This document shows positions 1 to 64,000 of a DNA stretch of 64,000 bases, one piece after another. The stretch comes from an uncultured Candidatus Saccharibacteria bacterium (GTDB taxonomy: Bacteria; Patescibacteriota; UBA1384; JAGGWG01; CAZAJM01), in contig CAZAJM010000001.1 in assembly GCA_964485625.1 (NCBI GenBank), positions 29,803 to 93,802 on the forward strand, in the 5' to 3' direction. Below the pieces are notes generated by a model that searched no databases, was not told the origin of the DNA, and was given only the letters and a program-made list of their open reading frames with translations. Within the stretch, counting starts at the first letter, position 1. Every line of letters begins with the position of its first letter. The position numbers and the translations under genes were made by a program.

Positions 1-462
1 TTGCCTGACATCATCTATGGATATGTTTTCCGATCTACCAGTAATGTAGTGGTAGTATCTTTGCTGATGTGTTTGGGCCTCTTTTTGCTTTTCTCTGACC
101 CAATCATCATCCATGAGATCAATAAATTTGATCTCTAGTCTATCAGCAAGTGAATGGAATAAGAAGGTTGCTTGAGGTACTGCCAGTCTTGTTTGACAAG
201 ACTGAAGGACTACGTTAGCCATTGACTTGCAAACCCTAACTACCAGACCAGTAACATTTCCATGAGCTTGAATTGCGTTGGCAAGCGAGTAGCCTATTTG
301 GCAGTTTCCTCCAATAGAGTCAATGAGTAAAAGGACCTTTTTGCCAGGATCAAGTAATTCGGTTATCAGTCTTGAATCTGCCTCCCCGGCTTCAGGAATT
401 TCCCCAAGAGACATTATTTGGTGATCCAGAAAATAGATTCCCGTCTCGTCTTTTTCGGTCAT
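1..462 (-). CDS. ClpP-like serine protease (S14 family), partial; C-terminus lies outside the window
   Basis: Minus-strand translation from the ATG at 462 reads MTEKDETGIYFLDH...IDSIGGNCQIGYSLANAIQ...VRVCKSMANVVLQSC...ATFLFHS. These match the ClpP motifs INSPGG, catalytic Ser in xSMA/G, and His in MIHQP. The ORF runs off the window edge. Confidence 0.55.
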   Translation of the reverse strand, partial: MTEKDETGIYFLDHQIMSLGEIPEAGEADSRLITELLDPGKKVLLLIDSIGGNCQIGYSLANAIQAHGNVTGLVVRVCKSMANVVLQSCQTRLAVPQATFLFHSLADRLEIKFIDLMDDDWVREKQKEAQTHQQRYYHYITGRSENISIDDVRQ

Positions 463-617
463 GATCTACCATCTTCCTTTCTGGGTGCTTGTTCACTAAT
501 TATTATTTACCATATTTTTGTCTCTTAGTCAACTGTTTTGGCCATCTTCCCTTGAAAAAACTTCTTTTCTACCCTATTCTTTACTAAAGAGAAATAGTTT
601 TTAATTTTTTAGTTACT

Positions 618-1370
618 ATGGCAGGACATTCCAAGTGGGCGAATATTAAGCACCGTAAGGGCAGACAAGATAAGAAAAGGGGTAAGCTTTTTAGTAAGCT
701 ATCTAAGATGATATCAACTGCCGCTAGGGAGGGTGGCGGAGATATTGATATGAACCCTAATTTATCTATGGTAGTAGATAAGGCTAAAGAGGCCAATATG
801 CCTAAAAGTAATATTGAGCGAGCGATTAAGAAAGGCACCGGTGAACTAGAAGGCGAAGAGTATAAGTCGGACAGATTAGAGGCCTACGGCTCAGGCGGAG
901 TCGCCATTATTATCAATATCATGACAGATAATCGTAATAGGACATTATCGGACTTGAAAGGAATTTTGCGTGATCATGAGGGCAGTTTGGCAGAGAAAGG
1001 CTCTGTTGCTTGGAAGTTTGAGAAGAAAGGTAAAATGTTGATAGAGGTAGCCAGCGAAGAAGACCGAGATAGATTACTTGAGCCAATTATTGAGTTTGGT
1101 GCAGAGGACTATCAGGAGTTGGATGACGGTCTGTTGGTCTACACTAGCCCCAGCCAGCTTCATGAAGTAAAGCGGAAGTTAGAACAGAACAAGATTAAGG
1201 CTAAAGAAGCTGAGTTTACCTGGGAGCCCAAGATTGAGGTGAAGATAGAGGATAAAAGTACTGCCAAACGAATACTAAACTTGATGGATGAGCTCGAGGA
1301 CCATGATGATGTTGAGTCGGTCTATGCTGATTTTGATATTGAGGATAAAATATTAAATGAAATTAGATGA
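618..1370 (+). CDS. yebC: YebC/PmpR family DNA-binding transcriptional regulator
   Basis: N-terminus MAGHSKWANIKHRKGRQDKKRGKLFSKL is the YebC signature. 250 aa, and immediately upstream of ruvC as in many bacteria. Confidence 0.9.
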   Translation: MAGHSKWANIKHRKGRQDKKRGKLFSKLSKMISTAAREGGGDIDMNPNLSMVVDKAKEANMPKSNIERAIKKGTGELEGEEYKSDRLEAYGSGGVAIIINIMTDNRNRTLSDLKGILRDHEGSLAEKGSVAWKFEKKGKMLIEVASEEDRDRLLEPIIEFGAEDYQELDDGLLVYTSPSQLHEVKRKLEQNKIKAKEAEFTWEPKIEVKIEDKSTAKRILNLMDELEDHDDVESVYADFDIEDKILNEIR

Positions 1371-1837
1371 AGATCTTAGGAATCGACCCCGGTATCGCTA
1401 GGGTAGGATGGGGGTTGGTTGAAAAAAAGGATGGGCAAGAGAAGTACTTAGATTGTGGACTGATTAGTACTAGTAAAAATACTTCTGAACCGGAGAGATT
1501 AAAGAAGATCTACAAGGCCACTTGTGATATAATAAAGGAGAGTCAGCCAGATCTGGTGGCTATTGAGAAACTTTACTTTTTTAAAAACCAGAAAACTGCT
1601 TTTGTAGTTAGTCAGGCCAGAGGAGTGATAGTTCTAGCGGCGGCTAGCAAAAAAAGAAAGATAAAGAGTTTTACACCTCTACAGATCAAACAATCCGTTA
1701 GTGGTTATGGTCAGGCAACTAAGGCTCAGGTTGGCAATATGGTTAAAGCGATTTTATCTTTAGATAAGGTGCCCAAGCCCGATGATGTTGCCGATGGGCT
1801 GGCCTGTGCGATCTGTGCTAGTAGTAGTGTAAGATAA
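1367..1837 (+). CDS. ruvC: Holliday junction resolvase RuvC
   Basis: MKILGIDPGIARVGWG... is the RuvC N-terminal catalytic Asp motif. 156 aa; start overlaps the yebC stop. Confidence 0.9.
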   Translation: MKILGIDPGIARVGWGLVEKKDGQEKYLDCGLISTSKNTSEPERLKKIYKATCDIIKESQPDLVAIEKLYFFKNQKTAFVVSQARGVIVLAAASKKRKIKSFTPLQIKQSVSGYGQATKAQVGNMVKAILSLDKVPKPDDVADGLACAICASSSVR

Positions 1838-1856
1838 AAGAAGGAGGGTTAAGTAA

Positions 1857-2867
1857 GTGCCTAGATTACGTCAAAATATGACTACAGGTGAGTGGGTGGT
1901 AATTGCTCCCGGTAGGTCCAAGCGGCCTCAAGATTTTGTTAGCGCCACCTCTGCTAAGAGAGTCTCTAAAAAAGACTGTCCTTTCTGCATGGAAAACAAT
2001 AAGGCGTATAAGACGTCGATTAAAGAGTATGAGACAGATAATGTCTATGTGATTCCCAACCTCTATCCGGCCTTTGTTAATGAGGATGAGGTAACTGAGC
2101 AAGGCGGGGATTTCTATCCCAGCTACAAGAGTCTGGGCGGTCATGATGTGATTATCTTAAAAGACCATGATAAAGAACTAGAAGATCTAAAAAGATCTAC
2201 TTTAGAAGAGTACTATCATATCTATCAAAAGCGAATTAATTTTTTCAAAAAAAATCCAGTGGTAGAATATGCTATGGTTATCCATAACTTTGGTCCGGAG
2301 TCGGGTGCTAGTATCGTTCATCCTCACTCTCAGCTGATGGCCTCTGCAGTTATTCCGCCTCGGGTAGATCTAGAACTAAAAACTACTAAAAAATATTATC
2401 AAGAACATGGCAGCTGTGTTTATTGTGACTTAATTAAAAACGAACTGGAAGACAAGATTAGAATTATTGGAGAGAATAATAAATTTATTGCCTTTACTTT
2501 CTGGGCGGCCCGTTTCCCTTTTGAGGCCTGGATCATGCCCAAGCGCCATGAGCTTTTCTTTGAGGATATTGGTAGATCAGAGAGATTAGCTTTAGCGGAG
2601 GTCTTTGATCAAGTGCTAACTAAATATGATAAGGCTCTTAACCAGCCACCATATAACTACTATATCCATACTACTCCACCCAGATTAGAGAATGAGCCAC
2701 ACTTAAAAGATTACTATCATTGGCATATTGAGATTACTCCCCGGGTAAGTAACTTTGGTGGCTATGAACTGGGTTCTGGGTTGGTGATCGATGTTGTCTC
2801 TCCGGAAAAAGCGGCTAGTTTTTTAAACAACCCCAAACAAGAAGAAAGTCAGGATTCATTTGCCTAA
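1857..2867 (+). CDS. GalT-like hexose-1-phosphate uridylyl/nucleotidyl transferase (HIT superfamily, branch III)
   Basis: CPFC zinc motif near the N-terminus and an HPHSQ histidine-triad-like active site (GalT HPHxQ). About 336 aa, typical of GalT. Confidence 0.7.
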   Translation: MPRLRQNMTTGEWVVIAPGRSKRPQDFVSATSAKRVSKKDCPFCMENNKAYKTSIKEYETDNVYVIPNLYPAFVNEDEVTEQGGDFYPSYKSLGGHDVIILKDHDKELEDLKRSTLEEYYHIYQKRINFFKKNPVVEYAMVIHNFGPESGASIVHPHSQLMASAVIPPRVDLELKTTKKYYQEHGSCVYCDLIKNELEDKIRIIGENNKFIAFTFWAARFPFEAWIMPKRHELFFEDIGRSERLALAEVFDQVLTKYDKALNQPPYNYYIHTTPPRLENEPHLKDYYHWHIEITPRVSNFGGYELGSGLVIDVVSPEKAASFLNNPKQEESQDSFA

Positions 2868-2918
2868 TCAACTAAATATTGATAGATTAATATATACATT
2901 TAAGAAAAGGAATTAATC

Positions 2919-3641
2919 ATGAATAAAACTGTTCAATACCTAATCTACTTTCTACTTCTAGTCTTAATCTTCTGGCTCTGGCTTAGTGGTGCTCTGGCTA
3001 GAGGGGTTGATTTTGCCCTCAGGTCAGGTGTGCCGGAGAAGACCATGATCTTAGTTCTGGCTCTGCCGATCGTGGTTACTCTTGTCTCATTTTCAAGACA
3101 GGTTATTGGCTTTCGAGTCTTTGGTATCTACCTGCCCTCAATTTTAACCATAATTTTTCTAGACATTGGTATCCAGTACGGCCTAATTCTGTTTATCACT
3201 ATTATCTTGCTAGGTACTTTTATGAGGTTTCTGCTCCAAAAATACCGTCTGCTCTATTTGCCCAGAATGTCGATAACTCTAACCGTAATTGCTCTGGGTA
3301 TGGTTATCTTTCTAGTTCTATCAGGCTACTTTGACTTTACCAATATTGCTCAGGCGACGGTCTTCTCTATGCTTCTAATGATAATTTTAGCTGAGAAGTT
3401 TATTGAGGCGGAGATCGAGAAAGGTTTGCCCGAGACAATCAAGCTTACTTTTGAAACACTAATCATCTCTATCTTAGCCACTCTTCTAGTAAGATGGCCT
3501 CTACTCCAGAACTTCTTGTTGCTCCACCCAGAAAGCATTATTGCAGTTATTATCTTTAATTTAAGTGTGGGCAGATGGACAGGCCTAAGAATTAGAGAGT
3601 ACTTGCGTTTTGGCGATGTAATTAACAAACAGGAGGAATAA
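2919..3641 (+). CDS. Polytopic membrane protein, 7TM type associated with RimK-like ATP-grasp systems (7TM_transglut-like module without a transglutaminase domain)
   Basis: 240 aa, about 7 hydrophobic helices. Immediately upstream of, and translationally coupled to, the ATP-grasp/retropepsin gene (stop TAA directly followed by ATG at 3642). Confidence 0.45.
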   Translation: MNKTVQYLIYFLLLVLIFWLWLSGALARGVDFALRSGVPEKTMILVLALPIVVTLVSFSRQVIGFRVFGIYLPSILTIIFLDIGIQYGLILFITIILLGTFMRFLLQKYRLLYLPRMSITLTVIALGMVIFLVLSGYFDFTNIAQATVFSMLLMIILAEKFIEAEIEKGLPETIKLTFETLIISILATLLVRWPLLQNFLLLHPESIIAVIIFNLSVGRWTGLRIREYLRFGDVINKQEE

Positions 3642-5039
3642 TTGATGGCTAGCCCGGACAAAATCTTAGGGATGAACGCTCGTAATTTGATATATATCCG
3701 TCCTAATAATCTAAAACCGGCAACTAGATTAGCTGATGATAAGCTTGGGCACAAGAAACTCCTAGATGACAATGAGTACCCGGTGCCAAATATTTTTGCT
3801 GAGTTTAAAACTCCAGATGATGTCCAACAGTTTGATTGGAAGAACCTACCCAACTCTTTTGTAATTAAGCCGGCTATGGGTTTTGGCGGAGAGGGTATTA
3901 TGGTTGTCTTTGCTAAGACCAAAGAGGGCTGGATTAGAACCGATGGCTCAACAATTGATATCGAGCAGATGAAGATTCACTGCCTAGATATTCTAGATGG
4001 TTCCTACTCCATGCACTCCACTCCGGATGTGGCCTTTATTGAACAGAAAGTAATTACCCACCCGGTCTTTAAGAAGTATACCTATAAAGGAACTCCTGAT
4101 ATTAGAATTATTGTTTTTAATCAGGTGCCGGTGATGGCCATGCTTCGGGTGCCGACAGAAGAGTCCGATGGCAGAGCCAATCTTCATGCCGGAGCACTAG
4201 GCATTGGTATTGAGATAGCCAGTGGCATTACTACCCATGCTATCTACCACGGTCATGAAGTTTCTCGGTTGCCCAGCAATAACAAGGTTAAGCTTCATGG
4301 GCTTAAGATCCCTTATTGGGACGATATGCTCAAGATGTCTTCTGAAATTCAAAAACTTACCGATATTGGCTATTTGGGTTTGGACTTTGTTCTAGACAAG
4401 AACGAAGGGCCAATGATTTTAGAGCTTAACGCTAGGCCAGGGCTTTCAATTCAAAATGCTAATCTGGCTCCACTGCGAGATAGACTAAGAAGAGTAAAGG
4501 GGCTAAAGATAAAAAACTCAACCAAGGCGGTAAGAATTGCCAAAGAGCTTTTTGGTGGAGAGATTGAAAGAGAGGTTGAGGAGGCAACGGGCAGGCCAAT
4601 GGTTGGTTTTGTAGAGAAGGTCAAGATTGAGGGGAGAAAGAAGAAAAAGGCAGAAGTGAAAGCCAAGATAGATACGGGTGCCGGTTTTAGCTCTGTTGAA
4701 AGGGAGTTGGCTAGAGATCTGGGATACAAAAAGTCGATAGAGTTTTTCGACTCTTTTGATCTACCTGAATCGGTTTCGGCCGATGAGGCTAGAAAAATGT
4801 GTGAAGATTATGAACCTAAAATGTTAAAAGACAAACATATTATAGATGTGGCTATAGTTCACTCATCTCATGGCAGTAGTATAAGGCCTGTGATTAAACC
4901 GAAAATCACTCTTTCGGGAAAAACATTCCATGCCAAAGTAAACATATCTAAAAGAGAGCATTTAATGTATCCAATGATCGTTGGCAGAAGAGACTTGAAA
5001 GGTTTTATTGTTAATCCGGAGAAAAGTTTTGTGAAATGA
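3642..5039 (+). CDS. RimK-related alpha-L-glutamate-ligase-like ATP-grasp fused to a C-terminal retropepsin-like (PF05618 'ATP-dependent Zn protease'-type) domain
   Basis: The N-terminal ~300 aa carry ATP-grasp features (KPAMGFGGEGIMVV, ILELNARPG). The C-terminal ~150 aa carry a DTGA aspartyl motif (KIDTGAGFSS) and a ...MIVGRRDLKGFIVNPEKSF tail, as in PF05618. Confidence 0.7.
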   Translation: MMASPDKILGMNARNLIYIRPNNLKPATRLADDKLGHKKLLDDNEYPVPNIFAEFKTPDDVQQFDWKNLPNSFVIKPAMGFGGEGIMVVFAKTKEGWIRTDGSTIDIEQMKIHCLDILDGSYSMHSTPDVAFIEQKVITHPVFKKYTYKGTPDIRIIVFNQVPVMAMLRVPTEESDGRANLHAGALGIGIEIASGITTHAIYHGHEVSRLPSNNKVKLHGLKIPYWDDMLKMSSEIQKLTDIGYLGLDFVLDKNEGPMILELNARPGLSIQNANLAPLRDRLRRVKGLKIKNSTKAVRIAKELFGGEIEREVEEATGRPMVGFVEKVKIEGRKKKKAEVKAKIDTGAGFSSVERELARDLGYKKSIEFFDSFDLPESVSADEARKMCEDYEPKMLKDKHIIDVAIVHSSHGSSIRPVIKPKITLSGKTFHAKVNISKREHLMYPMIVGRRDLKGFIVNPEKSFVK

Positions 5040-5479
5040 AGGAAGATGTATTAATTAGGATGGGGGAAGACAAGGACTTAGAAGAAGTATTATTTTTAGA
5101 CAATAAGATATTTCCTCAAAACAAGGTTAGTAGAAATAAGCTAAAAAAGAGAGTCGAAAATAATCTAGTTGTTGTGGCGGAGATTGGTAGTGAAATAGCC
5201 GCTTTTTCATTCTACAAGCCTCAAAATAAAAATAGTTGGCTGATGGGTAAGGTAGCCGTTAGTGAAAAACATAGAAGAAAGGGTGTAGGTACTAAGTTAT
5301 TTGATTTTGTTCTTAAACGGGCTAGGCAAAATGGAATTAATAAATTAATCTATCGAGTCAGAAGGGATAATAAGAAGGCAATTAAGATGTATAAGAGAAG
5401 AGGAGCAATTATCGCCAAAGAGATAAAAAGCTTTTATCGAGATGGTCAAAGTGCTTATCAAATGGAAGAGAAGATATAA
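5036..5479 (+). CDS. GNAT family N-acetyltransferase (RimI-like)
   Basis: Acetyl-CoA binding motif HRRKGVGTKLFDFVL. 147 aa. ATGA overlap with the upstream ATP-grasp gene. Confidence 0.8.
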   Translation: MKEDVLIRMGEDKDLEEVLFLDNKIFPQNKVSRNKLKKRVENNLVVVAEIGSEIAAFSFYKPQNKNSWLMGKVAVSEKHRRKGVGTKLFDFVLKRARQNGINKLIYRVRRDNKKAIKMYKRRGAIIAKEIKSFYRDGQSAYQMEEKI

Positions 5480-5495
5480 GCTTGAATGTTCAATT

Positions 5496-6242
5496 ATGAA
5501 TGAATTAGAACCAACTTTAAGACAAAATAATCAAGAAAGAGCAGAAAAGCTTGATAATGAATGGTTTGAAGATTTTATTAAAAACGGCAAAATTGAGCCA
5601 CCCTTACTATTGTCTGGAGAAAAAAAGTATCGAGCTGCTCAAAAAGAGGCTTTTCTTGCTGGTGAGATTGAAAATCCATCATTAGATTATCCGGAGTTTG
5701 ATTTGGATGATTTAGCAAAGAGAGAAGGCAATTTAAGAGAGCTAAAAAGGCAAGTAAGGTTGTCTGTAGATGACACCGATGAAGCGGCTTTTGTAGAGAG
5801 TAGGGAGGCTAGGGTTGTTAGGCAAGCCTATTTATGGCGAATAAATGAGTCTATTGCCTCTATCGGCCTGTTAAGAGCAGCGGCAGAAGGAGAGAAGAGA
5901 GATTTTAGAGGTGTCTATGAAATAATGGAGAAATATTTTTACTTGAGTAATTTATTAAAAGATCAGGATTCGGAGAAAGCTAGGGAAAAAGCTCAAACAA
6001 GTGCTTGGAAACGATGTGTTAGAACCTTCAGGGGTAGCGATTGTAAAACCCCGGGAGTTTGTTTTACTAAAGATATTGCTTATCGAGAAGGTCAGATTGG
6101 AGTTTGGCAGGTAGTGGCTGATAGTCCTGACGAGGTAAGAAGATTTAGTATTGGCAAATATGATCCGGCCAATGATAGGCATATTTGGATATTGGATCAA
6201 CTTGGAATTACGGATGATGATTTGGAGAAATTAGAGAAATAA
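5496..6242 (+). CDS. Hypothetical protein; last gene of the inserted operon between ruvC and ruvA
   Basis: ORF with an ATG at 5496 (MNELEPT...). Charged and probably helical; no recognisable motif. Confidence 0.45.
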   Translation: MNELEPTLRQNNQERAEKLDNEWFEDFIKNGKIEPPLLLSGEKKYRAAQKEAFLAGEIENPSLDYPEFDLDDLAKREGNLRELKRQVRLSVDDTDEAAFVESREARVVRQAYLWRINESIASIGLLRAAAEGEKRDFRGVYEIMEKYFYLSNLLKDQDSEKAREKAQTSAWKRCVRTFRGSDCKTPGVCFTKDIAYREGQIGVWQVVADSPDEVRRFSIGKYDPANDRHIWILDQLGITDDDLEKLEK

Positions 6243-6252
6243 TTAAATATTT

Positions 6253-6834
6253 ATGATCGGATATTTGGCAGGAGAGATTAAAAAAATAGGTGAGGATTAT
6301 CTGGTGGTCTTTGTAGTGACTGCTAAGGGTTTTGGTATTGGATATAAGATAAATGTCAGTGAGAAGCTGATTGATAAGTTTAAGGTTGGTGAAAGAATCG
6401 AGCTATATATTCACCACTACTTAACAGAGCAGAGTGAGGATCTTTACGGCTTCTTAAATATTGGTGAGCTGGATCTGTTTGAGAGCTTGATTGAGGTTTC
6501 CGGGGTTGGCCCTAAAGCAGCTCAGGCCTTACTCTCTTCTTTGAGTGTCTCTTCAATTAAAGATGCTATTAGCGAAGGTAGTGTTGATGTACTTACAGAG
6601 GCTAAGGGAATTGGTAAGAAAGGTGCTCAGAAGATCATCGCTGAACTTTCTGATGTAATTGCTCGGAAGGGAATTGAAGGCTTGGAAGGAAGCGGTCCTA
6701 AGGCAGAGGCCTACGAGGCCTTACTTGAGCTTGGGTATAACCAAGTGGAGGCTAAAACAGCTTTGCGAATGGTTGATAGTGATCTAAAAGATAGTGAAAA
6801 GATTGTTAAGGCGGCTCTCTCTAATATTAGCTAG
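6253..6834 (+). CDS. ruvA: Holliday junction branch-migration protein RuvA
   Basis: MIGYLAGEI... N-terminus, HhH region (GVGPKAAQALL, GIGKKGAQKII), and a C-terminal RuvB-binding domain. 193 aa. Confidence 0.9.
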   Translation: MIGYLAGEIKKIGEDYLVVFVVTAKGFGIGYKINVSEKLIDKFKVGERIELYIHHYLTEQSEDLYGFLNIGELDLFESLIEVSGVGPKAAQALLSSLSVSSIKDAISEGSVDVLTEAKGIGKKGAQKIIAELSDVIARKGIEGLEGSGPKAEAYEALLELGYNQVEAKTALRMVDSDLKDSEKIVKAALSNIS

Positions 6835-6892
6835 TTATACTATCTAAATTATGTTAAACTAAACTTAGTCTATAAGGTTATTTTTTCTAATT

Positions 6893-7921
6893 ATGAGTGA
6901 AGAGATTACGGATCCAAAAGTTACTGACGAGCAGGAGGAGATGATCGATCTGACTCTACGTCCGGAGAGCTTGGAAGAGTTTGTCGGCCAAAGCAGAGTT
7001 AAGGAAAATCTAGATATTTTTATTAGGGCAGCTAAAGGTCGGGATGAAGCCCTAGAGCATATCTTGCTCCACGGTCCGCCTGGTTTGGGTAAGACTACTC
7101 TGGCAAATATCATTGCCAAGGAGACCGGATCGAGCATTCGAATCACCTCCGGTCCGGCTATTGAGCGGGCTGGCGACTTGGCCTCTCTGCTTACCAATAT
7201 TTCCGATGGGGATATTCTTTTTATTGATGAAATTCATCGGCTTAACAAACAGATTGAAGAGGTGCTCTATCCGGCGATGGAAGATAAGGCACTAGATATT
7301 ATTGTTGGCAAGGGGCCATCGGCTCGTACTCTGCGCTTAGATTTGCCCAAGTTTACCATTATTGGCGCTACGACTAAGGCGGCCTCTATCTCCTCTCCTC
7401 TAAGGGATCGGTTCGGCGCTGTTCATCGACTTGTTTTCTATAGTGATGAAGATATCAAGCGGATTGTTAAGCGCTCGGCCGGTATTTTAGAGATGGAGAT
7501 TGATGAGCAGGCAGCAGAGATGCTAGCCACTAGATCAAGGCGGACCCCCCGAATCGCTAACCGGATTTTAAAAAGAGTTAGGGATTATGCTCAAGTAGAA
7601 TCTGATGGGGTGGTTGATAAGGCCACTGCTCAGTCTGCTTTGGAGATGTTGGCAATTGATGAGAAGGGCTTAGATGAGATCGATCGGAGTATAATAGAGG
7701 TAATAATTAATAATTTCTCTGGTGGACCGGTGGGCTTAAAAGCCCTTTCGGCCGCAGTTAGTGAAGAGAAAGAAACAATCGAGGAGGTCTATGAGCCATA
7801 TTTAATGCAGATTGGTTTTTTGGATCGAACCTCTCAGGGTAGGGTAGCGACCAAGAACGCCTATCTTCATTTGGGTAAAAAATTTATTGATCCGGAAGGA
7901 GGTGAGAATAAGTTGATATGA
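6893..7921 (+). CDS. ruvB: Holliday junction ATP-dependent DNA helicase RuvB
   Basis: [12 protein letters not shown]...[16 protein letters not shown] Walker A, DEIHRL Walker B, and a winged-helix C-terminus. 342 aa. Confidence 0.95.
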
Positions 7922-8103
7922 TATTTGTCTTACTTGCATATTTAGCTTTTGTCTTGATCTTTGCTATTTTTAGCTACTTTGCCCTCTATCATATCTGGCG
8001 ATTTGGTTTTGTTGGGGATCTAACTAAAATAGTTGTTTATGGCTATGTTATTTTATCACTATTAATTATTATCATTAGTTTGTTTTTGATTTTTGTAATT
8101 TAA
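7918..8103 (+). CDS. Small hydrophobic membrane peptide (hypothetical)
   Basis: 61-aa, two-TM ORF overlapping the ruvB stop. No motif. Confidence 0.3.
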
Positions 8104-8106
8104 TTT

Positions 8107-8913
8107 ATGAACAATAGAAAAGAGAGAAGAATTCAATTTCCGGGAAGGCAGACTGGGGAGAAGGTTAATCTGTTTTTCCGTCGTCATCCACTTAGTTTTT
8201 TTGGTTTTAGTCTAATCGGATTTATTATGGTTGCTCTGCCCCTGGTGGTTTTTGTTGTAATGATTAATAGTGGTTTTCTGTTATTAGATGGCCCCCTAGA
8301 TTACAAAGTTGCCGTAGCTATAATTAGCGCCTATCTGCTTTTTGTAATGGGGATGATGATTGTTGCCTGGATGAACTTCTATTTAGACGTATACATTGTT
8401 ACAGACAAGAGGCTGATAGATATTCATCAGGCAGGTCTTTTTAGCAGAAATCTCTCGGCTGTTGATTTGGTAGATGTCGAAGATGTTAAGGCCGATGTTA
8501 AAGGCCTGCTGGCGACCTACTTTAATTTTGGAACAGTAGATATCCAGACGGCTGGGGAACTACAAAATGTTCAATTTACTGATGTGCCGGAGCCATATAG
8601 GTTGGCTAGAAAAGTTATGGACTACCATGAAGAAGCGGTTAGAGAGCAGAGGGAGGAGGCTATTAAGAAAGTTGCTCAAGAAGAGAAAGAGGCGGAAGAG
8701 GTGGGGGGTGAAGTCTCTCCAGCCCCAAAAAAATCAGATAGTCAATTGGAGGCCAATGTCGATTCAGGTGAGGTTAAGATAGAGAAAGAACCAGACTCGA
8801 CTAAAATTGAGGAGATTGATAGTGATGTTGGGCCCAAACAAGGCCAAGACGAACAAGAAGATAGGCAGGTTAATAACAAGGAGCTAAAAGAGGGGGGTGA
8901 GATAGATCTTTAG
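8107..8913 (+). CDS. Membrane protein with a bacterial PH-like (bPH_2/YdbT-like) domain and an acidic C-terminal tail
   Basis: Two N-terminal TM helices, then YLDVYIVTDKRLIDI...FGTVDIQTAG typical of bPH_2. D/E-rich C-terminus. Confidence 0.55.
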   Translation: MNNRKERRIQFPGRQTGEKVNLFFRRHPLSFFGFSLIGFIMVALPLVVFVVMINSGFLLLDGPLDYKVAVAIISAYLLFVMGMMIVAWMNFYLDVYIVTDKRLIDIHQAGLFSRNLSAVDLVDVEDVKADVKGLLATYFNFGTVDIQTAGELQNVQFTDVPEPYRLARKVMDYHEEAVREQREEAIKKVAQEEKEAEEVGGEVSPAPKKSDSQLEANVDSGEVKIEKEPDSTKIEEIDSDVGPKQGQDEQEDRQVNNKELKEGGEIDL

Positions 8914-8948
8914 TTGTGTTATAATAAAGTTGAATTAAAATTTTTAGC

Positions 8949-11900
8949 ATGAGAAATAGATTAAAATCTTTTCTTTTTCTGTGCGGCTTTTTCCTTGTCT
9001 TAGTCGCTGCTTACTTTATTTTCCCCTTATTTACGACCGCCGATGCAGGGGAGGATATTACGATCTCTACAGATACTACCTGGTCAGCCGGTGAGTATAC
9101 CTATCAGGATATAACTATTACTAATAATGCTACGCTAACCTTAGAGGCAGATACAGGTACGGATACAGGTGTAACAATAAATGCCCGTAATATTAATATT
9201 GAGTCGGGTTCTTCAATTTCTGCTGACAGCCAAGGTTATCCAGCTGTGTCTGGTACTGCACCAGGTACAACTTGGATTGGCCGAGGAGGTGGAGGAGCTT
9301 ATGGAGGTAACGGTGGTAATGCTAGTATTGTTTCAGGTGATTCTGGTTTAGGTGGGATTAGTTTTGGCTCAAATTTTAACCCCAACTCTTTAGGTTCGGG
9401 TGGCGGCAGAGACCCCGAAGGCGGTAGTGGGGGTGGATTAATAAAGTTAGATCTTTCGGGGGACCTTTCAGTTGAAGGAATATTATCTGCTGATGGAGGT
9501 GACGGTACTCATGGTAGAGCAGGTGGCGGATCAGGTGGTGGAATTTATATTAAAGCAGATGAAGTTATTGGCGGGGGAGATATTTCTGCCAATGGCGGTT
9601 CATCTCCTGCTTCTGGCGGTGGTGGTGGAGGCGGGCGAATAGCTATCTATTATTCTTCCGGTCTTACTCTTGCCTCGGAAAATATCATTGTAGGTGGTGG
9701 CTCTGGGGGCGGTGACAGTGACAGAGATGGTCAGGCGGGTTCGATTTTTATTTTTGATAGTTCATCGAGAAACCTTACTGTTGATGAAGATTTAAGTTTG
9801 ACAACTAACTGGGGTTTTGATGAGAGTGGTAACCCCACTAGCGATGGTGAGTATAATCTAAATAATTTGACAGTAACTAATAATTCAACCTTAATTCTTG
9901 AGGGCTATCACACTGATGATTCTGATGGTGTGGGAGTTACAATCAATTTGGATGGCGATCTTGATGTAGATTCTGGCTCAACAATATCTGCTGACGAACA
10001 AGGCTATTCTGCTGAATATGGTCCTGGCAAAGGCCAGACTGATTCTGGTAGAAATGGCGGTGCTGGTTATGGCGGTGATGGTCAACATTGGAGATATGGA
10101 GATATTGGTGTTGGTACAGCTGGTATTAGTTACGGTAATACCATGATGCCCAATGATTTAGGATCTGGTGGTGGCGGAGTTGGTTATGGCGGAGATGGAG
10201 GTGGAATGGTTAAAATATTGGCTGAAGGTAGTGTTGATATTAATGGTACTATGTCTGCTAATGGCGGAAATGGGAGTTATTATAGTGGGTCAAGAGGTGG
10301 TGGTGGGAGTGGCGGCACAGTTTTCATAAGAGCTGATAGTGTCACGGGCAACGGATCGATCGAAGCTGATGGTGGTAATGGTGAGGCAGGAGGTTTTTCA
10401 GGTGGTGGTTCTGGAGGTCGAGTGGCGATATATTCTGCTACGATATCTATAAATTCGGCTAATATTAGTGCTGATGCAGGCACAAACAACGAAGGTACTC
10501 CAGCTGAGGATGGCACAATTTTCCTTTACAACACAACCACAGGTGATGTAACAGTAGAGAACGACGTTACTTTTAGTGGTGATCAAGGCGTTAATCGAGA
10601 TGGTACTTCCAGAACAGATGGCGTTTACTATTTTAATAACTTAACAATTTCAGATAGCTCAACAGTGACCCTTGAGAGCTACTTTACTGATAGTAGTGAT
10701 GGCAGAGGTGTGACAATAAACTTGGACGGTGATCTCACCCTGGGAGCTGGCTCTACTATTACTGCCTCGGGTCAAGGTTATACGGCTGGCTATGGCCAAG
10801 GGAAAGGCAACTGGGCTGGCGGTCTCCAGAGTGGATCGGGAGGTAGTTATGGAGGCGAAGGTGGATTTTCAGAACCTGCCGGCAATCCTACAAGTCCCGG
10901 TACTGTTTATGGTGAAAATCAAAAATATTATCCTTACTTTTTAGGTTCTCCAGGGGGCAGTACTCATGGGGCTGATGGTAATGCTGCTACTGGCGGAGGG
11001 GCAATCGCTATTAGAGCTTTAGGAGATATAGTTATTAATGGAGATATTAAGGCTAATGGAGAAGGGGGGGTAAATGGAACTTCAAATTATGGTGGTGGTG
11101 GTGGAAGCGGTGGAAGTATTTTTATGTCGGCTAACAATTTTAGTGGTAGTGGTAATATTCAAGCTAACGGTGGGGGTTTAGGGGTTGGCAATGGGTTTAG
11201 AGCTGGAGGCGGAGGTGGTGGCAGGATATCTATTGCCTACTTTGATAGTTTTACAATAGATGATAATAATGTTATTGCTACGGGGGGAAGTGGAGATGGT
11301 AGTGATAGAGATGGTAGTGACGGAACAGTCTATATCAGAAAGATGGAACTTCCTGAGGCTGATTTTAATCTCAAAAATCCAAATAATAACTCAACACAAT
11401 ATACTAATAGTAGGAATGTAAATATTGAGCCGGAGGACGAAGATGCTGATGAGTACTATGAATCTAGTAATGGTGATCCAACCCCAGCTTTCTATATATC
11501 AGGTTGGCATAAAGTAAGCGAAGGCAAGCAGCTGGATTCAGCTGAAGGAACAAAACAAGTAAGGGCTTGGATTAAAGACTCAAATGCTTTGATTTCATCT
11601 AGTGTTGGCACAGCCAATATTGTTCTTGATCAGACTAAACCAACTATCAACCTATCTACTAAGAACTCTTCTACCGCTAACAGCAAGATTAAGATTAAAG
11701 GTGTAATTTATGATCAGCTTTCAGGGGCCGACTATATTCAGATAAACGGCACCTCTCATAGTTTAAGTACTAATAATTTTTGCTTGATGATGAGTGGTCG
11801 GGAGAATGGATCAGGCAATACTGCCACAGATCAATCTTTTGAAGCGGATGTTAGTTTAGCCAACGGTTTAAATACTTTCACTTTAATTGCTTTTGATCGA

Positions 11901-12500
11901 GCTGGTAATAGCCAGATGGCTAGCTTAGAAATTACTAAGGAGGAGGGTTCTCAAGACAGTGATCAGGACCCCTGGTCTGATGTTCCAGAGTATATTGGTG
12001 GAGATGAGGCTGAAGATGATGAAATTGATTCTAATGGTGATAAACAGAATGAGGATGTTGATGTTGGCATTGTTGATTTGGATAAAATAGAGGAAGACTA
12101 TGATGAAGATTTTGATTACGATGAAGATGGGAATAAGCTTATATTTAATAATAGAAATCCTGTTATTAGAGGTAATTCTGATCCGGAAGCAGAGATAGTG
12201 CTAGTTATTGATGGCCAAGAACATAGAACTAGTGCTGATAGTGAGGGCAATTGGTCTTACCAATTTAGCAATCTTGAAGTTGGTGAGTATAGTTTAAATA
12301 TTAGTGAATATACTAAGGAGGGGGAGCTAGTAAGATCTCAAGACTATATTTTAGAAATTAAAGATCAAGATCAGCAAGATAAGAGTATCTTCTATAGTTA
12401 CTGGTGGCTCTGGTTAATAATTTTAGCAATTATTGTTACCATTATATATTACTATCTAAAAAAGAAAGATAATTTTGGAGATAGCAGTACTAGTAATTAG
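8949..12500 (+). CDS. Giant (1183 aa) secreted, C-terminally membrane-anchored, Gly-rich beta-helix-like surface protein with three internal ~270-aa repeats
   Basis: N-terminal signal peptide. The module ...GVTINLDGDL..GSTISA..QGY...GGGGSGG...GGRIAIYYS is repeated three times, approximately nt 9100-9700, 9900-10450 and 10690-11250. D/E-rich spacer, then a C-terminal TM (WWLWLIILAIIVTIIYYYLKKK). Confidence 0.8.
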   Translation: MRNRLKSFLFLCGFFLVLVAAYFIFPLFTTADAGEDITISTDTTWSAGEYTYQDITITNNATLTLEADTGTDTGVTINARNINIESGSSISADSQGYPAVSGTAPGTTWIGRGGGGAYGGNGGNASIVSGDSGLGGISFGSNFNPNSLGSGGGRDPEGGSGGGLIKLDLSGDLSVEGILSADGGDGTHGRAGGGSGGGIYIKADEVIGGGDISANGGSSPASGGGGGGGRIAIYYSSGLTLASENIIVGGGSGGGDSDRDGQAGSIFIFDSSSRNLTVDEDLSLTTNWGFDESGNPTSDGEYNLNNLTVTNNSTLILEGYHTDDSDGVGVTINLDGDLDVDSGSTISADEQGYSAEYGPGKGQTDSGRNGGAGYGGDGQHWRYGDIGVGTAGISYGNTMMPNDLGSGGGGVGYGGDGGGMVKILAEGSVDINGTMSANGGNGSYYSGSRGGGGSGGTVFIRADSVTGNGSIEADGGNGEAGGFSGGGSGGRVAIYSATISINSANISADAGTNNEGTPAEDGTIFLYNTTTGDVTVENDVTFSGDQGVNRDGTSRTDGVYYFNNLTISDSSTVTLESYFTDSSDGRGVTINLDGDLTLGAGSTITASGQGYTAGYGQGKGNWAGGLQSGSGGSYGGEGGFSEPAGNPTSPGTVYGENQKYYPYFLGSPGGSTHGADGNAATGGGAIAIRALGDIVINGDIKANGEGGVNGTSNYGGGGGSGGSIFMSANNFSGSGNIQANGGGLGVGNGFRAGGGGGGRISIAYFDSFTIDDNNVIATGGSGDGSDRDGSDGTVYIRKMELPEADFNLKNPNNNSTQYTNSRNVNIEPEDEDADEYYESSNGDPTPAFYISGWHKVSEGKQLDSAEGTKQVRAWIKDSNALISSSVGTANIVLDQTKPTINLSTKNSSTANSKIKIKGVIYDQLSGADYIQINGTSHSLSTNNFCLMMSGRENGSGNTATDQSFEADVSLANGLNTFTLIAFDRAGNSQMASLEITKEEGSQDSDQDPWSDVPEYIGGDEAEDDEIDSNGDKQNEDVDVGIVDLDKIEEDYDEDFDYDEDGNKLIFNNRNPVIRGNSDPEAEIVLVIDGQEHRTSADSEGNWSYQFSNLEVGEYSLNISEYTKEGELVRSQDYILEIKDQDQQDKSIFYSYWWLWLIILAIIVTIIYYYLKKKDNFGDSSTSN

Positions 12501-12960
12501 CCTGTTAATGATGGTATCCGGCTTTGCCGGTGTTATATTGCCGTTTTTACCTGACATGCTTCTTATCTTCGCCGGGGCCCTAACCTACGCTCTATTCAAT
12601 GGTTTTTCGGTTATAACCCCTACTGTGTTGTTAGTTATTGCTGGGCTGACGATCTTCTCTTTTCTAGTTGATATTATCTCCTCTACTTTAGGGGCCAAGA
12701 CTCAACAAGCAAGTAAATATGGCCAGTTTGGTGCTGTTATTGGGGCAGTTATTGGTATCTTTACATCAGGATTTCTGGGTATTATTCTAGGTCCAGTTTT
12801 GGGAGTTATTTTGTTTGAGATGATCTTTGCTAAGAAGAAGTTTGACCGGGCTTTTCAAGCAGGTTTGGGTTCATTAGTGGGCTTTATTTTTGGCTCCCTC
12901 TTAAAGCTGATTATTGCTGGCTTTACCATAGCTTGGTTTGTTAAATTGGTATTATTTTAG
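12475..12960 (+). CDS. DUF456-like small polytopic membrane protein
   Basis: MEIAVLVISLLMMVSGFAGVILPFLPDMLL resembles the DUF456 N-terminus. Four TM helices. The true start may be the internal Met near 12508, because the ORF start overlaps the preceding gene. Confidence 0.5.
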   Translation: MEIAVLVISLLMMVSGFAGVILPFLPDMLLIFAGALTYALFNGFSVITPTVLLVIAGLTIFSFLVDIISSTLGAKTQQASKYGQFGAVIGAVIGIFTSGFLGIILGPVLGVILFEMIFAKKKFDRAFQAGLGSLVGFIFGSLLKLIIAGFTIAWFVKLVLF

Positions 12961-12984
12961 AATATTGGCTATAATAGGCCTAGT

Positions 12985-15009
12985 ATGGAGGGGGTAGTAA
13001 ATAATATTCCAAAGTATTTTTTCCTAGCACTGCTGGTAGTTTTTCTTCTGCCGGTTTTTTGTTTAGCCGGAGAGAAGAGCTTGGTTATTAACGAGGTTTA
13101 TTATGATACCATCGGCATAGATAGCAAGGAAGAGTTTGTAGAGATATATAACCAAACCGGAGAGGTTGTAGATCTGAACAACTGGAGACTTGAAGATAAT
13201 TCTAATAGTGGTAGATATGTTTTTGAAGACATATCTATACCAGGTGAGGGTTTTCTTATTTTGGCCAGAGATAGGGCGGGCTTTCAAGAGCTATTTAATT
13301 TTGATCCTGATCTAGCCAATCTAAAGATAAATTTAAATAATAGTGGAGACTATCTAGAACTATACAACCCAGATAATAATCTTGTTGATAAGATAAGCTG
13401 GGAGTTAAAGGAAGATGATCCAAGTGCTAAGACGGGAGAGAGTATAGAGAGATCACCGGCCGGTTCGGATAATATTACTATCAGTGTCCAGCCTACTCCA
13501 GGTCTTGGTCTGATTTCACCCCCAAAGATCAAAGATATTAAGGTTAGTCAGGAAGTAGCGGAGATAGATTATTATGCTCCAAATTCAGCAGAATTTGACC
13601 GTCTTGAAGTCTATCTTGATGATGGTAGTGGTTTTAAATTAGAGAAGAGTTATTTAAGTCAGCCAAATAGAATAATTATCGATAATTTAGAACTAGCTAG
13701 TAACTATATTGTTAAGATTAATCTAGTGTTAATCTACCAATCAAAAGAGTATGGTTTTGAATCCCAACCCAAACAGTTTAAAACAGATTTTGACTACAGT
13801 GATCAAGTAGTAATTAGTGAGCTCTACCCTAATCCAGAAGAGGGGGAGGAAGAATTTATTGAGCTATATAACAGTTCGAGCAGGACCGTAAGTCTAGATG
13901 GCTGGAGTCTAGAAGATAATGCTAAGTCCTATTATCTAGATGGCCATAAAATTGCTCCGGGAGAGTATTATTTATTAACTAAATCTCAAACCGGTATAAG
14001 CTTAAATAATAGTGGGGACAAGCTGAGCCTTATTTATCCGGATGGCTCAATTAGTGATCAGACAGAGTACCAGTTAATTGATAGAGGCATTTCGTGGTCG
14101 AGAAATGCAAAAAATAGTTTCTCTAAGACCTCAAAACCGACGCCTGGCACAGAAAATATTTATTCTAACCTTGAGCAGAACGAAGAAAGACCTATCTTAG
14201 ACTTAACAATTGCTCAGTCTCTAAAAGTAGATGATGGTCGGTTGGTTAGAATTAGAGGAAAGTTAAGTGTTAGTAGAAATGTTTTTGGCAAGCAGTACCT
14301 ATATCTCCAGGATAATACGGCGGGCATCCAGCTATATAACTATCATGGTCGGTGGCCTAAACTTAAGCTGGGAGATAAAATTGAGGTTATTGGAGAGCTA
14401 TCAAGCGTCCGCGGTGAGCGAAGAATTAAGATTACAAGTATTGATAATATCAGTATTATTGGCAGAAATAACAAGATTAGGCCTTGTCGACTTAATTGGT
14501 CTAACCCAGACCGACAGATTGGCAAACTAGTTAGAACCAAAGCAGAAGTCTCCGGGTCAGCAGGCAGCACATTCTATTTAGCCAATAAAAATCATGAGAT
14601 AAAAGTATATATCAAAGGCTCAACCGGAATCAATAAGCCAAAAACCTACAAAGGCAGTTTAGTGGAAGTTGTAGGCATTCTTACTAAGACAAGTGTCGGA
14701 TACAAGATTCTGCCAAGAAAGAATATGGACATTACTCTTATCCAGAGCCCAGCTGATCAGGCAACAAGTGACAAATATAGTTTAGCTTCGTACTCTAAGA
14801 ATGGTGAAGCTGTAAGTCTTGCTAATAAGGCTAGTCCTCGGGTTGCTGGGAGTATAGATATGCCCAACCCGGTCGACTATAGAGATAAATTTAATAACAA
14901 TAGCCAAGCTAAACAATTCCAATTTGCCTATCTTTTGATTGCCTTTGGCTTGCTTGGCCTATTTGGTCTGGGAGGATATAGCTACTTAGAGCAGTATCTT
15001 GAAATCTAA
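12985..15009 (+). CDS. Lamin-tail-domain (LTD) protein with two LTDs, an OB-fold-like domain and a C-terminal TM anchor
   Basis: Two copies of the LTD signature (LVINEVYYD...EFVEIYN...DLNNWRLED and VVISELYPNP...EFIELYN...LDGWSLED). Signal peptide. C-terminal hydrophobic anchor. Confidence 0.8.
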   Translation: MEGVVNNIPKYFFLALLVVFLLPVFCLAGEKSLVINEVYYDTIGIDSKEEFVEIYNQTGEVVDLNNWRLEDNSNSGRYVFEDISIPGEGFLILARDRAGFQELFNFDPDLANLKINLNNSGDYLELYNPDNNLVDKISWELKEDDPSAKTGESIERSPAGSDNITISVQPTPGLGLISPPKIKDIKVSQEVAEIDYYAPNSAEFDRLEVYLDDGSGFKLEKSYLSQPNRIIIDNLELASNYIVKINLVLIYQSKEYGFESQPKQFKTDFDYSDQVVISELYPNPEEGEEEFIELYNSSSRTVSLDGWSLEDNAKSYYLDGHKIAPGEYYLLTKSQTGISLNNSGDKLSLIYPDGSISDQTEYQLIDRGISWSRNAKNSFSKTSKPTPGTENIYSNLEQNEERPILDLTIAQSLKVDDGRLVRIRGKLSVSRNVFGKQYLYLQDNTAGIQLYNYHGRWPKLKLGDKIEVIGELSSVRGERRIKITSIDNISIIGRNNKIRPCRLNWSNPDRQIGKLVRTKAEVSGSAGSTFYLANKNHEIKVYIKGSTGINKPKTYKGSLVEVVGILTKTSVGYKILPRKNMDITLIQSPADQATSDKYSLASYSKNGEAVSLANKASPRVAGSIDMPNPVDYRDKFNNNSQAKQFQFAYLLIAFGLLGLFGLGGYSYLEQYLEI

Positions 15010-15469
15010 GTTGTTTGCCAGTATAGTTGAGGCCAATATGGATAAAATAATTACTGGTAGCAACCTGGAAACTAAAAATTTTGCCAAGAAGCTGGCCCCT
15101 AGTTTAAAGGGTGGTAGTTTGGTCTGTCTCTATGGCGACTTAGGTGCCGGCAAGACAGTATTTGCCAAAGGCATTGCCCAGGCTTTAGGGATAGAAGAGG
15201 AAGTCAACAGTCCCAGCTATACTATCTTGAAGATATACAGACTTAAAGAAAAAAAGTTCGACTTAGCTCATTTTGATTTCTACCGCTTAAAAGACCACGA
15301 GCTTAACTACCCTCCAGCTGATCTTCAAGATTATCTAACTAAAGATTATCTGGTTCTGATAGAATGGCCTGAGAGGGTTGAGAAATTTCTGCCCAAAAGC
15401 AAAGGTAGAGTTAATATTGTTATTAAAAATATTGGTGATAATAAAAGGGAGCTAAAGTTTAAAAAATGA
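14999..15469 (+). CDS. tsaE: tRNA threonylcarbamoyladenosine biosynthesis ATPase TsaE
   Basis: LYGDLGAGKTVFAKGIAQALGI...NSPSYTI is the TsaE/YjeE signature. 156 aa. Confidence 0.85.
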   Translation: MKSKLFASIVEANMDKIITGSNLETKNFAKKLAPSLKGGSLVCLYGDLGAGKTVFAKGIAQALGIEEEVNSPSYTILKIYRLKEKKFDLAHFDFYRLKDHELNYPPADLQDYLTKDYLVLIEWPERVEKFLPKSKGRVNIVIKNIGDNKRELKFKK

Positions 15470-15894
15470 AATTAGCAATAGATACTAGTAGTAAGGATAG
15501 TCAGATAATATTACTTAATGAGAGTAACGAAGTTGTTGATCGGATTAATTGGTCTAAGAAGTCTAGTCAGTCAGAGTTGACTTTAAAGAATATCGATAAA
15601 ATTCTAAAAAACAGTCACTCCAGTATCTCTAAAATTAAGGCCATATTTGTTAATAAGGGACCTCTAACTGAGCCTGGCGAAGAAGCCTCATTTACAGGCC
15701 TAAAAATTGGAGTTACTGTGGCCAATAGTTTAGCTTTTTCTTTAAAAATACCTGTCTATGGTGTATCATTGTCTAGTCGGTCATTTTTAGATGAGATTAA
15801 AAATTTAAAAATAGATAGAACAAAAAATAAAGAGAAATATGTCCAACCGGTCTATCCCAAGGAGCCTAATATTCAGTTAAAAAATGAAAAGTAA
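15466..15894 (+). CDS. tsaB: TsaB-like (inactive Kae1/YeaZ homologue), short form
   Basis: MKLAIDTSS... then a GPLTEPGEEASFTGLKIGVTVANSLAF-type motif. Only 142 aa, so the C-terminal half of canonical TsaB is missing. Overlaps the tsaE stop. Confidence 0.65.
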   Translation: MKLAIDTSSKDSQIILLNESNEVVDRINWSKKSSQSELTLKNIDKILKNSHSSISKIKAIFVNKGPLTEPGEEASFTGLKIGVTVANSLAFSLKIPVYGVSLSSRSFLDEIKNLKIDRTKNKEKYVQPVYPKEPNIQLKNEK

Positions 15895-17254
15895 GAATAA
15901 AAAAGAAAAAAAGAAGAAGATTTTAAAGAAGACTAATCGTTCTAAGAGAGGATTTAAGAAGTCTTGGTGGAAGTACCTGATTGGGATACTTATTTTTGCT
16001 GTTATTGGCTACCTAGGTTACCAAGCCTGGGGTGTTTTTAATTCAATTTGGACAGAGAACAAGACGGGAGAGTCGCCATTTTTAAAGCTCTTTGGTAATG
16101 TCGAGGCAGGGGAGTTAAGAGGAGAAGGTGATGGGCGGATAAATATATTACTTCTAGGTATTCCTGGCGGTAACCATAATGGCAATACTCTTTCTGATAC
16201 AAATATTGTTGCCAGCATTGATCCGATTAATAACAAGGCGGCCATGCTCTCACTACCCAGGGATATGTGGGTTAACAACCCTGATACGGGCGGCTCCTCC
16301 AAATTAAATGCCATTCACGCTTACGGAGAGATGCAGGAAGAAGGCTATGGGCCTACTCTCTCTAAGAAAACCATCAGCGAAATTTTGGATATACCCCTCC
16401 ATTACTATATCAGAGCGGATTTTAGAGGAGTTGAAAAACTGATTGATGCCTTGGGTGGAATTGAAGTGGAGGTAGAGAAGGATATATATGATCCATATTT
16501 TCCTGATCAATACGGTACTGGCTACCAAGCCTACTCAATTGAAGAGGGGACCCATAAATTATCAGGACCAGAGACTCTAAAGTTTACCCGTTCTCGCTAC
16601 ACCACCTCTGATTTTGATCGAGCTGGACGTCAGCAACAAGTATTAATGGCGGCTAAGGATAAGATGAGTAAGCGTGAGCTATTTGTTCAACCAGAGAAAG
16701 TTTTAGATATATTAGGGATTGCTAAAGATCATCTTCGAACAGATTTGCAGCCTGATGAGATAAAAAGATTGATGACTATTGTTGAGCAGATAAATACCGA
16801 CGAAATTGTTTCAAAAGTGCTTGATAATTCTGCTAACGGTCTGCTCTACTCTAGTAGTATTAATGGTGCTTCTGTTCTGCTTCCTGTTGGCGATGACTTT
16901 ACTAGAATCCAGGCCCTAGCTCATCGAATATTTGTTGAGCCCTATCTAAAACAAGAAGATGCTAAAATTGAGATAAGAAACGGTACCACAACTGCCGGGC
17001 TAGCTACTCAGACAAGTGAGATTTTAACTGACTTTGGTTACAATATCAGCAAAGTGGATGATGCTAAGCAGAAGGACTATAGCCAAACGATAATTGTCGA
17101 CTATAGCCATGGTGACAAGCCCCATACTTTAGATTTACTGAAGAAAAGAATGGTTGGAGCCAAAACCATGACCGATGGATTTGCTAAAACAGAGGCCGAT
17201 ATTTTGATTGTTCTAGGTAGTGATTTTACTATTGACGAGCTATATCGGGATTAG
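15884..17254 (+). CDS. LytR-CpsA-Psr (LCP) family cell-envelope phosphotransferase with a LytR_C domain
   Basis: K-rich N-terminus plus TM. LCP core (DTNIVASIDP...SLPRDMWV, YYIRADFRGVEKLIDALGGIEV). A C-terminal LytR_C-like region. Confidence 0.85.
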   Translation: MKSKNKKEKKKKILKKTNRSKRGFKKSWWKYLIGILIFAVIGYLGYQAWGVFNSIWTENKTGESPFLKLFGNVEAGELRGEGDGRINILLLGIPGGNHNGNTLSDTNIVASIDPINNKAAMLSLPRDMWVNNPDTGGSSKLNAIHAYGEMQEEGYGPTLSKKTISEILDIPLHYYIRADFRGVEKLIDALGGIEVEVEKDIYDPYFPDQYGTGYQAYSIEEGTHKLSGPETLKFTRSRYTTSDFDRAGRQQQVLMAAKDKMSKRELFVQPEKVLDILGIAKDHLRTDLQPDEIKRLMTIVEQINTDEIVSKVLDNSANGLLYSSSINGASVLLPVGDDFTRIQALAHRIFVEPYLKQEDAKIEIRNGTTTAGLATQTSEILTDFGYNISKVDDAKQKDYSQTIIVDYSHGDKPHTLDLLKKRMVGAKTMTDGFAKTEADILIVLGSDFTIDELYRD

Positions 17255-17369
17255 TTAATTTGAAGCCAATAACAGAGACTATTATCCTGCCTAAACGTTA
17301 TTTGTTTTTCTATTATTTGTCTGATAAGATTAATCATATAATTTAGTCAAGAACAATAAACTATTAATA

Positions 17370-18437
17370 ATGGATAAAATCAAGAATTTTTTCAGTAGAT
17401 TAATATCAAAAGTTAAGAACTTTTTTAGAAGAAATAGATCCGAGTCAGCGGATAAAACCGACCAAGAATCCGATCTATCAGAGAGGTTCCAAGAGAATGA
17501 CAGCCAATCTGAAAAAACTGGTCCAAACTATGGCCGGATAGCGGTCTATGCTTTGGGAGTATTGGTTGGAGTATTTTTAGTAACTAGTGCCGTGTTCGCC
17601 GTTGGGATATATAGATACGATTGGGATAATCGACCAACAAATATTGCCAAGGAGACCTTTCCTTATCCGGCTGCCATGGTTGGACTTAAATCGATCACTA
17701 TAAATCAGGTTGAGCAAGAAGCCGACCGATTGGAACACTTTTTCTCCCAAACCGATCAAGGCCAAGAGGCTCCAGATGAAGCAGTGATGAAGAACCAGAT
17801 ACTGGAAAGGCTGATTGAAGGTCAGGTAGTAAAAAATTTGGCTCAAAAATATAGCGTTTCTGTTAGCAGCGACGAGGTGGATAAACAGTACCAAACAATA
17901 GCCGAGCAGAATGGAGGTGATGAAAAACTAGAGAAGCTTCTAAACGAGCTATATAATCTCACACCTGTCGAGTTTAAGGAATTAATTTTACGTCAACTAA
18001 GAATGGAGCAGTTAAAGCAGAAGTTTGATAACGAATTACGAAAGATGATCAAAGCAAGACATATTTTAGTTAAGGTTGATCAGGATGCTAATAAAAAGCA
18101 AGTTAATAAGGCGAGGAAAGAAGCAGAAGATATTTTAAAACGAGTTAACAAAGAAGGTACAGACTTTGCCAACATCGCCAAAAAGTTTAGCCAAGATAAG
18201 GCCTCAAAAGACGATGGTGGCCAACTACCTTGGTTTGGCAGAGGCGATATGGTGGAGAATTTTGAGGAAGCAGCTTTTAATATGGAGATTGGGGAGACTA
18301 GTGAGCTGGTAGAGAGCCAATATGGTTTTCATATAATCAAGTTAGAAGACAGAAGAGGTGAAATTGAGAAAGATTTTACCGGATGGATAGAGGAGATGAC
18401 AGAAAAGTGGTTTGTTCATAAGTTTATCGTTTTCTAA
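17370..18437 (+). CDS. Membrane-anchored parvulin-type peptidyl-prolyl cis-trans isomerase (PpiC/PrsA/SurA-like)
   Basis: ARHILVKV...GGQLPWFGRGDMVENFEEAAF...YGFHIIKLEDRR parvulin domain. N-terminal TM. Confidence 0.85.
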   Translation: MDKIKNFFSRLISKVKNFFRRNRSESADKTDQESDLSERFQENDSQSEKTGPNYGRIAVYALGVLVGVFLVTSAVFAVGIYRYDWDNRPTNIAKETFPYPAAMVGLKSITINQVEQEADRLEHFFSQTDQGQEAPDEAVMKNQILERLIEGQVVKNLAQKYSVSVSSDEVDKQYQTIAEQNGGDEKLEKLLNELYNLTPVEFKELILRQLRMEQLKQKFDNELRKMIKARHILVKVDQDANKKQVNKARKEAEDILKRVNKEGTDFANIAKKFSQDKASKDDGGQLPWFGRGDMVENFEEAAFNMEIGETSELVESQYGFHIIKLEDRRGEIEKDFTGWIEEMTEKWFVHKFIVF

Positions 18438-18447
18438 GAGCTAAGAT

Positions 18448-19071
18448 ATGAAGCAACAAACTAAAAAGGAGGTTTGGTACTGGCTAATTATTGGCATTGG
18501 CATTCTTTTGGTAATGACAATTGGCTATGGTGCTAAAAAAGATGCCAGTAACAAAAAATCAACCAATGACAAAGAAGATAGCTCTCAACAAGCTCAAGTT
18601 GATCAAGAAGAGGATATAGAGGAGGAAAATCAAAGCCATCCTGACCAAAGTGACGATACAGAAGCGATTGGTGGGGCGACTCAGGATAATTATCAGACCA
18701 ATCAATCCGGGGGGCAACTAGGTCAATCATGTCTACTCGATGATGTTGAGCTTAGCAGTAGTAGTAATCTTGATAAAATAAAAATTAATCTACTACCAGA
18801 GGATGAGACCAATCTGCCTAAGTGGCAAGCCAGTCAAGAGGATGACAAGATAAACCTATCTATAAGCGATACTAGCAACTATGATATTGTAACTGGTTCT
18901 AAGACCTACCAAGGAGATGATGTGATCAGAGGAGATCGAAGGGTAGAGAAAATAACTATCGATACTTCTAGTGGCGGTCAGGTTTCACTCAGGATTAATT
19001 TAGATCAAGGAAGAGCCTATCAAGTTAGTAAATCTACTAACCCGTTAAGATTAATTATCAAAATATATTAA
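18448..19071 (+). CDS. Hypothetical membrane-anchored acidic protein
   Basis: N-terminal TM, a D/E/Q-rich low-complexity region, and a C-terminal beta-rich domain. No motif. Confidence 0.45.
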   Translation: MKQQTKKEVWYWLIIGIGILLVMTIGYGAKKDASNKKSTNDKEDSSQQAQVDQEEDIEEENQSHPDQSDDTEAIGGATQDNYQTNQSGGQLGQSCLLDDVELSSSSNLDKIKINLLPEDETNLPKWQASQEDDKINLSISDTSNYDIVTGSKTYQGDDVIRGDRRVEKITIDTSSGGQVSLRINLDQGRAYQVSKSTNPLRLIIKIY

Positions 19072-19079
19072 TAAGCTAA

Positions 19080-19871
19080 ATGATAAAAAGAACTAGCCTA
19101 ATACTATTATTAATCTCTCTAATATTTTTAACAGGGTGTAATCTACCTTTCTCTACGGCTTCTAGAGTAAGTAGTTACACCAGTAAAGTTGAAGAGATTT
19201 TTAAAGAAAGCCAATCTAGACTTGATCAAGTTGGAGAAAATCTAACTATAAAAGAATTTAATCAAGAGAAACTTCAGGAAGATGTTAGTAGCTTAGAAGA
19301 AGCAATCAGCCAGGAACAAGCTAGCTATAACCAAATAAAGAATCTCAATCCTCCCCAGCCGGCTAAAGAGCTAGAGTCAAAGCTAGATCAATACTACAAA
19401 GAAGAACTAGAAGCCCTTAATGACTCTAAAGACCTCTATAGCTACCTACTTTCAACTGAAGAGTATTGGAACCAAGATCCAGCCTATATTTCCAAGTTAG
19501 AAAACCTAAACTATAGCAGTTTGGACCAACTAGCGACTAAACTAGAAAATCTAGCTGAACAGGCCAGAGACGATTTAAGAGAACTAAGAAATATTGAAGC
19601 CAATAAGACTACCCAGGGTTATCATGAGCAATTAATTAAGATATATAAGGGCACTAGTGATTTTTTCAGTGATCTAGTCCAGGCAGTAGAAGACGAGGAT
19701 GTTTCTCAAATTGAATCGGCTGCTGATAGGTTAGAAGAAGTAGCCACCTCGGCCTCTAATGCTTTTAGTGATTTAAAGTTATCCGAGCAATTTAGCAACT
19801 ACTCAGAAGAATTAAATAGCTTAAGCAACCAGATCAATAGTGAGATAGATAGATTAAAGAAAGAGTACTAA
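19080..19871 (+). CDS. Putative lipoprotein with a coiled-coil region
   Basis: Signal peptide with an LTGC lipobox (LIFLTGCNLP). E/L/K-rich heptad-like sequence. Confidence 0.5.
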   Translation: MIKRTSLILLLISLIFLTGCNLPFSTASRVSSYTSKVEEIFKESQSRLDQVGENLTIKEFNQEKLQEDVSSLEEAISQEQASYNQIKNLNPPQPAKELESKLDQYYKEELEALNDSKDLYSYLLSTEEYWNQDPAYISKLENLNYSSLDQLATKLENLAEQARDDLRELRNIEANKTTQGYHEQLIKIYKGTSDFFSDLVQAVEDEDVSQIESAADRLEEVATSASNAFSDLKLSEQFSNYSEELNSLSNQINSEIDRLKKEY

Positions 19872-19917
19872 AAAAGAGAAAAAAAGAGCGGCAGATAAGA
19901 ATAAAAATAGATTAATC

Positions 19918-20442
19918 TTAAGCTGTCGCTTTTTGATTGAAACCGGTTCCATCGCAAAAGGGGCATTTTCTTGCTGTCATATCTTCGTTAATCCCAAATA
20001 TTTTAGTTCCTCCACAGATGGGGCAGACTTGATCGAAAGCTAGTTTTCTACCACTTTCCATAGCAATCCAACCAGAACCACAGCAAGTCCGACAACTATA
20101 GTCAGGCTCTTCCCGACCACAATCGGGGCAATCCACAATTTCTGCGTAATAGATAATCTTAAGGCAGTCTCTGTTGAAGCCTAGATATTTAGCTTCAGAA
20201 AACATATGGTCATTTTTAAACCAGTTTGCAGCTTTAATTGACCTTGTCTCTAATATAGCTAAAGCAACCTTTTTGGGTACATTAATTGTCATGCCAGGAA
20301 GTAGAATCGTTTTTTTCTCCAGATCAAACATTACAATGAAATCGCTAATTACATCAGGAATTTCTAAGCCAATCCACTGCCTTTTAATATCAACTGGCGC
20401 ACGACCATCAGGAATAGATTCTATTACAATCGACCTGCTCAT
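19918..20442 (-). CDS. Hypothetical protein with a C-terminal DnaJ-type CxxCxGxG zinc-finger cluster
   Basis: C-terminal motifs CPDCG, CRTCCGSGW, CPICGGTK, CPFCDGTGF. N-terminal domain unknown. Confidence 0.5.
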   Translation of the reverse strand: MSRSIVIESIPDGRAPVDIKRQWIGLEIPDVISDFIVMFDLEKKTILLPGMTINVPKKVALAILETRSIKAANWFKNDHMFSEAKYLGFNRDCLKIIYYAEIVDCPDCGREEPDYSCRTCCGSGWIAMESGRKLAFDQVCPICGGTKIFGINEDMTARKCPFCDGTGFNQKATA

Positions 20443-20534
20443 TGCTTGACCTCCTCTTCAAGCTGCACTTAGCTCTAATTTTTAGTTTAAATTAAAAAAA
20501 CCTTTTGTCAAAGATGCAAAAATTATAGAAAAAT

Positions 20535-20759
20535 CTAATCGCAAGCTACTCCATTAGAGTCTGTATCGAGATCATGGATATCTAAGCCGGTTGATTGTGT
20601 GCAGTAATCTAATATCTCTTGAGCTTTCTCTTGATTAAGCTCATCACAATCATATATATCACTAGTGCAATCGTATCTGATTGGTAAACAACCAAACATA
20701 ATTAAGCCAATTAGAATAACACCAGTTATTATCCCACTAATTGTATACCTATTGTTCAT
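20535..20759 (-). CDS. Small secreted Excalibur (extracellular Ca-binding) domain protein
   Basis: Signal/TM N-terminus. The C-terminus DLDTDSNGVACD fits the Excalibur DxDxDGxxCE motif. 74 aa. Confidence 0.55.
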   Translation of the reverse strand: MNNRYTISGIITGVILIGLIMFGCLPIRYDCTSDIYDCDELNQEKAQEILDYCTQSTGLDIHDLDTDSNGVACD

Positions 20760-20822
20760 CCTAAATACATTTTAGCATATTTGCTTAAGTATATGTTTGA
20801 CCAGTCCCATCTTGACTCATAT

Positions 20823-20930
20823 TTGTTCAAATCCATCCAGATTAAACACAGTAAAAAAGTATACTCCACAAGGGAGTAATTTTTCTACGGACTCTACCGT
20901 ATAAACTTCTAACTTTGGTGTTTGGGATTT
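20823..20930. repeat. 3'-flanking module copy 1 (~110 nt), paralogous to 22204-22313. Contains the conserved box GGACTCTACCGTATAAACTT(C/T)TAACTTT(G/A)GTGTTTGGG and a hairpin terminator.
   Basis: Compared by eye: ttgttcaaat(c/t)c...cagat(t/c)aaacac...ggactctaccgtataaactt...gtgtttggg(a/g)ttt is shared between the regions downstream of the minus-strand genes at 20970 and 22379. Confidence 0.7.
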
Positions 20931-20969
20931 GAGTAAAGAAAAAAATCGCTATAAACTTAAAATCATAAT

Positions 20970-21563
20970 TTATTCTTTGGGATATAACGATTTGAACACT
21001 ATTACGTCTCTAGTGTAACAGTGGTGGCAACCTGCCTGTATTTTTCCCTCTATCATTTCTGCTACTAAACGAAGTTCTCTAACCGCTCTTTCAATTTCAT
21101 AGTCAAACAAGGCGATGGAAATATTTGGGTCTCCATCATGCATGGTCCCGGGAGTCGGAATATTCAGGAAATAATCATACCTAATAAACTGCCTCTGTGC
21201 AGCAAATTCTCCGCCATACCTGTCGATTAGCCAACTGCCATAATGTTCTTTATTCCATCTGATTATGTCTTCATCTGATACTTCCATAAATAGTTCTGGA
21301 CAAAAAGCAATAGCGAGTTCTTCAGGCGTCATTTCGACTACTCCATTTACTTGAGAAATTGGAGAGTGTTGGATATCCCAATCAACAATGTATCCGGGGT
21401 GATGAGTGGGCTGGTCATCTCTAGAATGCTGAATCCTCAACCTTGCAGCGTTAGAAGCTATATTTATTGAACCAACGTCTGAGCTTTTAACCATTAATTT
21501 ATCCCCGTGATTGTGGAACCAGTCAGGTCCTAAACCAGACATTATCGGCTTTTTAAGATACAT
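20970..21563 (-). CDS. Hypothetical protein (orphan X1) in the tRNA-Asp-adjacent islet
   Basis: 197-aa ORF with its own promoter/RBS (GGTGAGGTGAAAAG-ATG). His/Cys-containing (HHPGY, CHHC). No recognisable family. Confidence 0.5.
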   Translation of the reverse strand: MYLKKPIMSGLGPDWFHNHGDKLMVKSSDVGSINIASNAARLRIQHSRDDQPTHHPGYIVDWDIQHSPISQVNGVVEMTPEELAIAFCPELFMEVSDEDIIRWNKEHYGSWLIDRYGGEFAAQRQFIRYDYFLNIPTPGTMHDGDPNISIALFDYEIERAVRELRLVAEMIEGKIQAGCHHCYTRDVIVFKSLYPKE

Positions 21564-21604
21564 CTTTTCACCTCACAAGGTGCAAGAGTGTTCACTCATT
21601 AAAT

Positions 21605-21658
21605 ATATTAAACTAACCTTTAGTTTTAATCAAATAAAAAACCACCTTTTCGGGTGGC
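21605..21658 (-). promoter_or_regulatory. Terminator-promoter module upstream of X1: minus-strand hairpin GCCACCCGAAAAGGTGG+T-run, then TTGATT-N17-TAATAT
   Basis: Read on the minus strand. -35 is at 21633-21628, -10 at 21610-21605, and the hairpin at 21658-21636. A paralogous module sits upstream of X2. Confidence 0.55.
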
Positions 21659-22063
21659 AATGTTCAAAGTAGAATTCAGGCTAATTAATTACTCTAAATA
21701 GTTTTTAAGAAGCTTAGTTATTGTTCTCCTACCCCATCCGCTCTTGAGGTATTTTTCTCTACTCTTGGCATCTTTCTTATTTAAAAAGACCTCGTAATAG
21801 ATTAATTTAAGAGGTCTTTTATGTTTGGTTTAGTTTGAATTTCCTTTTCTATGGCTCTCTATCCTCTTTTTAAGTTTAGTCGAGTAGCCAATATATAAGC
21901 TATTGTCTTTCTTGCTTTGTAATATATAGACGTAATACATATTTAAACACGTTCGCGTAATAAATCTTAGATTTACACGCGACACGCCACGTTTAATTTT
22001 TTATTGTCTAAAAATTATTACGTGGCGGGGCTTGCCGGAATTTCACTGTCCCCATAGGGCTTC

Positions 22064-22105
22064 CCCGCCTGCCATCGCCTGCGGCTTAGCCAATGGCGGG
22101 CACGG
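22064..22105. repeat. GC-rich miniature repeat, copy A (CCCCGCCTGCCATCGCCTGCGGCTTAGCCAATGGCGGGCACGG)
   Basis: Member of the CCTGCCCGCC...GGCAGGCGGG family seen at five sites. Sits in an otherwise AT-rich intergenic region. A perfect GC palindrome CTCCCGCCGTGGCGGGAG lies at about 22163-22182. Confidence 0.6.
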
Positions 22106-22203
22106 CGCCCTCTGGCCTTCTCTTTTTGATAATATCAAAAAATAGATAGGTCACCCTCCCGCCGTGGCGGGAGAAAACATTGTGTTTTCCCGACCCCTTT
22201 CCT

Positions 22204-22313
22204 TGTTCAAATTCGCCCAGATCAAACACTGCCAAAATAAAACCGCCCTTAAAAGGGCGAACTTATTCTGGCGGACTCTACCGTATAAACTTTTAACTTT
22301 AGTGTTTGGGGTT
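22204..22313. repeat. 3'-flanking module copy 2 (paralogue of 20823-20930), including a minus-strand intrinsic terminator (hairpin 22244-22259 plus T-run)
   Basis: Same conserved box ggactctaccgtataaactt and flanks as copy 1. Hairpin CGCCC-TTAAAA-GGGCG flanked by an A/T run. Confidence 0.7.
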
Positions 22314-22378
22314 TAATAAAAAAGACCAGAAAAGACTCGGGAGAGGCCTAACTGGCCTTTAAGTTCTGGAGACTAGTG

Positions 22379-22939
22379 TTAGGAGGATTGCAGGCATTTT
22401 TTCTGAACATTATCAAAAAGGATAAACTGAAAGCCTTCAATTTCCCTAACGGGGAGAATGCTTTTAGACCGAAGTTGACTGATATGCTCCATATGTTCGG
22501 CGATGGGGCAGGACAGAGGGGAGCTATATCCTTCTAAAATACACATTCCATACTCACCACTGCCATCTTGGGTCTCGTTACCACAGATATATTCTTGTCT
22601 GCTGCTCTGGCTGAGTCTTTCACATTCTGGAAGTTCAATTATGGTATTTGAGTCATCTATCCGTAGTGCTTTGCTTTCAGGTAATTCTCCCCCTGTGTTT
22701 GCTCCGTCCCATTCGCTTTGGAAAGTACTAATAACATCTTCAGGCCTGTTTGCTTCGACTATACAGTGAGTTCTTTTTCTAGCAATCAGTGCCCTTCTGA
22801 TATTACTTGGGTCTAGCTCCTCTTTGTTGTCATATTTCACGAACAAGCCTACATTGTCTACAGCTATAATGATTTCATGAAAGCCATTAGTCCCAACTCT
22901 TGCAGATCTTTTCCATAAAGGCACTTGATAGAGTGGCAT
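22379..22939 (-). CDS. Hypothetical protein (orphan X2) in the tRNA-Asp-adjacent islet
   Basis: 186-aa ORF with an AGGAGG RBS and a strong upstream promoter. Cys-rich C-terminal half. No recognisable family. Not similar to X1 despite shared flanks. Confidence 0.5.
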   Translation of the reverse strand: MPLYQVPLWKRSARVGTNGFHEIIIAVDNVGLFVKYDNKEELDPSNIRRALIARKRTHCIVEANRPEDVISTFQSEWDGANTGGELPESKALRIDDSNTIIELPECERLSQSSRQEYICGNETQDGSGEYGMCILEGYSSPLSCPIAEHMEHISQLRSKSILPVREIEGFQFILFDNVQKKCLQSS

Positions 22940-22979
22940 GAGATATCTCCTCCTAATTTTGTGGTAGGTGCGTGAATTG

Positions 22980-23034
22980 ATGATAAATTAAACTTTAATT
23001 ATTTTCAACCTAAAAACCACCTTTTCAGGTGGCT
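22980..23034 (-). promoter_or_regulatory. Terminator-promoter module upstream of X2: minus-strand hairpin GCCACCTGAAAAGGTGG+T-run, then TTGAAA-N17-TATCAT
   Basis: -35 at 23008-23003, -10 at 22985-22980, hairpin at 23034-23013. Paralogous to the module at 21605-21658. Confidence 0.6.
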
Positions 23035-23056
23035 AGGGTAGAGTATAACTAAACTT

Positions 23057-23130
23057 CGGGGCTGACCGGATTTGAACCGGCGGTCTCCTGCGTGACAGGC
23101 AGGCGCTTTAAACCACTAAGCTACAGCCCC
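23057..23130 (-). tRNA. tRNA-Asp (anticodon GTC)
   Basis: Minus-strand sequence GGGGCTGTAGCTTAGTGGTTTAAAGCGCCTGCCTGTCACGCAGGAGACCGCCGGTTCAAATCCGGTCAGCCCCG folds as a cloverleaf. Anticodon loop is CTGTCAC. No encoded CCA. Confidence 0.85.
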
Positions 23131-23156
23131 AAAAATAAATTGTTAAAATTGATAAA

Positions 23157-23325
23157 CCCCATGTTCTCCAAGCCTCTTTAAGGATCTGAACCGGCTTGGT
23201 CTGTCCGGTGGACACCGGACCGCTTTAAACCACCCCGCCTGCCAAAGACTAAAGCTGGTGACCTGCCCGCTAGTGCCTGAGCACAGCAATGGCAGGCGGG
23301 TGGCGGGCAGGTAAGCTACAGCCCC
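23157..23325 (-). pseudogene. Degenerate tRNA-Asp-like copy interrupted in the D-loop by a 78-nt GC-rich repeat element (23234-23311)
   Basis: The minus strand begins GGGGCTGTAGCTTA (identical to the tRNA-Asp 5' end), then the 78-nt insert, then GTGGTTTAAAGCG (identical D-loop). It then diverges into a degenerate anticodon/T-arm (anticodon loop TGTCCAC lacks U33), and the acceptor 3' strand is not complementary. Confidence 0.55.
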
Positions 23326-23385
23326 ATACAATCAGATATAAGAAAAAGATACCACAGAATATCTCTTTTTTCAACCTCTAATAAT

Positions 23386-25299
23386 CTAATAGTTCTTTTT
23401 GAGGAGCTTATCAAGTTCAATTTCTGCAACACCAATTACCTTATCTGCTCCTCCGTAATATATTAATACCTTATCGTCTTTAAGTATTTTGCCACAAGGG
23501 AATACAACATTATTTACAAACCCTTCTTTTTCCCAATTTTCCGTTGGCTCGAGTATGGGATATTTACTTCTGTAGATTACTTCCTCTGGTCTTTCTAGGT
23601 CTAAGAGTAAGGTTCCCACCCTATACTGACCATCTTTACTACTAACACCATGATAGAGTACTAGCCAGCCTTTTTTGGTTTTTAGTGGGGTAGTGTTGAT
23701 GCCAATCTTCTTATCATCCCACATGCCTGCTCTAGGACCAATCATACCTTCTTTCTCTAACCACTCATTATCTTCAAATATTAGGTCGTCTAAGTAGTCT
23801 ATAGCGACCTCTCTACCTCCCACCCGGTGGAAGAGCAAGTATCTACCATTAATTTTTTCCGGGAAGAGACAGGCATCTTTATCGTCTGTGTTAGGGGGAG
23901 AGACTATTTTTGGCTCTGACCAGTTCCAATTCTTGCTATAGAAATCTTTTGTTTTAATATAGCTCATCGCTACTCTGGGTGGATTGACTCCATCAAAGGC
24001 AGTGTAGAGGAGGTAATATCTATCTCCAATTTTAGTAATTCTGGGATCTTCACAGCCTGAGAAGCAGTTTGGTTTTTTCTTCTTCTCAAAATCGGCTCTT
24101 GGAGTGTAGATTGGCTGATCGTATCTTTTAAAATTGTAACCGTCATTGCTAGTTGCCAGGCCAATAGTTGAGGTGTTGTTCTTTGAGAATGCCCGATAGA
24201 GCATATAGGTGGTGCCTTCATGTTCAACTGCGGCTGGGTTAAAGACTGCTTCAGCCTCCCAGTCATTTGTCTCTAATGGTTTTAGGATTGGGTTATGTTG
24301 GTACTTTTTTACCTTGAGTGCTTTTTTGACCTGGTTGTTTTTCATCTCTCGGAGTAGCTTCTCCACCCTTATACTCGCCCTAGCACAGTGGGTATCGGCA
24401 GCGCCATAGTAGATATCTATTGAACTATTGTTCTTGATTGCTCCACTTGGGAAGACGACATTTTTAATTACCCCCTCTCTTTCGTAGGGTTCTTCTGGCA
24501 GTAGGAGAGGATTGTCTGTTCGGGAGATTATCTTTTTAGGATTATTTTTATCTAATAAGACCGCTTCTATGCCAAATATTCGATCGTCGTGGTAGTAGTT
24601 TTTAATATGAGAGTAGATTAGTAGCCAGCCTTGTTCTAGCTCAATTGGCCTGGCTCCAATCTCTGTTTGATCGCTATTTAATCTTTTTAGATTGAGGGTC
24701 TTTTTATCTAAATTTTGATACCACTTCTGCCAAAGATCTTGATCCCACATCTCCTCAATTGTTTCAAAGCTTCTTAAGGCAGTTTTTGACGGAGGTAAGT
24801 CTGTGTTGGCTGAGAGGATAGATAAATATTTGCCATTCACTTTTTCTGGGAATAGCGTCATCGCCTTGGCGTTGAAGGGAGTTACTAGATGTTTCTCCTC
24901 AACTGTTTTTAGGTCTTTTGAGATTGCTAGACCAACTTTGATGCTATCTGGCCTGGGTGGCCAGGCAGAGAGAGCGGTATAGAAAATATAGTATTTGCTA
25001 TCTATTTTAGTGACTCTAGGGTCTTCACAGCCAAATAGGTCCCAGTTGGTGCTGGGAGCAATTAGTTGCATTGGAGTACTAAATTTTTTGCCGTCTTTGC
25101 TTCTGGTTATGCCAATAGTGGAGAGAGATAATTTCTGACCCTGAACCTCTATCTCATTTGAAAGAGCTCTAAAAAGAAGAACTGTTTTGTCATCTTTTTC
25201 TATAGCGCTAGGATTAAAAGTAGCTTGGGCCTGCCAAGCATCTTCTGGGTTAGGTGAGATTAGCGGATTGTTTTTACTTTTTTTTGCTAGGTTTGTCAT
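23386..25299 (-). CDS. Tandem two-domain GH130-like glycoside phosphorylase (beta-mannoside-phosphorylase family 5-bladed beta-propeller)
   Basis: Two copies of the GH130 core (FNPSAIEKDDKTVLLFRA...GITRSKDG and FNPAAVEHEGTTYMLYRA...GLATSNDG, each followed by CEDPR). 637 aa. Confidence 0.75.
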   Translation of the reverse strand: MTNLAKKSKNNPLISPNPEDAWQAQATFNPSAIEKDDKTVLLFRALSNEIEVQGQKLSLSTIGITRSKDGKKFSTPMQLIAPSTNWDLFGCEDPRVTKIDSKYYIFYTALSAWPPRPDSIKVGLAISKDLKTVEEKHLVTPFNAKAMTLFPEKVNGKYLSILSANTDLPPSKTALRSFETIEEMWDQDLWQKWYQNLDKKTLNLKRLNSDQTEIGARPIELEQGWLLIYSHIKNYYHDDRIFGIEAVLLDKNNPKKIISRTDNPLLLPEEPYEREGVIKNVVFPSGAIKNNSSIDIYYGAADTHCARASIRVEKLLREMKNNQVKKALKVKKYQHNPILKPLETNDWEAEAVFNPAAVEHEGTTYMLYRAFSKNNTSTIGLATSNDGYNFKRYDQPIYTPRADFEKKKKPNCFSGCEDPRITKIGDRYYLLYTAFDGVNPPRVAMSYIKTKDFYSKNWNWSEPKIVSPPNTDDKDACLFPEKINGRYLLFHRVGGREVAIDYLDDLIFEDNEWLEKEGMIGPRAGMWDDKKIGINTTPLKTKKGWLVLYHGVSSKDGQYRVGTLLLDLERPEEVIYRSKYPILEPTENWEKEGFVNNVVFPCGKILKDDKVLIYYGGADKVIGVAEIELDKLLKKNY

Positions 25300-26926
25300 C
25301 TTTTTTTATCTTGGCCGGCTCAATTTCCGGTTTACCGGTACTTTTTAGTTGACCTAAAAATTTATCTAAATTAGAGGTTGCTACACAGACATGAGAGTCT
25401 GCCCCACCATAGTAGACAAAGAGGGTATTATCAATTATGACCGCTCCGCAAGGATAGACTACTCCCGCCTTGAAGCCCTCGTTATCATACCACATATCTG
25501 GTTCAATTATGGGTGATTTTGAGCGGTAGAGTACCTTGGTAGGGTCCTCTAGATCGAGTAGCATAGCTCCAACTAAATACTTGCCACTATCTTTATCATC
25601 TACTGCTTGGTAAATTAGCAGCCAGCCCTCATCTGTTTTAAGGGGTGGAGCTCCGGCACCGATCTTACGGCTATCCCAGTACATATTCGATCTTGGTTGG
25701 ATCTTGTGCTCACCTTTAAGATACTGACCTCTTTTGAAATTAAGGCTATCGACAAAGTCTATCAGTATGTTTGGGAATATTCGATGGAAGATTACATATT
25801 TACCTCTAACCTTTTCCGGTAAGATGCAGGCGCTCTTGTCGACTACGCCTGGTGGGGAGATTAATATTGGTTTCTCCCAGAGCCAACGATGGCTTAGGAA
25901 GTCTTCTAAGCTAATTGAGGTTAGGGCTATCCTAGGTTCGCTATACCCGTCGAAGTGAACATAGGTCATATATACTCGGCCATCGATTATGGTTGCTCTA
26001 GGGTCTTCACAGCCTCCAAAGCCACCGCCTGAGACAAAGTCATAATTTATGTCTCTGTTGTGTTTATTAATATCTAGGCTCGCTCTAAAAGCTGGTTGAT
26101 CTAGGCGCTTATCTATATTAACTCCATCTTTGGAGCTGGCATAACCAACGGAGGAGATGTAATCATAGCCTTGGGCCCGGTAGAGAATATGGACCTCTCC
26201 TTGGGCATGGACGGCGGCAGGGTTGAAGGTGGTAAAGTTCTCCCACTCGTTCTCTTGCTTGGGAGTGATAAGAGGATTATTATCATGTTTGTCTATCTTC
26301 AATTCTTCTGCTTCTTTGGTAGCTAGGCCAATCTTAAAGCCCGGATAGATAGCAGCATAGATACCGCTTGTCTCTGAGTGCCAGTAGGAGATATATTGGC
26401 CTTGGTGGAAGATGGTGTTAATAAAGGTGTGTCTGTCTTTGCGCCAGGATTCCGGACTCTGCCAGATAGGATGTGAGTGTCGCCAGATAGGATTATCTTC
26501 GTTATCAAAAAGGAGAGCACCGATCTGGTAGTCTCCTTCATCGTTTTGGTAATGGTAGAAGAGCAGGTGACCGTGACTAGTCTGGAAAACGTTTTGAATA
26601 GAGATTTTATCTTGGTCGATATTCTCCGCTCCGGCAGCAATTTTTTCTTTGTATAGGTTTTTTAACTCTTCTCTTCTTTTAAAAATTCTCCTGGCTTTCT
26701 CTTCGACTGGCCGGTACTGACAGATCTCAAAATTAAAACCTTTCTTTGACTGGGCTAATGTGGTCTGGCCTCCCTCGTCTTTAAATGCTAAATATACTTT
26801 TTGATCTTCTTTAAAAACTGAAACATTTTGTTCAGGCAAACTTTCTGGCTCAGCCGACGATCTCTTGGCTGGTCTTTTTTTCTCCTTTTTTGGTTTCTTA
26901 CTTTTATTTATCCACTGCCAGAACAT
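25274..26926 (-). CDS. GH130-like glycoside phosphorylase with a K-rich N-terminal extension
   Basis: FNPAAVHAQGEVHILYRA...GYASSKDG...GGCEDPR core in the C-terminal half. Basic N-terminus. 3' end overlaps the downstream paralogue. Confidence 0.75.
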   Translation of the reverse strand: MFWQWINKSKKPKKEKKRPAKRSSAEPESLPEQNVSVFKEDQKVYLAFKDEGGQTTLAQSKKGFNFEICQYRPVEEKARRIFKRREELKNLYKEKIAAGAENIDQDKISIQNVFQTSHGHLLFYHYQNDEGDYQIGALLFDNEDNPIWRHSHPIWQSPESWRKDRHTFINTIFHQGQYISYWHSETSGIYAAIYPGFKIGLATKEAEELKIDKHDNNPLITPKQENEWENFTTFNPAAVHAQGEVHILYRAQGYDYISSVGYASSKDGVNIDKRLDQPAFRASLDINKHNRDINYDFVSGGGFGGCEDPRATIIDGRVYMTYVHFDGYSEPRIALTSISLEDFLSHRWLWEKPILISPPGVVDKSACILPEKVRGKYVIFHRIFPNILIDFVDSLNFKRGQYLKGEHKIQPRSNMYWDSRKIGAGAPPLKTDEGWLLIYQAVDDKDSGKYLVGAMLLDLEDPTKVLYRSKSPIIEPDMWYDNEGFKAGVVYPCGAVIIDNTLFVYYGGADSHVCVATSNLDKFLGQLKSTGKPEIEPAKIKKDDKPSKKK

Positions 26927-27096
26927 AATACTTCCTTAATAAAACTATTATTACCATTTTAACATATCGGCTAAACTAAGGGCAAATATTATTAGCTAAA
27001 ATTATATATATTTGACCATCTAATCTGGCTTTTTTAGGTATTTTCTGATAGTTTGATAGAGTAATAGCTTCTTATTTACTAAATACTTTTAAAGCA

Positions 27097-28728
27097 ATGT
27101 CTTTCTACGACGAGCCCTATCCAAACAAAAGACTCTATGAGATTATCCCCGCAAGTGTTAGTTGGTCTATTTTACTTACTCCGATAGTACTTTCTTTTTT
27201 AAGGCCGACATATATCGCCATCTTTATGATCCTTTTCGATCTCTACTGGTTGCTAAAGGCGGTATATATGGGTTCTAGGTTAATAACAGGTTACTTGCAT
27301 ATGAAAAGAGAGACTAAGATCAACTGGCTCTCTCGGCTTAAGGAATTAGAAGACTTTGATCATCATTACAAGGTGGTTAGAGAGAGTTTGGAAAATGCTC
27401 AAGGTTGGTGGCAGAGAAGGTATTTTAGAAGAGAGCTAGATCAACTGAAAGCCATTAAGTCTCGGCAGAACTTACTTAAAGATTGGAACGAGGTCTACCA
27501 TGTAGTAATGCTGCCAACCTACAAAGAGCCTTATGAGGTTCTAGCAAAATCTATACGGGCCATAGATAAGAGTTTCTATCCTAACAAAAAAATGATTGTT
27601 GTCTTGGCTCTAGAAGAGAGGGCTGGCAAAGAAAGAGTAGATTTAGGCAACAAGTTAAAAGAGGAGTTTGGAAATTTGTTCAAAGAGTTTCTCATCACAG
27701 TCCACCCCGATGGCATAGAGGGTGAGCTTAAGGCTAAAGGGGCTAATGTTACTTGGGCTGGTAAGAGAGTGAAAGAATATATTGATGATCAAGAAGATAT
27801 TAACTACGAAGATGTAATCGTCTCGGCCTTTGACTGTGATACTAGGCCCTCGCCTCAGTACTTTGCCTCTCTAACCTACAAGTATGTTACCAACCCCAAC
27901 CGGCTTAGGAGATCGTTTCAGCCGATCCCTATATTTGCCAATAACATTTGGGATATACCTCTAATTAATAGATTGGTCTCCTTCGGCTCCACTTTCTGGC
28001 AAGTGATTGAGTCGACCAGGCCCTGGCACTTGGTTAATTTTTCCTCGCAGGCGATGAGCTTAAAGACATTAATAGATATTGATTACTGGGATACAGGTGT
28101 GGTTAGTGAAGACTCTAAGCAGTACTATCGAGCTTTCTTTAAATTTAAGGGTGATCATCAATGTATCTCTATTTTTACCCCAGTCTATATGGATGCTATG
28201 CAGGGTCAGAACTTCTGGCAGGCCTTAATTAATCAGTATAAGCAGAAAAGACGTTGGGCTTGGGGAGTGGAACATATTCCTTACCTGCTAAGAGAGTTGC
28301 CAAAGTACAAGGAGATATCGCTTTGGCAGAGATGGGTAATTTTCTACCGGGTCTTCGATGCTCATGTCTCTCAAGCTACAGCCTCACTTTTGATTGCTTT
28401 TGCTGCTTGGATGCCGCTGCTTCTAAACCCTGGCTTTAGAGATACCGTTCTTGCCTACAACTTGCCCTATATGGCTCGGGTTTTGCTAGGCATCTCTTGG
28501 ATCGGTATTATCGTCTCTGGTTTTGTCTCGGTGCTCTTACTAACTCAGATTCCAAGAGGTAAAATCAATAGGGTAAAATATATTACTACTTTTGGTATGT
28601 GGTTTTTAGTTGCTCTCTCGGCCCTTTTCTTCGGCTCTATACCAGCCTTAGAATCTCAGACTAGATTGATGCTGGGCAAGTACCTAGGTTTCTGGGTTAC
28701 TCCTAAAGAGGCTAGCAGGACTAGTTAA
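27097..28728 (+). CDS. Processive family-2 glycosyltransferase (cellulose/chitin-synthase-like) integral membrane protein
   Basis: DCD (SAFDCDTRP), SEDSK (TED-like) and QKRRWAWG (QxxRW) motifs. TM helices at both ends. 543 aa. Confidence 0.7.
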   Translation: MSFYDEPYPNKRLYEIIPASVSWSILLTPIVLSFLRPTYIAIFMILFDLYWLLKAVYMGSRLITGYLHMKRETKINWLSRLKELEDFDHHYKVVRESLENAQGWWQRRYFRRELDQLKAIKSRQNLLKDWNEVYHVVMLPTYKEPYEVLAKSIRAIDKSFYPNKKMIVVLALEERAGKERVDLGNKLKEEFGNLFKEFLITVHPDGIEGELKAKGANVTWAGKRVKEYIDDQEDINYEDVIVSAFDCDTRPSPQYFASLTYKYVTNPNRLRRSFQPIPIFANNIWDIPLINRLVSFGSTFWQVIESTRPWHLVNFSSQAMSLKTLIDIDYWDTGVVSEDSKQYYRAFFKFKGDHQCISIFTPVYMDAMQGQNFWQALINQYKQKRRWAWGVEHIPYLLRELPKYKEISLWQRWVIFYRVFDAHVSQATASLLIAFAAWMPLLLNPGFRDTVLAYNLPYMARVLLGISWIGIIVSGFVSVLLLTQIPRGKINRVKYITTFGMWFLVALSALFFGSIPALESQTRLMLGKYLGFWVTPKEASRTS

Positions 28729-28794
28729 ATAAAAAAGAACGCTAAAATTAGAAAATCATATTAAGCTATGATAACCTAAATAGCGTTTTTTAAA

Positions 28795-29337
28795 TTATTC
28801 TAGATCGATACAGACAAGAAACTTGTCAGCGCCAATATGCTCAATTCCCCAAAGATCGTGATCTGTAAAGTCTGATGTCAGCCGGCGGCAATTTACTTCT
28901 GATTCTAGCCGAGCCTTCTTAACCCTAGTTGCTCCAGTGTTGGCAGAATTAGTTCGAGGGCAATATCGGATAGAATTTGCCTGCTGGATTGAAGATAGTA
29001 GAATAGAATTGTCTTTCTGGGTTGGTATTCCATCTTCTAGCTCAGCTTGGCTCATATCAAGTAGTAATTCAAGAGTAAAAGGAGAGTAACAAGGTAGGGA
29101 GACTAAGACGATAAAGGCATATCCACTTTCGTAGTTGCTAGCGCAGATCCAAGGTATGGGTGCTGTTTGCCAAAGATTGCTAAGAAGATCAAAAGCATTA
29201 TTGAATTCATCTGACCTATCAATATTTCTAAATCTCTCAGTTCTGGGTGGATCATGATCAACAAAAATTGCTAATTGAGATGTGGTGTCGATAACTAATT
29301 CGCCAGCGTTACGATCAACTGTTTCTGCTACAGCCAT
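28795..29337 (-). CDS. Hypothetical protein
   Basis: 180-aa ORF downstream of the Nudix gene. No motif recognised. Confidence 0.4.
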   Translation of the reverse strand: MAVAETVDRNAGELVIDTTSQLAIFVDHDPPRTERFRNIDRSDEFNNAFDLLSNLWQTAPIPWICASNYESGYAFIVLVSLPCYSPFTLELLLDMSQAELEDGIPTQKDNSILLSSIQQANSIRYCPRTNSANTGATRVKKARLESEVNCRRLTSDFTDHDLWGIEHIGADKFLVCIDLE

Positions 29338-29412
29338 TCTTCTTCCTCCTTATCAAGCTGCGTTTAGTCCCTATAGCTTAACTGATTTATTTAATATTTC
29401 AAGAGCCTGTTT

Positions 29413-29817
29413 TTAAATTAAAAATAATTTTCTAATTTTTGATAGTGACTTCTTTTGATTGGGATAGCTGAGAGTTTCTTCTAATTCATTAATAGAGCAC
29501 CAGAGATGCTTCTCTTTACCATTGAGATATTTTACATCTTGATTGGGGATTTTAACTAGAAAAGAATATTCAGTAGATATTTTACTGTCACTTTCTAATA
29601 TTACCGTGCTTTTAACTTTAAGATCAGTAACTTTAATCGGTTCTACCTCTATTTCTTCCTTAACCTCCCTAATTGCAGTCTCCTTAGGTCTCTCCCCTTT
29701 TTCTACGTGGCCGGTTAAGACTACTTTGTCTCCAGCCTTTCTATCTAGAACAAAAAATTCTTCTTTGCCGTTCTTCTCTCTATAGACAAACATCATTGCT
29801 TTTTCAACTTTTTTCAT
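29413..29817 (-). CDS. NUDIX hydrolase
   Basis: Nudix box GHVEKGERPKETAIREVKEEIEV (GX5EX7REUXEEXGU). 134 aa. Confidence 0.8.
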   Translation of the reverse strand: MKKVEKAMMFVYREKNGKEEFFVLDRKAGDKVVLTGHVEKGERPKETAIREVKEEIEVEPIKVTDLKVKSTVILESDSKISTEYSFLVKIPNQDVKYLNGKEKHLWCSINELEETLSYPNQKKSLSKIRKLFLI

Positions 29818-30218
29818 CTGATTTTACTTAAGTCGTTGTTAATAACAAGCGGATTCATAGCTTCTACTTCTTCACTATAGTTTAGTCCATTAGGGATAGG
29901 GTTGAGCAAGAATATTTTCTTTTCTAAAACATAGGCAAAAGCCATTTCGATTAAACTATTGCCACCCAAGTAATTATCTATTCCGTTTTTTTCTTTATTG
30001 ATCACCAATATACCATCACAGTTTTTGATTTCTTGGTAGTAGTTTTTTATTACATCAGCATCAATTTTTTCCCATTTATTTTCAACACTTTTCTCTCCCG
30101 AAGCGTAACCTTCAATGTTGGTAGGCAGTATTACTTGGTGACCATCTTCAATAAGTTTTTGCTTAGTATCAACTGCATCTTTAGCAAAAGACATACTACT
30201 GCAAATTACAATTTTCAT
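29814..30218 (-). CDS. Nucleoside 2-deoxyribosyltransferase / DNPH1(Rcl)-like protein (paralogue of 57671-58087)
   Basis: N-terminal Rossmann start MKIVICSSMSF, and a catalytic-Glu region GGNSLIEMAFAYVL (cf. NDT/DNPH1 SGTAFELGFA). 3' end overlaps the Nudix start. About 35% identical to the second copy by eye. Confidence 0.6.
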   Translation of the reverse strand: MKIVICSSMSFAKDAVDTKQKLIEDGHQVILPTNIEGYASGEKSVENKWEKIDADVIKNYYQEIKNCDGILVINKEKNGIDNYLGGNSLIEMAFAYVLEKKIFLLNPIPNGLNYSEEVEAMNPLVINNDLSKIR

Positions 30219-30373
30219 ATTTATAACTAATTAATCGTTGACTACATTTTACCAAAACCATCAATCAAAAAAAAGTCCCGCCTTGGTGGGATGAGGTAAT
30301 TTGGAACAGGGTATAGGGTTGGATTAATGACTCTATACAGGTTTCAAATATAAATAGAGCCAAAGATACAATA

Positions 30374-30889
30374 TTATTGTTCTATCAATGACTCTTTGAA
30401 TGGACATTCGTTATTGCTATCAAAACATTGTCGCTGATCTAAGAAGGAAGAAGCAATTCCTTCAGAGACACATACCCAGTCCGGAAGAGATAATTTAACT
30501 TCCCAGCCTGTAGGCTCCTGGGCTAGAATAATTCCAAACAAAGTTAATTGTTCATTGTCCAATTGCCAGCTGTGATGATAAGCTACTAGTCTTTTCTGTA
30601 TGGAGTTTTTGGGGTAACAGTATTGGTAGGCTGCAATATCTCTTGTTGTATACTGATAAGACTCTCTACTATTTTTATCCAATACGGGGCACACTCTTCT
30701 TTGATCAATAACAACTTCAAATCCTGTGTTTATTGGATCTGGGTTAACCGGAGAAGTAAGAACAGCAAATCTACAATTGATACAGTTAGGGGGCAGATTT
30801 TCTATGAATATAATTGATTCAGTTCCTAGTTTCATCTTGATCCAATCTTGTGTCGGTTCTGGTTTTATAGTTACAACCTCCTTTCTCAT
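30374..30889 (-). CDS. Hypothetical Cys-containing protein
   Basis: 171-aa ORF. No motif recognised. Confidence 0.4.
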   Translation of the reverse strand: MRKEVVTIKPEPTQDWIKMKLGTESIIFIENLPPNCINCRFAVLTSPVNPDPINTGFEVVIDQRRVCPVLDKNSRESYQYTTRDIAAYQYCYPKNSIQKRLVAYHHSWQLDNEQLTLFGIILAQEPTGWEVKLSLPDWVCVSEGIASSFLDQRQCFDSNNECPFKESLIEQ

Positions 30890-30945
30890 TCGAATTGCAT
30901 ACTCAACTAGATTTTATACTATTAATAAGATAAATCAAAAAAGCA

Positions 30946-30992
30946 GCCCTCCACCTATCATCGTCTGCGGCTTCAGTTGTTGGCAGGCGGGG
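30946..30992. repeat. GC-rich miniature repeat, copy C (degenerate left arm; ...CATCGTCTGCGGCTTCAGTTGTTGGCAGGCGGGG)
   Basis: The core GCGGCTTCAGT(T/C)GTTGGCAGGCGGG is nearly identical to copy E at 53845-53886. Confidence 0.55.
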
Positions 30993-31132
30993 TTTCTTGA
31001 TGTGCGAAGCATTGGCGAAGTATGGTCAAACCAATTTAGCTCTTACCCCATATCCTAGCTCTATATAGTTTTGGTTAAATAAAGAAGGCGAAATAGCTTG
31101 TTTTGGCTAAACGCCTAAGATCAATATTTAAT

Positions 31133-31492
31133 TTATTCCAATTCAAGTCCGCCTCTAGTTTCTACTCTTTTTAGTAGAAGTACTGCATCAATGTCTACTC
31201 CTTTAACCTCTTCTTTGCCCATTGTTATATTCAATTCAGAAATTGAACTGAATATATCTTCGATAGTAGAATGAAATACTATGCTAATTATTCGAAGTTG
31301 ATCCTCTGTAAGCTCTAAGCCACTATATTTTTCACGACTGAGAATTTCTTCCAGTTTGTCTCTAATCACATCGGGACTATCTAAGACACTATCTGGGTCA
31401 GAGGATCCTTCACTATAACTTGTCAATATCGTTACAGTTAATTCATCTACTAACTCTTGAGGTAATTTAGGAAGGCCTTGTTCGTTGGACAT
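31133..31492 (-). CDS. Hypothetical acidic protein
   Basis: 119-aa ORF, D/E-rich. No motif. Confidence 0.35.
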   Translation of the reverse strand: MSNEQGLPKLPQELVDELTVTILTSYSEGSSDPDSVLDSPDVIRDKLEEILSREKYSGLELTEDQLRIISIVFHSTIEDIFSSISELNITMGKEEVKGVDIDAVLLLKRVETRGGLELE

Positions 31493-31724
31493 TCTAATGT
31501 CCTTTCAGGTGCTGAGTTGTGTACTTTTAATACCATATATTAAAATTGGTAATTAGTCAATCAAAAAAGGGTACATTCTAGTTCGAAGTGCAATAAAGCA
31601 TTGGTTTTAATCTTTGAGTGATTTAGTTGTGTCCCTGAATTAGCTCTAGCAATTAAGATCATAATAGCTAAATATACTAATTGGTAGTTTCCAAGATTTC
31701 TAAGTATGTGGTAAAATATAGTGG

Positions 31725-32168
31725 ATGAATAAAGAGAAATATGTCTCTAGAAAGACAGGAGGGCAGTTTCTAAAGTTTGCCACAGTTGGTGTCTCTAATA
31801 CTTTGGTTGATATTGGTGTTCTGAATTTGTTGATGTATCTAAGCGGGGTCTATCAGGGGACATCGATTATTGTATTTAACATTATCTCTGTCTCTCTAGC
31901 CATTATTAACAGCTATATCTGGAACAAGTACTGGACATTTGGCTCCAAAGAGAAAGATAATCAAGCTCAGGAGTTTGGCACTTTTGTGGCAGTTAGTTTA
32001 GGTGGTGCCTTAATCAATACTTTTGTTGTCTATAGCCTAACCACCTTTCTTGATCCGGCTTTTGGTCTGGGCAAGGAGCTCTGGGCCAATGCGGCTAAAG
32101 TCTTGGCAATCGGTTTGGCTTGGTTGTGGAACTTTAATGGCTATAAATTCTTTGTCTTTAAGAAATAG
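31725..32168 (+). CDS. GtrA family membrane protein (polyprenol-phosphate-sugar flippase-associated)
   Basis: FLKFATVGVSNTLVDIGVLNLLMY is the GtrA signature. 4 TM, 147 aa. Confidence 0.8.
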   Translation: MNKEKYVSRKTGGQFLKFATVGVSNTLVDIGVLNLLMYLSGVYQGTSIIVFNIISVSLAIINSYIWNKYWTFGSKEKDNQAQEFGTFVAVSLGGALINTFVVYSLTTFLDPAFGLGKELWANAAKVLAIGLAWLWNFNGYKFFVFKK

Positions 32169-32173
32169 GTTTT

Positions 32174-33751
32174 ATGGAAAAAAGGAGGCTATATAGTTTA
32201 ATTGCTTTAGCGTTGCTTGCTCTAACGGCAATCTATTATTTTATCTACATTAAATTTGTTCCCGGAGGTATTTTCCCTGATGCTGCTGCCAATGGCCTGG
32301 ATGCTAATCTGATCTTAGATGGCCAGCACCAACCATTCTTTCCACGGGGAAATGGCAGAGAGGCGCTTTTCTTCTACTTAATGGCGGGATCAATCGCTCT
32401 TTTTGGAGTTAACCATTGGTCTATACTTATTCCTGGGGTTTTGGTAGCAATTCTTACTATCTGGGGAGTGTATAAGCTGGCGAGCTTGGTCTTCAATCAA
32501 AAAGTTGGCTTAGTGGCAATGATAATGACCAGTGTCTCATACTGGCTCTTTATTATCTCCCGGAGTGGTTTTAGGGCAATACTGATGCCGATGTTTCTGG
32601 TCTTCTTTCTCTACTTTCTTTTTTTAGCTATAAAACAAGTTAGGTACCGTTGGCTTTGGGCCAGTCTGTCCGGACTAATGTTTGGCTTAGGCTTCTACTC
32701 TTACATTGCTTATAGGATGGTCTTGGCGTGGCCGGTCTTCTTTATATTCCTTCTAATAGTATCAAAAATAAGTGGGCGCAAAAAATACTCCCAGTACGCT
32801 AAGATAGGCTGGTATTTTATCTTGTTTAGTATATTGGCTCTGATTCCACTAGGAATATATTTTGCATATAACCCGGAGGCAGTGGTTGGTAGAGCAGGGC
32901 AGGTTTCAATTTTTAGTCCCGAGCTTAACCAAGGTGATCTTATTGGCACGTTGATTGAACAAGTAAAAGTAAATTTCTTCGCTTTTTGGAGTGAGGGCGA
33001 TCTTAACTGGCGGCACAATATCTCCGGCTGGTCTCTTTTTGATCCATTAACCGGAGTCTTCTTAATCGGTGGGCTGGTCTTCTTCTTTATTAAATCTATC
33101 CAATTTATTGGTAACTTGTTTAGCAGACTTAGTTTTAAAGGTATAGAGTACTTTATGATCTTAGTTACCTTCTTGCTCTTGCTAGTGCCGGCGATTATGT
33201 CTCCTGAAGGAGCACCCCATGCTCTGCGGCTAATAGGTTGTCTGCCATTTGCTACGATTATGGCCGGTTGGTTCTTGGTGGCTCTCTTCGAGCTCTTTAG
33301 TCGCTCTAAAAACCCAGGCTTTAATATCTTTAGCAAGATTTTAATTGCAGGTTCAGTAGCTTTTATTCTAATTTTTAACATTACTAGCTTCTGGACTGTG
33401 GCGGCTACAGATAGTGACTACTACCATGCCTTTAGAAAAGATTTAACCTATGCTAGTCAGTACTTAAACGAGCGTAGTGATCGAGATAATACTTATTTAG
33501 CTCTGGATGAGTACTCTCTTCAAACACCTGAGTTTCTAACTTCCATCAACAACCAACCATATATCCCAGCTGATTTAGATAAGCTTGATAGTCTCAGGCT
33601 GCTACCTGATCAGCAGATTGTTTTCACTCTATCAACTCTTGAGTTAGCAGAGCGCTTTGAGGAGTTTCATCCGAAAGTAGAGATTGTTAGGCAAGAGTTT
33701 AACCAATTAAGTGAGGAGGGGGAGGAACTAATTAGAGTTTATGAAAGATAG
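32174..33751 (+). CDS. GT-C fold glycosyltransferase, PMT/ArnT (GT39/GT83) family
   Basis: About 525 aa and polytopic. N-terminal loop with a DA...D/E motif region typical of the PMT_2 family. Directly downstream of gtrA. Confidence 0.7.
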   Translation: MEKRRLYSLIALALLALTAIYYFIYIKFVPGGIFPDAAANGLDANLILDGQHQPFFPRGNGREALFFYLMAGSIALFGVNHWSILIPGVLVAILTIWGVYKLASLVFNQKVGLVAMIMTSVSYWLFIISRSGFRAILMPMFLVFFLYFLFLAIKQVRYRWLWASLSGLMFGLGFYSYIAYRMVLAWPVFFIFLLIVSKISGRKKYSQYAKIGWYFILFSILALIPLGIYFAYNPEAVVGRAGQVSIFSPELNQGDLIGTLIEQVKVNFFAFWSEGDLNWRHNISGWSLFDPLTGVFLIGGLVFFFIKSIQFIGNLFSRLSFKGIEYFMILVTFLLLLVPAIMSPEGAPHALRLIGCLPFATIMAGWFLVALFELFSRSKNPGFNIFSKILIAGSVAFILIFNITSFWTVAATDSDYYHAFRKDLTYASQYLNERSDRDNTYLALDEYSLQTPEFLTSINNQPYIPADLDKLDSLRLLPDQQIVFTLSTLELAERFEEFHPKVEIVRQEFNQLSEEGEELIRVYER

Positions 33752-35267
33752 TGGTAGAAAAAACTGGCTTTATCTTACACCTGTAATTATTCTTTCAGTT
33801 ATCTTGCGCTACTGGAACTTGAGCGCTATTGCCCTCTGGCATGATGAGGCCTTCTCTGTACTAATGCCTGAGTACCCAGTTAGTGAGATGCTGGCTCGCT
33901 TGGCCTTAGATGTTCACCCACCTCTTTATTACTTGCTCTACTATGGCTGGAAAGAGATCTTTGGCAACACTGTCTTTGATTTAAGAATGTTCTCAGTCTT
34001 TTTCGGTATTCTTGGTTTAATAGGAATATATTTGCTTGTCAGAAAGACTTTTGAGGATAACAAACTAGCTCTATGGGCAATTTTTCTCTCGGCCGTTAAT
34101 CCATTTCTAATACTTTACGCTCAAGAAGGAAGAATGTATGCCCTGGGGCTCTTTTTAGCTATCTTTGCTAATTACTTTCTAATTAAAGCGATCAGAAGAA
34201 AGCAGATTAGTGATTGGTTCTTCTTTATTGTCTTTGCTAGCGCTGCTACCTACACCCACTACTATCTGCTTTTCTCGGTCTTTGCCATGATGCTCTTTAT
34301 CGCCTACAAAGCAGTAGCAGACAGAGAGCAGAGGAGTTACTTTATTCGCTCTTTTTTAACTAGCGGTGCCTTTCTGGTGCTGCTATATCTACCCTGGCTA
34401 AGGCAGTTCTTTGACCAACTCAGCCAAGTCCAAGAAAACTACTGGATTCCCGAGATGACTCTCTGGTCTGTACCTAATACCTTGATTAACCTACTGACCG
34501 GAGGAGTGGTCTCGATAGGGGAGAGCAATTGGTGGCTAGGGGTGATCTTTATCGGTTTAATTCTCTTCCTCTTTATTAGGGGGCTGGGCTATCTAAAGAA
34601 AAGATCGACTGAGGGCATGGTCTTAATTATTCTTAATTTTCTAACCCCTTTTATTCTGGCGATACTACTCTCTTTTAAACAATCTCTTTATCTAGATCGC
34701 TACTTTATCTTTATTGTTCCTTTCTATCTCATTGTTCTTACCGCCGGTATCTACTCTCTTAAACCCAAAAATCTTAGAAGAGCAATTATGCTTATCTTTG
34801 CCGCCGTTATGGCCTTCTCATATATTAACTACTGGCAGACAAGTAATATTAATCAAAAGCCCGGCATGAGAGGTGCTTCTACATACCTAAATAATAGTTA
34901 TGGGGAAGATGATAAAATATTAGTAACTTCCAGCTTTGTTTACTTTACCTTCAAGCACTACAATCAGACAGGTCAGGAACCAATTCTCTATGCCCCAGGA
35001 GAGCTCTCTCATTTCTCCGGTACTGCTCTGCTAGATGAGGATGATATTGCCAAAAACTTTGAAAAGTTTGGAGAAGAGGGCGATACTATCTGGCTTATCT
35101 CAACCAGTGGTTTTGGTAACTTTAGACCGGAGTTGCCTAGTGACTGGCATAAGCTGAGTGAGCAGGAGTACCCAGACTCCAATAGCGTGAAAGGAAGTAT
35201 CTTTATTGAAAAGTATCAAATATTTAGTGAAGACCTAACGGGTATGATAAAATATATGGGAGAGTAA
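33741..35267 (+). CDS. GT-C fold glycosyltransferase, PMT/ArnT (GT39/GT83) family, paralogue
   Basis: YLTPVIILSVILRYWNLSAIALWHDEAF... PMT_2-like N-terminus. 508 aa. Start overlaps the previous gene. Confidence 0.7.
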   Translation: MKDSGRKNWLYLTPVIILSVILRYWNLSAIALWHDEAFSVLMPEYPVSEMLARLALDVHPPLYYLLYYGWKEIFGNTVFDLRMFSVFFGILGLIGIYLLVRKTFEDNKLALWAIFLSAVNPFLILYAQEGRMYALGLFLAIFANYFLIKAIRRKQISDWFFFIVFASAATYTHYYLLFSVFAMMLFIAYKAVADREQRSYFIRSFLTSGAFLVLLYLPWLRQFFDQLSQVQENYWIPEMTLWSVPNTLINLLTGGVVSIGESNWWLGVIFIGLILFLFIRGLGYLKKRSTEGMVLIILNFLTPFILAILLSFKQSLYLDRYFIFIVPFYLIVLTAGIYSLKPKNLRRAIMLIFAAVMAFSYINYWQTSNINQKPGMRGASTYLNNSYGEDDKILVTSSFVYFTFKHYNQTGQEPILYAPGELSHFSGTALLDEDDIAKNFEKFGEEGDTIWLISTSGFGNFRPELPSDWHKLSEQEYPDSNSVKGSIFIEKYQIFSEDLTGMIKYMGE

Positions 35268-35283
35268 TATTAAAGGAGGTAAA

Positions 35284-35907
35284 ATGGATATTAAAAAAGT
35301 TAATGTAAAAAACATGAACGAAACAAAAACGTCAACTAAGATTTTAATGGTAGCTCTAGTGTTAATTCTAGCTACAGGCATGCTCCTGGCCGGCTACTAC
35401 TATGGCAGGAGCAGTGTGGTCTGTAAGCATGATTCAAACAGGTGCTATCAGCAAGAGCAGACAAGCACTACTGATGAGGTAGTAGAGGATGAAGAGACAG
35501 GGGAAGAAGTAGATAATGAGGTAGCTTCAGTTTCTGTTAGAGATGTTGATTTCGAAGAGGTTTTTATTGAGGAAATTGAGCCAACAAGCGATAGTTATGA
35601 AACTATTGGAGAGATAGAATACGCTGACCTAACAGGTGATGGAGAAGAAGAGGCTATATTTTTGGCTATGACCGGTGGTAGCGGCGCAGGAATGGGAGTA
35701 TTTGTTTATGGCTATCAAAACGGTGACCTAAAACAGCTTCACAAAGAGAGTGGTTATTCTAGTTACCAGTTTGAGATAAGAAATCAGAATAGGCTTAAGA
35801 TCACAGCAGTTAATATGGGTTCCAGCCAAAACAGAAATAAAGCCCATGCTGAGATGGCTAGAGATGTAGATAAAACGTATAGCTACCAAAACGGAGAGTT
35901 TGAATAG
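35284..35907 (+). CDS. Hypothetical membrane-anchored protein
   Basis: N-terminal TM, an acidic linker, and a C-terminal globular region. No motif. Confidence 0.45.
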   Translation: MDIKKVNVKNMNETKTSTKILMVALVLILATGMLLAGYYYGRSSVVCKHDSNRCYQQEQTSTTDEVVEDEETGEEVDNEVASVSVRDVDFEEVFIEEIEPTSDSYETIGEIEYADLTGDGEEEAIFLAMTGGSGAGMGVFVYGYQNGDLKQLHKESGYSSYQFEIRNQNRLKITAVNMGSSQNRNKAHAEMARDVDKTYSYQNGEFE

Positions 35908-35912
35908 ATTTA

Positions 35913-36545
35913 ATGACTAAAGACTCCAAGACAAATTGGCTGGTATTTGCCATAATAATTGCTTTAGGGCTGTTGGTTTATGGCGGATATTTGTTGACCA
36001 AATCTGCTAGTAATCATTCGTACGATGACTCTACAGTTGAGCCTTCCGATCTTCTGAAAGATTCAGAAAGTGACAACGACTGCCAGTCTTGCCAAGAGCA
36101 AGAAGTGGATGCTAGTGAGCAAGAGGCAAGAGATGTGCTTGACCAGTTTCAAAGCTATCAGACTGATAGGCAGGCAAGTAGGGTTCTTTCTATGATGACT
36201 GAACCAGAGACTGTTAATGAGGAGAATGATTTAGCTACAATTGTTCTGGGTATTGAAGATGGAGAAGAGATCTATCGACTCTACTCTGCCAATGAGCTAA
36301 CTTTTAACCTCCTTAGCTATGAGGTAACTAGTAGCGAAAAGATAGATGATGAAGAGTACTGGCTCTATGTTAGCGAAACCAGAGAGCTTTGGGACAGGAC
36401 AACAGGGGATTGGAGCGATGAGCAAAGTCAGGTTGAAAGAAAATTTGAGATAATAAAAATAGATGATCATTGGAAAGTTAGAAAATATACTACTGTTGAG
36501 GGCAATGGTAAATATGATGGATTTAGTAATGTAAATAATATTTAA
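35913..36545 (+). CDS. Hypothetical membrane-anchored protein
   Basis: N-terminal TM, an acidic linker, and a C-terminal domain. No motif. Confidence 0.45.
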   Translation: MTKDSKTNWLVFAIIIALGLLVYGGYLLTKSASNHSYDDSTVEPSDLLKDSESDNDCQSCQEQEVDASEQEARDVLDQFQSYQTDRQASRVLSMMTEPETVNEENDLATIVLGIEDGEEIYRLYSANELTFNLLSYEVTSSEKIDDEEYWLYVSETRELWDRTTGDWSDEQSQVERKFEIIKIDDHWKVRKYTTVEGNGKYDGFSNVNNI

Positions 36546-36555
36546 TGCAATTATT

Positions 36556-37272
36556 ATGCCTAAATTAAGCGTTGTTATCCCGGCTTACAATGAATCTAAA
36601 AGAATTACTCCAACTCTGGAGGCCACTAGAAAATATTTAGAGGGTCAAGACTATGATTATGAAGTTTTAATTGTTAATGATGGTTCTACTGATAATACTG
36701 CTCAGGTGGTAAATGGGGTTATAGAGAATTGGTCTGAGTTTAAGCTAATAGATAACAGGAAGAATAAAGGCAAGGGTGGTGTGGTTAAGCAAGGCATGCT
36801 AGAGGCCAAGGGAGATTGGCGACTGTTTATGGATGCCGATAACTCAACTCCAGTCAGTGAGGTGGAGAAGTTTTGGCCATATACTAATCGCTATGAGATC
36901 ATTATTGGTTCTCGTTACTCCCATGGCGGAGAGGTAACAGAGGCTCAGCCATTAAGTCGGCGAGTGATGTCTCGGTTGGGTAATTTTCTTATTCAAGTGA
37001 TGGTGGCTTGGGGGATGAAAGATACACAGTGTGGCTTTAAGATGTTCTCGGCCAAAGCAACTGAAGAGATCTTTCCTTATCAGACTATGCAGATGTGGTC
37101 TTTTGATATTGAGCTAATTGCTATTGCCAAACGTCATAAGTACAAGATAGCTCAGGAAGGTATTGTCTGGCGTAATGAAGGAGATAGCAAGGTAGGTTCG
37201 GACGCTGCTATGAGAACTTTTAAGAACTTGTTTCGTATTAAGTGGAATCTTATCACTGGTAAGTATAGCTAA
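36556..37272 (+). CDS. Polyprenol-phosphate glycosyltransferase (DPM1/GtrB-like GT2)
   Basis: LSVVIPAYNESKRI...VNDGSTDNT and a DAD motif (FMDADNS). 238 aa, soluble. Classic dolichyl/undecaprenyl-phosphate mannose/glucose synthase architecture. Confidence 0.85.
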   Translation: MPKLSVVIPAYNESKRITPTLEATRKYLEGQDYDYEVLIVNDGSTDNTAQVVNGVIENWSEFKLIDNRKNKGKGGVVKQGMLEAKGDWRLFMDADNSTPVSEVEKFWPYTNRYEIIIGSRYSHGGEVTEAQPLSRRVMSRLGNFLIQVMVAWGMKDTQCGFKMFSAKATEEIFPYQTMQMWSFDIELIAIAKRHKYKIAQEGIVWRNEGDSKVGSDAAMRTFKNLFRIKWNLITGKYS

Positions 37273-37320
37273 AAAGAAAAAGAGGGCCTTAAAATTATAA
37301 GTTTTATTTAAGGCTCCTTT

Positions 37321-38673
37321 TTAATGGAGCAGTTTTAGGTTCCAGATCTCAATATCATCGATATCACCATAGCCATTCTTGCCAATCTGAATTGAGATGG
37401 TATTGCTGCCTCTTCTAAATATTTTACCGGGCAGCTCTCTTTCTACCTTTCTGCCATTATCTTGGGTAGAGTTTGGCTGGAGTTGGAACTGATGGCCGTT
37501 AATAGTACAAGTACTGTTCTCCACTCCTCTAGAGTTATATACCAAAGTTAGGCTAGGTGGAACTGATTCTAGCTCGAATGTAGTCTGCCAGCTGCTAGCG
37601 TTAGCTTTCTGGCTAAAGTTACTATTAACCTCTCCCTGATAGAAGTTATTACCTAGCCGAATATGCCCTTCCTCAATTACTAGCTCTTGATTGTTGCCTC
37701 CGTAAGGAGTAATCGGCCAGTCTCCTGTCTTAAAGCTTATCTGCCAATTGATTGACCCCTGGCCACTACTTGGGCGTAAGTTATTAAGACTTAAGCTGTA
37801 TCTCTGATTGGCATTGAAGGTAACACCCCAAGCTCTAATTAAACTCTTATCATCTTGATGGGGGTAGTCAAATATACCGTGATTAACAAGTAGGTATGGC
37901 TTAAGCTCAACTGCCCGATCAAAGTCTTCTAGCTCAACTGGCTGACTGAATCGAATCAGGATATGCTTAACAGGGCTGACTCCGGTCTCTCCATCACCAA
38001 CATTGCATCTTACTACTCTAAACTGGTTGCCAAACGAATTCTCAAGCTCGGGTTCAATTGGGAAGATATCAGCAAAGACTTTAGAGGCCTGCCTTATCTC
38101 CTGGTCTGTCTTGCGTATAAGTTTTGCTCTAACTGCCGGAATAGGCGGACTGCCTTTCCAGAGACAATATTGCTTATTCTCCAGATTAACTTTCTCTCCT
38201 TTATACCTCAGGCATAGGTGTAGGTGGGTACCTGTAGAGTAGCCACTGTTGCCCATCTTGCCAATAATGTCTCCAGCTCGAACAATATCACCAGCCCTGA
38301 CTAGACTAACAGAGAAGTGAGAGTAGCTGCTCTCTAGGTTGCCATGGTTTATCTTAACGTAGTTTCCACCAATATATTGATGTGGGTACGTGTTGCCAAA
38401 ACCATTGGTCGCTTCTACAACCACTCCATCCATAACCGCTCTTACGGGTTGGCCTGGTCTGCCAACATAGTCGTTAGCTCCATGCCAGACCCCACCATAT
38501 TGGTAGCAGTAGAAACCACAGTGAGTAGGAATATATTCATCAAGAGGGAAGTAGAGACAATGGCCATACTCATTGAAGGCCCTAGCCTCAACAGAAAGAC
38601 CGTCGCTATTTGACTGGTAAGTAAGAGTAAGGAACAGAAAGACTAGAAATATGATTAGCCAGTTTAGCCTCAC
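37321..38673 (-). CDS. Secreted M23 (LytM) family metallopeptidase with a C-terminal beta-rich domain
   Basis: Signal peptide. HGANDYVG (HxxxD) and GTHLHLCLR (HxH) motifs. Confidence 0.85.
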   Translation of the reverse strand: MRLNWLIIFLVFLFLTLTYQSNSDGLSVEARAFNEYGHCLYFPLDEYIPTHCGFYCYQYGGVWHGANDYVGRPGQPVRAVMDGVVVEATNGFGNTYPHQYIGGNYVKINHGNLESSYSHFSVSLVRAGDIVRAGDIIGKMGNSGYSTGTHLHLCLRYKGEKVNLENKQYCLWKGSPPIPAVRAKLIRKTDQEIRQASKVFADIFPIEPELENSFGNQFRVVRCNVGDGETGVSPVKHILIRFSQPVELEDFDRAVELKPYLLVNHGIFDYPHQDDKSLIRAWGVTFNANQRYSLSLNNLRPSSGQGSINWQISFKTGDWPITPYGGNNQELVIEEGHIRLGNNFYQGEVNSNFSQKANASSWQTTFELESVPPSLTLVYNSRGVENSTCTINGHQFQLQPNSTQDNGRKVERELPGKIFRRGSNTISIQIGKNGYGDIDDIEIWNLKLLH

Positions 38674-38777
38674 CTGTCTTCGCCTCCTTCTTTGTTTGTC
38701 AAAGTACTAGCACGTAGAAAGCTAGTTTAATTCTAGATTAATAAGGGCAAAAAGGCAAAATAAAAAGGCCTAAGCGG

Positions 38778-39161
38778 TTAGTATCTGTTGATCTGGTGAA
38801 GTAACCACTTAAGCTTGCGAAGGTGACCATAGTTATTGAAAAGAGTTTCAGACTCTTCCATAATCTCGTTAAGGCCACACATAAACTCATCTTCTCGAGC
38901 TTCCTCTCTGCCTGACCAAGGATTAACTCTGTCTTGTGTTTGATTGGTTGAGGAAAATAGGCCGGCCCGGATCTTATCAATTATTTCTACAACTTCATCT
39001 GTATTTTTATGTCTTAGCTGCCAATATTCATCCAGGGTGATTATCCCCTGATCTACTAAGAACATAAACATATCCATGATCTGCCTTTCAATGTTGTAGA
39101 TCTGAGCTAGCTCCCTATCTCTGTTCATGCTCTCCTCCTTCCCTTGGTACGCGTTAGACAA
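38778..39161 (-). CDS. Hypothetical protein
   Basis: 127-aa ORF. No motif. Confidence 0.4.
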   Translation of the reverse strand: MSNAYQGKEESMNRDRELAQIYNIERQIMDMFMFLVDQGIITLDEYWQLRHKNTDEVVEIIDKIRAGLFSSTNQTQDRVNPWSGREEAREDEFMCGLNEIMEESETLFNNYGHLRKLKWLLHQINRY

Positions 39162-39208
39162 AGCTTATCAATAATTAGTTGTTTAGTCAAAATAAAAAGG
39201 CGCAAATC

Positions 39209-39859
39209 TTAGAAGCTGTAGCTGCCTCCAAGGCGCCAGTTAATATCTCCAATGAAATATTCAAGGGAGAGTTGGTAGTCGTCTTGATCAATTATTGCTA
39301 TTGGGCCAATCCCATATCGCTTAATGTACTTATCGTTTGTACCAGTAGCAGATATGCCAAATCTAGTTCTGTCTCCTCTAAGGTAGGCCAGTCTTTCAAC
39401 TTGAATACCCCAGTCCATATCTGTGATAAAGAGTCTAACCTGGCCATCAATAATTAGACTGTTTCTTTGGTGGCTATTATCAAGACCTAGAATGAAGAAT
39501 AGGTCTGACTCTGGATCGTAGTTTTCGTGCTTCTGCCTATCTTCTTGATAGCCGCCCATGCCAATTTTTAGCCACTGGGCGCTATCAATAGTATTGGCAG
39601 TAAAGTCAATCTGGTAATAGTCTGAACCATCTAGATGGAAAACATTATCTCTAAAGTTAAGCTCTGGTCTGCCGGCACCTTCACTAACAATAGCAGAGAG
39701 ATTTCTCTGCAGTATGCCACTATTATAGCTTTCCAAACCAATGCCAATATCCCATGAACTAAGGCCCTGGGAGTTACAATCAGCTTGGCTTAGAATAACA
39801 AAAACAATAATTATCACTGTTAGGATGAGCAGATGAGTTCGTTTGGATACCTTTTTCAA
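39209..39859 (-). CDS. Secreted beta-strand-rich protein ending in a C-terminal Phe (porin/beta-barrel-like)
   Basis: Signal/TM N-terminus. Alternating hydrophobic pattern. C-terminus ...RLGGSYSF. Confidence 0.45.
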   Translation of the reverse strand: MKKVSKRTHLLILTVIIIVFVILSQADCNSQGLSSWDIGIGLESYNSGILQRNLSAIVSEGAGRPELNFRDNVFHLDGSDYYQIDFTANTIDSAQWLKIGMGGYQEDRQKHENYDPESDLFFILGLDNSHQRNSLIIDGQVRLFITDMDWGIQVERLAYLRGDRTRFGISATGTNDKYIKRYGIGPIAIIDQDDYQLSLEYFIGDINWRLGGSYSF

Positions 39860-39916
39860 GGTACGTCACCTTCCTTTCTAGTACAAATATATTACTCTTT
39901 GCCTAGGTTTGTCAAT

Positions 39917-40723
39917 CTAGACAGAGATATCTCGGCTCTTAAATACTTGCCAAGCGACTACTGAGGTTAATACTATCACTCCGCCAAAGACCAGGTAGGT
40001 ATAGTCTAATACCTCTCCTCTGCCTAGAAGGCTGGTTGGATCAAAGTAGTGGAAAAAGGAGATATATTTTAGATCTTCAAGAGAGTCTTTGAGAGTTGAG
40101 ACAATATTGGCAACATACATCAAAATAATTACACCTACTGAGATAAAACTTACCAGGCCTTTTTTAGATGAAAGAGAGGAGATTAGTATGCCGATGCAGT
40201 AGATGCTCCAGGAAAAGAGCAGTGCTACTAAGGCAAAGGTAAGGTAATTCTCGGTCTGGTAATTAACATCATAGAGAATTGAGAGAGGAATAATTGAGTA
40301 GATAGTAACAAAGACAAAGATAATTAGATTAAAGAGGCCTGACAAGTACTTGGCTAAGAAAAGCTTGGTTCTAGAGATTGGCTGGGCTAGAATAGTCTCG
40401 ATAGTGTTTTTTTCTATCTCTCCGGCAATAGCCGATCCAGCAATGCCGACTCCAATAGCGATGATCATAATGGGCCAGACGAAACTGAACATTTCTGTAG
40501 CCAAGAAATTTTCTACCGAGTCAAAGAACAAACCCCCTTCAAAACCAAAGGCTTCCATGAAGCCATCTGGGAAGGTCTCTAGTAGCTTCTCAAACTCTGG
40601 GGCTTGCTGGGCAAAAGTAGGGAAGAGGCCAACATACATCCAAATAAAAGCGATGGCTGAGGCGATATAGATGCCCAGAGACAGTAACCGGTCTTTAATG
40701 TTTGAAATTAAAATCGGAATCAT
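39917..40723 (-). CDS. ABC-2 type transporter permease
   Basis: 6 TM, 268 aa. Overlaps and lies downstream of the ABC ATPase gene. Confidence 0.7.
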   Translation of the reverse strand: MIPILISNIKDRLLSLGIYIASAIAFIWMYVGLFPTFAQQAPEFEKLLETFPDGFMEAFGFEGGLFFDSVENFLATEMFSFVWPIMIIAIGVGIAGSAIAGEIEKNTIETILAQPISRTKLFLAKYLSGLFNLIIFVFVTIYSIIPLSILYDVNYQTENYLTFALVALLFSWSIYCIGILISSLSSKKGLVSFISVGVIILMYVANIVSTLKDSLEDLKYISFFHYFDPTSLLGRGEVLDYTYLVFGGVIVLTSVVAWQVFKSRDISV

Positions 40724-41595
40724 TTGTAAAATTCTAAAAATATTTTCTCTAAATCAGCATGGTTTATCTCAACGTCTTTGATCTTCTCTTTAGCTAAGAC
40801 TTTTAGCAGAGGGTTAATATCTCCCTTAACGGCTAGATTCATTCGGTGGTCATATTTTTTCTCTACCTTGACGTTTTTTAAGTTGGAGTAGTTAGTTGGC
40901 TTGAAATCTTTTTTAAAATCAATCCTTACCGTGTAGATATGTTTTTTCTTAATCTCGCTTACTTCTTCGATAGCGGCTATCTTGCCCTGTTTGATAATTA
41001 CTACTCGATCACAGATCTTCTCAACTTCATGAAGGTTGTGGGAAGAGAGGAAGATGGTCTTTTTCTCTTCCTTTAGTTCTTCTAGTATTTCATAGATAGC
41101 GTTTTGGAGAATGGGATCTAAACCCAGAGTTGGCTCATCCATAATCATTAAGTCCGGGTCGCTCATCAAGCTTAAAATTAGAGCTAGTTTCTGCTTATTC
41201 CCAGTAGACAGGTTAGCTACTTTCAAGTTGGGGTCAAAATTAAGCCGAGAGATTAGCTCTTTGGGATCTTTTATAATATCTCTAATTTCCTTAATTAGAT
41301 CAATGTGTCTTCTGCCCGTCCAACTCTCATAGAGTCTGGGGCCAGAGGCTAGGTAGCCGATCCTTTCTTTTAAGTTAGTAGTATTAGTTAAAACATCTTT
41401 GCCAAAGATCTCTACGCTTCCACTATTTGGCCTGATAAAATCTAACATACATCTTATGGTAGTAGTCTTGCCAGCACCATTGGGACCTAGAAAACCTAAA
41501 ATCTCACCTTTCTTAACGTCAAAACTAACTCCATCAACGGCCTTTACTTTGCCAAAATGTTTCTTAAGGTCTTTAATTTTAACCACTTCTTTCAT
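40720..41595 (-). CDS. ABC transporter ATP-binding protein
   Basis: Walker A GPNGAGKTT, signature LSTGNKQKL, Walker B IMDEPTLGLD. Confidence 0.9.
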   Translation of the reverse strand: MKEVVKIKDLKKHFGKVKAVDGVSFDVKKGEILGFLGPNGAGKTTTIRCMLDFIRPNSGSVEIFGKDVLTNTTNLKERIGYLASGPRLYESWTGRRHIDLIKEIRDIIKDPKELISRLNFDPNLKVANLSTGNKQKLALILSLMSDPDLMIMDEPTLGLDPILQNAIYEILEELKEEKKTIFLSSHNLHEVEKICDRVVIIKQGKIAAIEEVSEIKKKHIYTVRIDFKKDFKPTNYSNLKNVKVEKKYDHRMNLAVKGDINPLLKVLAKEKIKDVEINHADLEKIFLEFYK

Positions 41596-41706
41596 ACTGA
41601 TAATAATATTACTAAGAAAAGGTTAGTTTGTAAATATCTTCTGTTAGAGGTAAAATTAATTTAAGCAGTACCCAGACAAAATATGAAGAACAAGGAGTGG
41701 GATCCG

Positions 41707-41847
41707 ATGAGCTCTATGCCGGAGACAAAACCAAATGAATATATTCCCCAAATATATACCAAGTGTCCAAATCCTCATTGTGATTATGTTAACAGCTCCA
41801 ATAGGGATCGTTGTCCAAGGTGCAAGAGAGACCTTAAGAGGATATGA
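41707..41847 (+). CDS. Zinc-ribbon micro-protein (46 aa); not in the supplied ORF track
   Basis: AAGGAG RBS 11 nt upstream. MSSMPETKPNEYIPQIYTKCPNPHCDYVNSSNRDRCPRCKRDLKRI with CxxxC...CxxC. Its TGA overlaps the next ATG (ATATGA). Confidence 0.45.
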   Translation: MSSMPETKPNEYIPQIYTKCPNPHCDYVNSSNRDRCPRCKRDLKRI

Positions 41848-42017
41848 GCAGACTTTGCAGTAACTGTGGCTCATATATCACAAATGTCTTAGATAAATAC
41901 TGCTATGGTTGTGGTGCTGAAATAGCAAGCAGGGCAAGCACTAGGAATTGCCCAAGTTGTGGTAATAGCAACTATGTTAGTGACAGCTACTGTAGGGGAT
42001 GTGGTAGGAAGCTTTGA
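41844..42017 (+). CDS. Double zinc-ribbon micro-protein (57 aa); not in the supplied ORF track
   Basis: MSRLCSNCGSYITNVLDKYCYGCGAEIASRASTRNCPSCGNSNYVSDSYCRGCGRKL has four CxxC pairs in the DZR pattern. Confidence 0.5.
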   Translation: MSRLCSNCGSYITNVLDKYCYGCGAEIASRASTRNCPSCGNSNYVSDSYCRGCGRKL

Positions 42018-42082
42018 CAAGTAGTATAATAGCTGTTAGACTCTAGGTCCGTAAAACAACGCACCAGCGGAGGGATGAGCAG

Positions 42083-42208
42083 ATGAACGGCAGCGAGAAG
42101 ATCAGATGCAGGGTTTGTGGGGGACAGATCAATCAGGGGGAGTGCAGTGTTTGCGGGGGATACAATAATAGCAAGCCAGAGCCTCATCCGGATCAGAATT
42201 ACAAGTAG
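42083..42208 (+). CDS. Zinc-ribbon micro-protein (41 aa); not in the supplied ORF track
   Basis: MNGSEKIRCRVCGGQINQGECSVCGGYNNSKPEPHPDQNYK with CxxC...CxxC. Confidence 0.4.
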   Translation: MNGSEKIRCRVCGGQINQGECSVCGGYNNSKPEPHPDQNYK

Positions 42209-42317
42209 CTTAAGTTAAGTAACATTATCTAGACCGAATCATTAGTTCTTTGTTAGCATTCAATACTTGAACTTTTGAACACATTTATTTCGGTCTTCTT
42301 TTTTTTAGACAATATTG

Positions 42318-42623
42318 TTACTCGTTCTTTTTTATAAACTGTTTTAGAGAATCTAGAGCCTGGGCGCCGACCAGCCTATCTACCTCTTTGCCTTTATCAT
42401 AAATAATGAAGGTTGGCACGCCCATAATATTTTCTTGCTCAGAGATGTTGGGGTTTCGGTTAATATTTAGCTTGTAAACTTCAATATCAACCTCTTTTTT
42501 CAATTGTTCTACCACCGGCTCCATCTGCTTGCAAGGTATGCACCATGAACCCCAAAAATCTACTAGAATTTTTTTCTTTGATTCCAGAACCTTCTCTTGG
42601 AAAGTTTTTGAGTTTAATTCCAT
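42318..42623 (-). CDS. Thioredoxin
   Basis: WGSWCIPCKQM active site (WCxPC). 101 aa. Start/stop abuts the SQD1-like gene. Confidence 0.85.
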   Translation of the reverse strand: MELNSKTFQEKVLESKKKILVDFWGSWCIPCKQMEPVVEQLKKEVDIEVYKLNINRNPNISEQENIMGVPTFIIYDKGKEVDRLVGAQALDSLKQFIKKNE

Positions 42624-44161
42624 TACTTGTCAATTAATTTACCCTGGTAGCCTTTCTTCTTTTTCTTTTTATCGGTTTTAACAATCTCTAAAACTTCTGA
42701 ATCTTTCTTCTCTCCCGACCATCTAGTTTTAGGCATTATGGTATGTTTTTTCTCTTTCATTCTGCTAACAATTTCGGGTTTGGTTAGTAGTTTGAAGGTC
42801 TCAGTTATCTCTTCTTCTAGGCCAATCGTTGGTTTAAAGCCAAATCTGTTAGGTAGATTACGAGAGACCACCTCTAAGGGATGGTTCTCGGCTTCTACTC
42901 GAGGGTTTTCTAATCTCTGAATTTTTACATTCTTTTTGAACTTTTTGCCAACCTTAGCGATTGTTTGAGCTAGATCGTTAATTTTGTAGAGGCCTGATAC
43001 CTGATTTACGACATCATACTGGCCCGGTTCAGGAGGTGAGAAGATTAATCTGGCCATACAGTCCATGGCGTCTCTTAAGGCAATAAAGCCTCTTATCTGT
43101 TCGCCACCACCATATACCGTTAAAGGCAGGCCAAGGATGGCTTGAGCAACGAAACGATTAATAACTGTGCCGAACCATTCGTCAATATCGAATCTTGTTC
43201 TTAAGTTTTTATCTTTAGCAACCTCATCGGTGTGGACTCCGTAGATCACTCCCTGCATAACATCATAACTTCTAAGCCACCAATACTTACAGGCCTCATA
43301 AACATTGAAGGTGTCCTGAACTTTTGAGCAATGGTAGAAGCTAACCGGATCTCTGGGAGTTATCTCTCCTCCTAAACTCCACTCTCGGTCATCCCACTTT
43401 AAGGTAGCATCAGAAGGGAACGTACCCTCAAAAAGCGGTCGACCAGTCAGGGGCCCACCGTACTCCCCCATGGTTCCAAGCTTAACCAACGAGCTTTCGG
43501 GCACGATGTCTTTCATCGCCCAGAGCAAGCCCAAGGTGCCTAAGGTGTTGTTGTTTTGGGTCTCTATAGCATGCTCGGCATCGACCATTGAATAAGGAGC
43601 AGAAGGGATTTCTGCATAATGAACAACTGCCTCAGGCTTAACCTCTTCCATAAATTCTCTTAAGTTGTCACCATCCCTAATATCCATCTTACGGAAGTTG
43701 ATATTAATCCCTAATTTTTTTTGAGCGGTATGGAGCCTTTCGGTCATTCTGGCAATAGGAACGATAGTATGGGCGCCTTTTTCCATAACGCAGTCTCGGC
43801 GGGTATAGTTATCGATACCCGATACTTGGCAGCCTAGCTTACCTAGCTTAAGAGCTAGAGTCCAGCCTAAATAACCGTCAACCCCCAAGATCATCACCTT
43901 CATATTTTTAAGCTGATAGCCGTAAGGGCCTTTCTGCCATTGAGGACATTGTTTAAAAGTAATGGTTGGTTCAAAGTGACCTAAATCAGGTCTTCTTCGA
44001 CATTCAATCATAACCTGTTGATCTTTTTGATCTTTGATTTTCTCTCTTGACTGGCCACAGGCAGTAAAGTCTACGTTGCCGATAATTTTTGCTGCCGGGC
44101 AGTTCCAGCAAGTCTTGTTAGCATTTTTTGCCACTGTACTTTTCTTTTTTCTTTTTGCCAT
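42623..44161 (-). CDS. UDP-sulfoquinovose synthase (SQD1/Agl3)-like SDR with a Cys-rich, Lys-rich N-terminal extension
   Basis: SQD1-specific block SFYHCSKVQDTFNVYEACKYWWLRSYDVMQGVIYGV (cf. plant SQD1 [36 protein letters not shown]) and NPRVEAENH (SQD1 NPRVEAEEH). GxxGxxG Rossmann ILGVDGYLG. N-terminal ~85 aa carry CWNC...C...C...C. K-rich C-terminal tail. Confidence 0.8.
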   Translation of the reverse strand: MAKRKKKSTVAKNANKTCWNCPAAKIIGNVDFTACGQSREKIKDQKDQQVMIECRRRPDLGHFEPTITFKQCPQWQKGPYGYQLKNMKVMILGVDGYLGWTLALKLGKLGCQVSGIDNYTRRDCVMEKGAHTIVPIARMTERLHTAQKKLGININFRKMDIRDGDNLREFMEEVKPEAVVHYAEIPSAPYSMVDAEHAIETQNNNTLGTLGLLWAMKDIVPESSLVKLGTMGEYGGPLTGRPLFEGTFPSDATLKWDDREWSLGGEITPRDPVSFYHCSKVQDTFNVYEACKYWWLRSYDVMQGVIYGVHTDEVAKDKNLRTRFDIDEWFGTVINRFVAQAILGLPLTVYGGGEQIRGFIALRDAMDCMARLIFSPPEPGQYDVVNQVSGLYKINDLAQTIAKVGKKFKKNVKIQRLENPRVEAENHPLEVVSRNLPNRFGFKPTIGLEEEITETFKLLTKPEIVSRMKEKKHTIMPKTRWSGEKKDSEVLEIVKTDKKKKKKGYQGKLIDK

Positions 44162-44172
44162 AAGATGATTTA

Positions 44173-45456
44173 TTAGATTCTATTTATTATTGAAACTATA
44201 TCTTCTACTTGGGGCTTGTCGATTACTTTAATTTTTTTTGATCTGACCAACAGAAAAGCCTGGCTGTTATGTACTCCTGTAAGAAAAGGTCTGGAATATT
44301 TTTGATTGTCTAGTTTGGCTAGGAGATTGAAACCTCGGTTTGGGACCAAGATTAAATCAGGGGCAGATCCTACTTGATCACCTCTATAGATCTCTTCCTT
44401 TCTATATATCTTCTTAATTACCTTCCTGTCCTTGACCTCTATTTTATCAAATAATTGTTCTAATTTATTGATAATTGTCAACCTCTGGTCCCCATTTTTA
44501 ACCTGGCCGGAGGGGTAGTTATCAGCATAATGAAGATATATTCTGCCATGCTCTAGGGCAAAAGCTTGTGAGTTAGCTTTGATGTCAGTTAGGCTAGAGC
44601 CTGAACCGATATCTAGAAAACCGGTTTCTATTAAGTACTGGTTTAGATTAACATCATAGTCGGCATTTTCCATACCGTGATCGGACAAGATTAAAAGAGG
44701 AGTGTTGGCAGAACTTCGTTCAACAATTTTTTTAATAGTTTGATCAACTAGTTTGAAATACTTAAGAAAACTTTGATGGTAGTCACTCTGTTTGCCTTCC
44801 CAATCATGCCAACGGTGATGGCCAAGTCGATCGCTGCCTGTGATAACGTACATTAGAATTTGAGGAGATAGCTTATCCAGATAGTTAAAAAGAGTTTCTT
44901 CTCGCTTAAGATGTACCTTTTCTAGTTGATTATATAGCAGGTAGGGTGATTGCCTTACTTTCTCTGAATCTAAGTCAACTTGGTAGTCAATCTTTTTTAG
45001 ATAACTAAGTTCACTACTTGGATAGACTGCTTTTTTCAAAGTGGGTGAGACAAAACCTGAAATATGAATACCATTTATTTTTTGAGCCGGATAGGTGGCA
45101 GGGACGTTGATAATTAGATATTTTTTGTCTTTTCTTTCTTGCCAAAAAGGTTTGGCTTTTAAAGATAGAAAATTAGGAAAGGAGGTAGTGTAGGTACCCG
45201 GGATTATACCCGTAAAACCAAAGATTCCGTGTTCTCCGGGATTCTTGCCGGTAATGATTGAGCTCCAGGAGACAGAAGAGATAAAAGGAATGGAAGAGTC
45301 CATTTTTGAAAAAAGCGACTCTTTCTTAAGCTTAGAGAAAAATGGCATCACTCCCTGATCAGAGAGCCTGTCAATTAAGCTATATGGAACACCATCGATG
45401 CCAATAATGATCTTTTCCAGATTATCCATACGAACATTATATCTTCTTAGAAACAA
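44173..45456 (-). CDS. Alkaline-phosphatase-superfamily type I phosphodiesterase/nucleotide pyrophosphatase-like protein
   Basis: IIGIDGVPYSLI metal-site motif near the N-terminus and a later His-rich region (GHHRWHDW). 427 aa. The true start may be an internal Met (MDNLEKII). Confidence 0.7.
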   Translation of the reverse strand: MFLRRYNVRMDNLEKIIIGIDGVPYSLIDRLSDQGVMPFFSKLKKESLFSKMDSSIPFISSVSWSSIITGKNPGEHGIFGFTGIIPGTYTTSFPNFLSLKAKPFWQERKDKKYLIINVPATYPAQKINGIHISGFVSPTLKKAVYPSSELSYLKKIDYQVDLDSEKVRQSPYLLYNQLEKVHLKREETLFNYLDKLSPQILMYVITGSDRLGHHRWHDWEGKQSDYHQSFLKYFKLVDQTIKKIVERSSANTPLLILSDHGMENADYDVNLNQYLIETGFLDIGSGSSLTDIKANSQAFALEHGRIYLHYADNYPSGQVKNGDQRLTIINKLEQLFDKIEVKDRKVIKKIYRKEEIYRGDQVGSAPDLILVPNRGFNLLAKLDNQKYSRPFLTGVHNSQAFLLVRSKKIKVIDKPQVEDIVSIINRI

Positions 45457-45562
45457 AAAAGAAACGGAAATAGCAGTATGGGGTTATGATTATCAAAGAT
45501 ATTTAAAATAATAGTTAGATCTATGATATGATAAAGGCAATATATATTGACAGCAAACTATT

Positions 45563-45874
45563 ATGTCTAAACCAAAAGTAGGGTTTAATAAAGAGAACAT
45601 CGACAAATGTATCTGCCCAGATTGTCCGGTTCAGGGAGAGTGTATGGAAGAGGCAAGGGCTAAGCTAAAAGTGAAGAAAGAAAAGGGTGTCAAACCGGAA
45701 CCAAAAGATTTAAAGCCAATTGGTATGTACTGCGCTCAGGCGGTAGGAACAACGAGTTGTGACGATTTGGATGAAGACAAAGGTTGTATCTGCCCCAGCT
45801 GTCCGCTCTGGAGTGAGAACGACTTACAAGAAACTTACTACTGTTTTAAAGAAGAGGCCGATAGAACTAAATAG
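45563..45874 (+). CDS. Small Cys-rich protein with duplicated CICPxCP motif (DUF2769-like)
   Basis: CICPDCPVQGEC and CICPSCPLWSEN are repeated. 103 aa. Confidence 0.45.
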   Translation: MSKPKVGFNKENIDKCICPDCPVQGECMEEARAKLKVKKEKGVKPEPKDLKPIGMYCAQAVGTTSCDDLDEDKGCICPSCPLWSENDLQETYYCFKEEADRTK

Positions 45875-46068
45875 CTCTTATCAGAGGCTACTTAGTTTGT
45901 AGCGAAAGTTGATAAGTACAATTAGAAACAAAGCTATATCAATATACGCTAGAGTTAGTTTGAAGTTTCTTAAGTTTGAGTATATAGGCGTAATACATAA
46001 ATCTGTTTTACATTGAGCCCTACTTCGCAAAAGCTTGGCAGGGCTATTTTATACCTAACTAATGAATA

Positions 46069-46142
46069 GGTGACCGACGGGAATCGAACCCGCATCGCCG
46101 ACGCCACAGGTCGGAGTTCTAAGCCATTGAACTACGGCCACC
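46069..46142 (-). tRNA. tRNA-His (anticodon GTG) with encoded G-1
   Basis: Minus strand reads G-GTGGCCGTAGTTCAATGGC...CCGACCTGTGGCGTCGG...GGGTTCGATTCCCGTCGGTCAC-C. An 8-bp acceptor stem including G-1:C73 is the hallmark of tRNA-His. Confidence 0.8.
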
Positions 46143-46150
46143 ATAAATAT

Positions 46151-46501
46151 CTAACAAATTTTACTACCCGGTTTAATTTTGTCTTTTGGGGTTATCAATT
46201 TCACATTACCATCTTTATCCTCAGCGCAGAGAAGCATGCCTTCTGATTTTTCTCCGGCAAACTCAGCTTCTTCTAGGTTTACTAACACAACAATCTCTTT
46301 ATCTTCTAACTCACTTTGTTTGTAGTAGGGTGCTAAGCCAGAGACAATCTGAATCTGATTATCTTCACCAATATCTACTTGAAGCTTATATAGCTTATCA
46401 GTATTTTCTACTCTCTCTACTTTATTTACTTTACCAACTCGTATATCCAGTTCTTGCCACTTATCAAATGGTATTTTATTCATATATGGGGATTGTAGCA
46501 A
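46151..46501 (-). CDS. tRNA-binding OB-fold protein (CsaA/Trbp111/Myf domain)
   Basis: LDIRVGKV..VE...KLYKLQVDIGE...IVSGLA...LVNLEEAEFAGEKSEGML is a tRNA_bind domain. 116 aa. Confidence 0.8.
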   Translation of the reverse strand: MLQSPYMNKIPFDKWQELDIRVGKVNKVERVENTDKLYKLQVDIGEDNQIQIVSGLAPYYKQSELEDKEIVVLVNLEEAEFAGEKSEGMLLCAEDKDGNVKLITPKDKIKPGSKIC

Positions 46502-46516
46502 GAATTAGGGTTAATT

Positions 46517-47398
46517 TCAACCCTTATTAATAATACCTATAAAATCCTGCTTAAACTTAGCTTCATCTATATCAACAGCTACATTTATTTGGCTACCGTC
46601 TTTACTGATTTCCGTTTTACCTCTTTTTTCTCCACTAGTGGTAACAGTTAATTTAGTGTTTTCGGTTCTGTAGGCTTGTTTGTTAATTAGATAATAGACT
46701 GTTAGGGGATCGTACATTGGCGCACCATTGATGCCTTGTTTGTGATTGTTTTTGATATACTCTCTAACGATATTGGTAACTAATTCTCTAAGATCCTTAT
46801 CCTTAATTCTTCTAAAAAATTTCTCTTTTAAAATAACTTGATGACAGACTTTTAGTGGGACCAAGGTTTTTTTAATTTTTGAGTTAAAAACAATTTGGGT
46901 TGCTTCTGGGTCTACATAGATATTAAACTCTGCTTCGGGGGTGATATTGCCAGGAGAGTTCACCGCTCCTCCCATGATAATAATCTGGTTGATCTGGTTC
47001 TCTAGCTCAGGCGAGGTTTTTAGTATTTCAGCAATGTTGGTTAGAGGCCCCAGAGTAACAATTGTATTAATATTTTGCTTCTCTATAGTTGATATTATCT
47101 TGGCAATATTTGAGCTAATATTAACTGGCTTAATATCAATAGTGCCAAGCCCGTTTTTGCCATGAACCGGAGCGGTAACCAAATCATTCTCAAGTGGTTT
47201 TTGGGCCCCTGGAATTGGTTTAATCCCACTCTTTAGCTTTGAAAGTAGATATTGGGCATTGGCTTGAGCTTGGCCCAGGCCAACATTGCCGGCGACAGTG
47301 CTAATAGCTTTAATATCTAAATTGCTTTTTAGAGCCAGGATTAAGGCTAGAGCGTCATCTATGCCCGGATCTGTATCAATTATAATTCTTTCATTCAT
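46517..47398 (-). CDS. Inosine-uridine-preferring nucleoside hydrolase (IU-NH)
   Basis: N-terminal IIIDTDPGIDDALALILAL (DxDxxxDD) motif. 293 aa. Confidence 0.85.
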   Translation of the reverse strand: MNERIIIDTDPGIDDALALILALKSNLDIKAISTVAGNVGLGQAQANAQYLLSKLKSGIKPIPGAQKPLENDLVTAPVHGKNGLGTIDIKPVNISSNIAKIISTIEKQNINTIVTLGPLTNIAEILKTSPELENQINQIIIMGGAVNSPGNITPEAEFNIYVDPEATQIVFNSKIKKTLVPLKVCHQVILKEKFFRRIKDKDLRELVTNIVREYIKNNHKQGINGAPMYDPLTVYYLINKQAYRTENTKLTVTTSGEKRGKTEISKDGSQINVAVDIDEAKFKQDFIGIINKG

Positions 47399-47457
47399 TA
47401 GCTATATTATATCAGAAAAAAAAGGAGGTTCATAATTGAACCCCTATAACTACCTTG

Positions 47458-47532
47458 TGGAGCGGGTGACGGGGGTCGAACCCGTATTGCGAGATTGGAA
47501 ATCTCGAGTAATAGCCATTATACCACACCCGC
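47458..47532 (-). tRNA. tRNA-Gly (anticodon TCC) with encoded CCA
   Basis: Minus strand GCGGGTGTGGTATAATGGCTATTACTCGAGATTTCCAATCTCGCAATACGGGTTCGACCCCCGTCACCCGCTCCA. Anticodon loop TTTCCAA. Confidence 0.8.
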
Positions 47533-47625
47533 GCGTCCGCTAAATTTGTTCTAAAACTGACTTAATCCAGCCCATAATTTTACGATGTAATTTTACACCA
47601 AGGTCCGGGTTATTGCAAGCCTTGG

Positions 47626-48546
47626 CTAATATGATTTTCTCTCCCAAGCACTATTAACTAAGGTCTTTAAGAACTCTTTGAATGAGTAACCGGCTGCTTG
47701 AGCTGATTTGGGCAGTAAGCTTTCATCTGTCATGCCCGGGATTGTGTTGATCTCTAAAATATATGGTCGGTCTTCATTATCTACCATAAAATCAACCCTA
47801 GCAAAATCTCTGGCTCCGACTAGCTTGAATACTTTTTTGGCTAGTTTCTGAACCTGTTTGGCTAGTTTCTTATCAATTGGTGCCGGTACTATCTCTTCTG
47901 TGCTACCATCATATTTAGCCTGATAATCAAAGAAGCCATTTTTAGGTACTATCTTAATAACGGCTAGGGCTTTAGTCTCTCCTGTTTCTTCCATCACTCC
48001 TACGGTTAGCTCCATGCCTTTAATCTCTTCTTCAATATGAACAATATCATCAAACTCAGAAGCTTCTCTAACTGCTTCTTTTAAGGTTTTACTGTCTTTA
48101 GCCAGACTTACTCCTAGACTAGAACCCTCTTTGTTGGGTTTGATAAACCAAGGCGGATTAAAGCTAGGTAGAGTTATTGGTTTGTTCTTGTTTACCAGTT
48201 TAGTCTTAGGGTAGGGCAGACCTTCAGACTTTAAAAGTTTTTTAAATACTTTTTTGTCAATGCCAATGGCTGAGGCTAGTACTCCAGAGCCGATATATGG
48301 AATATTTAGTAGTTCTAAAAAACCCTGGATTGTCCCATCTTCTCCTAGCCGACCGTGGAGTATAGGGAAGGCTATGTCGATACTATCTTTATCATCAATT
48401 AATTTCTCTAAATCATCTTTGGGATCATAGACCTCTAGATTAAACTCGTCTTTTAGGGCTTTTTCTACCTGTTGGCCTGACTTTAAAGAGACCTCTCTTT
48501 CTCTAGAGACACCACCATAAATTAGAGCTAAGTTAATGTTTTTCAT
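47626..48546 (-). CDS. ddl: D-alanine--D-alanine ligase
   Basis: MKNINLALIYGGVSREREVS N-terminus. ATP-grasp central domain, EINTIPGMT C-terminal motif. The track ORF extends to 48621 and would overlap the upstream gene, so the Met at 48546 is preferred. Confidence 0.85.
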   Translation of the reverse strand: MKNINLALIYGGVSREREVSLKSGQQVEKALKDEFNLEVYDPKDDLEKLIDDKDSIDIAFPILHGRLGEDGTIQGFLELLNIPYIGSGVLASAIGIDKKVFKKLLKSEGLPYPKTKLVNKNKPITLPSFNPPWFIKPNKEGSSLGVSLAKDSKTLKEAVREASEFDDIVHIEEEIKGMELTVGVMEETGETKALAVIKIVPKNGFFDYQAKYDGSTEEIVPAPIDKKLAKQVQKLAKKVFKLVGARDFARVDFMVDNEDRPYILEINTIPGMTDESLLPKSAQAAGYSFKEFLKTLVNSAWERKSY

Positions 48547-49276
48547 AACCGGTAAAGTTCTCTGATTTGATATTGGCATCGTTGACTCCGGCTTTTTTGA
48601 CTTCTTTCTCGACTGCTCCAACCATGCCTGGTGGGCCGGCTATCATGAAGTAGTAGTTGTCTAATTTGGTAAAGTAATCTGTTATAAACTCTTTGTCTAT
48701 TCTCCTGCTCTCCTCTTGCCACTTATTTGATGAGGTCATAGTAAAAATTACATTCAGATTATCCATCTGATCGTTGAGTTCTTTTAGTCTATCAAAGTAT
48801 ACAGTCGACTCTTGGTCTCGGTTGGAGTAAACAAGTTCTATCTCATAGTCTAGGTTTTGGTTTTTAACATGCTCAATCATTGACTTAAAAGGTGTGATAC
48901 CAATGCCCCCAGCGATAAAGACTAGAGTTTTATCGATTTTACCCGGCAGAGTAAAAGTGCCGGCGACATTATCTATCTCCACCTCTTCTCCAATTTCAAG
49001 TTTCTCCAAGGCCTGTTTGTACGGACTACCTGTTAGGCGGGTGGCCATAGTGATGGTTTGGCTGTTTTCAGGCGGGTTGACAATAGAGAAATGTTTACGG
49101 TTCCCTCCTTTAATTTCTTTGAACATGCGCAAGAAAAAGTACTGGCCGGCCTCAAAGTCAATTTTTTTCTCAAGCTTAAAAGTAAGCTCTAAGGTTCTTT
49201 TGGCAACTAGATTTTTGTTTTTCAGCTTTGCTTTCATATTTAAGATTATTATCTCAATTTGACCGTCTTCTGTCAA
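48533..49276 (-). CDS. Ferredoxin-NADP(+)-reductase-like FAD/NAD(P)-binding oxidoreductase
   Basis: RxFS FAD motif (RKHFSIVN) and GGIGITP NAD(P)-binding motif. 247 aa; the start may be the Met at 49237. Confidence 0.65.
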   Translation of the reverse strand: MTEDGQIEIIILNMKAKLKNKNLVAKRTLELTFKLEKKIDFEAGQYFFLRMFKEIKGGNRKHFSIVNPPENSQTITMATRLTGSPYKQALEKLEIGEEVEIDNVAGTFTLPGKIDKTLVFIAGGIGITPFKSMIEHVKNQNLDYEIELVYSNRDQESTVYFDRLKELNDQMDNLNVIFTMTSSNKWQEESRRIDKEFITDYFTKLDNYYFMIAGPPGMVGAVEKEVKKAGVNDANIKSENFTGYEKH

Positions 49277-49356
49277 TTGACTAATAATTTCTAGGTAATA
49301 TCATTAACAAAGTAGCGTAGCTTGACATGTAGTGCAGTGAGGAAGGAGGAGTGAGG

Positions 49357-49950
49357 ATGGCTGGTGAAGGTGTAGCTTTAAGACATTGTTTGGGATTATT
49401 TGATCTGAGTATAGAAGATCTTTTTGTGATAAAGCGCAATAAAGAGAAAACTGACCCAGATGTATTGAGTAAATTCGCAAAATTTTTGAGTTGGTTAAGC
49501 AGACACTTCATTAGTTTTACCAGTGAAGATGGGAAAAAAGATTGCAATGATGAAGATTTTGCTTTCCGAATGAATGTTTTTGTTTCTTTAGTGAGGCTGG
49601 CCCCTCAGGGAAGGTGTATTGGTTTTGGTGGTGTGGTTAATCAAATAGAAGAAGAGCTGGATCATGATGGTAGTATATCTAGCAGGGTGATAAGTATAGC
49701 TATTGGAAGACTGACTAAGAGATATGAAGATAGTAGTAAGGGGGTAAGTCCTTCTAAAATGAGAGAATTTGTTCAAAATTTAATTATTGTTTATGCTGTA
49801 TTTAGGTATCTTAAGAGTTTTTTTTATCCATTAAGAAGTATTAACGAGATTGAAGAAAGTGAAAAAAAGAAGTTAATTCTAAAAATGATTGCCTTAATAA
49901 ATGCACTACTAGAAGGAGCTGGTTTATCGACGTCGCTTTTTAAAGGGTAG
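49357..49950 (+). CDS. Hypothetical protein
   Basis: ORF preceded by a GGAGGAG RBS. No motif. Confidence 0.4.
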   Translation: MAGEGVALRHCLGLFDLSIEDLFVIKRNKEKTDPDVLSKFAKFLSWLSRHFISFTSEDGKKDCNDEDFAFRMNVFVSLVRLAPQGRCIGFGGVVNQIEEELDHDGSISSRVISIAIGRLTKRYEDSSKGVSPSKMREFVQNLIIVYAVFRYLKSFFYPLRSINEIEESEKKKLILKMIALINALLEGAGLSTSLFKG

Positions 49951-49986
49951 TATGCCCAATATTTAGCCGCGTCTTTTTTTTAACAA

Positions 49987-51156
49987 TTACCTAATTTTAT
50001 CAATCTTTCTTTTGGAGAACTTTTTGGCAAATCGGTGGGCTTCGTCTCTTACTTTCTGAAAAACTCTCTTGTTGCCTTTAATAATCTTTTTTAGATCTTT
50101 GTCTAGGTTTTTAAAGATAAGCTTATCTTTATTATCCCTGCCTTTAGCTAGGCCTACTACGGGTATACCCAAGCTATTTTGTTTGACTATCTGGAAAGCT
50201 TGATTTACCTGGCCTCTACCGCCATCAATTAGAATAATATCAGGAAAGGGCCACTCATTGTGCTTGACTCTTCTAGCTAGAACCTCTTTTAGAGCGCCAA
50301 CATCGTCTTTTTGTTTGGCCTTTTTTATCTTAAAAAGCCGATAATCTTGCTTGCTTGGTTTATTGTTCTCAAAAACTACCATCGAGCCGTATGTTCCTTT
50401 GCCGGCAAAATGAGATATATCATAACCCTCTATTCTCATAAACTCAGTCGCTAGGTGTTCGCCAATACTTTCTCTGCTAATTAGAGCACTGTCTCGGACT
50501 TGTTTTAAACTCTCTATTTTTTCCGGATTTCCTTTTTTCAATCTTTTGTAAAGCCTCTTCTTCTCCCCTCTTAAGAATAGACGCAGGTTTTTAATGTTTC
50601 TTTGGTACTCTTGCTTGCTAACACTATCTGTACAAGCGCCGGGGCAGAGTCCAATCTGGCTATGAAAACAAGGTCGACCTAAATCTGGCTTATTACAATA
50701 GGGGAAAATTTTTCTAAGCATCTCTAGAGCATCTCTGGCAATACTATAGGTTCTATATGGCCCAAAAATGCTAAAGTTTCGGCTAGGATATTTTTTGATA
50801 AACTGCCCTCTAATAATGAAGGGGGCCGGGTAATCTTGGTAATTTAGTTTCGGGATAGCGATATAGGCAAAAGATTTATTGTCTTTACCTTTAACATTAA
50901 AAAATGGCCAATGTTTTTTGATTAGATTAGTTTCCAACATCAACGCTTCCAGAACAGAGTCAGAAACGATATGATCTATTTTGCTAGATTGATTAAGTAG
51001 TTGCTGGACCTTGCTGTTATCGTTGTAGAAATAGCTCATTACCCGGCTACGTAAGTTGCCAGCTTTGCCAATATAAAGGATATCTTCTTTTGATTTAAAG
51101 AGATAGACTCCTGGCTTCTCAGGTAAATTTTTGGCTTGTTCTTTTAAAGTTTTCAT
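49987..51156 (-). CDS. uvrC: Excinuclease ABC subunit C, compact form (GIY-YIG + RNase-H-like endonuclease; no UVR or (HhH)2 region)
   Basis: GIY-YIG N-terminus (GVYLFKSKEDILYIGKAGNLRSRV). C-terminal IDGGRGQV motif (cf. E. coli IDGGKGQL). Only 389 aa. Confidence 0.8.
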   Translation of the reverse strand: MKTLKEQAKNLPEKPGVYLFKSKEDILYIGKAGNLRSRVMSYFYNDNSKVQQLLNQSSKIDHIVSDSVLEALMLETNLIKKHWPFFNVKGKDNKSFAYIAIPKLNYQDYPAPFIIRGQFIKKYPSRNFSIFGPYRTYSIARDALEMLRKIFPYCNKPDLGRPCFHSQIGLCPGACTDSVSKQEYQRNIKNLRLFLRGEKKRLYKRLKKGNPEKIESLKQVRDSALISRESIGEHLATEFMRIEGYDISHFAGKGTYGSMVVFENNKPSKQDYRLFKIKKAKQKDDVGALKEVLARRVKHNEWPFPDIILIDGGRGQVNQAFQIVKQNSLGIPVVGLAKGRDNKDKLIFKNLDKDLKKIIKGNKRVFQKVRDEAHRFAKKFSKRKIDKIR

Positions 51157-51171
51157 ATTCTATCAATATTC

Positions 51172-51241
51172 GGTATTCGGAAGTCCGACCCGCCTGCCAA
51201 AGACTGAAGCTTTGCTGATGGCGGGCAGGCTTCCGAATATT
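51172..51241. repeat. GC-rich miniature repeat, copy D, nested inside the hairpin arms ATTCGGAAG...CTTCCGAAT
   Basis: attcggaagtccgacCCGCCTGCCaaagactgaagctttgctgaTGGCGGGCAGGcttccgaat. The core is the reverse-complement orientation of copy E. Confidence 0.6.
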
Positions 51242-51282
51242 ATTAATGATTTAATAGTAATTTATCAGGTTGTGTACAAAAT

Positions 51283-51309
51283 CGGAAGTCCGACTTCCGA
51301 TTTTAGGAA
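51283..51309. terminator. Perfect 13-bp-stem palindrome AAAATCGGAAGTC-CGA-GACTTCCGATTTT just 3' of uvrA; probable bidirectional intrinsic terminator and core-less relative of repeat D
   Basis: Inverted repeat read directly from the sequence. A/T runs on both sides. Confidence 0.6.
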
Positions 51310-53822
51310 AGTTCTTTTTTTAGGTATTTGGCGGTCTCTGATTCGTCGGTGTATTTGGCCACCTCTTTAGGTTGGCCTTCTACTACAACTTTGCCGCCTG
51401 ATTTGCCGCCATCCGGGCCTAAGTCGATTATCCAGTCGGCATTTTTAATTACATCTAAATTATGCTCAATAACCATGACTGAGTTGCCTCGATCAACCAG
51501 GGACTGAAGGACTTCTAGCAGCATCTCGACATCGTAGTAGTGTAGGCCGACGGTCGGTTCATCTAGCAAGTAGAGAGTATTACGTGAGTTTTTGGTAAGC
51601 TCTCTGGCTAGTTTAAGTCTTTGAGCCTCGCCGCCTGAAAGAGTGGTGGCAGACTGGCCTAGTTCTAAATAGCCCAAACCTACTTCTTTGAGCATTAGCA
51701 GCTTTTCGCTAATAGTTGGAATATCTTTAAAGAAACTGTAGGCCTCATCTATAGTCATCTTAAGTACTTGAGCGATATTCTTAGCTTCATATTTAATCTC
51801 AAGTGTCTCTTTGTTAAACCTCTTGCCTTTACAGATCTCACACTCTACTTCGACAGAAGGGAGAAAGTGAAGCTCAACCTCTTTGTAACCGGCTCCACTA
51901 CAAGCCTGGCATCTGCCCGCGTCGACATTAAAAGAGAATCTAGATTTAGAGTAACCTCTCTCTCGGCTAGCCTCTTGGTTGGCAAAGAGATCTCTAATTG
52001 GAGTGAAGGCACCTGAGTAAGTAGCAGGATTGGAGCGGCTCGATCGGCCGATTGGTGATTGATTGATCTCGACCATATTAACTAGCCTCTCACTGCCCTC
52101 AATTTTGCTCAAATTTGTAAGTTGGGGGTGATTGCCGGGGTCTTTCTTGAAGTACTTTGGTAGGTTCTTGGTAATAGTTTTAAAGAGGGTCGATTTGCCT
52201 GAGCCCGATACCCCAGTCAGAGTAACTAATTTACCTAAAGGCAACTCAATATCAATGTTTTTTAGGTTGTTGGCCGTGGCCCCTTTAAAAATTAGCTTAT
52301 CTTTAACTTTGGTTCTAACCTTATCTGTTTCTATCTCTTTCTTGCCTCTTAGATAGTTGAGAGTTAAAGTGGCTTCTTCTGAGTTTAAAAGCTCTTTGAC
52401 CTTACCACTGCTAACAATCTCGCCGCCCTGCTTGCCCGGGCCCGGGCCTAGATCGACTAGATAATCTGATTGTCTGATCACATTTGGATCATGTTCTACC
52501 ACAATAACGGTGTTGCCCAGATCTCGAATATTTTTTAAAGTGTTCATCAACCTGTTAGTATCACGGGCATGGAGACCGATGGTCGGCTCATCTAGAATGT
52601 AGAGAGCACCAGAGAGTTTAGAGCCCATTTGAGAAGCCAGTCTAATTCTTTGAGCTTCACCGCCAGCCAATGTTCCGGCCTTTCTGTCTAAGTTAAGATA
52701 GTCTAGCCCAACCTCTTCTAGAAAAGTTAGCCGAGAAATAATCTCTTCTAGTAGGTTATAGGCGATTTCAAACTGGGAGTTTTCTAGCTTGTTGGATAAC
52801 TTAGTAAAAAATTCCCCGGCCTGTTTAATAGTTAGGCTAGTAATCTCATCGATATTTTTACCTTCAATTTTAACCGATAGGGCTTCTTTGGAGAGCCGCT
52901 TGCCTTTACAGTCTGGGCAAGGTTTATCTGACCATTTATGAGTAGTGCCTAAACCCTCGCAAGTTGGGCAGGCGCCAAAAGGTGAGTTAAAAGAGAAGAG
53001 TCGGGGCTCAATTTCGGGGAAGGAGAAACCGTCTTTGGGACAGGTTCGTGAGGTTGAGAGCATCAGCTCCTTGGCTAGTTTTCCTCGATGGTCATCGGTG
53101 TAGTAGAGAACATTGACCAAGCCTTCAGAGAGCTCAATTGCCATCTCGACTGCCTCAAATAGTCTGGTCTGATCGACCATGTCGAGCTGATCGACTACAA
53201 TTTCAATAGTGTGGTTTTTGTAGCGTTCTAATCTAATTTGGTCATGTAGGCTGGCAAACTCACCATCGATGCGTGCCTCGTCAAAGCCTTTATTTAAGTG
53301 ATCATATAGTAGTTGATAATAGTCTCCTTTTCTACCTAAAACAACCGGGGAGGTAATGACCATCCGTTTGGCCTTAGACTCCTTGAAGTTTGTTTTTATG
53401 ATATCGACCATTTCGTCTGTAGATAGCTTCTCTATCTCATCGCCACATTCTAAGCAATATGGTTTACCAATCCGGGCATAGAGCACCCTCAAGTAGTCAT
53501 ATATCTCAGTTAAGGTAGCGACATTTGACCTAGGGTTGGAGGACATTGCTTTTTGGTTGATTGCTATAGCTGGGGAGAGGCCACTAATCTCATCTACTTC
53601 GGGTTTTTTCATCTCTCCCAGAAACTGCCGGGCGTAAGGAGAGAGAGATTCAATGTACCTTCTCTGGCCTTCGGCAAAGATAGTATCGAAAGCTAAAGAC
53701 GATTTACCCGAACCGGAGACTCCGGTAACGGCAATAATCTTATTTTTAGGCAGCTTAAGATCGATGTTTTTTAAGTTATGCATCCTAGCCCCTTTTATTG
53801 TAATAGTATCTTTTTCACTCAT
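51303..53822 (-). CDS. uvrA: Excinuclease ABC subunit A
   Basis: Two ABC modules (GVSGSGKSSLAF, GVSGSGKSTL) and zinc-finger CxxC pairs. 839 aa, shorter than the ~940-aa canonical form. Confidence 0.95.
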   Translation of the reverse strand: MSEKDTITIKGARMHNLKNIDLKLPKNKIIAVTGVSGSGKSSLAFDTIFAEGQRRYIESLSPYARQFLGEMKKPEVDEISGLSPAIAINQKAMSSNPRSNVATLTEIYDYLRVLYARIGKPYCLECGDEIEKLSTDEMVDIIKTNFKESKAKRMVITSPVVLGRKGDYYQLLYDHLNKGFDEARIDGEFASLHDQIRLERYKNHTIEIVVDQLDMVDQTRLFEAVEMAIELSEGLVNVLYYTDDHRGKLAKELMLSTSRTCPKDGFSFPEIEPRLFSFNSPFGACPTCEGLGTTHKWSDKPCPDCKGKRLSKEALSVKIEGKNIDEITSLTIKQAGEFFTKLSNKLENSQFEIAYNLLEEIISRLTFLEEVGLDYLNLDRKAGTLAGGEAQRIRLASQMGSKLSGALYILDEPTIGLHARDTNRLMNTLKNIRDLGNTVIVVEHDPNVIRQSDYLVDLGPGPGKQGGEIVSSGKVKELLNSEEATLTLNYLRGKKEIETDKVRTKVKDKLIFKGATANNLKNIDIELPLGKLVTLTGVSGSGKSTLFKTITKNLPKYFKKDPGNHPQLTNLSKIEGSERLVNMVEINQSPIGRSSRSNPATYSGAFTPIRDLFANQEASRERGYSKSRFSFNVDAGRCQACSGAGYKEVELHFLPSVEVECEICKGKRFNKETLEIKYEAKNIAQVLKMTIDEAYSFFKDIPTISEKLLMLKEVGLGYLELGQSATTLSGGEAQRLKLARELTKNSRNTLYLLDEPTVGLHYYDVEMLLEVLQSLVDRGNSVMVIEHNLDVIKNADWIIDLGPDGGKSGGKVVVEGQPKEVAKYTDESETAKYLKKELS

Positions 53823-53833
53823 GATATTTATCT

Positions 53834-53900
53834 AAATCGGAAGGCCTGCCCGCCATTGCCTACGGCTTCAGTCGTTGGCAGGCGGGTTACCTTCAGAATT
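53834..53900. repeat. GC-rich miniature repeat, copy E (CCTGCCCGCCATTGCCTACGGCTTCAGTCGTTGGCAGGCGGG at 53845-53886), flanked by TCGGAAGG/CCTTCAGA partial inverted arms
   Basis: Sits in the 45-nt uvrB-uvrA intergenic spacer. Termini CCTGCCCGCC/GGCAGGCGGG. Confidence 0.6.
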
Positions 53901-55748
53901 GGTTTTTTTAGTTAATTCTTCTAAGTCTATTAAAGGTTTAATATCTTTTTTTATTGTTTTCGGTTTTTTGCCGTGTTTACGGTTGTACTCCAGTTGGATC
54001 TTTCTTCTTCTATTTACCTCATCGATCGCTCTTTTCATAGAACCGGTTACCTTATCAGCATAAAGTATCACTCGGCCTTTAATATTTCTAGCTGCCCGGC
54101 CCATAGTCTGAATAAATGAGGTCTCGGAACGTAGAAAGCCCTCTTGGTCTGCCTCCAGAATTGCGACTAGAGAGACTTCGGGTAAATCTAAGCCCTCTCT
54201 AAGCAGATTAACTCCGACTAAGACATTAAATTGGCCCTCTCTAAACTCAGTTAATATCTCCGAGCGCTCCACTGTGCCTGTATCGGAGTGCATGAACTTA
54301 GATTTAATGCCGTTTTCGTTAAAATAGCTTGAAAGCTCCTCGGCATTTTTCTTAGTAAGAGCGTTGACTAAGACCCGTTCTTCTCTATTTATCACCTTTG
54401 CAATTTCTTTCTCTAGATCATCAATTTGAGAGGTATCGGTCTTTTTATTGTAAACTTTCTTAATCTCAATCTCTGGATCAACTAGATAGGTTGGTCTGAT
54501 TATCTGCTGGGCAATAACAGAAGATTTTGTTCTCTCATAGTCAGATGGTGTAGCTGAAGTATAGATTATTTGGTCAACTCTCTCGTCAAATTCAGAAAAG
54601 TTTAATGGTCTATTGTCTATAGCTGAGGGCAGTCGCCAGCCATGATTGATTAGAGTTTTCTTTCTGGCCTGATCTCCTCGGTACATACCCTTGATTTGAG
54701 GCACGGCAATATGGGACTCATCGATAATAGTAAGAAAGTCCGGTTTGCCGTTTTCGTCTTTGGGGAAATATGATATCAGGGTTTCCGGCGGTTGACCCGG
54801 TAGTTGTCCGGTGAGGTGGCGGGAGTAGTTTTCTATGCCGTTACAGTAGCCAACCGATTTGATCATCGCTAGATCATTCTTAACTACTCTTTCCAGTCTC
54901 TCTGCAGCTAAATATTTATTGTTATCTTTAAAATACTTAAGCCGCTCGTCTAGTTCTTGGCGGATTGTTTTAGCTGCCTCCTCAATATCTTCTTCTTTGC
55001 GAATAAAGTGCTTGGCCGGAAAGATAACCAATTGATCCATCTCCTCAATTGTTGATCTGGTTGTCTTATCAACTACTGAAAGCCTGGCAATTTTCTGGTC
55101 TTTTAGTTCTATTCGATAGGCAAGATCTTTGCTGGGTGGGACAATCTCAATTACATCTCCTCGAGCTCTAAACTTGCCTCGATCCAGATCGAAGCTATTT
55201 CGCTCATATTGCAGTTTGATTAGTTGATTAATGAGATCGCTGCGAGTAATTACATCTCCTAGGTTTAAGTATATTGCTTGTTCAAAATAGTCTGTCGGCA
55301 CCCCCAAGTTATATATACAGGAGACACTGGCAACGACGATCACATCGCTGCGAGTCTGTAAGGCCTCTGTTGCTTCGTGACGAAACTTCTCTATCTCCTC
55401 ATTGATGCTAGCCTCTTTTTGAATGTAGGTATCAGTCGTTGGCAGGTAGGCTTCCGGCTGATAGTAATCGTAGTAGGAGACAAAGAACGCCACCTTGTTA
55501 TCGGGAAAGTAGTTCTTATACTCCCGATAGAGCTGAGCTGCCAGCACTTTGTTTGGCGAGATAACCAATGTAGGTCTATTAATCTTCTCAATTAAATTGG
55601 CAACGCTAAAAGTCTTGCCACTACCGGTTACTCCCAGAAGGGTCATCTTCTCAGCTCCAGATCGGTAGCCTTTTAAAAGCTTTTTAATCGCCTTGGGCTG
55701 GTCTCCGGTCGGAGAGTATTTTGATGAAAGTTTGAATTTATTTGCCAT
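53868..55748 (-). CDS. uvrB: Excinuclease ABC subunit B
   Basis: GVTGSGKT Walker A, helicase motifs, and a C-terminal UVR region. 626 aa. Confidence 0.95.
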   Translation of the reverse strand: MANKFKLSSKYSPTGDQPKAIKKLLKGYRSGAEKMTLLGVTGSGKTFSVANLIEKINRPTLVISPNKVLAAQLYREYKNYFPDNKVAFFVSYYDYYQPEAYLPTTDTYIQKEASINEEIEKFRHEATEALQTRSDVIVVASVSCIYNLGVPTDYFEQAIYLNLGDVITRSDLINQLIKLQYERNSFDLDRGKFRARGDVIEIVPPSKDLAYRIELKDQKIARLSVVDKTTRSTIEEMDQLVIFPAKHFIRKEEDIEEAAKTIRQELDERLKYFKDNNKYLAAERLERVVKNDLAMIKSVGYCNGIENYSRHLTGQLPGQPPETLISYFPKDENGKPDFLTIIDESHIAVPQIKGMYRGDQARKKTLINHGWRLPSAIDNRPLNFSEFDERVDQIIYTSATPSDYERTKSSVIAQQIIRPTYLVDPEIEIKKVYNKKTDTSQIDDLEKEIAKVINREERVLVNALTKKNAEELSSYFNENGIKSKFMHSDTGTVERSEILTEFREGQFNVLVGVNLLREGLDLPEVSLVAILEADQEGFLRSETSFIQTMGRAARNIKGRVILYADKVTGSMKRAIDEVNRRRKIQLEYNRKHGKKPKTIKKDIKPLIDLEELTKKTNSEGNPPAND

Positions 55749-56536
55749 ATCGAGAAATATCCCCTAGCAACTACTTACTTAGGGGTTGGTGAGTTAATAT
55801 ATATTGATTGTTTACCTGGCAAGCTAAGTTTAGTCTGCTAGGCAAGATCATTATACAGCTTGAGATAATTTTGGTCAAGGGTTGAAAAAAGTAAGAAAAT
55901 GAACTAATATTTACTTATCACCGACTAGAACCACCATAACCAAACAGAAAGGAGAAACAACTATGGACGCAGTCTGGTTTGTTGGATCGCTTTTGATTAT
56001 TCTTCTTTTCTGGAGACTGATAAGTTCTAGGAGAAAATCCGGAGGAAGAACAGTCTCTTTCTTCAATGTACATAAGAGCTCAGGAAGGAGAGAGTAAATT
56101 GAACCATTGGACCGATGAAGCTGTTATTACCATGATTGTTACCGGCCAGGAGGTTGCCGATGACATTAAAACGAAACAGGATCCAACAATAGTGAGTTGC
56201 CCTGATTGCGGCGCAGAGCATGATTATAGGGAGAGGTGTCCAGGATAATGTCAGTTGCTGAAAGAATCACAGGTTTATCTGTAATAGAATTATGCAATTA
56301 CTCTTTTCCAAGAATTACCAGATCAGATCAAGTTAGACCGACAAGAGCTTTTCAGTCCACCGGAGATAGCAGGCTTGATAGAATGAGAGTTATTGGTAAC
56401 GGTGATTTGGAAGTTATGAGAGAAAGAGAGCATTTGTTAGAACCACTGTCTAATTTTCTTCGCGAATAGAAGCGAGGATATTCTTAGGCAGTTTTTAATT
56501 AAAAAAGACTCAAAATATTTTAATAATCATATATAA

Positions 56537-57133
56537 TTATGAGTCTTGATCTGGGTTAATATATTCTGGATTGACGGCCACAAACTTAACTGGCTTGCAA
56601 TCTTGTCTAACCATCTTAGCAACCCATTCTTGTTCGTTGAATTCTTCCCCCAAACTACATGTCTCTATAACTCCAAAAATTTCCAAGCCTTCTTTTTGTA
56701 TGGGATAACAGTTCATAATAACATTTCTATCTGAGTTTCCATCTCTATGAATTGCTGGCGATCTATTTGACGCAGAGTTAGCGGTGACTGTGGTTATATT
56801 AGGCAATGAATCCCATCTGGAAACGATTGACAACATTTCTTTATCCCTTGAATATAGATAAATGTGAGTGCCATTGAATGGATGAGCTGAACTAATAGCC
56901 CAATCTAAGGATTTAAATAAGTAAGTTTTAGTCCCATCATAATCAATAGTAATAGCGTGTCGTCCAGTAGGCAAGCCATTTTCATCTTCCTCGCTTACTC
57001 CATCAATTATTCTTATTGGGCCTCCCATGCTCGGTGCGTGTTCTAACGAATCAAAATCAATCTCATCTTCAGGTGAGGCAGGAGTAAATAGAAATATTAG
57101 TCTTTGAAATCTAAACACATCTTGGTTTTCCAT
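56537..57133 (-). CDS. Hypothetical protein
   Basis: 198-aa ORF. No motif. Confidence 0.4.
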   Translation of the reverse strand: MENQDVFRFQRLIFLFTPASPEDEIDFDSLEHAPSMGGPIRIIDGVSEEDENGLPTGRHAITIDYDGTKTYLFKSLDWAISSAHPFNGTHIYLYSRDKEMLSIVSRWDSLPNITTVTANSASNRSPAIHRDGNSDRNVIMNCYPIQKEGLEIFGVIETCSLGEEFNEQEWVAKMVRQDCKPVKFVAVNPEYINPDQDS

Positions 57134-57207
57134 GGCTGCTACTCCTTTTCAAGGTTCTTGAGTACGCAAAAACATCATATCATACATAATATTTGTTTTA
57201 CAATTAT

Positions 57208-57663
57208 TTAGATCAAATATTTTTCAAAATCCTTAACTATCGGTGCTTTCGTCTTGTAGCCACTATCAACAATTTTGAATCCTTCCCTCTCTAAAAGTTT
57301 AATCTGCTTTGAAGGCTGGCCCATATATTTTTCGTAGACCTGGCCATCAGGTTTTATCACCCTCCAGTAGGGGGTTAGGTTCTTTCTGCCTTCTTCTCTG
57401 TCCTCTTCGGTTTTGTTGGCAGCAATACCGATAAATATACCTGTAGTTAGTTGGCAGGTAAAATCTACTTGGTGTTTCTTGTTAAGTTTTTCCACGATCT
57501 GTTTGGTAGTAATTAGCTTACCTTTAGGAACTTTACTGATAATTTGAGATATCTCCATCGGGCAAGAGATATACATCAGGCCTCTGTCTGTCTCTTTCTT
57601 GCTCATAAAACCTTCTTTTTCTTCACTAAATTTTTTTTGCCAAGACTTTTTTGTTTTAGTCAT
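57208..57663 (-). CDS. Alkyltransferase-like (ATL) protein: MGMT DNA-binding fold without the active-site Cys
   Basis: ISKVPKGKLITTKQIVEKL HTH region and TPYWRVI in place of the MGMT PCHRV motif (Cys replaced by an aromatic residue, as in ATL PWHRV). 151 aa. Confidence 0.55.
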   Translation of the reverse strand: MTKTKKSWQKKFSEEKEGFMSKKETDRGLMYISCPMEISQIISKVPKGKLITTKQIVEKLNKKHQVDFTCQLTTGIFIGIAANKTEEDREEGRKNLTPYWRVIKPDGQVYEKYMGQPSKQIKLLEREGFKIVDSGYKTKAPIVKDFEKYLI

Positions 57664-57670
57664 TTTTTAA

Positions 57671-58087
57671 TTATTTAGGTATTTTCCCCAAATCTCCATT
57701 AATTACTTTTGGCTTCATGGCAATAATCTCGGTTCTATACAACTCATTATTTGGAACTGGATTTAGGAGGTAAATTTTTTGATCTAATATGTGGGCAAAG
57801 CCCATCTCCAAGAAAGTATTGCCACCGATATAGTTTTTAGTTCCATTTTTATCCCAATTACAGACCAAAACCGCATCGGTACCCTGCATCTGTTGCCAGA
57901 AAGACCGGATGGCATCTTTGTTGTATTTCTGTTCTAATTTGATCCGCTCTTTATCCTCAGGGCTCTTACCGGCGATGTTTTTAGCAAGCTTTGTAATAAA
58001 AGCCTCATGCCCCAACCTGTTAAGTTGGTCTTTGCTCTTAATCATCTCATCAGTAAAATTCATTGAACCAATTACTCCAATTCTCAT
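57671..58087 (-). CDS. Nucleoside 2-deoxyribosyltransferase / DNPH1(Rcl)-like protein (paralogue of 29814-30218)
   Basis: MRIGVIGSMNF and GGNTFLEMGFAHILDQKIYLLNP align with MKIVICSSMSF and GGNSLIEMAFAYVLEKKIFLLNP of the first copy. 8 nt upstream of the ATL gene. Confidence 0.6.
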   Translation of the reverse strand: MRIGVIGSMNFTDEMIKSKDQLNRLGHEAFITKLAKNIAGKSPEDKERIKLEQKYNKDAIRSFWQQMQGTDAVLVCNWDKNGTKNYIGGNTFLEMGFAHILDQKIYLLNPVPNNELYRTEIIAMKPKVINGDLGKIPK

Positions 58088-58231
58088 GGTAGCTTAATTT
58101 TAAGAATTAACTAGAAAAAAGGCAAATTAATAATTGTCTAATATTGACTAAGGTGTAACACTGTGATATTATGTAACCACTTTGTACCTATCGGTTGGTA
58201 GAACCAAAAAACTGCCAGGAGGTAGTCGACT

Positions 58232-59068
58232 ATGTCTGAACAGACAAAAGTCGTTGTCCTCAACGAGGCCCCCCATAATAGGATAGAGAAGGGCCTTGCC
58301 TGCTTGGCCAATGCTGGGGTAACCAGTGACCATTGGCAGCAGGCCACCATCGATGACCCGATCGCCCGAAGGTGTGTCGCCTCAGCTCTCAAGGGCGAGG
58401 TAGCTACTCCAATCACTCAAGACGATTGGTTGGAGCGTGAGGCTGAGATCCTCAGCCAGATCTGCGATAGTGGGAAGGGCTCAGGCATGTTCAGTGTCGA
58501 GTCCCTCCGTCCCGCACTGAACCGGGCAGTTGAGGAATGGGGAGAACCCACTGAGCACTGGCGGGTAATCCCCGGTGCCTACACCCTCCCCGACTTGTTC
58601 GAGATTCTCTACCGCTTGGAAGACAAGTGGCAGGAGGATCACAGCGGCAAGAGCTTCCTCTGCGGGAGGCGCAAAGAGGAGTGGTGGCGGACCAGTGACA
58701 CGTACCAGCCTATCGCCACTGAGCTTGGTGTCATGGTCTGCAACCTCGAGACCTGCGCTAACCCGACTGATCTGGACGGTGCCCCCTACTACCTCAACCG
58801 TGAGGAGCAGGAGGCCTGGGTCAAGACCCAGGGAGCGGAGGAAATGATGAGCGCTGAAGAGGTTATCTACCTCTTCATCCGCTCTATTATGGGGCTAAGC
58901 CGCCCTCTCTGGCCTGCCGGTACCATGCGCTGCCGAAACAACACCGGTTCGGGCGGCTCGCTCAGCGTCTATTGGCACGCGCGCGATGGCTTGAGCGTCA
59001 GCGGCTGGCACGATGTTGGTCCGAGTTGGTGCATCGGTGCTCTCCCCCGGAAGTTGGTTTTGGCCTAG
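58232..59068 (+). CDS. DGR variable (target) protein with a C-terminal VR in a CLec/FGE-like fold; strongly GC-rich gene
   Basis: The C-terminal ~36 codons are the VR. The whole ORF is about 55-58% GC against ~38% flanks. GGAGG RBS. No signal peptide or TM. The VR-encoded tail ...GSGGSLSVYWHARDGLSVSGWHDVGPSWCIGALPRK. Confidence 0.8.
   Translation: MSEQTKVVVLNEAPHNRIEKGLACLANAGVTSDHWQQATIDDPIARRCVASALKGEVATPITQDDWLEREAEILSQICDSGKGSGMFSVESLRPALNRAVEEWGEPTEHWRVIPGAYTLPDLFEILYRLEDKWQEDHSGKSFLCGRRKEEWWRTSDTYQPIATELGVMVCNLETCANPTDLDGAPYYLNREEQEAWVKTQGAEEMMSAEEVIYLFIRSIMGLSRPLWPAGTMRCRNNTGSGGSLSVYWHARDGLSVSGWHDVGPSWCIGALPRKLVLA
58945..59053 (+). repeat. DGR variable repeat (VR), 109 nt
   Basis: Identical to the TR at 59417-59525 at all 92 non-mismatched positions. 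All 17 mismatches fall where the TR has A (VR has G/C/T). A GC palindrome GGCCTAGGCC (59062-59071) lies immediately 3'. Confidence 0.85.
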
Positions 59069-59416
59069 GCCCTTGGGGTCTGGGATCTATTGGGTGTTAG
59101 CTCTTGGTTTTTCCGCTCTGCGGATCACCTTGGACTAACGCCCATCTTTTTTTAAATAAAAATATGGTAGAATATAGTTAAGATAGCAATGAATTGGAGT
59201 TTACGGATTCCAATCGCTATCTTCCTGATCTCTTGGAGACAGAGTCCTTAATTTGAATCTGAATTAAGGGGAGTTTTTAAAAAGGGATTAGAGACTTCTT
59301 ACTGTCTGTTTGGCAGGGTTTTGGTAGCTTGAATACTTGCCACATAAAATACAGGGAGGAGTAGCCTTATTTGAGGTCTCAACTCCTGGTGGTTGCAGAG
59401 GACAGATAGTAAATTA

Positions 59417-59525
59417 CGGTTCGGGCAACTCGCTCAACGTCAATTGGAACGCGAACGATGGCTTGAACGTCAACAACTGGCACGATGATGATCCGAATTG
59501 GAACATCGGTGCTCTCCCCCGGAAG
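59417..59525 (+). repeat. DGR template repeat (TR), 109 nt, rich in AAC codons
   Basis: cggttcgggcAActcgctcaAcgtcAattggAacgcgAAcgatggcttgaAcgtcaAcAActggcacgatgAtgAtccgaAttggAAcatcggtgctctcccccggaag. Capitals mark TR adenines substituted in the VR. Confidence 0.85.
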
Positions 59526-59544
59526 TCTCTATTTCTTTTGGAAT

Positions 59545-59892
59545 TTATCTGACAGACCTTATCCAACCTCCCAACATTTTGCCAATCTCTTGGAGCATTT
59601 CTTCCAGAGCTAAATATCTTTTAGTCGGAATTGCCTTAATTTCCTCTCCCATTCTAAGAAGAACTTTTAAAAGATCTAATTTAATACTGGCTTTTTTCAA
59701 GTATTTTAACTTTGTTTCTCTATGAGAATTGTTGCTAGCAGTAATTAAGTATTCCATAATCTCTAATGTAATGTCATCTGTTTTTTGCCCTAGGGTGTAT
59801 TTATTTCTTTTTGGCATTTTTTCAACTACAAACATTAATTCTCGATAGAAATTGTAAGTTTTGGTAACAATAGGAGCTTCTTGATTGCTCAT
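59545..59892 (-). CDS. avd: DGR accessory variability determinant (Avd), four-helix-bundle family, encoded antisense between TR and RT
   Basis: 115 aa. Resembles 23S-rRNA-IVS/Avd four-helix-bundle proteins (YTLGQKTDD..., KLDLLKVLLRMGEEIKAI, C-terminus EIGKMLGGWIRSVR cf. ...VAKMLSGLIRSR). Its ATG overlaps the RT ATG in the palindrome CATG at 59890-59893. Confidence 0.65.
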   Translation of the reverse strand: MSNQEAPIVTKTYNFYRELMFVVEKMPKRNKYTLGQKTDDITLEIMEYLITASNNSHRETKLKYLKKASIKLDLLKVLLRMGEEIKAIPTKRYLALEEMLQEIGKMLGGWIRSVR

Positions 59893-60880
59893 GGCTAAAC
59901 TAATTAATGATATTACTAGTATTGAAAACTTGTTTTTAAGCTGGAAAAATTTTAGAAAAGGCAAACGCCATAAACCGGATGTGCAGCAGTTCGAACGGTA
60001 CCTTGAAGATAATCTATTCCAACTTCGTCAAGAGTTTAAAACGGGCAGCTACAGACATGGTAATTATATCAGCTTCAATATTACTGACCCAAAATCAAGA
60101 TTGATTCACAAGGCTAAAGTTAGGGATCGAGTAGTACATCACGGAGTATACCGTCAACTTTATCCAATCTTTGATAAAGGCTTTATTTTTGACAGCTACT
60201 CTTGTAGAAATAACAAAGGAACTCATAGGGCGATAAAGAGGTTAAGAAAATTTACTATCAAGGTATCCAAAAACAATATAAGAGTCTGTTGGGCTTTGAA
60301 GCTTGATGTTAAAAAGTTTTTTAATAGTGTAGATCAGCAAATTCTGTTAAAGCTTATCTCTAAGAAAATTAAAGACAGAAAAGCTCTAAGTTTAATTGAT
60401 GAAATAATCGGTAGTTTTTCTGTGGATAAAAAATCTCAGAGAGAGAGAGAGAGAGAGTTAAGGGGTCTGCCGATTGGCAATTTGACTTCTCAACTTTTTG
60501 CAAATATCTACCTAAATCCCTTGGATCAGTTTGTAAAGCATGAGTTAAAAGAAAAATATTATCTTCGTTACTGTGATGACTTTGTTATTCTTAGTAAAGA
60601 CAGAAAGCATCTGATTAAGCGTATTTTTAAGATCGAGAAGTTTTTAAGCAAGAAATTAAAATTAAATTTACATCCTGATAAAATAATTCTAACAAAACTA
60701 AAACAGGGCATAGACTTTTTAGGTTACGTTGTTTTGCCACATTCAATTGTTCTGCGAACTAAAACTAAAAAAAGGATGTTAAATATGATTAACGAGAGTA
60801 ACAAAGACTCGTACTTAGGACTGCTCAAGCATTGTGATAGTTATAAATTGAAACAAAGAATAAGAAGTATTTTTGATTGA
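59891..60880 (+). CDS. DGR reverse transcriptase
   Basis: RT motifs: GLPIGNLTSQLFANIYL (the DGR-specific IGxxxSQ replacing group-II QGxxSP) and YLRYCDDFVIL (YxDD). About 330 aa, the size typical of DGR RTs. The track ORF starts at a TTG at 59885. Confidence 0.9.
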   Translation: MAKLINDITSIENLFLSWKNFRKGKRHKPDVQQFERYLEDNLFQLRQEFKTGSYRHGNYISFNITDPKSRLIHKAKVRDRVVHHGVYRQLYPIFDKGFIFDSYSCRNNKGTHRAIKRLRKFTIKVSKNNIRVCWALKLDVKKFFNSVDQQILLKLISKKIKDRKALSLIDEIIGSFSVDKKSQRERERELRGLPIGNLTSQLFANIYLNPLDQFVKHELKEKYYLRYCDDFVILSKDRKHLIKRIFKIEKFLSKKLKLNLHPDKIILTKLKQGIDFLGYVVLPHSIVLRTKTKKRMLNMINESNKDSYLGLLKHCDSYKLKQRIRSIFD

Positions 60881-60922
60881 GAACATTACATTTTTAACTA
60901 TCTGTTTTTTTAACTAAAAAAA

Positions 60923-60997
60923 TCGGGGCACTCGGACTTGAACCGAGAATCTCCACGTCCCAAACGTGGCGCCTTAAGCCAATTAGGCCATGCCCCG
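60923..60997 (-). tRNA. tRNA-Pro (anticodon TGG)
   Basis: Minus strand CGGGGCATGGCCTAATTGGCTTAAGGCGCCACGTTTGGGACGTGGAGATTCTCGGTTCAAGTCCGAGTGCCCCGA. Anticodon loop TTTGGGA. Confidence 0.8.
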
Positions 60998-61068
60998 ATC
61001 TAGAAATAATATAGCAGAAGCTAGGCCATATTTCAATATCTAGTTATTTTGATATAATATAGACACAT

Positions 61069-61983
61069 ATGAATCTAGATTTTGTTCAAATTGTTAAAAA
61101 GACTTGGAAGCTGGTCTCCAAGAGGCCCTACTTTTGGCTAGTTGGTATTTTAGCTGGTAGTGGCGGTGGTTTTAGTATTTCTTTGAACTTACCTGCTTGG
61201 GGAGGCAACGCAAATCAAGTTTTTGCTCAGGGTAGTGATTTTAATGGTTTCCAGACTGAACTTACTAGCTTTATTGATTCAAATTGGCTAATAATATTAA
61301 TTATACTGATTATCCTAATATTAATTGGCCTTATCTTTCTAATACTATCTTTTGCTGCTAAGGCTGGTTTAGTTAAAACAGTTTGGGGTATAGAGAAAGA
61401 GGGTAAAGAGAGTGATTTTTTCGCTACAATTGGCAATGGCTTTAAATACTTTTGGCGAGTGGTTGGTCTTAGCTTGCTAGCCTGTCTAACAGTGGCAGTC
61501 GCTATAGTTTTGTTTGCCGCTCCGATCTTTATTCAATCGCTCCTGCCTCTACTGTTTTTCGGTTGGGTTATGATTGGATCAATTCTAGTCTTTGCTCTAG
61601 CTATATTTGTTGAGATCTTCTATGTCCTCTCTCTAAGAGAGATTGCCATTAAAGATATAACCATTGGTGAGGCTCTTAGAAACAGCTGGCAGATCATTAA
61701 AAAAAGAGTTGGCCAGATAGTTCTAGGCCTACTAGTCTTCTACCTTGTTAGTATAGTTTTTGGTCTTGGTTTTGCTATCGTCACTCTTACCTATTTGCTA
61801 ATATCTGCCCTTCTAGTCTGGTTGGCATATATTCTCTCCTCAACCGCCGCAATAATTTTTGGCATCTTCTTAGGGCTGGTTTTAACAATCTTAACTCTAG
61901 TTCTAGTTGGTTTCTTATCGAGCTTTAAGATTAGTTACTGGACATTAATCTATGATAAGATACAATTAAAGAAAGTTAGTTAG
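61069..61983 (+). CDS. Polytopic membrane protein (hypothetical)
   Basis: 304 aa, 6 or more TM helices. No motif. Confidence 0.5.
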   Translation: MNLDFVQIVKKTWKLVSKRPYFWLVGILAGSGGGFSISLNLPAWGGNANQVFAQGSDFNGFQTELTSFIDSNWLIILIILIILILIGLIFLILSFAAKAGLVKTVWGIEKEGKESDFFATIGNGFKYFWRVVGLSLLACLTVAVAIVLFAAPIFIQSLLPLLFFGWVMIGSILVFALAIFVEIFYVLSLREIAIKDITIGEALRNSWQIIKKRVGQIVLGLLVFYLVSIVFGLGFAIVTLTYLLISALLVWLAYILSSTAAIIFGIFLGLVLTILTLVLVGFLSSFKISYWTLIYDKIQLKKVS

Positions 61984-61987
61984 AATT

Positions 61988-62239
61988 ATGGATATTAAAG
62001 ATCAATTAGTAGCAGTCTTGGGTTTAGTAGTAATTGTTTTGGTAGCCGGTTTCCTATACTACGGCAATCAAACAGGGGAGGTAGCCGGAGCAGATACAGT
62101 TGGCGAAAGTAATGTTTTTAAAAATGCTCAAGTCCAGTCTCAGAACATCTCTGATATTGGTCAACAGAAAATAGATCAGTCTATTGGAGCAGAGGTGGAA
62201 GCAGTTAAGAAAGTTGAAGAGGCGTTAAAGAGAAAGTAA
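61988..62239 (+). CDS. Small membrane-anchored protein (hypothetical)
   Basis: 83 aa, one N-terminal TM. Confidence 0.35.
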   Translation: MDIKDQLVAVLGLVVIVLVAGFLYYGNQTGEVAGADTVGESNVFKNAQVQSQNISDIGQQKIDQSIGAEVEAVKKVEEALKRK

Positions 62240-62254
62240 TAACAAGCTTGTAAA

Positions 62255-63283
62255 ATGAGAGAGTTTCTCTTTGAGAAATTTCTAGGAGGGCTAGTAGAGT
62301 TGCTAGTCTTTTTTAATTTTGCCAAGTGGAGTAAGAAAGTAGATTTAAAAACAGTTGATCCTAGAGCCAGATCGATGATAGAGGCAGCAGAAGAATTAAG
62401 TATTAAGATTTATAATTTAAAGTTGAATAACAAGCAGACTGAAATATTTAAAGCCAGAAAAGATAGAAAAACAGTGATATTCAAGCACTTGCCAATAAGA
62501 GTTGGCTACAAGGCTATCTACCAAAAAAAGATAGATGATAAGTTAGTTTCAAAAAGAATATTGATTAAAAAAAACCTCCCTGCCTCAGAGGGTTTCAATG
62601 CCTATCATTACACTAGATTAGTTGAAGAAAGAGCCAAAGAGATTGGCTTTCCGTTAATCGTTAAGCCCAGAAGAGGCTCTCTGTCTAAAAATATTACCAG
62701 AGAAGTTAATGACTTAAATAAACTAAGAAAGATTTTAAATTCTATCAGTACTCAGATGATGATAGAAAAAGAATATCAAGGTAGAGAGTATCGAGTAACA
62801 TTAGTAGCAGGGAAGATGGTAGCTGCTTGCTTGAGAGAACCTGCCAAGATAACGGGAGATGGTAAAAAAACAGTTAATCAGCTAATAAAGGAGAAAAATA
62901 GAGATAAGAATGACCATCGGAGTGCTACAAAAAGAAAGGTAAAGAGAGTAAAAAAGGAGATTGAGCAAGACTATATTCCTGAAAAAAATGAAACAATTTA
63001 TCTTAGTGATAATATTAACTTAAATTCAGGTGCCCAAATTCATGATGTGACACAAACAGTAAACAAAAAAAACAAAAAAATGTTTGAGAAAGTAGCCAAG
63101 CTTTTTAGCACTAGCATTATTGGCCTAGACTATATTTCAAAGGATATCTCAAAACCATATAAAAAAATTGGTGGAGCAATTATTGAACTAAACTCCTTGC
63201 CATATATTAACATGCACGAGTACCCCCATTATGGCGAGCCCCAAGAGGTGGCAAAGAAAATCTGGCAAGAAGTTCTTAGGTAA
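62255..63283 (+). CDS. ATP-grasp domain protein (ligase of unknown specificity)
   Basis: IGFPLIVKPRRGSLSKNI, EYRVTLVAGKMVAAC and GGAIIELNSLP resemble ATP-grasp B/C-domain motifs. 342 aa. Confidence 0.5.
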   Translation: MREFLFEKFLGGLVELLVFFNFAKWSKKVDLKTVDPRARSMIEAAEELSIKIYNLKLNNKQTEIFKARKDRKTVIFKHLPIRVGYKAIYQKKIDDKLVSKRILIKKNLPASEGFNAYHYTRLVEERAKEIGFPLIVKPRRGSLSKNITREVNDLNKLRKILNSISTQMMIEKEYQGREYRVTLVAGKMVAACLREPAKITGDGKKTVNQLIKEKNRDKNDHRSATKRKVKRVKKEIEQDYIPEKNETIYLSDNINLNSGAQIHDVTQTVNKKNKKMFEKVAKLFSTSIIGLDYISKDISKPYKKIGGAIIELNSLPYINMHEYPHYGEPQEVAKKIWQEVLR

Positions 63284-63318
63284 AAAAACACTTAAACAAG
63301 TAGTAATTATGCAATTGA

Positions 63319-63675
63319 TTAAGCCCTATTGTAGTCGTCTTCTATCCTCTCAATATCATCTTCTCCTAAATAATCTCCAGTTTGGACCTCAATAAAAACT
63401 AGATCTTCTCCCCCTTTGTTCTCTACACGGTGGATATCTCCAGGATTAATTATCACCGTCTCTCCTGGCTTCATCTCCCAAGTCTTCTCGTTTAGGGTCA
63501 TATAGCAGCCCTCGTTGATTGTGGTCCAATTCTCTTGTCTTTTTTGGTGTTTCTGTAAACTTAATCTTTCTCCCGGCATAACAGTGATTCTTTTCACCTT
63601 ATAACCATCTCCTAAGGCGATAATTTCCCACTTACCCCAAGGTCTCTCATCGGACATTTTCTCTTTTTTAGCCAT
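63319..63675 (-). CDS. Cupin-fold protein (mannose-6-phosphate-isomerase-type cupin_2)
   Basis: ERPWGKWEII...KRITVMPGERLSLQKHQKRQENW...PGDIHRVEN with two His-containing cupin motifs. 118 aa. Confidence 0.75.
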   Translation of the reverse strand: MAKKEKMSDERPWGKWEIIALGDGYKVKRITVMPGERLSLQKHQKRQENWTTINEGCYMTLNEKTWEMKPGETVIINPGDIHRVENKGGEDLVFIEVQTGDYLGEDDIERIEDDYNRA

Positions 63676-63765
63676 AATAACTATTAATTTATTACTTTGT
63701 ATTACATATATTATACCCTATAGTAGTTGAAAAATCAGAATAATAGTGATATTCTACCTCTATAG

Positions 63766-63839
63766 GCCCTCGTAGCTCAACTGGATAGAGCGCTTGGCTT
63801 CGGACCAGGAGGTTGCAGGTTCGAATCCTGCCGAGGGTA
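63766..63839 (+). tRNA. tRNA-Arg (anticodon TCG)
   Basis: GCCCTCGTAGCTCAACTGGATAGAGCGCTTGGCTTCGGACCAGGAGGTTGCAGGTTCGAATCCTGCCGAGGGTA. Anticodon loop CTTCGGA. No encoded CCA. Confidence 0.8.
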
Positions 63840-64000
63840 CTTACGAGGTAGGTGGAGAACCTGCTGTCTGTCAGATAGAGATAGGTTCGGCTGAAAGCGT
63901 TTCGACTATAGGCAAGCGAAACTTAAACCTAGGCCAATGGAAGAAGGGCTTTAAGCCCATCGAATCCTGCCGAGGGTACTTGCGAGGTAGGTGAAGAACC
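63821..64000 (+). repeat. 41-nt direct repeat (63821-63861 and 63960-64000; 2 mismatches) comprising the last 19 nt of tRNA-Arg plus 22 nt downstream; the second copy reaches the window edge
   Basis: tcgaatcctgccgagggtactt(a/g)cgaggtaggtg(g/a)agaacc occurs twice, 139 nt apart. The sequence preceding the second copy is not tRNA-like. Confidence 0.7.

Follow-up and report, generated by a model that had tools for sequence, protein, structure and literature searches.

tRNA genes serve as att sites of integrases, and they can also be interrupted by group I introns in the anticodon loop or by archaeal bulge-helix-bulge introns; to our knowledge, tRNA position 14/15 is not an intron site. Free-standing GIY-YIG homing genes, exemplified by the Allomyces atp6 insert, by fungal mitochondrial genes and by T4 SegB in a tRNA cluster, carry a replacement piece of the target and leave a displaced pseudo-fragment. 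As for short repeats, SDR4-6 of Nostoc/Anabaena, reportedly described by Elhai et al. in 2008, are said to be hairpin-associated sequences of 21-27 nt that occur nested and inside tandem heptamers, and we know of neither a target duplication nor an enzyme for them. Organelle genomes contain double-hairpin elements, palindromic repeats and mobile GC clusters, of which some in yeast generate target duplications; Rickettsia carries palindromic elements of 100-150 nt. The genomes of the Candidate Phyla Radiation (Patescibacteria), which are tiny, are usually considered poor in mobile DNA. Palindromic repeats of organelles have been documented in Volvox (PMC2670323), examples of free-standing homing endonuclease genes in mitochondria (PMC7315562, PMC6506933), and REP/REPIN elements are mobilised by RAYT (Y1 HUH) transposases (PMC3116915; PMC2817692; PMC3733652).

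In the window, that is the whole 64-kb stretch of Patescibacteria DNA that was analysed, two kinds of selfish DNA have, with slightly better than even confidence on our side, been layered at the tRNA-Asp gene (Table 1). ARAGORN and the Rfam tRNA model (75.4 bits) called a sole tRNA in the region, tRNA-Asp(GTC) at 23056/7-23130/1 on the minus strand, which is identical in L003 and L004 and near-identical in L005. It is preceded by one promoter-like site only, located upstream of the pseudo-copy described below and aligning with the TTGAAA/TTGATA flank 5' of tRNA-Asp in relatives. The neighbourhood is variable, as the genes between a GH130 pair and the tRNA differ between L003 and L005, and flank comparison with L005 revealed that 1,377 nt have been inserted immediately 3' of tRNA-Asp. 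The GIY-YIG pseudogene in this insertion lies 1.1 kb from tRNA-Asp, and a search for tRNA remnants upstream of it found none. Rfam returned tRNAs only, both at the gathering threshold over the whole window and at an E-value threshold over 22950-23400 and 21600-22400.

Table 1. Features of the tRNA-Asp region and units of the hairpin repeat E, numbered from the first nucleotide of the window
Feature	Position	Strand	Basis or remark
Intact tRNA-Asp(GTC)	23057..23130	-	ARAGORN and Rfam tRNA
Promoter-like site (TTGAAA, 17 nt, TATCTT, with TG), 5' of pseudo-copy	23346..23374	-	sequence pattern
Terminator-like hairpin downstream of tRNA-Asp	23015..23034	-	
GIY-YIG pseudogene, one in-frame TAA, end of the 1,377-nt insertion abutting tRNA-Asp	21689..21940	-	HMM E = 2e-12 and 6.5e-6
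Pseudo-tRNA-Asp positions 1-14 (GGGGCTGTAGCTTA)	23312..23325	-	14/14 identical to tRNA-Asp
Pseudo-tRNA-Asp positions 15-27 (GTGGTTTAAAGCG)	23221..23233	-	13/13 identical to tRNA-Asp
Palindrome P (GTCCGGTG-TC-CACCGGAC)	23203..23220	.	replaces anticodon arm (positions 27-43)
Variable loop AGACC, extra AA, 5' T-stem strand and T loop (GCCGGTTCAGATCC)	23182..23202	-	end of tRNA-Asp homology
Spacer: TTAAAGAGG..., ATG, 13-codon mini-ORF (MGFINFNNLFLGL*)	23121..23181	-	stop = T8-A9-G10 of tRNA-Asp
Outer element E2, 5' arm (CCTGCCCGCCA)	23301..23311	-	
Outer element E2, loop and 3' arm (TCACCAGCTTTAGTCTT TGGCAGGCGGG)	23234..23261	-	
Inner element E3, 39 nt (CCTGCCCGCTA...TGGCAGGCGGG)	23262..23300	+	at E2 arm/loop junction, opposite orientation to E2
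E1, in GC-rich hairpin region upstream of GIY-YIG pseudogene	22064..22104	-	
E4	30950..30991	+	5' arm decayed
E5, between uvrA and uvrC, at H2 arm/loop junction (ATTCGGAAG-TCCGA / E5 / CTTCCGAAT)	51189..51229	-	empty in L124, L125
Uninterrupted H2 hairpin (AAAATCGGAAG-TCCGA-CTTCCGATTTT)	51278..51304	.	paralogous 'empty target' for E5
E6, within hairpin GGAAGG / E6 / TTA-CCTTC, between uvrB and uvrA	53845..53886	+	

Between the pseudo-copy and the intact gene are 51 nt that contain no element body. On the minus strand, 23325-23312 joined to 23233-23221 correspond to tRNA-Asp positions 1-27 with zero mismatches, so that the identity noticed by a sequence-only reading of this DNA for the first 14 nt and the D-loop segment holds over 27/27 bases. 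The 78-nt block (23311-23234) falls exactly between positions 14 and 15, in the D loop, with the plus-strand ends already given in that reading (CCCGCCTGCC at the start, GGCGGGCAGG at the end) and no duplicated base at its junctions. Position 27 is followed by an 18-nt, near-perfect palindrome P (GTCCGGTGTCCACCGGAC); 3' of P the homology to tRNA-Asp picks up with AGACC, continues with GCCGGTTCAgATCC (13/14) and ends in the T arm at 23182, giving 18/19 identical bases over AGACC and the 5' T-arm strand. The anticodon stem differs from that of tRNA-Asp at 10/10 bases, yet its pairing is perfect. After GCCGGTTCAGATCC comes TTAAAGAGG..., with no CAGCCCC ahead of the next gene; the 3' T-stem and 3' acceptor strands are missing, and a cloverleaf is therefore impossible for the pseudo-copy. 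This part had been taken for a decayed anticodon/T-arm: the 3' acceptor strand, described there as non-complementary, is absent, the anticodon arm has been replaced by a palindrome that recurs elsewhere, and the remainder is not random decay.

Both halves of this structure were reproduced in two independent Logan unitigs from SRR15425350. Neither ARAGORN nor Rfam RF00005 called a tRNA in the pseudo-copy, and in silico removal of the 78 nt yielded no ARAGORN tRNA at the default threshold or at one lowered to 90%. No Rfam intron family matched at the insert with E up to 10. The whole pseudo-copy is missing 5' of the same tRNA-Asp in relatives, downstream of the same GH130 gene pair; the old tRNA duplication suspected at this islet is supported in outline, as a partial duplication. 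Scanning metagenomes for a pseudo-copy-specific 27-mer gave 0 matches. Two other structures were considered: a pseudoknot or ribozyme was dropped, as the fold was not significantly more stable than shuffles (z = -1.7 for the region, z = -1.9 for the insert), and a frameshift-suppressor tRNA with an 8-nt loop (GUGUCCAC, anticodon GUCC) was ruled out, since the 3' half is missing and the 'arm' is a palindrome common to pseudo-tRNA-His and pseudo-tRNA-Ala.

The 78-nt block is made up of two copies, one inside the other, of the 39-42-nt hairpin repeat E, with the layout CCTGCCCGCCA-N17-20-TGGCAGGCGGG and an 11-bp stem containing a fixed T.G pair and one C.A mismatch; the insert first described is thus real, but it is not a single element. 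The two halves of E2 rejoin to a 39-nt unit that aligns over its full length with the E family. Six E units are present in the window, four of them beyond the nested pair, and each full unit lies between genes or at the end of a gene. E2, E3, E5 and E6 are sited at hairpin stem-loop junctions and E1 inside a hairpin loop; the insertion point of E2 is one base past the 5' D-stem strand of the pseudo-copy. The proposal that such repeats enter structured RNA genes holds only in part, the target in this case being a hairpin, the D arm, of a non-functional and partial copy. The arm motif, with at most one mismatch, gave 7 matches in the window versus 1.27 expected, and 0/100 shuffles reached 7. No duplicated bases were detected at five resolved E junction pairs, and the flank logos showed a purine preference at position -1 and nothing else. 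The repeats also left traces in the data, with contigs of an independent Logan assembly ending at three E copies and spurious ORFs such as a 62-aa ORF over the insert.

The sites of E5 and E6 are empty in relatives with 86% and 75% identical UvrA, where the uvrB, uvrA and uvrC genes abut or overlap, indicating that E is a lineage-specific insertion. In the window, the final codons and the stop of uvrB come from E6; the uninterrupted H2 hairpin is missing from relatives. No E arms were found in 43 kb of relatives' loci, versus six units in the 64-kb window. That the GC-rich repeats are, or were, mobile is supported by the unit inside a unit, by the empty uvr sites and by this lack of arms in the relatives' loci. 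The proposed course of events, in which E, a non-autonomous and GC-rich imperfect hairpin, would have entered the D loop of the tRNA copy and a second E would then have entered the first at its arm/loop junction, is largely shown for this insert layer; in this genome E appears to target stem-loop junctions of pre-existing hairpins, the D arm included, without target duplication.

It is improbable, in our estimation, that the E units are immobile motifs recruited by the host, that is REP-like protein-binding or mRNA-stabilising hairpins of local origin or spread by gene conversion. Precise nesting of one unit in another, a uvrB C-terminus rewritten by one copy, insertion of units into a defunct tRNA copy, H2 hairpins and tandem heptamers with exact restoration of the flanks, and identical arms in >10 phyla and viral contigs all speak against such an origin, whereas it would fit the intergenic or gene-end location of the full units, the conserved arms with varying loops, and the lack of a transposase in the window ORFs scanned or shared by E-bearing loci.

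E arms recur in low-GC genomes of >10 phyla, often precisely inside tandem heptamers (L115, L117, L123, L068) or other hairpin repeats, with the arms conserved and the loops variable, and 28 stretches in viral contigs carry them. Hairpin targets in other phyla are mildly enriched (6% vs 1.75% in control), and the stem-loop-junction rule is therefore claimed for this genome only. By description, E resembles SDR4-6: both are <50 nt, non-autonomous, hairpin-associated, self-nesting, found in heptamer repeats and free of target duplication, traits seen here in E3 nested in E2, the hairpin-junction sites and the heptamer contexts. E differs from SDR4-6, again by description, in its length (39-42 nt vs 21-27 nt) and in its fixed arms, CCTGCCCGCC and GGCAGGCGGG, common to many non-cyanobacterial phyla. 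With REP/REPIN it shares the form of 20-40-nt GC-rich imperfect palindromes with many, mostly intergenic copies, inverted pairs and conserved stem imperfections. Unlike REP/REPIN, E has no GTAG or CGTC tag on window copies or in flank logos, and it enters hairpin loops and itself instead of pairing up as spaced doublets; moreover, the E arms do not vary between phyla, in contrast to the species-specific REP families. In contrast to MITEs, E is far smaller and lacks a target-site duplication at the five resolved junction pairs. The organelle and Rickettsia elements are likewise GC-rich hairpins that spread in AT-rich genomes and land in RNA genes and protein-gene ends, in other hosts and with other sequences.

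Pfam detected no integrase or transposase in about 59 window ORFs that are 90 aa or longer (ORFs of 1,183, 207 and 263 aa lie outside this set), and Y1_Tnp, the RAYT domain, had no match in the scanned ORFs either. All-against-all ORF clustering revealed no protein family common to 77 E-bearing loci, so the E reading is without a transposase in the scanned window ORFs or among the loci that share the repeat, a point against it. The mild enrichment of hairpin targets in other phyla and the unremarkable fold of the region (z = -1.7) count against it as well. A GIY-YIG HMM search of the E-bearing loci hit L008 only, at a site not adjoining a tRNA. The most likely kind of enzyme would be a nuclease or transposase recognising single-stranded DNA hairpins. 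ORF186 and ORF197, lying between the D6/D7 repeats, are not paralogues. Full-text literature contained the E arm sequences in unrelated eukaryotic primers and promoters only, and in the literature on small repeats and on GIY-YIG/tRNA associations neither E nor the GIY-YIG/palindrome module was found described.

A P-like palindrome replaces the anticodon arm in one pseudo-tRNA-His and two pseudo-tRNA-Ala on two unrelated metagenome contigs, where the pseudo-copies flank 88-aa GIY-YIG nuclease genes sited just 5' of the intact tRNA. L159, found via a pattern scan for P, shows the order upstream flank, tRNA-His 1-11, hairpin insert, D arm, P, AGACC, 88-aa GIY-YIG gene, repeated flank and intact tRNA-His, which is adjoined by a large serine recombinase ORF. 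L162, fetched by GIY-YIG homology alone, contains two pseudo-tRNA-Ala that bracket the GIY-YIG gene and carry P exactly at 27-43; a 57-nt relic and then tRNA-Ala come next. The consensus of P over the loci is GTCCGRTG-NN-CAYCGGAC, with one compensatory pair difference (G-C vs A-T), and its flanks match the local tRNA in the window, in L159 and, twice, in L162. No further P was present in the 1.24 Mb of DNA fetched, and scanning viral sequences for P and its flanks yielded 0 matches; the GIY-YIG relatives detected in viral sequences were two weak loci that proved uninformative.

The GIY-YIG ORF lies between the pseudo-fragment and the intact target tRNA in L159, L162 and L168, and its stop is the tRNA TAG (T8-A9-G10) in 2/3 of these loci (L162 and L168). 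The protein is ~88 aa long without an evident DNA-binding domain, and several related small GIY-YIG genes are not beside tRNAs (L163-167, L179-182, L008). In the window, no GIY-YIG ORF separates the pseudo-copy from tRNA-Asp. The spacer there holds a ribosome-binding-site-like stretch, ATG and 13 codons, a relic too short for a homology test, whose tail FLGL* at the tRNA-Asp TAG is the same as that of P0243; the spacer also resembles the L162 relic (MIFLGP*), the L168 5'UTR ATTAAAGACACTATG and the FLGL/FLGP C-termini of P0243-P0245. As in free-standing GIY-YIG systems, an ORF that reads into the target stands beside a part-duplicated target, with one functional copy and a fragment; the differences are a bacterial tRNA target, the displacement of the 5' part, the ~88-aa protein and the palindrome in place of the anticodon arm.

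From the three loci with P we infer a tRNA-associated GIY-YIG cassette, and the pseudo-copy is, somewhat more probably than otherwise, the scar of such a cassette that was later hit twice by E. A small cassette, present elsewhere as a gene directly 5' of the intact tRNA, would once have lain between the promoter and tRNA-Asp, with a decoy upstream of its gene that comprises the first 53-62 nt of the tRNA and carries P in the place of the anticodon arm. The nuclease ORF in the window would have collapsed to the ribosome-binding-site-like stretch, ATG and 13 codons, and we likewise infer that the spacer is the collapsed cassette, the present remains being promoter, decoy with P, 61-nt relic and tRNA-Asp. 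The decoy is now probably a mere structured 5' leader trimmed off by RNase P. Speculatively, P might destroy the recognition site of the nuclease in the decoy and confer self-immunity. In its favour, besides the shared P and the FLGL* tail, is the GIY-YIG pseudogene at the end of the insertion that abuts tRNA-Asp. Against this reading stand the occurrence of P in three loci only, one of them found by the search for P, the lack of a GIY-YIG ORF ahead of tRNA-Asp in the window, the related small GIY-YIG genes located away from tRNAs, and the match of the P flanks to the local tRNA, which a simple P-carrying cassette does not explain.

A plain tandem duplication of tRNA-Asp, with the upstream copy decaying neutrally and the E insertions as part of that decay, is in our view unlikely. 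The head-to-tail copies share a single promoter, and the spacer aligns loosely with the promoter flank and could therefore be a diverged duplicate of that flank, which also counts against the cassette. Neutral decay would nevertheless have been very uneven (27/27 and 18/19 bases identical, versus 10/10 anticodon-stem bases changed yet paired); moreover, the replacing palindrome is nearly identical in pseudo-tRNA-His and pseudo-tRNA-Ala of other organisms, and the three present loci argue for a P specific to GIY-YIG-linked pseudo-tRNAs.

We give equally little credence to the interrupted copy as a functional RNA, be it a tRNA from whose transcript the insert is removed or a leader or decoy of tRNA-like form that could act in processing, in regulation or as decoy for a tRNA-targeting enzyme. 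The missing 3' strands preclude a cloverleaf, ARAGORN and Rfam tRNA do not recognise the copy even once the insert is taken out, no intron site is known at position 14/15, the stability of the fold is unremarkable and relatives lack the pseudo-copy, against which weigh its probable location within the tRNA-Asp transcription unit, the compensatory change that keeps P paired between loci, and the decoys kept beside GIY-YIG genes in L159 and L162. The pseudo-copy shares with intron-bearing tRNAs and att sites a tRNA gene as landing site and an interrupted tRNA sequence, but it differs from the former in an insert of only 78 nt at 14/15 and in a host without the 3' half, so that splicing could not rescue a tRNA.

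Least probable of all is that an integrase-driven integrative element left an attL/attR-type remnant at tRNA-Asp, as the sequence-only reading had suggested from the duplication, for although the variable neighbourhood, the 1,377-nt insertion 3' of tRNA-Asp and the serine recombinase ORF of L159 would suit it, the repeat represents the 5' two-thirds of the tRNA and not the 3' end used in att sites, it lies 51 nt upstream with no element body between, the scanned window ORFs have no integrase or transposase match, and the palindrome at 27-43, shared with GIY-YIG-flanking pseudo-tRNAs, is foreign to att sites.

Taken jointly, a class of ~88-aa GIY-YIG genes of uncultivated bacteria colonising the 5' sides of tRNA genes, together with a cross-phylum family of 32-42-nt E elements, is a tentative proposal that we regard as possible but doubtful. 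Such a GIY-YIG class would duplicate the first two-thirds of a tRNA and carry or install the 18-nt P in the decoy, where P could be the self-immunity device of a minimal tRNA-gene homing nuclease. The E family, with its invariant imperfect arms, may enter hairpin junctions and tandem heptamers without creating a duplication, and its enzyme could be a structure-specific nuclease, for example the ~88-aa GIY-YIG proteins themselves.

For a genome of this kind, the favoured reading means two layers of very small selfish elements at an essential single-copy tRNA gene and in the uvrBAC operon. The identical E arms in >10 phyla raise the question of the recognising enzyme, and the repeats have practical effects, causing assembly breaks and spurious ORFs. 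If the module of GIY-YIG gene, decoy tRNA and palindrome is general, it would explain many of the 'pseudo-tRNA' fragments and small 'GIY-YIG family' ORFs beside tRNAs in metagenome-assembled genomes, and it would provide a minimal homing system open to experiment.

The dead partial tRNA-Asp copy upstream of the intact tRNA-Asp, referred to as the pseudo-copy, matches tRNA-Asp positions 1-27 with zero mismatches in two minus-strand blocks, 23325-23312 (GGGGCTGTAGCTTA) and 23233-23221 (GTGGTTTAAAGCG). Positions 14 and 15 are separated by 78 nt (23311-23234) with zero duplicated bases, and the identical sequence is present in two independent Logan unitigs of SRR15425350. The exact match and the unitigs confirm the interrupted copy, with its 78-nt insert and no target duplication, as described by the sequence-only reading. 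The "78-nt element" itself is present and of the right size, but consists of two units of the hairpin repeat E rather than one element. The pseudo-copy thus carries nested E insertions: joining the two outer segments gives a 39-nt unit, CCTGCCCGCCA-TCACCAGCTTTAGTCTT-TGGCAGGCGGG (E2), and the inner 39 nt form a second unit (E3), in opposite orientation and inserted precisely where arm and loop of the first meet. A 62-aa ORF covering pseudo-copy and insert has no Pfam match and is almost certainly an artefact of GC-rich repeats.

Divergence of the pseudo-copy is very uneven. Positions 1-27, AGACC and GCCGGTTCAgATCC are nearly unchanged and homology ends in the T arm, while GTCCGGTG-TC-CACCGGAC, a near-perfect 18-nt palindrome (P), stands in place of the anticodon arm. 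This pattern speaks against reading the anticodon and T arms as simply decayed. With the insert removed, the pseudo-copy is still not recognised as a tRNA. It is absent from the relatives' loci L003, L004 and L005, in which tRNA-Asp (identical in L003 and L004, near-identical in L005) lies downstream of the same GH130 pair.

L159 (GC 0.40) was found by scanning metagenomes for the P arms together with their flanks. Along one strand, this locus has an upstream flank, then tRNA-His positions 1-11, followed in the D loop by a foreign hairpin of 29 nt. After it come the remainder of the D arm, GTCCGGTGTACACCGGAC replacing the anticodon arm, AGACC GCGCG, an 88-aa GIY-YIG ORF, the upstream flank repeated and the intact tRNA-His. 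L162, the contig of a homologue 54% identical to the L159 protein, was fetched by protein search without use of the palindrome. Its GIY-YIG gene lies between two pseudo-tRNA-Ala copies, after which come a 57-nt spacer and tRNA-Ala itself. The copies agree with this tRNA-Ala at positions 1-26 and 44-53, and read GTCCGATG-TC/GA-CATCGGAC at positions 27-43. A G-C to A-T difference between P copies preserves the palindrome, and P has no further occurrence in the 1.24 Mb of DNA fetched. At three different tRNAs, a P-bearing decoy recurs beside GIY-YIG genes, and its conserved palindrome appears to be undescribed. At every one of these loci, the sequence on either side of P agrees with the local tRNA; P is possibly part of a unit inserted at 26/27, or a hairpin replacing another hairpin.

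A more distant GIY-YIG homologue, in Moisslbacteria (L168-L177), lies between GC hairpins, which follow an 11-nt tRNA-Lys 5' fragment, and tRNA-Lys itself; P is absent there. In L162 the ORF stops at the T8-A9-G10 TAG of the second pseudo-tRNA-Ala and in L168 at that of the intact tRNA-Lys, in each case the tRNA copy that comes next. In the homologues P0241-P0274, a conserved ...IK(M/L/I) motif is followed by 2-4 variable C-terminal residues (FLGL, FLGP, HMPP, KMRP, KMRG, KMGL, ISGC), and these tails look like translated tRNA 5' acceptor strands ending at TAG 8-10, as confirmed on the DNA of L162 and L168.

In the window, pseudo-copy and tRNA-Asp are separated by a 61-nt spacer, TTAAAGAGGCTTGGAGAAC ATG GGG TTT ATC AAT TTT AAC AAT TTA TTT TTG GGG CTG TAG, comprising a ribosome-binding-site-like stretch and a 13-codon ORF that ends FLGL* at the tRNA-Asp TAG. 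The L162 protein P0243 likewise ends FLGL*, the ending of P0244 and P0245 is FLGP*, MIFLGP* is encoded in the L162 spacer downstream of ATTAAAGGAAACCAAGA, and ATTAAAGACACT precedes the L168 gene. Because of these likenesses the spacer may be read as a collapsed GIY-YIG gene, a reading kept tentative since the spacer also loosely resembles the promoter flank. On the other side of the tRNA, the tRNA-Asp 3' end and the ancestral flank CCTGAATTCTACTT, present in L005, are parted precisely by a 1,377-nt insertion, whose last part is a GIY-YIG pseudogene. The repeats D6 and D7 enclose two unrelated ORFs (197 and 186 aa) and look like common untranslated cassettes, 5' and 3', around genes that have been exchanged.

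As to origin, the att-site remnant of an integrative element suggested earlier gives way to a tRNA-associated GIY-YIG cassette, which, judged from the sequences of three loci, is the better explanation. The pseudo-copy lacks the defining features of an integrase att site, and equally those of a tRNA intron. Free-standing GIY-YIG homing genes, as in fungal mitochondria and phage T4, copy part of the gene that they target. Partial target duplication would be common to both systems, although the present one differs in target, protein size, side duplicated and palindrome. The decoy here would have arisen from a GIY-YIG cassette whose ORF was lost afterwards. Upstream of the pseudo-copy is the sole promoter-like site ahead of tRNA-Asp; it aligns with the promoter flank of the relatives' tRNA-Asp, so the pseudo-copy is probably a transcribed leader, which RNase P would now remove. 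More speculatively, P may remove the nuclease recognition site from the decoy and so confer self-immunity.

A 507-aa large serine recombinase ORF in L159 overlaps the 3' end of the tRNA-His bearing the decoy/GIY-YIG module 5', so that mobile DNA uses both sides of this tRNA. In the window, the last ~20 nt of tRNA-Arg(TCG) plus 22 nt of 3' flank are repeated 139 nt downstream (95% identity), the second copy running past the window end; it is a classic 3'-side partial tRNA duplication. The window, part of a Patescibacteria (CPR) genome, has a GC content of ~40% and five called tRNAs, and includes ruvABC, uvrABC, cell-envelope genes and a complete diversity-generating retroelement; at all 20 positions that differ in its repeat core, the template has A and the variable copy G, C or T. 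The best matches of the flanking GH130 proteins are in Patescibacteria metagenome-assembled genomes.

Positions of the features discussed (window positions unless a locus is named)
Feature	Position	Strand	Remarks
tRNA-Asp(GTC)	23057-23130	minus	tRNA calls
Pseudo-copy	23325-23182	minus	
62-aa ORF	23143-23331	minus	
GIY-YIG pseudogene	21940-21689	minus	one in-frame TAA; HMM E = 2e-12 and 6.5e-6
D6 repeats (region 20888-23033)	20888-20937 / 22272-22321		50 nt, 88%
D7 repeats (region 20888-23033)	21609-21658 / 22984-23033		50 nt, 80%
E1	22064-22104		
E2 (outer)	23311-23301 joined to 23261-23234		39 nt
E3 (inner)	23262-23300		39 nt
E4	30950-30991		
E5	51189-51229		
E6	53845-53886		
H2 hairpin family	51175-51304		AAAATCGGAAG-TCCGA-CTTCCGATTTT; two copies between uvrA and uvrC; variant between uvrB and uvrA
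Partial E-like 24-mer	55432-55455		within uvrB coding region
Retroelement	58232-60880		complete
Retroelement target ORF	58232-59068		variable repeat 58945-59054
Retroelement template repeat	59417-59526		
Retroelement bAvd gene	59545-59964	minus	accessory
Retroelement reverse transcriptase	59885-60880		
tRNA-Arg(TCG) region	63766-64000		repeat pair 63821-63861 / 63960-64000
Serine recombinase ORF	L159 133-1712		
Hairpin mosaics	L045 100-3300		Bacteroidetes genome assembly

E2 and E3 align full-length with four further units in the window. The arms pair into a stem of 11 bp in which, whichever strand is read, one T.G pair and one C.A mismatch are constant, and the loops are variable; the arm decamer has 7 matches against 1.27 expected, a number attained in 0/100 shuffles. 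E has no Rfam family match. In the relatives' loci L124 (UvrA 86% identical) and L125 (75%), uvrB, uvrA and uvrC abut or overlap, whereas in the window uvrA is flanked by E5 and E6. Compared with the relatives, CCAATTCTGAAGGTAA[E6]CCTTCCGATTTAG has been added at the uvrB|uvrA junction, and UvrB ends ...SEGNPPAND* within E6, of which 53868-53886 provides the last residues and the stop codon. The uvrA|uvrC junction has gained ~146 nt, including two copies of the small hairpin H2, one intact (51278-51304) and the other divided by E5 exactly between arm and loop. H2 is absent from the relatives' uvr loci and is therefore also a lineage-specific insertion, and it is a landing site for E. No E arms occur in 43 kb of the relatives' loci; both E and H2 were gained in this lineage.

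Hairpin stem-loop junctions hold E2 (D arm), E3 (E2), E5 and E6 (H2-type hairpins), and E1 is located within the loop of a short hairpin, with no target duplication in any of the five. The proposal that the GC-rich repeats are mobile is supported independently of the pseudo-copy, by uvr junctions that are empty in relatives. About 59 of the 62 window ORFs of at least 90 aa were scanned against Pfam and yielded no transposase or integrase. Speculatively, E may be moved by an enzyme recognising single-stranded hairpins. REP/REPIN elements behave in a similar way, but E does not carry the REP tag and no RAYT turned up among the window ORFs scanned; in behaviour E is closest to the very small dispersed repeats of Nostoc. 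The individual ingredients are of known kinds. Logan unitigs of SRR15425350 end at E hairpins, L001 and L002 abutting in the E3 loop and the uvrA contig of P0121 (2,598 nt) being bounded by E5 and E6; E elements fragment short-read assemblies.

Scanning one genome per species with the pattern CCTGCCCGCC-N12-42-GGCAGGCGGG returned at least 118 stretches. Matches in high-GC genomes are expected by chance, and 77 loci with GC <0.53 stand among the matches listed, against a rough chance estimate of <1 over all low-GC genomes scanned. These low-GC matches come from Saccharibacteria, Nomura-, Doudna- and Jacksonbacteria, SR1, Omnitrophota, Bacteroidota (including cultured Zunongwangia and Niabella), Ignavibacteria, Chlorobi, Desulfobacterota, Planctomycetes, Dehalococcoidia and others. 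E also lies on 28 stretches of viral contigs. The hairpin family, shared between phyla, appears to be undescribed in the literature found, and no protein families common to E-bearing loci were found. Among the matches listed, E is multiple or nested in several loci and has heptamer or hairpin-repeat contexts in many; it precisely interrupts tandem heptamers in L115, L117, L123 and L068, and lies in other hairpin repeats in L009, L072 and L113. The flanks show no more than a purine preference at position -1, and hairpin targets are only mildly enriched outside this genome. In L045, E arms and related GC-rich motifs form dense mosaics, with >25 arm matches in 8 kb mixed with GTCATTCC...GGAAT-type hairpin repeats, which suggests that some genomes host a whole community of nested hairpin elements.

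Follow-up and report, generated by a model that had tools for sequence, protein, structure and literature searches.

Two genes of the window (the whole 64,000-nucleotide stretch of DNA analysed here) encode proteins that adopt the fold of nucleoside 2'-deoxyribosyltransferases (NDTs). In both, the helix-borne Glu of the superfamily is kept, as E91 of copy 1 and as E94 of copy 2. The best reading of their role, to which we give nearly an even chance, is that they are N-glycosidases of nucleoside or deoxynucleoside 5'-monophosphates acting downstream of NTP phosphohydrolases, an inferred activity. They belong to a large group of NDT/DNPH1-fold proteins without Pfam annotation, a clade of ~1,570 clusters at 50% identity that is defined here and that combines a conserved nucleophile, an altered catalytic triad and recurrent fusions to four house-cleaning phosphohydrolase families.

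The four open reading frames on which the first-pass annotation was built are all present, on the minus strand. Copy 1 (29814..30218, minus strand, 134 amino acids, of a subtype of ~133 residues) and copy 2 (57671..58087, minus strand, 138 amino acids, of a subtype of ~137 residues, with E94 in GGNTFLEMGFAH) align from end to end with 40% identity (E=2e-37). This likeness is far above the chance level and upholds the paralogy claimed for them. Copy 1 does overlap a Nudix hydrolase gene (29413..29817, minus strand, 134 amino acids), as reported; the stop and start codons share the 4 nucleotides ATGA and, judging from this junction, the Nudix gene is translationally coupled to copy 1. Copy 2 lies close to a gene for a divergent protein of the MGMT fold, which we call alkyltransferase-like (ATL-like; 57208..57663, minus strand, 151 amino acids). 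The closeness is as described earlier, but the ATL-like gene begins 7 nucleotides downstream of copy 2 (TAA-ttaaaaa-ATG) and not 8. The identities of uvrC, uvrA and uvrB (49987-55748) are confirmed. The ATL-like gene is 1.46 kb away from the end of uvrB, and copy 2 is 1.9 kb away. The interval between uvrB and the copy 2/ATL-like pair holds an unrelated ORF of 198 amino acids and ~0.8 kb of non-coding DNA.

Public gene calls place the start of both paralogues at Met9. Conservation of the N-terminal strand MKIxICGS throughout the family favours the longer ORFs, which begin with MKI or MRI. Promoter-like hexamers (TTGCCT-17-TAAAAT, 58097..58125, minus strand) are found directly upstream of copy 2; these, like all promoter matches of the transcription-signal scan, are matches at the level of the consensus only. 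The same scan reports no terminator near copy 1. A short hairpin followed by a T-run can be seen by eye upstream of copy 1 (~30263-30290), where the scan made no call. The possibility that the two pairs descend from a larger segmental duplication was considered and rejected: the unknown ORFs that flank them are mutually unrelated, and the NDT-like gene alone is duplicated.

Neither paralogue reveals its family when scanned directly. The matches to PF05014 or PF15891 that had been expected do not appear for copy 1 or copy 2 in a Pfam scan, even at E<=1, and searches of Pfam, NCBIfam, PADLOC and PHROG return nothing relevant. Likewise, profile HMMs made from alignments of 54 and 107 sequences match no NDT or DNPH1 among the PDB sequences. 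The link to NDTs was made by structure comparison, by Pfam scans of relatives and by hhalign. A confident AlphaFold2 model, made with 54 homologues (pLDDT 93.3, pTM 0.88), has the Rossmann-like alpha/beta fold of NDTs, and the structures that match it best are those of true transferases (7o62, 6evs, 7m5h, 8rh3, 1s2d and 1f8x). These are followed by the TIR domain of SARM1 (score 11.9), more NDTs, YtoQ (11.1), MilB (10.8) and Rcl/DNPH1 (10.4), with LOG-like proteins lower, at 8.5-9.2. Among 107 diverse representatives of the family, 75 match PF05014 at E<=0.05, the best of them at 2.3e-07, while PF15891 is matched by two; no other Pfam family recurs. The PF05014 scores that were inspected, 16.9-27.7 bits, lie below the gathering score of 28.8. 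In multidomain members the PF05014 match falls on the family domain itself. Taken together, the model with its structural matches and the PF05014 matches of relatives place the family in the NDT superfamily (PF05014), as a divergent branch without Pfam annotation, and the NDT/DNPH1 fold assigned at first is thereby largely borne out. By themselves, the two window proteins have diverged too far to be recognised.

An exhaustive profile search puts the clade at 1,570 clusters at 50% identity. The subfamily of copy 1 gave 228 matches, and the larger one of copy 2 gave 1,427. Where the source is named, it is a member of the Patescibacteria or of the DPANN archaea (among them Woesearchaeota, Pacearchaeota, Micrarchaeota and Aenigmatarchaeota), and the clade is characteristic of these two groups. 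Given this spread, the duplication is ancient, and copies 1 and 2 are ancient paralogues drawn from two old subfamilies. A literature search found no description of the clade or of its fusions.

Conservation was counted over the 107 representatives, in the numbering of copy 1, whose conserved residues are S8, D55, N74, K77, Y83, G85 and E117 in addition to the predicted nucleophile E91. N74 and E117 are found in all 107, E91 in 106, G85 in 104, Y83 in 102 and K77 in 100; S8 is found in 94 of 98. Position 55 is occupied by Asp (75 representatives) or Asn (19), that is by one or the other in 94 of the 107. E94 of copy 2 is invariant in the alignment made from the copy 2 side. The reference sequences of human DNPH1 and of Lactobacillus leichmannii NDT (LlNDT) were checked against the PDB and then aligned by hhalign with the family profile, with E-values of ~0.02-0.04 that make these alignments suggestive only. 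E91, which lies on the helix after beta3, corresponds to E104 of DNPH1 and E98 of LlNDT, in agreement with the claim that both paralogues keep the catalytic Glu. C6-G7-S8 corresponds to C26-G27-S28 of DNPH1. The counterpart of the triad Asp is ambiguous: D80 of DNPH1 falls on D55, but D72 of LlNDT falls on position 60, where the family has His or Tyr. From these patterns the family keeps the nucleophilic Glu and probably the acid. In the superfamily the helix-borne Glu forms a covalent sugar-enzyme intermediate.

The triad Tyr is not matched. In this low-confidence part of the alignment, position 4, opposite Y24 of DNPH1, is Val (32), Thr (26) or Ala (21), and position 5, opposite Y7 of LlNDT, is Ile, Leu or Val. 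Gly85-Gly86 stands six residues ahead of the Glu, at the place of Asp92 in LlNDT, which we take to be the residue that binds the 5'-OH. In human DNPH1 the 5'-phosphate site consists of Ser98 and Ser128'; the helical extension that bears Ser128 is without counterpart in the family, which has Gly85-Gly86 before the Glu and a conserved S8 in the CGS loop. The beta3-alpha3 loop carries an insertion of 6-7 residues that includes the conserved K77, Y83 and G85. The invariant N74 and E117 could bind the 5'-OH, which would favour nucleoside substrates. The superfamily triad is Tyr/Asp (or Asn)/Glu, and MilB, with Phe in place of Tyr, accepts ribose (PMC10603095; PMC12884076). According to the paper on DmtZ, the triad Tyr excludes ribosylated bases, and hydrolases carry small residues where transferases bind the 5'-OH, leaving room for a 5'-phosphate (PMC12884076). 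Because the Tyr that excludes the 2'-OH is Val, Thr or Ala in this family, ribonucleotides may be accepted, as they are by MilB.

Tandem fusions of two family domains (P0242, P0243 and P0247) give a hint of dimerisation. A heterodimer of copy 1 with copy 2 was also considered and found no support, as the tandem proteins do not join one domain of the copy 1 type to one of the copy 2 type; the sample in which they were found is biased toward the copy 1 subtype.

The Nudix protein matches PF00293 as expected (41.9 bits against a cut-off of 21.1) and has a Nudix box, GHVEKGERPKETAIREVKEEIEV, which reads G37-x5-E-x7-REVKEEIEV with Glu at the position of the last Gly. It does not reach the MutT equivalogs TIGR00586 and NF008044 (28.8 against 97.9 bits and 28.6 against 148, respectively). 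Its nearest solved relatives are Ap4A hydrolases (1kt9, E=5.6e-07), which it resembles more than it does MutT.

The pairing of a DNPH1-like gene with a Nudix gene had been put forward as a conserved two-gene module. In the genomes of species representatives, a Nudix gene is adjacent or fused to the family gene at 8 of 80 loci and within 4 kb at 17 of 80. A gene-rank control covering 160 loci finds Nudix genes at 13 of 293 adjacent positions (4.4%) versus 13 of 515 at a rank of at least 3 (2.5%), so that adjacency is not significantly enriched (Fisher p=0.10) and the module is not upheld. The neighbourhoods of the family are highly variable and of a housekeeping type, with Nudix, HD, CYTH, Ham1, Maf and NTPase_I-T genes as recurrent neighbours. 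Fusions, on the other hand, recur. Among the 150 best cluster representatives, the family domain is fused to NTPase_I-T/DUF84 in seven proteins, to Nudix in two (P0258 and P0297), to MazG in two (P0242 and P0312) and to Maf in one (P0360), and a further Nudix fusion is present in a Woesearchaeota genome (locus L009). All four kinds of fusion partner are house-cleaning nucleotide phosphohydrolases, and the recurrence of such fusions supports a functional tie between the family domain and NTP phosphohydrolases; the tie rests on the fusions because the adjacency control gave no significant enrichment. The original idea of nucleotide clean-up thus largely holds, but the specific claim of two-gene modules has partial support for Nudix and none for the ATL.

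The ATL-like protein matches PF01035, as anticipated, at exactly the gathering score (27.0 bits). It has the fold of the MGMT C-terminal domain, and its best structural and profile matches are 2kif/2kim, an MGMT-family protein that we take to be the Vibrio ATL, and Atl1 (3gva). The replacement of the PCHRV motif of MGMT is real: the protein has P98-Y-W-R-V, in which a non-nucleophilic residue takes the place of the active-site Cys. Y99 is found in 36 of 39 members and aligns with the Trp of PWFRV (2kif) and PWHRV (Atl1) and with C145 of MGMT. In an approximate mapping by hhalign (E=0.028), T53, the invariant A82 (38 of 39) and K93 occupy the positions of Y114, R128 (the Arg finger) and N137 of MGMT; read directly from the alignment, residues 57-95 of the ATL-like family contain no conserved Arg. 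In Atl1, R39 is presumably the Arg-finger equivalent of R128 and Y25 the lesion-pocket Tyr equivalent of Y114. Compared with MGMT and Atl1, the window protein is thus without Arg finger and without pocket Tyr, and compared with Atl1 and 2kif it has an insertion of ~15 residues (FTCPLTTGIF) in the region of the recognition helix as well as additional segments at both ends. The N-terminal half of the protein is similar to ribosomal protein eS25. The family is small (40 matches), and one of its members sits between thiE-like and thiD-like genes. It is likely, on these residues, that the window "ATL" is not a canonical ATL. Nor does the proposed pairing with a DNPH1-like gene recur. A PF01035 neighbour occurs at 1 of 160 family loci (L071, where the genes are convergent), and a family gene is absent from all 7 distinct contexts examined around ATL-like relatives. 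The ATL-like gene beside copy 2 is most likely a neighbour specific to this genome and not a functional partner.

Four other readings of the paralogues deserve consideration. One, proposed in the first-pass annotation, holds that the two pairs are damage-repair modules in which copy 2 and the ATL flag O6-alkylguanine for UvrABC while copy 1 works with a MutT-like sanitiser. The 7-nucleotide spacing does suggest co-transcription of copy 2 with the ATL-like gene, uvrCAB is only 1.5-1.9 kb away, and the best matches of the ATL-like protein are indeed to ATLs. However, the pairing is missing at 159 of the 160 family loci and around all 7 ATL-like relatives, the pair is separated from uvrB by an unrelated ORF and non-coding DNA, and the Nudix enzyme scores far under the MutT cut-offs. 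Since Arg finger and lesion-pocket Tyr are absent, with Thr, Ala and Lys at the key MGMT positions, the role in flagging O6-alkylguanine for nucleotide excision repair is unsupported, and the repair-module reading is very improbable. An equally small probability attaches to a role in defence, an alternative also raised in the first-pass annotation. In the form considered here, the paralogues would be TIR/SLOG-like enzymes that process NAD+ or a nucleotide signal in a system of defence or conflict, and the Nudix enzyme would degrade the signal or process ADP-ribose. A PADLOC scan matches the Nudix protein alone, to the candidate system PDC-S07, and leaves the paralogues and the ATL-like protein without a match; PHROG likewise gives none for the paralogues. 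Two scans of IMG/VR viral contigs found no relatives, and no effector, sensor or STING/SAVED partner was seen. The family is very widespread, mostly as a stand-alone protein of ~135 amino acids amid housekeeping genes in variable neighbourhoods, and its link in sequence is to PF05014 and not to TIR or SLOG families.

The main rival is nearer to the preferred reading in chemistry. It takes the paralogues for salvage nucleoside 2'-deoxyribosyltransferases. Like those of lactobacilli without de novo synthesis, they would exchange the bases of (deoxy)nucleosides, and the two copies would differ in base specificity like the purine-specific and general classes of NDT. That true transferases head the structural matches, that PF05014 is the sole recurrent Pfam link, that the hosts are scavenging Patescibacteria and DPANN and that two old subfamilies exist all agree with it, and sugar hydroxyls could be bound by three invariant polar residues, N74, N87 and E117. 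We nevertheless regard it as rather unlikely. The triad Tyr, said to exclude ribosylated bases, is absent, and Gly85-Gly86 at the place of LlNDT Asp92 recalls the small residues with which hydrolases accommodate a 5'-phosphate (PMC12884076). In addition, the fusion partners produce nucleoside mono- and diphosphates and not nucleosides. Less probable still is a non-catalytic, regulatory protein of the NDT/LOG/SLOG fold that binds a nucleotide, senses it and modulates the fused or adjacent phosphohydrolase. The near-invariant nucleophilic Glu and the strongly conserved Asp/Asn make this quite doubtful, as they form a pattern typical of active enzymes of the superfamily (PMC12884076; PMC10603095).

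According to the preferred reading, that of an N-glycosidase acting on nucleoside monophosphates, each paralogue would be a retaining enzyme that converts a nucleoside 5'-monophosphate into the free base and ribose- or deoxyribose-5-phosphate. The monophosphate would be supplied by an NTP or dinucleotide phosphohydrolase, which for copy 1 would be the coupled Nudix enzyme and in other genomes the fused Nudix, MazG, Maf or NTPase_I-T domain. In this way, non-canonical or surplus nucleotides would be disposed of or recycled in organisms that live by nucleotide scavenging. A broader proposal, which is possible but distinctly less probable than the activity itself, is that a two-step route of this kind, so far unannotated, is lineage-wide in Patescibacteria and DPANN. 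A house-cleaning phosphohydrolase would feed a Tyr-less NDT-fold N-glycosidase of ribo- and deoxyribonucleoside monophosphates, turning non-canonical or host-derived nucleotides into free base and (deoxy)ribose-5-phosphate; both activities would sometimes reside on one fused polypeptide, and a genome would have two specialised paralogues.

The general view is that bacteria and archaea that live as ultra-small symbionts depend on nucleotides which they scavenge. The clade described here bears on the disposal or recycling of damaged and modified nucleotides in such symbionts, and it leads to a hypothesis that can be tested, namely that an NTP becomes an NMP and the NMP is split into base and sugar phosphate, with parallels in human DNPH1 and in the phage pair DmtZ-DutZ. 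Two likely misreadings are also corrected: the "ATL" does not look like a canonical one, and its link with nucleotide excision repair is probably accidental.

How does the family compare with known systems? From the NDTs (PF05014; 7o62, 6evs, 1f8x) it is set apart by matches below the gathering score, the window proteins being unmatched, by the absence of the Tyr and by the small Gly six residues ahead of the Glu where LlNDT has Asp92; its fusion partners point to phosphorylated substrates. DNPH1/Rcl, the 2'-deoxynucleoside 5'-phosphate N-hydrolase (4p5e, 2khz), has a triad Tyr24 where the family has Val, Thr or Ala, and the helical extension with Ser128 is peculiar to DNPH1 in this comparison, whereas the family adds the beta3-alpha3 insertion (K77, Y83, G85) and the invariant N74 and E117. 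The CMP and hydroxymethyl-CMP N-glycosidases MilB and BcmB (4ohr) differ again. MilB serves antibiotic biosynthesis, and the place of its triad Tyr is still held by an aromatic residue, whereas in the family this place is taken by a small aliphatic residue or Thr.

A parallel in logic, recent and experimental, comes from Z-genome phages, in which DmtZ, a dAMP hydrolase of the NDT family, stands next to the dNTPase DutZ or is fused to it (PMC12884076). The triad Tyr6 is retained in DmtZ, which is carried by phages and acts specifically on dAMP, whereas the hosts here are cellular Patescibacteria and DPANN, with no viral copies found, and the partners are Nudix, MazG, Maf and NTPase_I-T domains instead of a dUTPase-like enzyme. 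The likenesses are of two kinds. DmtZ has Asn for Asp in its triad, as do 19 of the 107 family members at position 55, the candidate place of the triad Asp, and in both cases an N-hydrolase, predicted in ours, stands beside or is fused to a nucleotide phosphohydrolase, in DmtZ-DutZ a dNTP pyrophosphatase, which is the same two-step logic as that proposed here (PMC12884076). The predicted chemistry and this logic are thus already known from DNPH1 and from DmtZ-DutZ.

The divergent NDT/DNPH1-fold family to which copy 1 (29814-30218) and copy 2 (57671-58087) belong is found in relatives not only as a single domain but also in fusion proteins with a Nudix, NTPase_I-T, MazG or Maf domain, all four of which are house-cleaning phosphohydrolase families. 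Tandem proteins with two NDT-like domains also occur, and the order NDT-like, NDT-like, MazG was seen once. Fusions or tandem arrangements are carried by L009:4001-4816, a locus in another genome, and by the proteins P0258, P0297, P0274, P0312, P0360, P0242 and P0243. In P0361 (628 aa), a class II aaRS-like region precedes the NDT-like domain, an arrangement that could be a gene-call artefact.

Public gene calls start both copies at Met9, giving proteins of 126 and 130 aa, and a late start of the same type is found in the calls for many of their relatives. Because this start drops the conserved beta1 strand, MKIxICGS, the database versions of the family are systematically short at the N-terminus. 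Several members (P0003, P0009, P0052, P0058 and P0073) bear the JGI label 'predicted RNA-binding protein with PUA domain'. Since neither the fold nor the profile analyses of the family give any support to a PUA domain, this naming looks like a propagated misannotation.

The two gene pairs are flanked by four small ORFs of 119-198 aa on the same strand (28795-29337, 30374-30889, 31133-31492 and 56537-57133), which have no Pfam match and show no similarity when compared with each other. Of these four, the ORF of 180 aa lies about 75 nt 3' of the Nudix gene (29413-29817) and that of 198 aa about 75 nt 3' of the ATL-like gene (57208-57663); these two may be co-transcribed with the respective genes.

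Copy 2 also adjoins a diversity-generating retroelement (58232-60880). Its target gene (58232-59068, plus strand) contains the variable repeat (~58945-59054), which is identical to the template repeat (~59417-59526) at 94 of 110 nt; all 16 mismatches fall on template adenines. The bAvd ORF (59545-59964, minus strand; PF22296) and the reverse transcriptase ORF (59885-60880, plus strand; PF00078), as listed, overlap on opposite strands.

Only one other NDT-like locus, L071:4001-4706, has an MGMT-family neighbour. This 99-aa protein is canonical-scoring (PF01035, E=9.3e-30), and its gene lies on the opposite strand, overlapping the 3' end of the NDT-like gene by a few nt. The ATL-like family itself is a small MGMT-fold family of 40 hits. 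One member, at L161:2336-4301, sits between thiE-like and thiD-like genes with a 4-nt overlap on each side. Residues 14-70 of the family, in its N-terminal half, match ribosomal protein eS25 (PDB 5xyi_Z; E=5.5e-04).

Follow-up and report, generated by a model that had tools for sequence, protein, structure and literature searches.

Two of three small open reading frames (ORFs) on the plus strand between an ABC ATPase gene and a thioredoxin gene, ORF2 and ORF3, are conserved microprotein genes that annotation has missed. The third, ORF1, is a plausible young addition to the cluster. Taken as a whole, the locus is probably best explained as an overlooked plus-strand microprotein cluster, arranged in two units, whose products would act as metal-stabilised binding modules.

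The locus and its small ORFs

The window, that is, the whole stretch of 64,000 nucleotides that was analysed, was read with the standard genetic code. Its wider gene content includes uvrA, uvrB, a short uvrC, an LCP transferase and an M23 peptidase. The initial annotation had reported three plus-strand micro-ORFs of 46, 57 and 41 aa together with two antisense ORFs, and all five are present in the sequence and in the list of its ORFs. It placed the first start at 41682, one base ahead of an upstream ATG, and this position was not upheld, while the length of 46 aa is correct when counted from the ATG at 41707. The good AAGGAG ribosome-binding site of ORF1 and the overlap of its stop with the start of ORF2 are both as claimed, as read from the sequence. 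The genes, ORFs and translation signals of the gap are listed below.

40720-41595, minus strand: ABC ATPase gene, one border of the gap
41656..41874, minus strand: antisense ORF of 72 aa, judged spurious; no Pfam match and the lowest codon-usage score among the local ORFs
41692-41697, plus strand: AAGGAG, Shine-Dalgarno sequence of ORF1, 9 nt upstream of ATG 41707
41707..41847, plus strand: ORF1, 46 aa; the alternative ATG at 41683 (41683..41847) gives 54 aa
41842-41847, plus strand: ATATGA, the stop/start overlap (ATGA) of ORF1 and ORF2
41844..42017, plus strand: ORF2, 57 aa; a predicted double zinc ribbon (DZR) that makes up the whole microprotein, with four CxxC knuckles
41987..42187, minus strand: antisense ORF of 66 aa, judged spurious; no significant Pfam match
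42069-42074, plus strand: GGAGGG, Shine-Dalgarno sequence of ORF3, 8 nt upstream of its ATG
42083..42208, plus strand: ORF3, 41 aa, single C4 zinc-ribbon-like protein (CxxCG-x8-CxxCG) of a clade-specific family
42318-42623, minus strand: thioredoxin gene, the other border of the gap

The three ORFs stand out from the rest of the window. A search for the pattern C-x(2-4)-C-x(6-25)-C-x(2-4)-C among all 97 ATG-initiated ORFs of 35-80 aa, in six frames across the whole window, returned three, and these are ORF1, ORF2 and ORF3. Sixty second-order Markov simulations gave a mean of 0.08 such ORFs per 64 kb and a maximum of 1, a chance rate of 6e-4 per ORF. The clustering of three CxxC ORFs is far above chance.

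None of the three genes is annotated. Gene calls on the 100%-identical public contigs L081 and L091 (two runs) placed nothing between the thioredoxin and ABC ATPase genes, and an exact look-up of the three proteins in a collection of 15 billion proteins found none of them. Word-indexed protein searches with the ORF2 sequence and with the ORF2 alignment gave no match, and a viral scan yielded two weak, generic zinc-ribbon matches.

Conservation and coding capacity of ORF2 and ORF3

Five related metagenomic genomes (L083, L084/L085, L086/L087, L088 and L096) were reached through homologues of the ABC ATPase at 63-80% identity, and the conservation statistics given here are thin, resting on five or six related genomes. 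Homologues at 58% identity or less (56-58%) lack the micro-ORF module. Named database relatives of the ABC ATPase belong to Patescibacteria, Berkelbacteria or Woykebacteria, which suggests that the window comes from a reduced-genome bacterium of this kind. When the genome collection was scanned with the neighbouring epimerase, 0 of the 80 loci retrieved had micro-ORFs; the epimerase is a poor guide to relatives because it is part of a widely transferred cassette.

Orthologues of ORF2 (57-59 aa, 35-49% identity) occupy the same place and orientation in L083, L084 and L086. The expectation that the spacing of its cysteines would persist in relatives was borne out, as 8/8 are invariant across the four genomes. 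They form the pairs C5/C8, C20/C23, C36/C39 and C50/C53, that is, two consecutive ribbons with two knuckles each. The initial annotation had called this product a double zinc ribbon with four CxxC pairs, and family profiles agree. ORF2 matches the Pfam family DZR (PF12773) with 32.3 bits (cut-off 27.3; E 1.1e-7) over profile positions 1-45 of 45, and Zn_Ribbon_1 (PF13240) with 31.4 bits (cut-off 25). ORF2 and its three orthologues (4/4) match DZR end to end, with a best E of 1.6e-8; no DZR match was found for ORF1 or ORF3. These matches show ORF2 to be a predicted stand-alone double zinc ribbon. An AlphaFold model computed without an alignment was unusable (pLDDT 46.7).

The pattern of substitution in ORF2 is that of a protein. 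Values of pN range from 0.16 to 0.48 against a pS of about 0.7-0.8, at which synonymous sites are saturated, and a proper dN/dS is not computable because of this saturation. For the pair L084-L086, pN/pS is 0.21 for ORF2 and 0.22 for the adjacent ABC ATPase. Identity by codon position across the four genomes is 0.57/0.64/0.45, the third position being the least conserved, and each of the other five frames across ORF2 contains stops in every one of the four genomes.

ORF3 has orthologues of 41-63 aa in L083, L084, L086 and L088, and L096 carries a related form of 48 aa with a second ribbon. Conservation of its cysteines was likewise confirmed, with C9, C12, C21 and C24 (the pairs C9/C12 and C21/C24) and also G25 invariant across six sequences. 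Every indel in the alignment consists of whole codons, identity by codon position is 0.49/0.57/0.35, and the sense frame alone is open in all five genomes. Motifs resembling GGAGG also precede ORF3 in L083, L084, L086 and L088. These data demonstrate that ORF2 and ORF3 code for proteins, and that purifying selection acts on both within a small, probably patescibacterial clade.

The ORF3 protein had no significant match in Pfam, NCBIfam, PHROG or the PDB. A single-sequence AlphaFold model reached a pLDDT of 69.4 overall, with a beta-hairpin and a short helix at pLDDT 75-85 in the N-terminal two thirds. When this model was compared with the PDB by Foldseek, no match had an E under 1.3, and all were generic zinc fingers. 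Together with the cysteine pattern, these searches show ORF3 to be a predicted four-cysteine ribbon of an undescribed small family, without a database entry.

The coding strand can be decided by the same comparisons. The proposal that the plus strand, rather than the antisense strand, is coding holds for ORF2 and ORF3, where the cysteines are conserved and the antisense frames are broken: none of the latter is open throughout across the orthologues of either gene. The start of the 72-aa antisense ORF falls opposite conserved ORF2 codons. The initial annotation had named conservation of the antisense ORFs and loss of the plus-strand cysteines as the outcome that would speak against it, and the reverse is seen in related genomes. 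The antisense ORFs are judged spurious.

Codon usage adds little to this picture. All three ORFs have neutral scores that do not exceed the 5th percentile of true genes, and equal or higher values are reached by two chance ORFs, the log-odds measure being without power here to separate coding from non-coding sequence. Weak codon usage might be expected of cysteine-rich microproteins.

ORF1 and its initiation signals

ORF1 has a single zinc-ribbon-like set of cysteines (C-x4-C-x11-C-x2-C) and a different history from its neighbours. Conservation in related genomes did not extend to it: no orthologue was found in L083, L084, L086, L088 or L096, and no profile match lies elsewhere. In L083, L084 and L086, the ABC start and the ORF2 start are only ~100 bp apart, with no ORF1 between them. 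The family search returned no match above threshold, the Pfam family IBR being the only, sub-threshold, result. Local similarity between ORF1 and the ribbons of ORF2 is suggestive and not significant (p about 0.04-0.09), and at this level an origin of ORF1 as a duplicate of an ORF2 ribbon was not accepted.

A comparison of the start regions is more informative. P1 (a promoter-like site described below), the leader, AAGGAG and ATG 41707 of the window align with the promoter, leader, Shine-Dalgarno sequence and start codon of ORF2 in L083. Because its promoter, leader, Shine-Dalgarno sequence and ATG occupy the place of the ORF2 signals in relatives, ORF1 looks like a lineage-specific insertion (~140 bp) behind ancestral initiation signals. 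On the same alignment, the 46-aa form is preferred and ORF1 is probably translated; CPNPHCDYVNSSNR is a predicted tryptic peptide of its product.

It is possible, if somewhat unlikely, that ORF1 is not a gene, and that the 165-bp insert specific to this lineage, between P1 and ORF2, either lengthens the 5' leader or is a partial duplicate in decay, with only ORF2 and ORF3 functional. The complete lack of orthologues, family matches that all fall below threshold, the non-significant resemblance to ORF2 and a codon-usage score of about 0 would fit such an insert. It would leave to coincidence, however, a four-cysteine ribbon pattern whose chance frequency among small ORFs is only about 6e-4, a strong and ideally spaced Shine-Dalgarno sequence with an ATG at the place of the ancestral initiation signals, and an ATGA end that falls exactly on the ORF2 start. 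Stop/start overlaps of the ATGA type are the usual arrangement for translational coupling. If ORF1 is a translated insertion, as preferred here, its ending in ATGA at the ORF2 start makes it plausible that ORF2 translation depends on translation of ORF1.

Transcription signals and the 3' hairpin

A consensus scan and RNA folding point to the following candidate transcription signals around the three ORFs.

41606..41634, minus strand: promoter-like site of the ABC-2 operon, TTTACA-17-TAATAT, from the consensus scan only
41628..41656, plus strand: P1, promoter-like site TTGTAA-17-TAAAAT upstream of ORF1-ORF2, from the consensus scan
42014..42042, plus strand: P2, promoter-like block TTGACA-17-TAGACT with TG ahead of the -10, the best site of the consensus scan (10/12 matches)
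42025-42030, plus strand: TATAAT embedded in P2
42231..42306, plus strand: long bulged hairpin followed by a U-run, 3' of ORF3; closing stem AGACCGAA...UUCGGUCU, inner stem AGUUC/GAACU

The TTG.AAA and TAAAAT elements of P1 align with DNA upstream of ORF2 in L083, L084 and L086. Letter by letter, the palindromic TTTGTAAA is common to the -35 of P1 and to that of the divergent ABC-2 promoter-like site. The stop codon TGA of ORF2 sits within the TTGACA of P2, and the P2 block is kept in 5/5 genomes with ORF3 (window, L083, L084, L086 and L088). From these matches, we infer that P1, P2 and the ABC-2 site would function as promoters. Shine-Dalgarno-like motifs precede 17/46 long ORFs, against 13% of random sites.

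Downstream of ORF3, the predicted hairpin combines an 8-bp closing stem with an inner stem (-15.6 kcal/mol, z -4.3) and is followed by UCUUUUUUUU. Its architecture is identical in five genomes folded singly, with z from -3.6 to -7.1 and 0/200 shuffles as stable. The closing stem shows one compensatory GC to AU change, and in L086 the inner stem AGUUC/GAACU becomes AGUUU/AAACU (CG to UA). Four genomes share the 16-mer at 42232-42247 without a mismatch. The ABC ATPases of the genomes that share this 16-mer of the ~75-nt hairpin are only 63-80% identical.

A stable hairpin, a U-run directly after it and a position at the 3' end of a gene are the marks of an intrinsic terminator, and all are found here. 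The hairpin is read as a putative terminator of ORF3, with a sequence conservation beyond what termination alone needs. A simple terminator scan missed it because its interior is unusually long (about 50 nt). An Rfam search of positions 41000-43000 at E up to 1 returned a spurious mir-14 match at 41037-41075 and nothing else, and the three matches of a conserved 19-mer of the hairpin in a metagenome scan, all in unrelated contexts, are due to chance.

In the proposed arrangement, the plus-strand cluster in the 41.6-42.3 kb gap would comprise two units. P1 would drive ORF1 and ORF2, linked by their ATGA overlap, and P2, overlapping the ORF2 stop, would drive ORF3, with the transcript ending at the conserved hairpin and U-run. 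The initial annotation had seen a tandem array; the ORFs are indeed adjacent, but the single array gives way to two predicted transcription units of differing age.

Properties of the products and possible functions

The products are hydrophilic, mostly with a pI of 7.5-9.5, and have no hydrophobic or membrane segment and no catalytic motif. Most products, among them all three of the window, are basic, and cysteine makes up 9-14% of these three. On the proposed mechanism, each protein would take the shape of a rigid, mostly basic and hydrophilic knob, organised by one or two Zn(Cys)4 centres, and would act by binding a partner, whether nucleic acid or protein, without catalysis. We infer from composition and motifs that they may function as small, basic, soluble, metal-stabilised binding modules.

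The genomic neighbourhood offers one consistent clue to a more specific role. In 6/6 related loci the module adjoins the divergently transcribed ABC-2 exporter operon, which encodes the ABC ATPase and an ABC-2 permease. The other flank varies: a thioredoxin gene lies convergent to ORF3 in the window and L083, and unrelated genes lie downstream elsewhere. As the ABC-2 operon is the sole conserved partner, and its promoter region overlaps P1, the likeliest specific role would be one tied to the transporter. That the microproteins control the ABC-2 transporter or associate with it is nevertheless a tentative and unlikely proposal, and the linkage may reflect no more than shared gene order in a narrow clade; more distant ABC homologues lack the module. 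A more elaborate version is improbable, in which the cluster would be a clade-specific device, the zinc-ribbon microproteins acting as metal-dependent switches or accessory subunits of the ABC-2 exporter (with its shared -35), and the ORF3 3' hairpin serving also as a stable small RNA derived from the 3' UTR or as a protein-binding site.

The varying flank bears on another idea, namely that the products handle metal or redox equivalents, as zinc buffer, chaperone or thiol switch, in partnership with the neighbouring thioredoxin. Their cysteine content and the convergent thioredoxin gene in the window and L083 lend this some appeal. Yet the thioredoxin is absent beside the module in L084, L086 and L088, and belongs to a phosphodiesterase-epimerase-thioredoxin cassette that is common to many unrelated archaea and bacteria without micro-ORFs. 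The cysteine spacing is also that of structural zinc knuckles, not of metallothionein CxC or CC clusters, and such a metal- or redox-handling role appears quite improbable.

Small, cysteine-rich products encoded next to the ABC-2 transporter genes in every related locus might also be secreted or modified peptides, such as RiPP or bacteriocin-like precursors, exported by that transporter. This is very improbable. The genes are divergent from the transporter and not co-transcribed with it, and there is no maturase, radical-SAM enzyme or peptidase-domain transporter nearby. The hydrophilic, basic products have no leader, double-glycine motif or signal peptide; ORF2 fits the DZR profile over its full length, and neither SCIFF nor any other RiPP-precursor family is among the NCBIfam matches.

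Finally, the view that the region is non-coding or coded on the minus strand, its plus-strand ORFs due to chance and its conserved blocks only regulatory DNA or RNA, can point to gene callers that placed nothing here (or, in L083, a wrong-frame 43-aa gene), to weak codon-usage scores and to the conserved promoter-like and hairpin elements, but is hardly tenable and largely refuted by cysteine conservation, pN/pS and frame data, given that cysteine codons are invariant at saturated divergence, third positions vary as in coding DNA, indels are whole codons, plus-strand frames alone stay free of stops in every genome, ORF2 scores above the DZR cut-off and the antisense ORFs have no family match.

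Significance

The locus shows how microprotein genes drop out of the annotation of metagenome-assembled genomes, with a longer antisense ORF listed instead. Work on small zinc-ribbon proteins has centred on haloarchaea and methanogens. The bacterial set described here, conserved in a reduced-genome and probably patescibacterial lineage, provides candidates for the small number of regulators or adaptors that such organisms retain. If its predicted origin is correct, ORF1 would illustrate in nature how a microprotein gene can be gained when DNA is inserted downstream of translation signals already present. In practice the outcome is modest: ORF2 and ORF3 should be annotated, ORF1 flagged and the antisense ORFs discarded. 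The main value lies in annotation, and in candidates for the study of small proteins.

Comparison with known families and systems

Several zinc-binding families were considered and set aside. An anti-sigma-like role had been among the candidates of the initial annotation, but none of ORF1-ORF3 contains the HxxxCxxC motif of the ZAS type, and no anti-sigma family is among the matches listed, which for Pfam are the best 25 of 46 ORF2 matches. No histidine lies four residues before any CxxC, and no sigma factor gene is adjacent; ZAS was rejected. The adaptors and transcriptional micro-regulators that the initial annotation also proposed would be candidate roles. Rubredoxins were rejected as well, since NCBIfam rubredoxin-like matches are sub-threshold (16.1 bits against 45 and 15.2 against 32); in Pfam, no rubredoxin family is among the matches listed. 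SCIFF or ranthipeptide precursors gave no NCBIfam match, and the genes around the module encode an ABC ATPase, ABC-2 permease, thioredoxin and epimerase.

The best PDB and NCBIfam matches, which are not significant (E 0.002-0.3), are to the zinc-ribbon ribosomal proteins eL40, bL33, bL32 and eL37, with which the ORFs share knuckles of the C-x2-C-x2-N-x-C-R-x-C-G type. Membership of these families was rejected on account of those E values and the lack of a ribosomal gene context. The PDB profile search returned nothing below E = 0.06, and an HVO_2753-like chain, 9fhl_C, appeared at E 2.5.

ORF2 resembles DZR and Zn_Ribbon_1 proteins in its four CxxC knuckles and in the N and R residues typical of such ribbons. 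It differs from the DZR proteins found in that the domain is the whole protein of 57 aa. In a HMMER scan of 1.84 billion representatives, the best 150 matches are 87-1508 aa long, mostly several hundred residues, with several DZR stretches, and no stand-alone DZR protein of ~57 aa or orthologue is among them.

Close parallels are found among the C(P)XCG zinc-finger microproteins of Haloferax volcanii, which are shorter than 70 aa and include HVO_2753 and HVO_0758. HVO_2753 has four motifs and an NMR structure (PDB 6YDH), and deletions of C(P)XCG genes affect stress adaptation, swarming and biofilm formation (PMC11241148, PMC6562870, PMC10716476). The motif is not proof of zinc binding: zinc is absent from 5/14 predicted Haloferax C(P)XCG microproteins, and HVO_2753 leaves one of its two pockets empty of it (PMC11241148). 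ORF2 is like HVO_2753 in size. In the window it has four CxxCG motifs (CSNCG, CYGCG, CPSCG and CRGCG), as HVO_2753 does, but their G is not conserved, several being swapped in orthologues (CAGCN, CSKCQ and CPNCQ). Both are hydrophilic stand-alone ribbons, as predicted for ORF2. It is not a member of the family HVO_2753_ZBP (PF07754), because its 18.7 bits (E 0.0015) fall below the cut-off of 33.2; 1/4 orthologues matches this family at all. ORF3, with two motifs, is like the one-domain Haloferax C(P)XCG proteins. The Haloferax proteins are archaeal, whereas those of the window are bacterial.

A further parallel concerns gene arrangement, not sequence. Brz of Halobacterium salinarum is a small zinc-finger regulator encoded beside its target bop, upstream and in the same orientation (PMC2253796). 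The microproteins of the window are similarly encoded right beside an operon that they might control, although here the module is divergent from the ABC-2 operon. ORF2, ORF3 and, if translated, ORF1 would be further examples of known C4 zinc-ribbon microproteins.

Conserved hairpin downstream of ORF3

The third of the three adjacent Cys-rich micro-ORFs (ORF3) is followed by a hairpin and U-run, which recur in related metagenomic loci found through homologues of the neighbouring ABC ATPase:

Window 42231-42306: hairpin and U-run, 3' of ORF3
L083 ~4450-4523, minus strand: same element
L084 ~4373-4446, minus strand: same element
L086 ~4382-4449, minus strand: same element
L088 ~1125-1197, minus strand: same element

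Its conservation exceeds that of the coding regions. Within this element, GACCGAAUCAUUAGUU shows no differences among four genomes, and two stems carry compensatory changes. No match to an Rfam family was found for the hairpin, which may have a role beyond that of a terminator.

Variation and annotation of the micro-ORFs

The locus in L088 retains ORF3, the hairpin, and P2 (the promoter-like block that spans the ORF2 stop elsewhere), while ORF2, the double zinc ribbon, is not recognisable in the AT-rich 210 bp from P2 to the ABC gene (1405-1617, minus strand). At least one lineage can thus do without ORF2. In L083, a public gene call (4661-4792) follows the wrong frame: this ORF of 43 aa overlaps both the spacer and the last part of the genuine ORF2 orthologue, and exemplifies how gene finders mis-handle the micro-ORF locus. 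The ORF1/ORF2 junction is spanned in SRR15425350. The SRR15425351 assembly breaks exactly there, at window ~41840-41849 (the end of L082 and the start of L092); low coverage, or differences between strains, at the ORF1 insertion might account for the break.

Shared promoter-like region

The micro-ORF unit and the divergent ABC-2 exporter operon adjoin one region:

Window 41606-41656: back-to-back promoter-like sites, micro-ORF unit (+) and ABC-2 operon (-)

The palindromic TTTGTAAA provides a -35 common to both sites. The ABC ATG at 41595 lacks a Shine-Dalgarno sequence, and a transcript from the predicted promoter-like site would give this start a leader of just a few nucleotides.

Neighbouring genes

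Small Cys-rich genes are grouped in the micro-ORF neighbourhood, which also adjoins a larger cassette:

L084 4006-4316, minus strand: two further Cys-rich ORFs (49 aa), just downstream of the ORF3 hairpin
Window 45563-45874: DUF2769 protein (103 aa), 3.4 kb from the micro-ORFs
Window 42318-45456: cassette with SQD1-like NAD epimerase and thioredoxin

The L084 ORFs look DUF2769-like; L088 has a called gene of 49 aa in a similar position. The epimerase (512 aa, with Cys in its N-terminal extension) was compared across 80 loci from a genome scan (L001-L080), where it shares 63-79% identity among highly varied archaea and bacteria. Thioredoxin directly follows it in almost all 80, and a type I phosphodiesterase also belongs to the cassette in the window and L083. 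This epimerase-thioredoxin cassette looks widely transferred.
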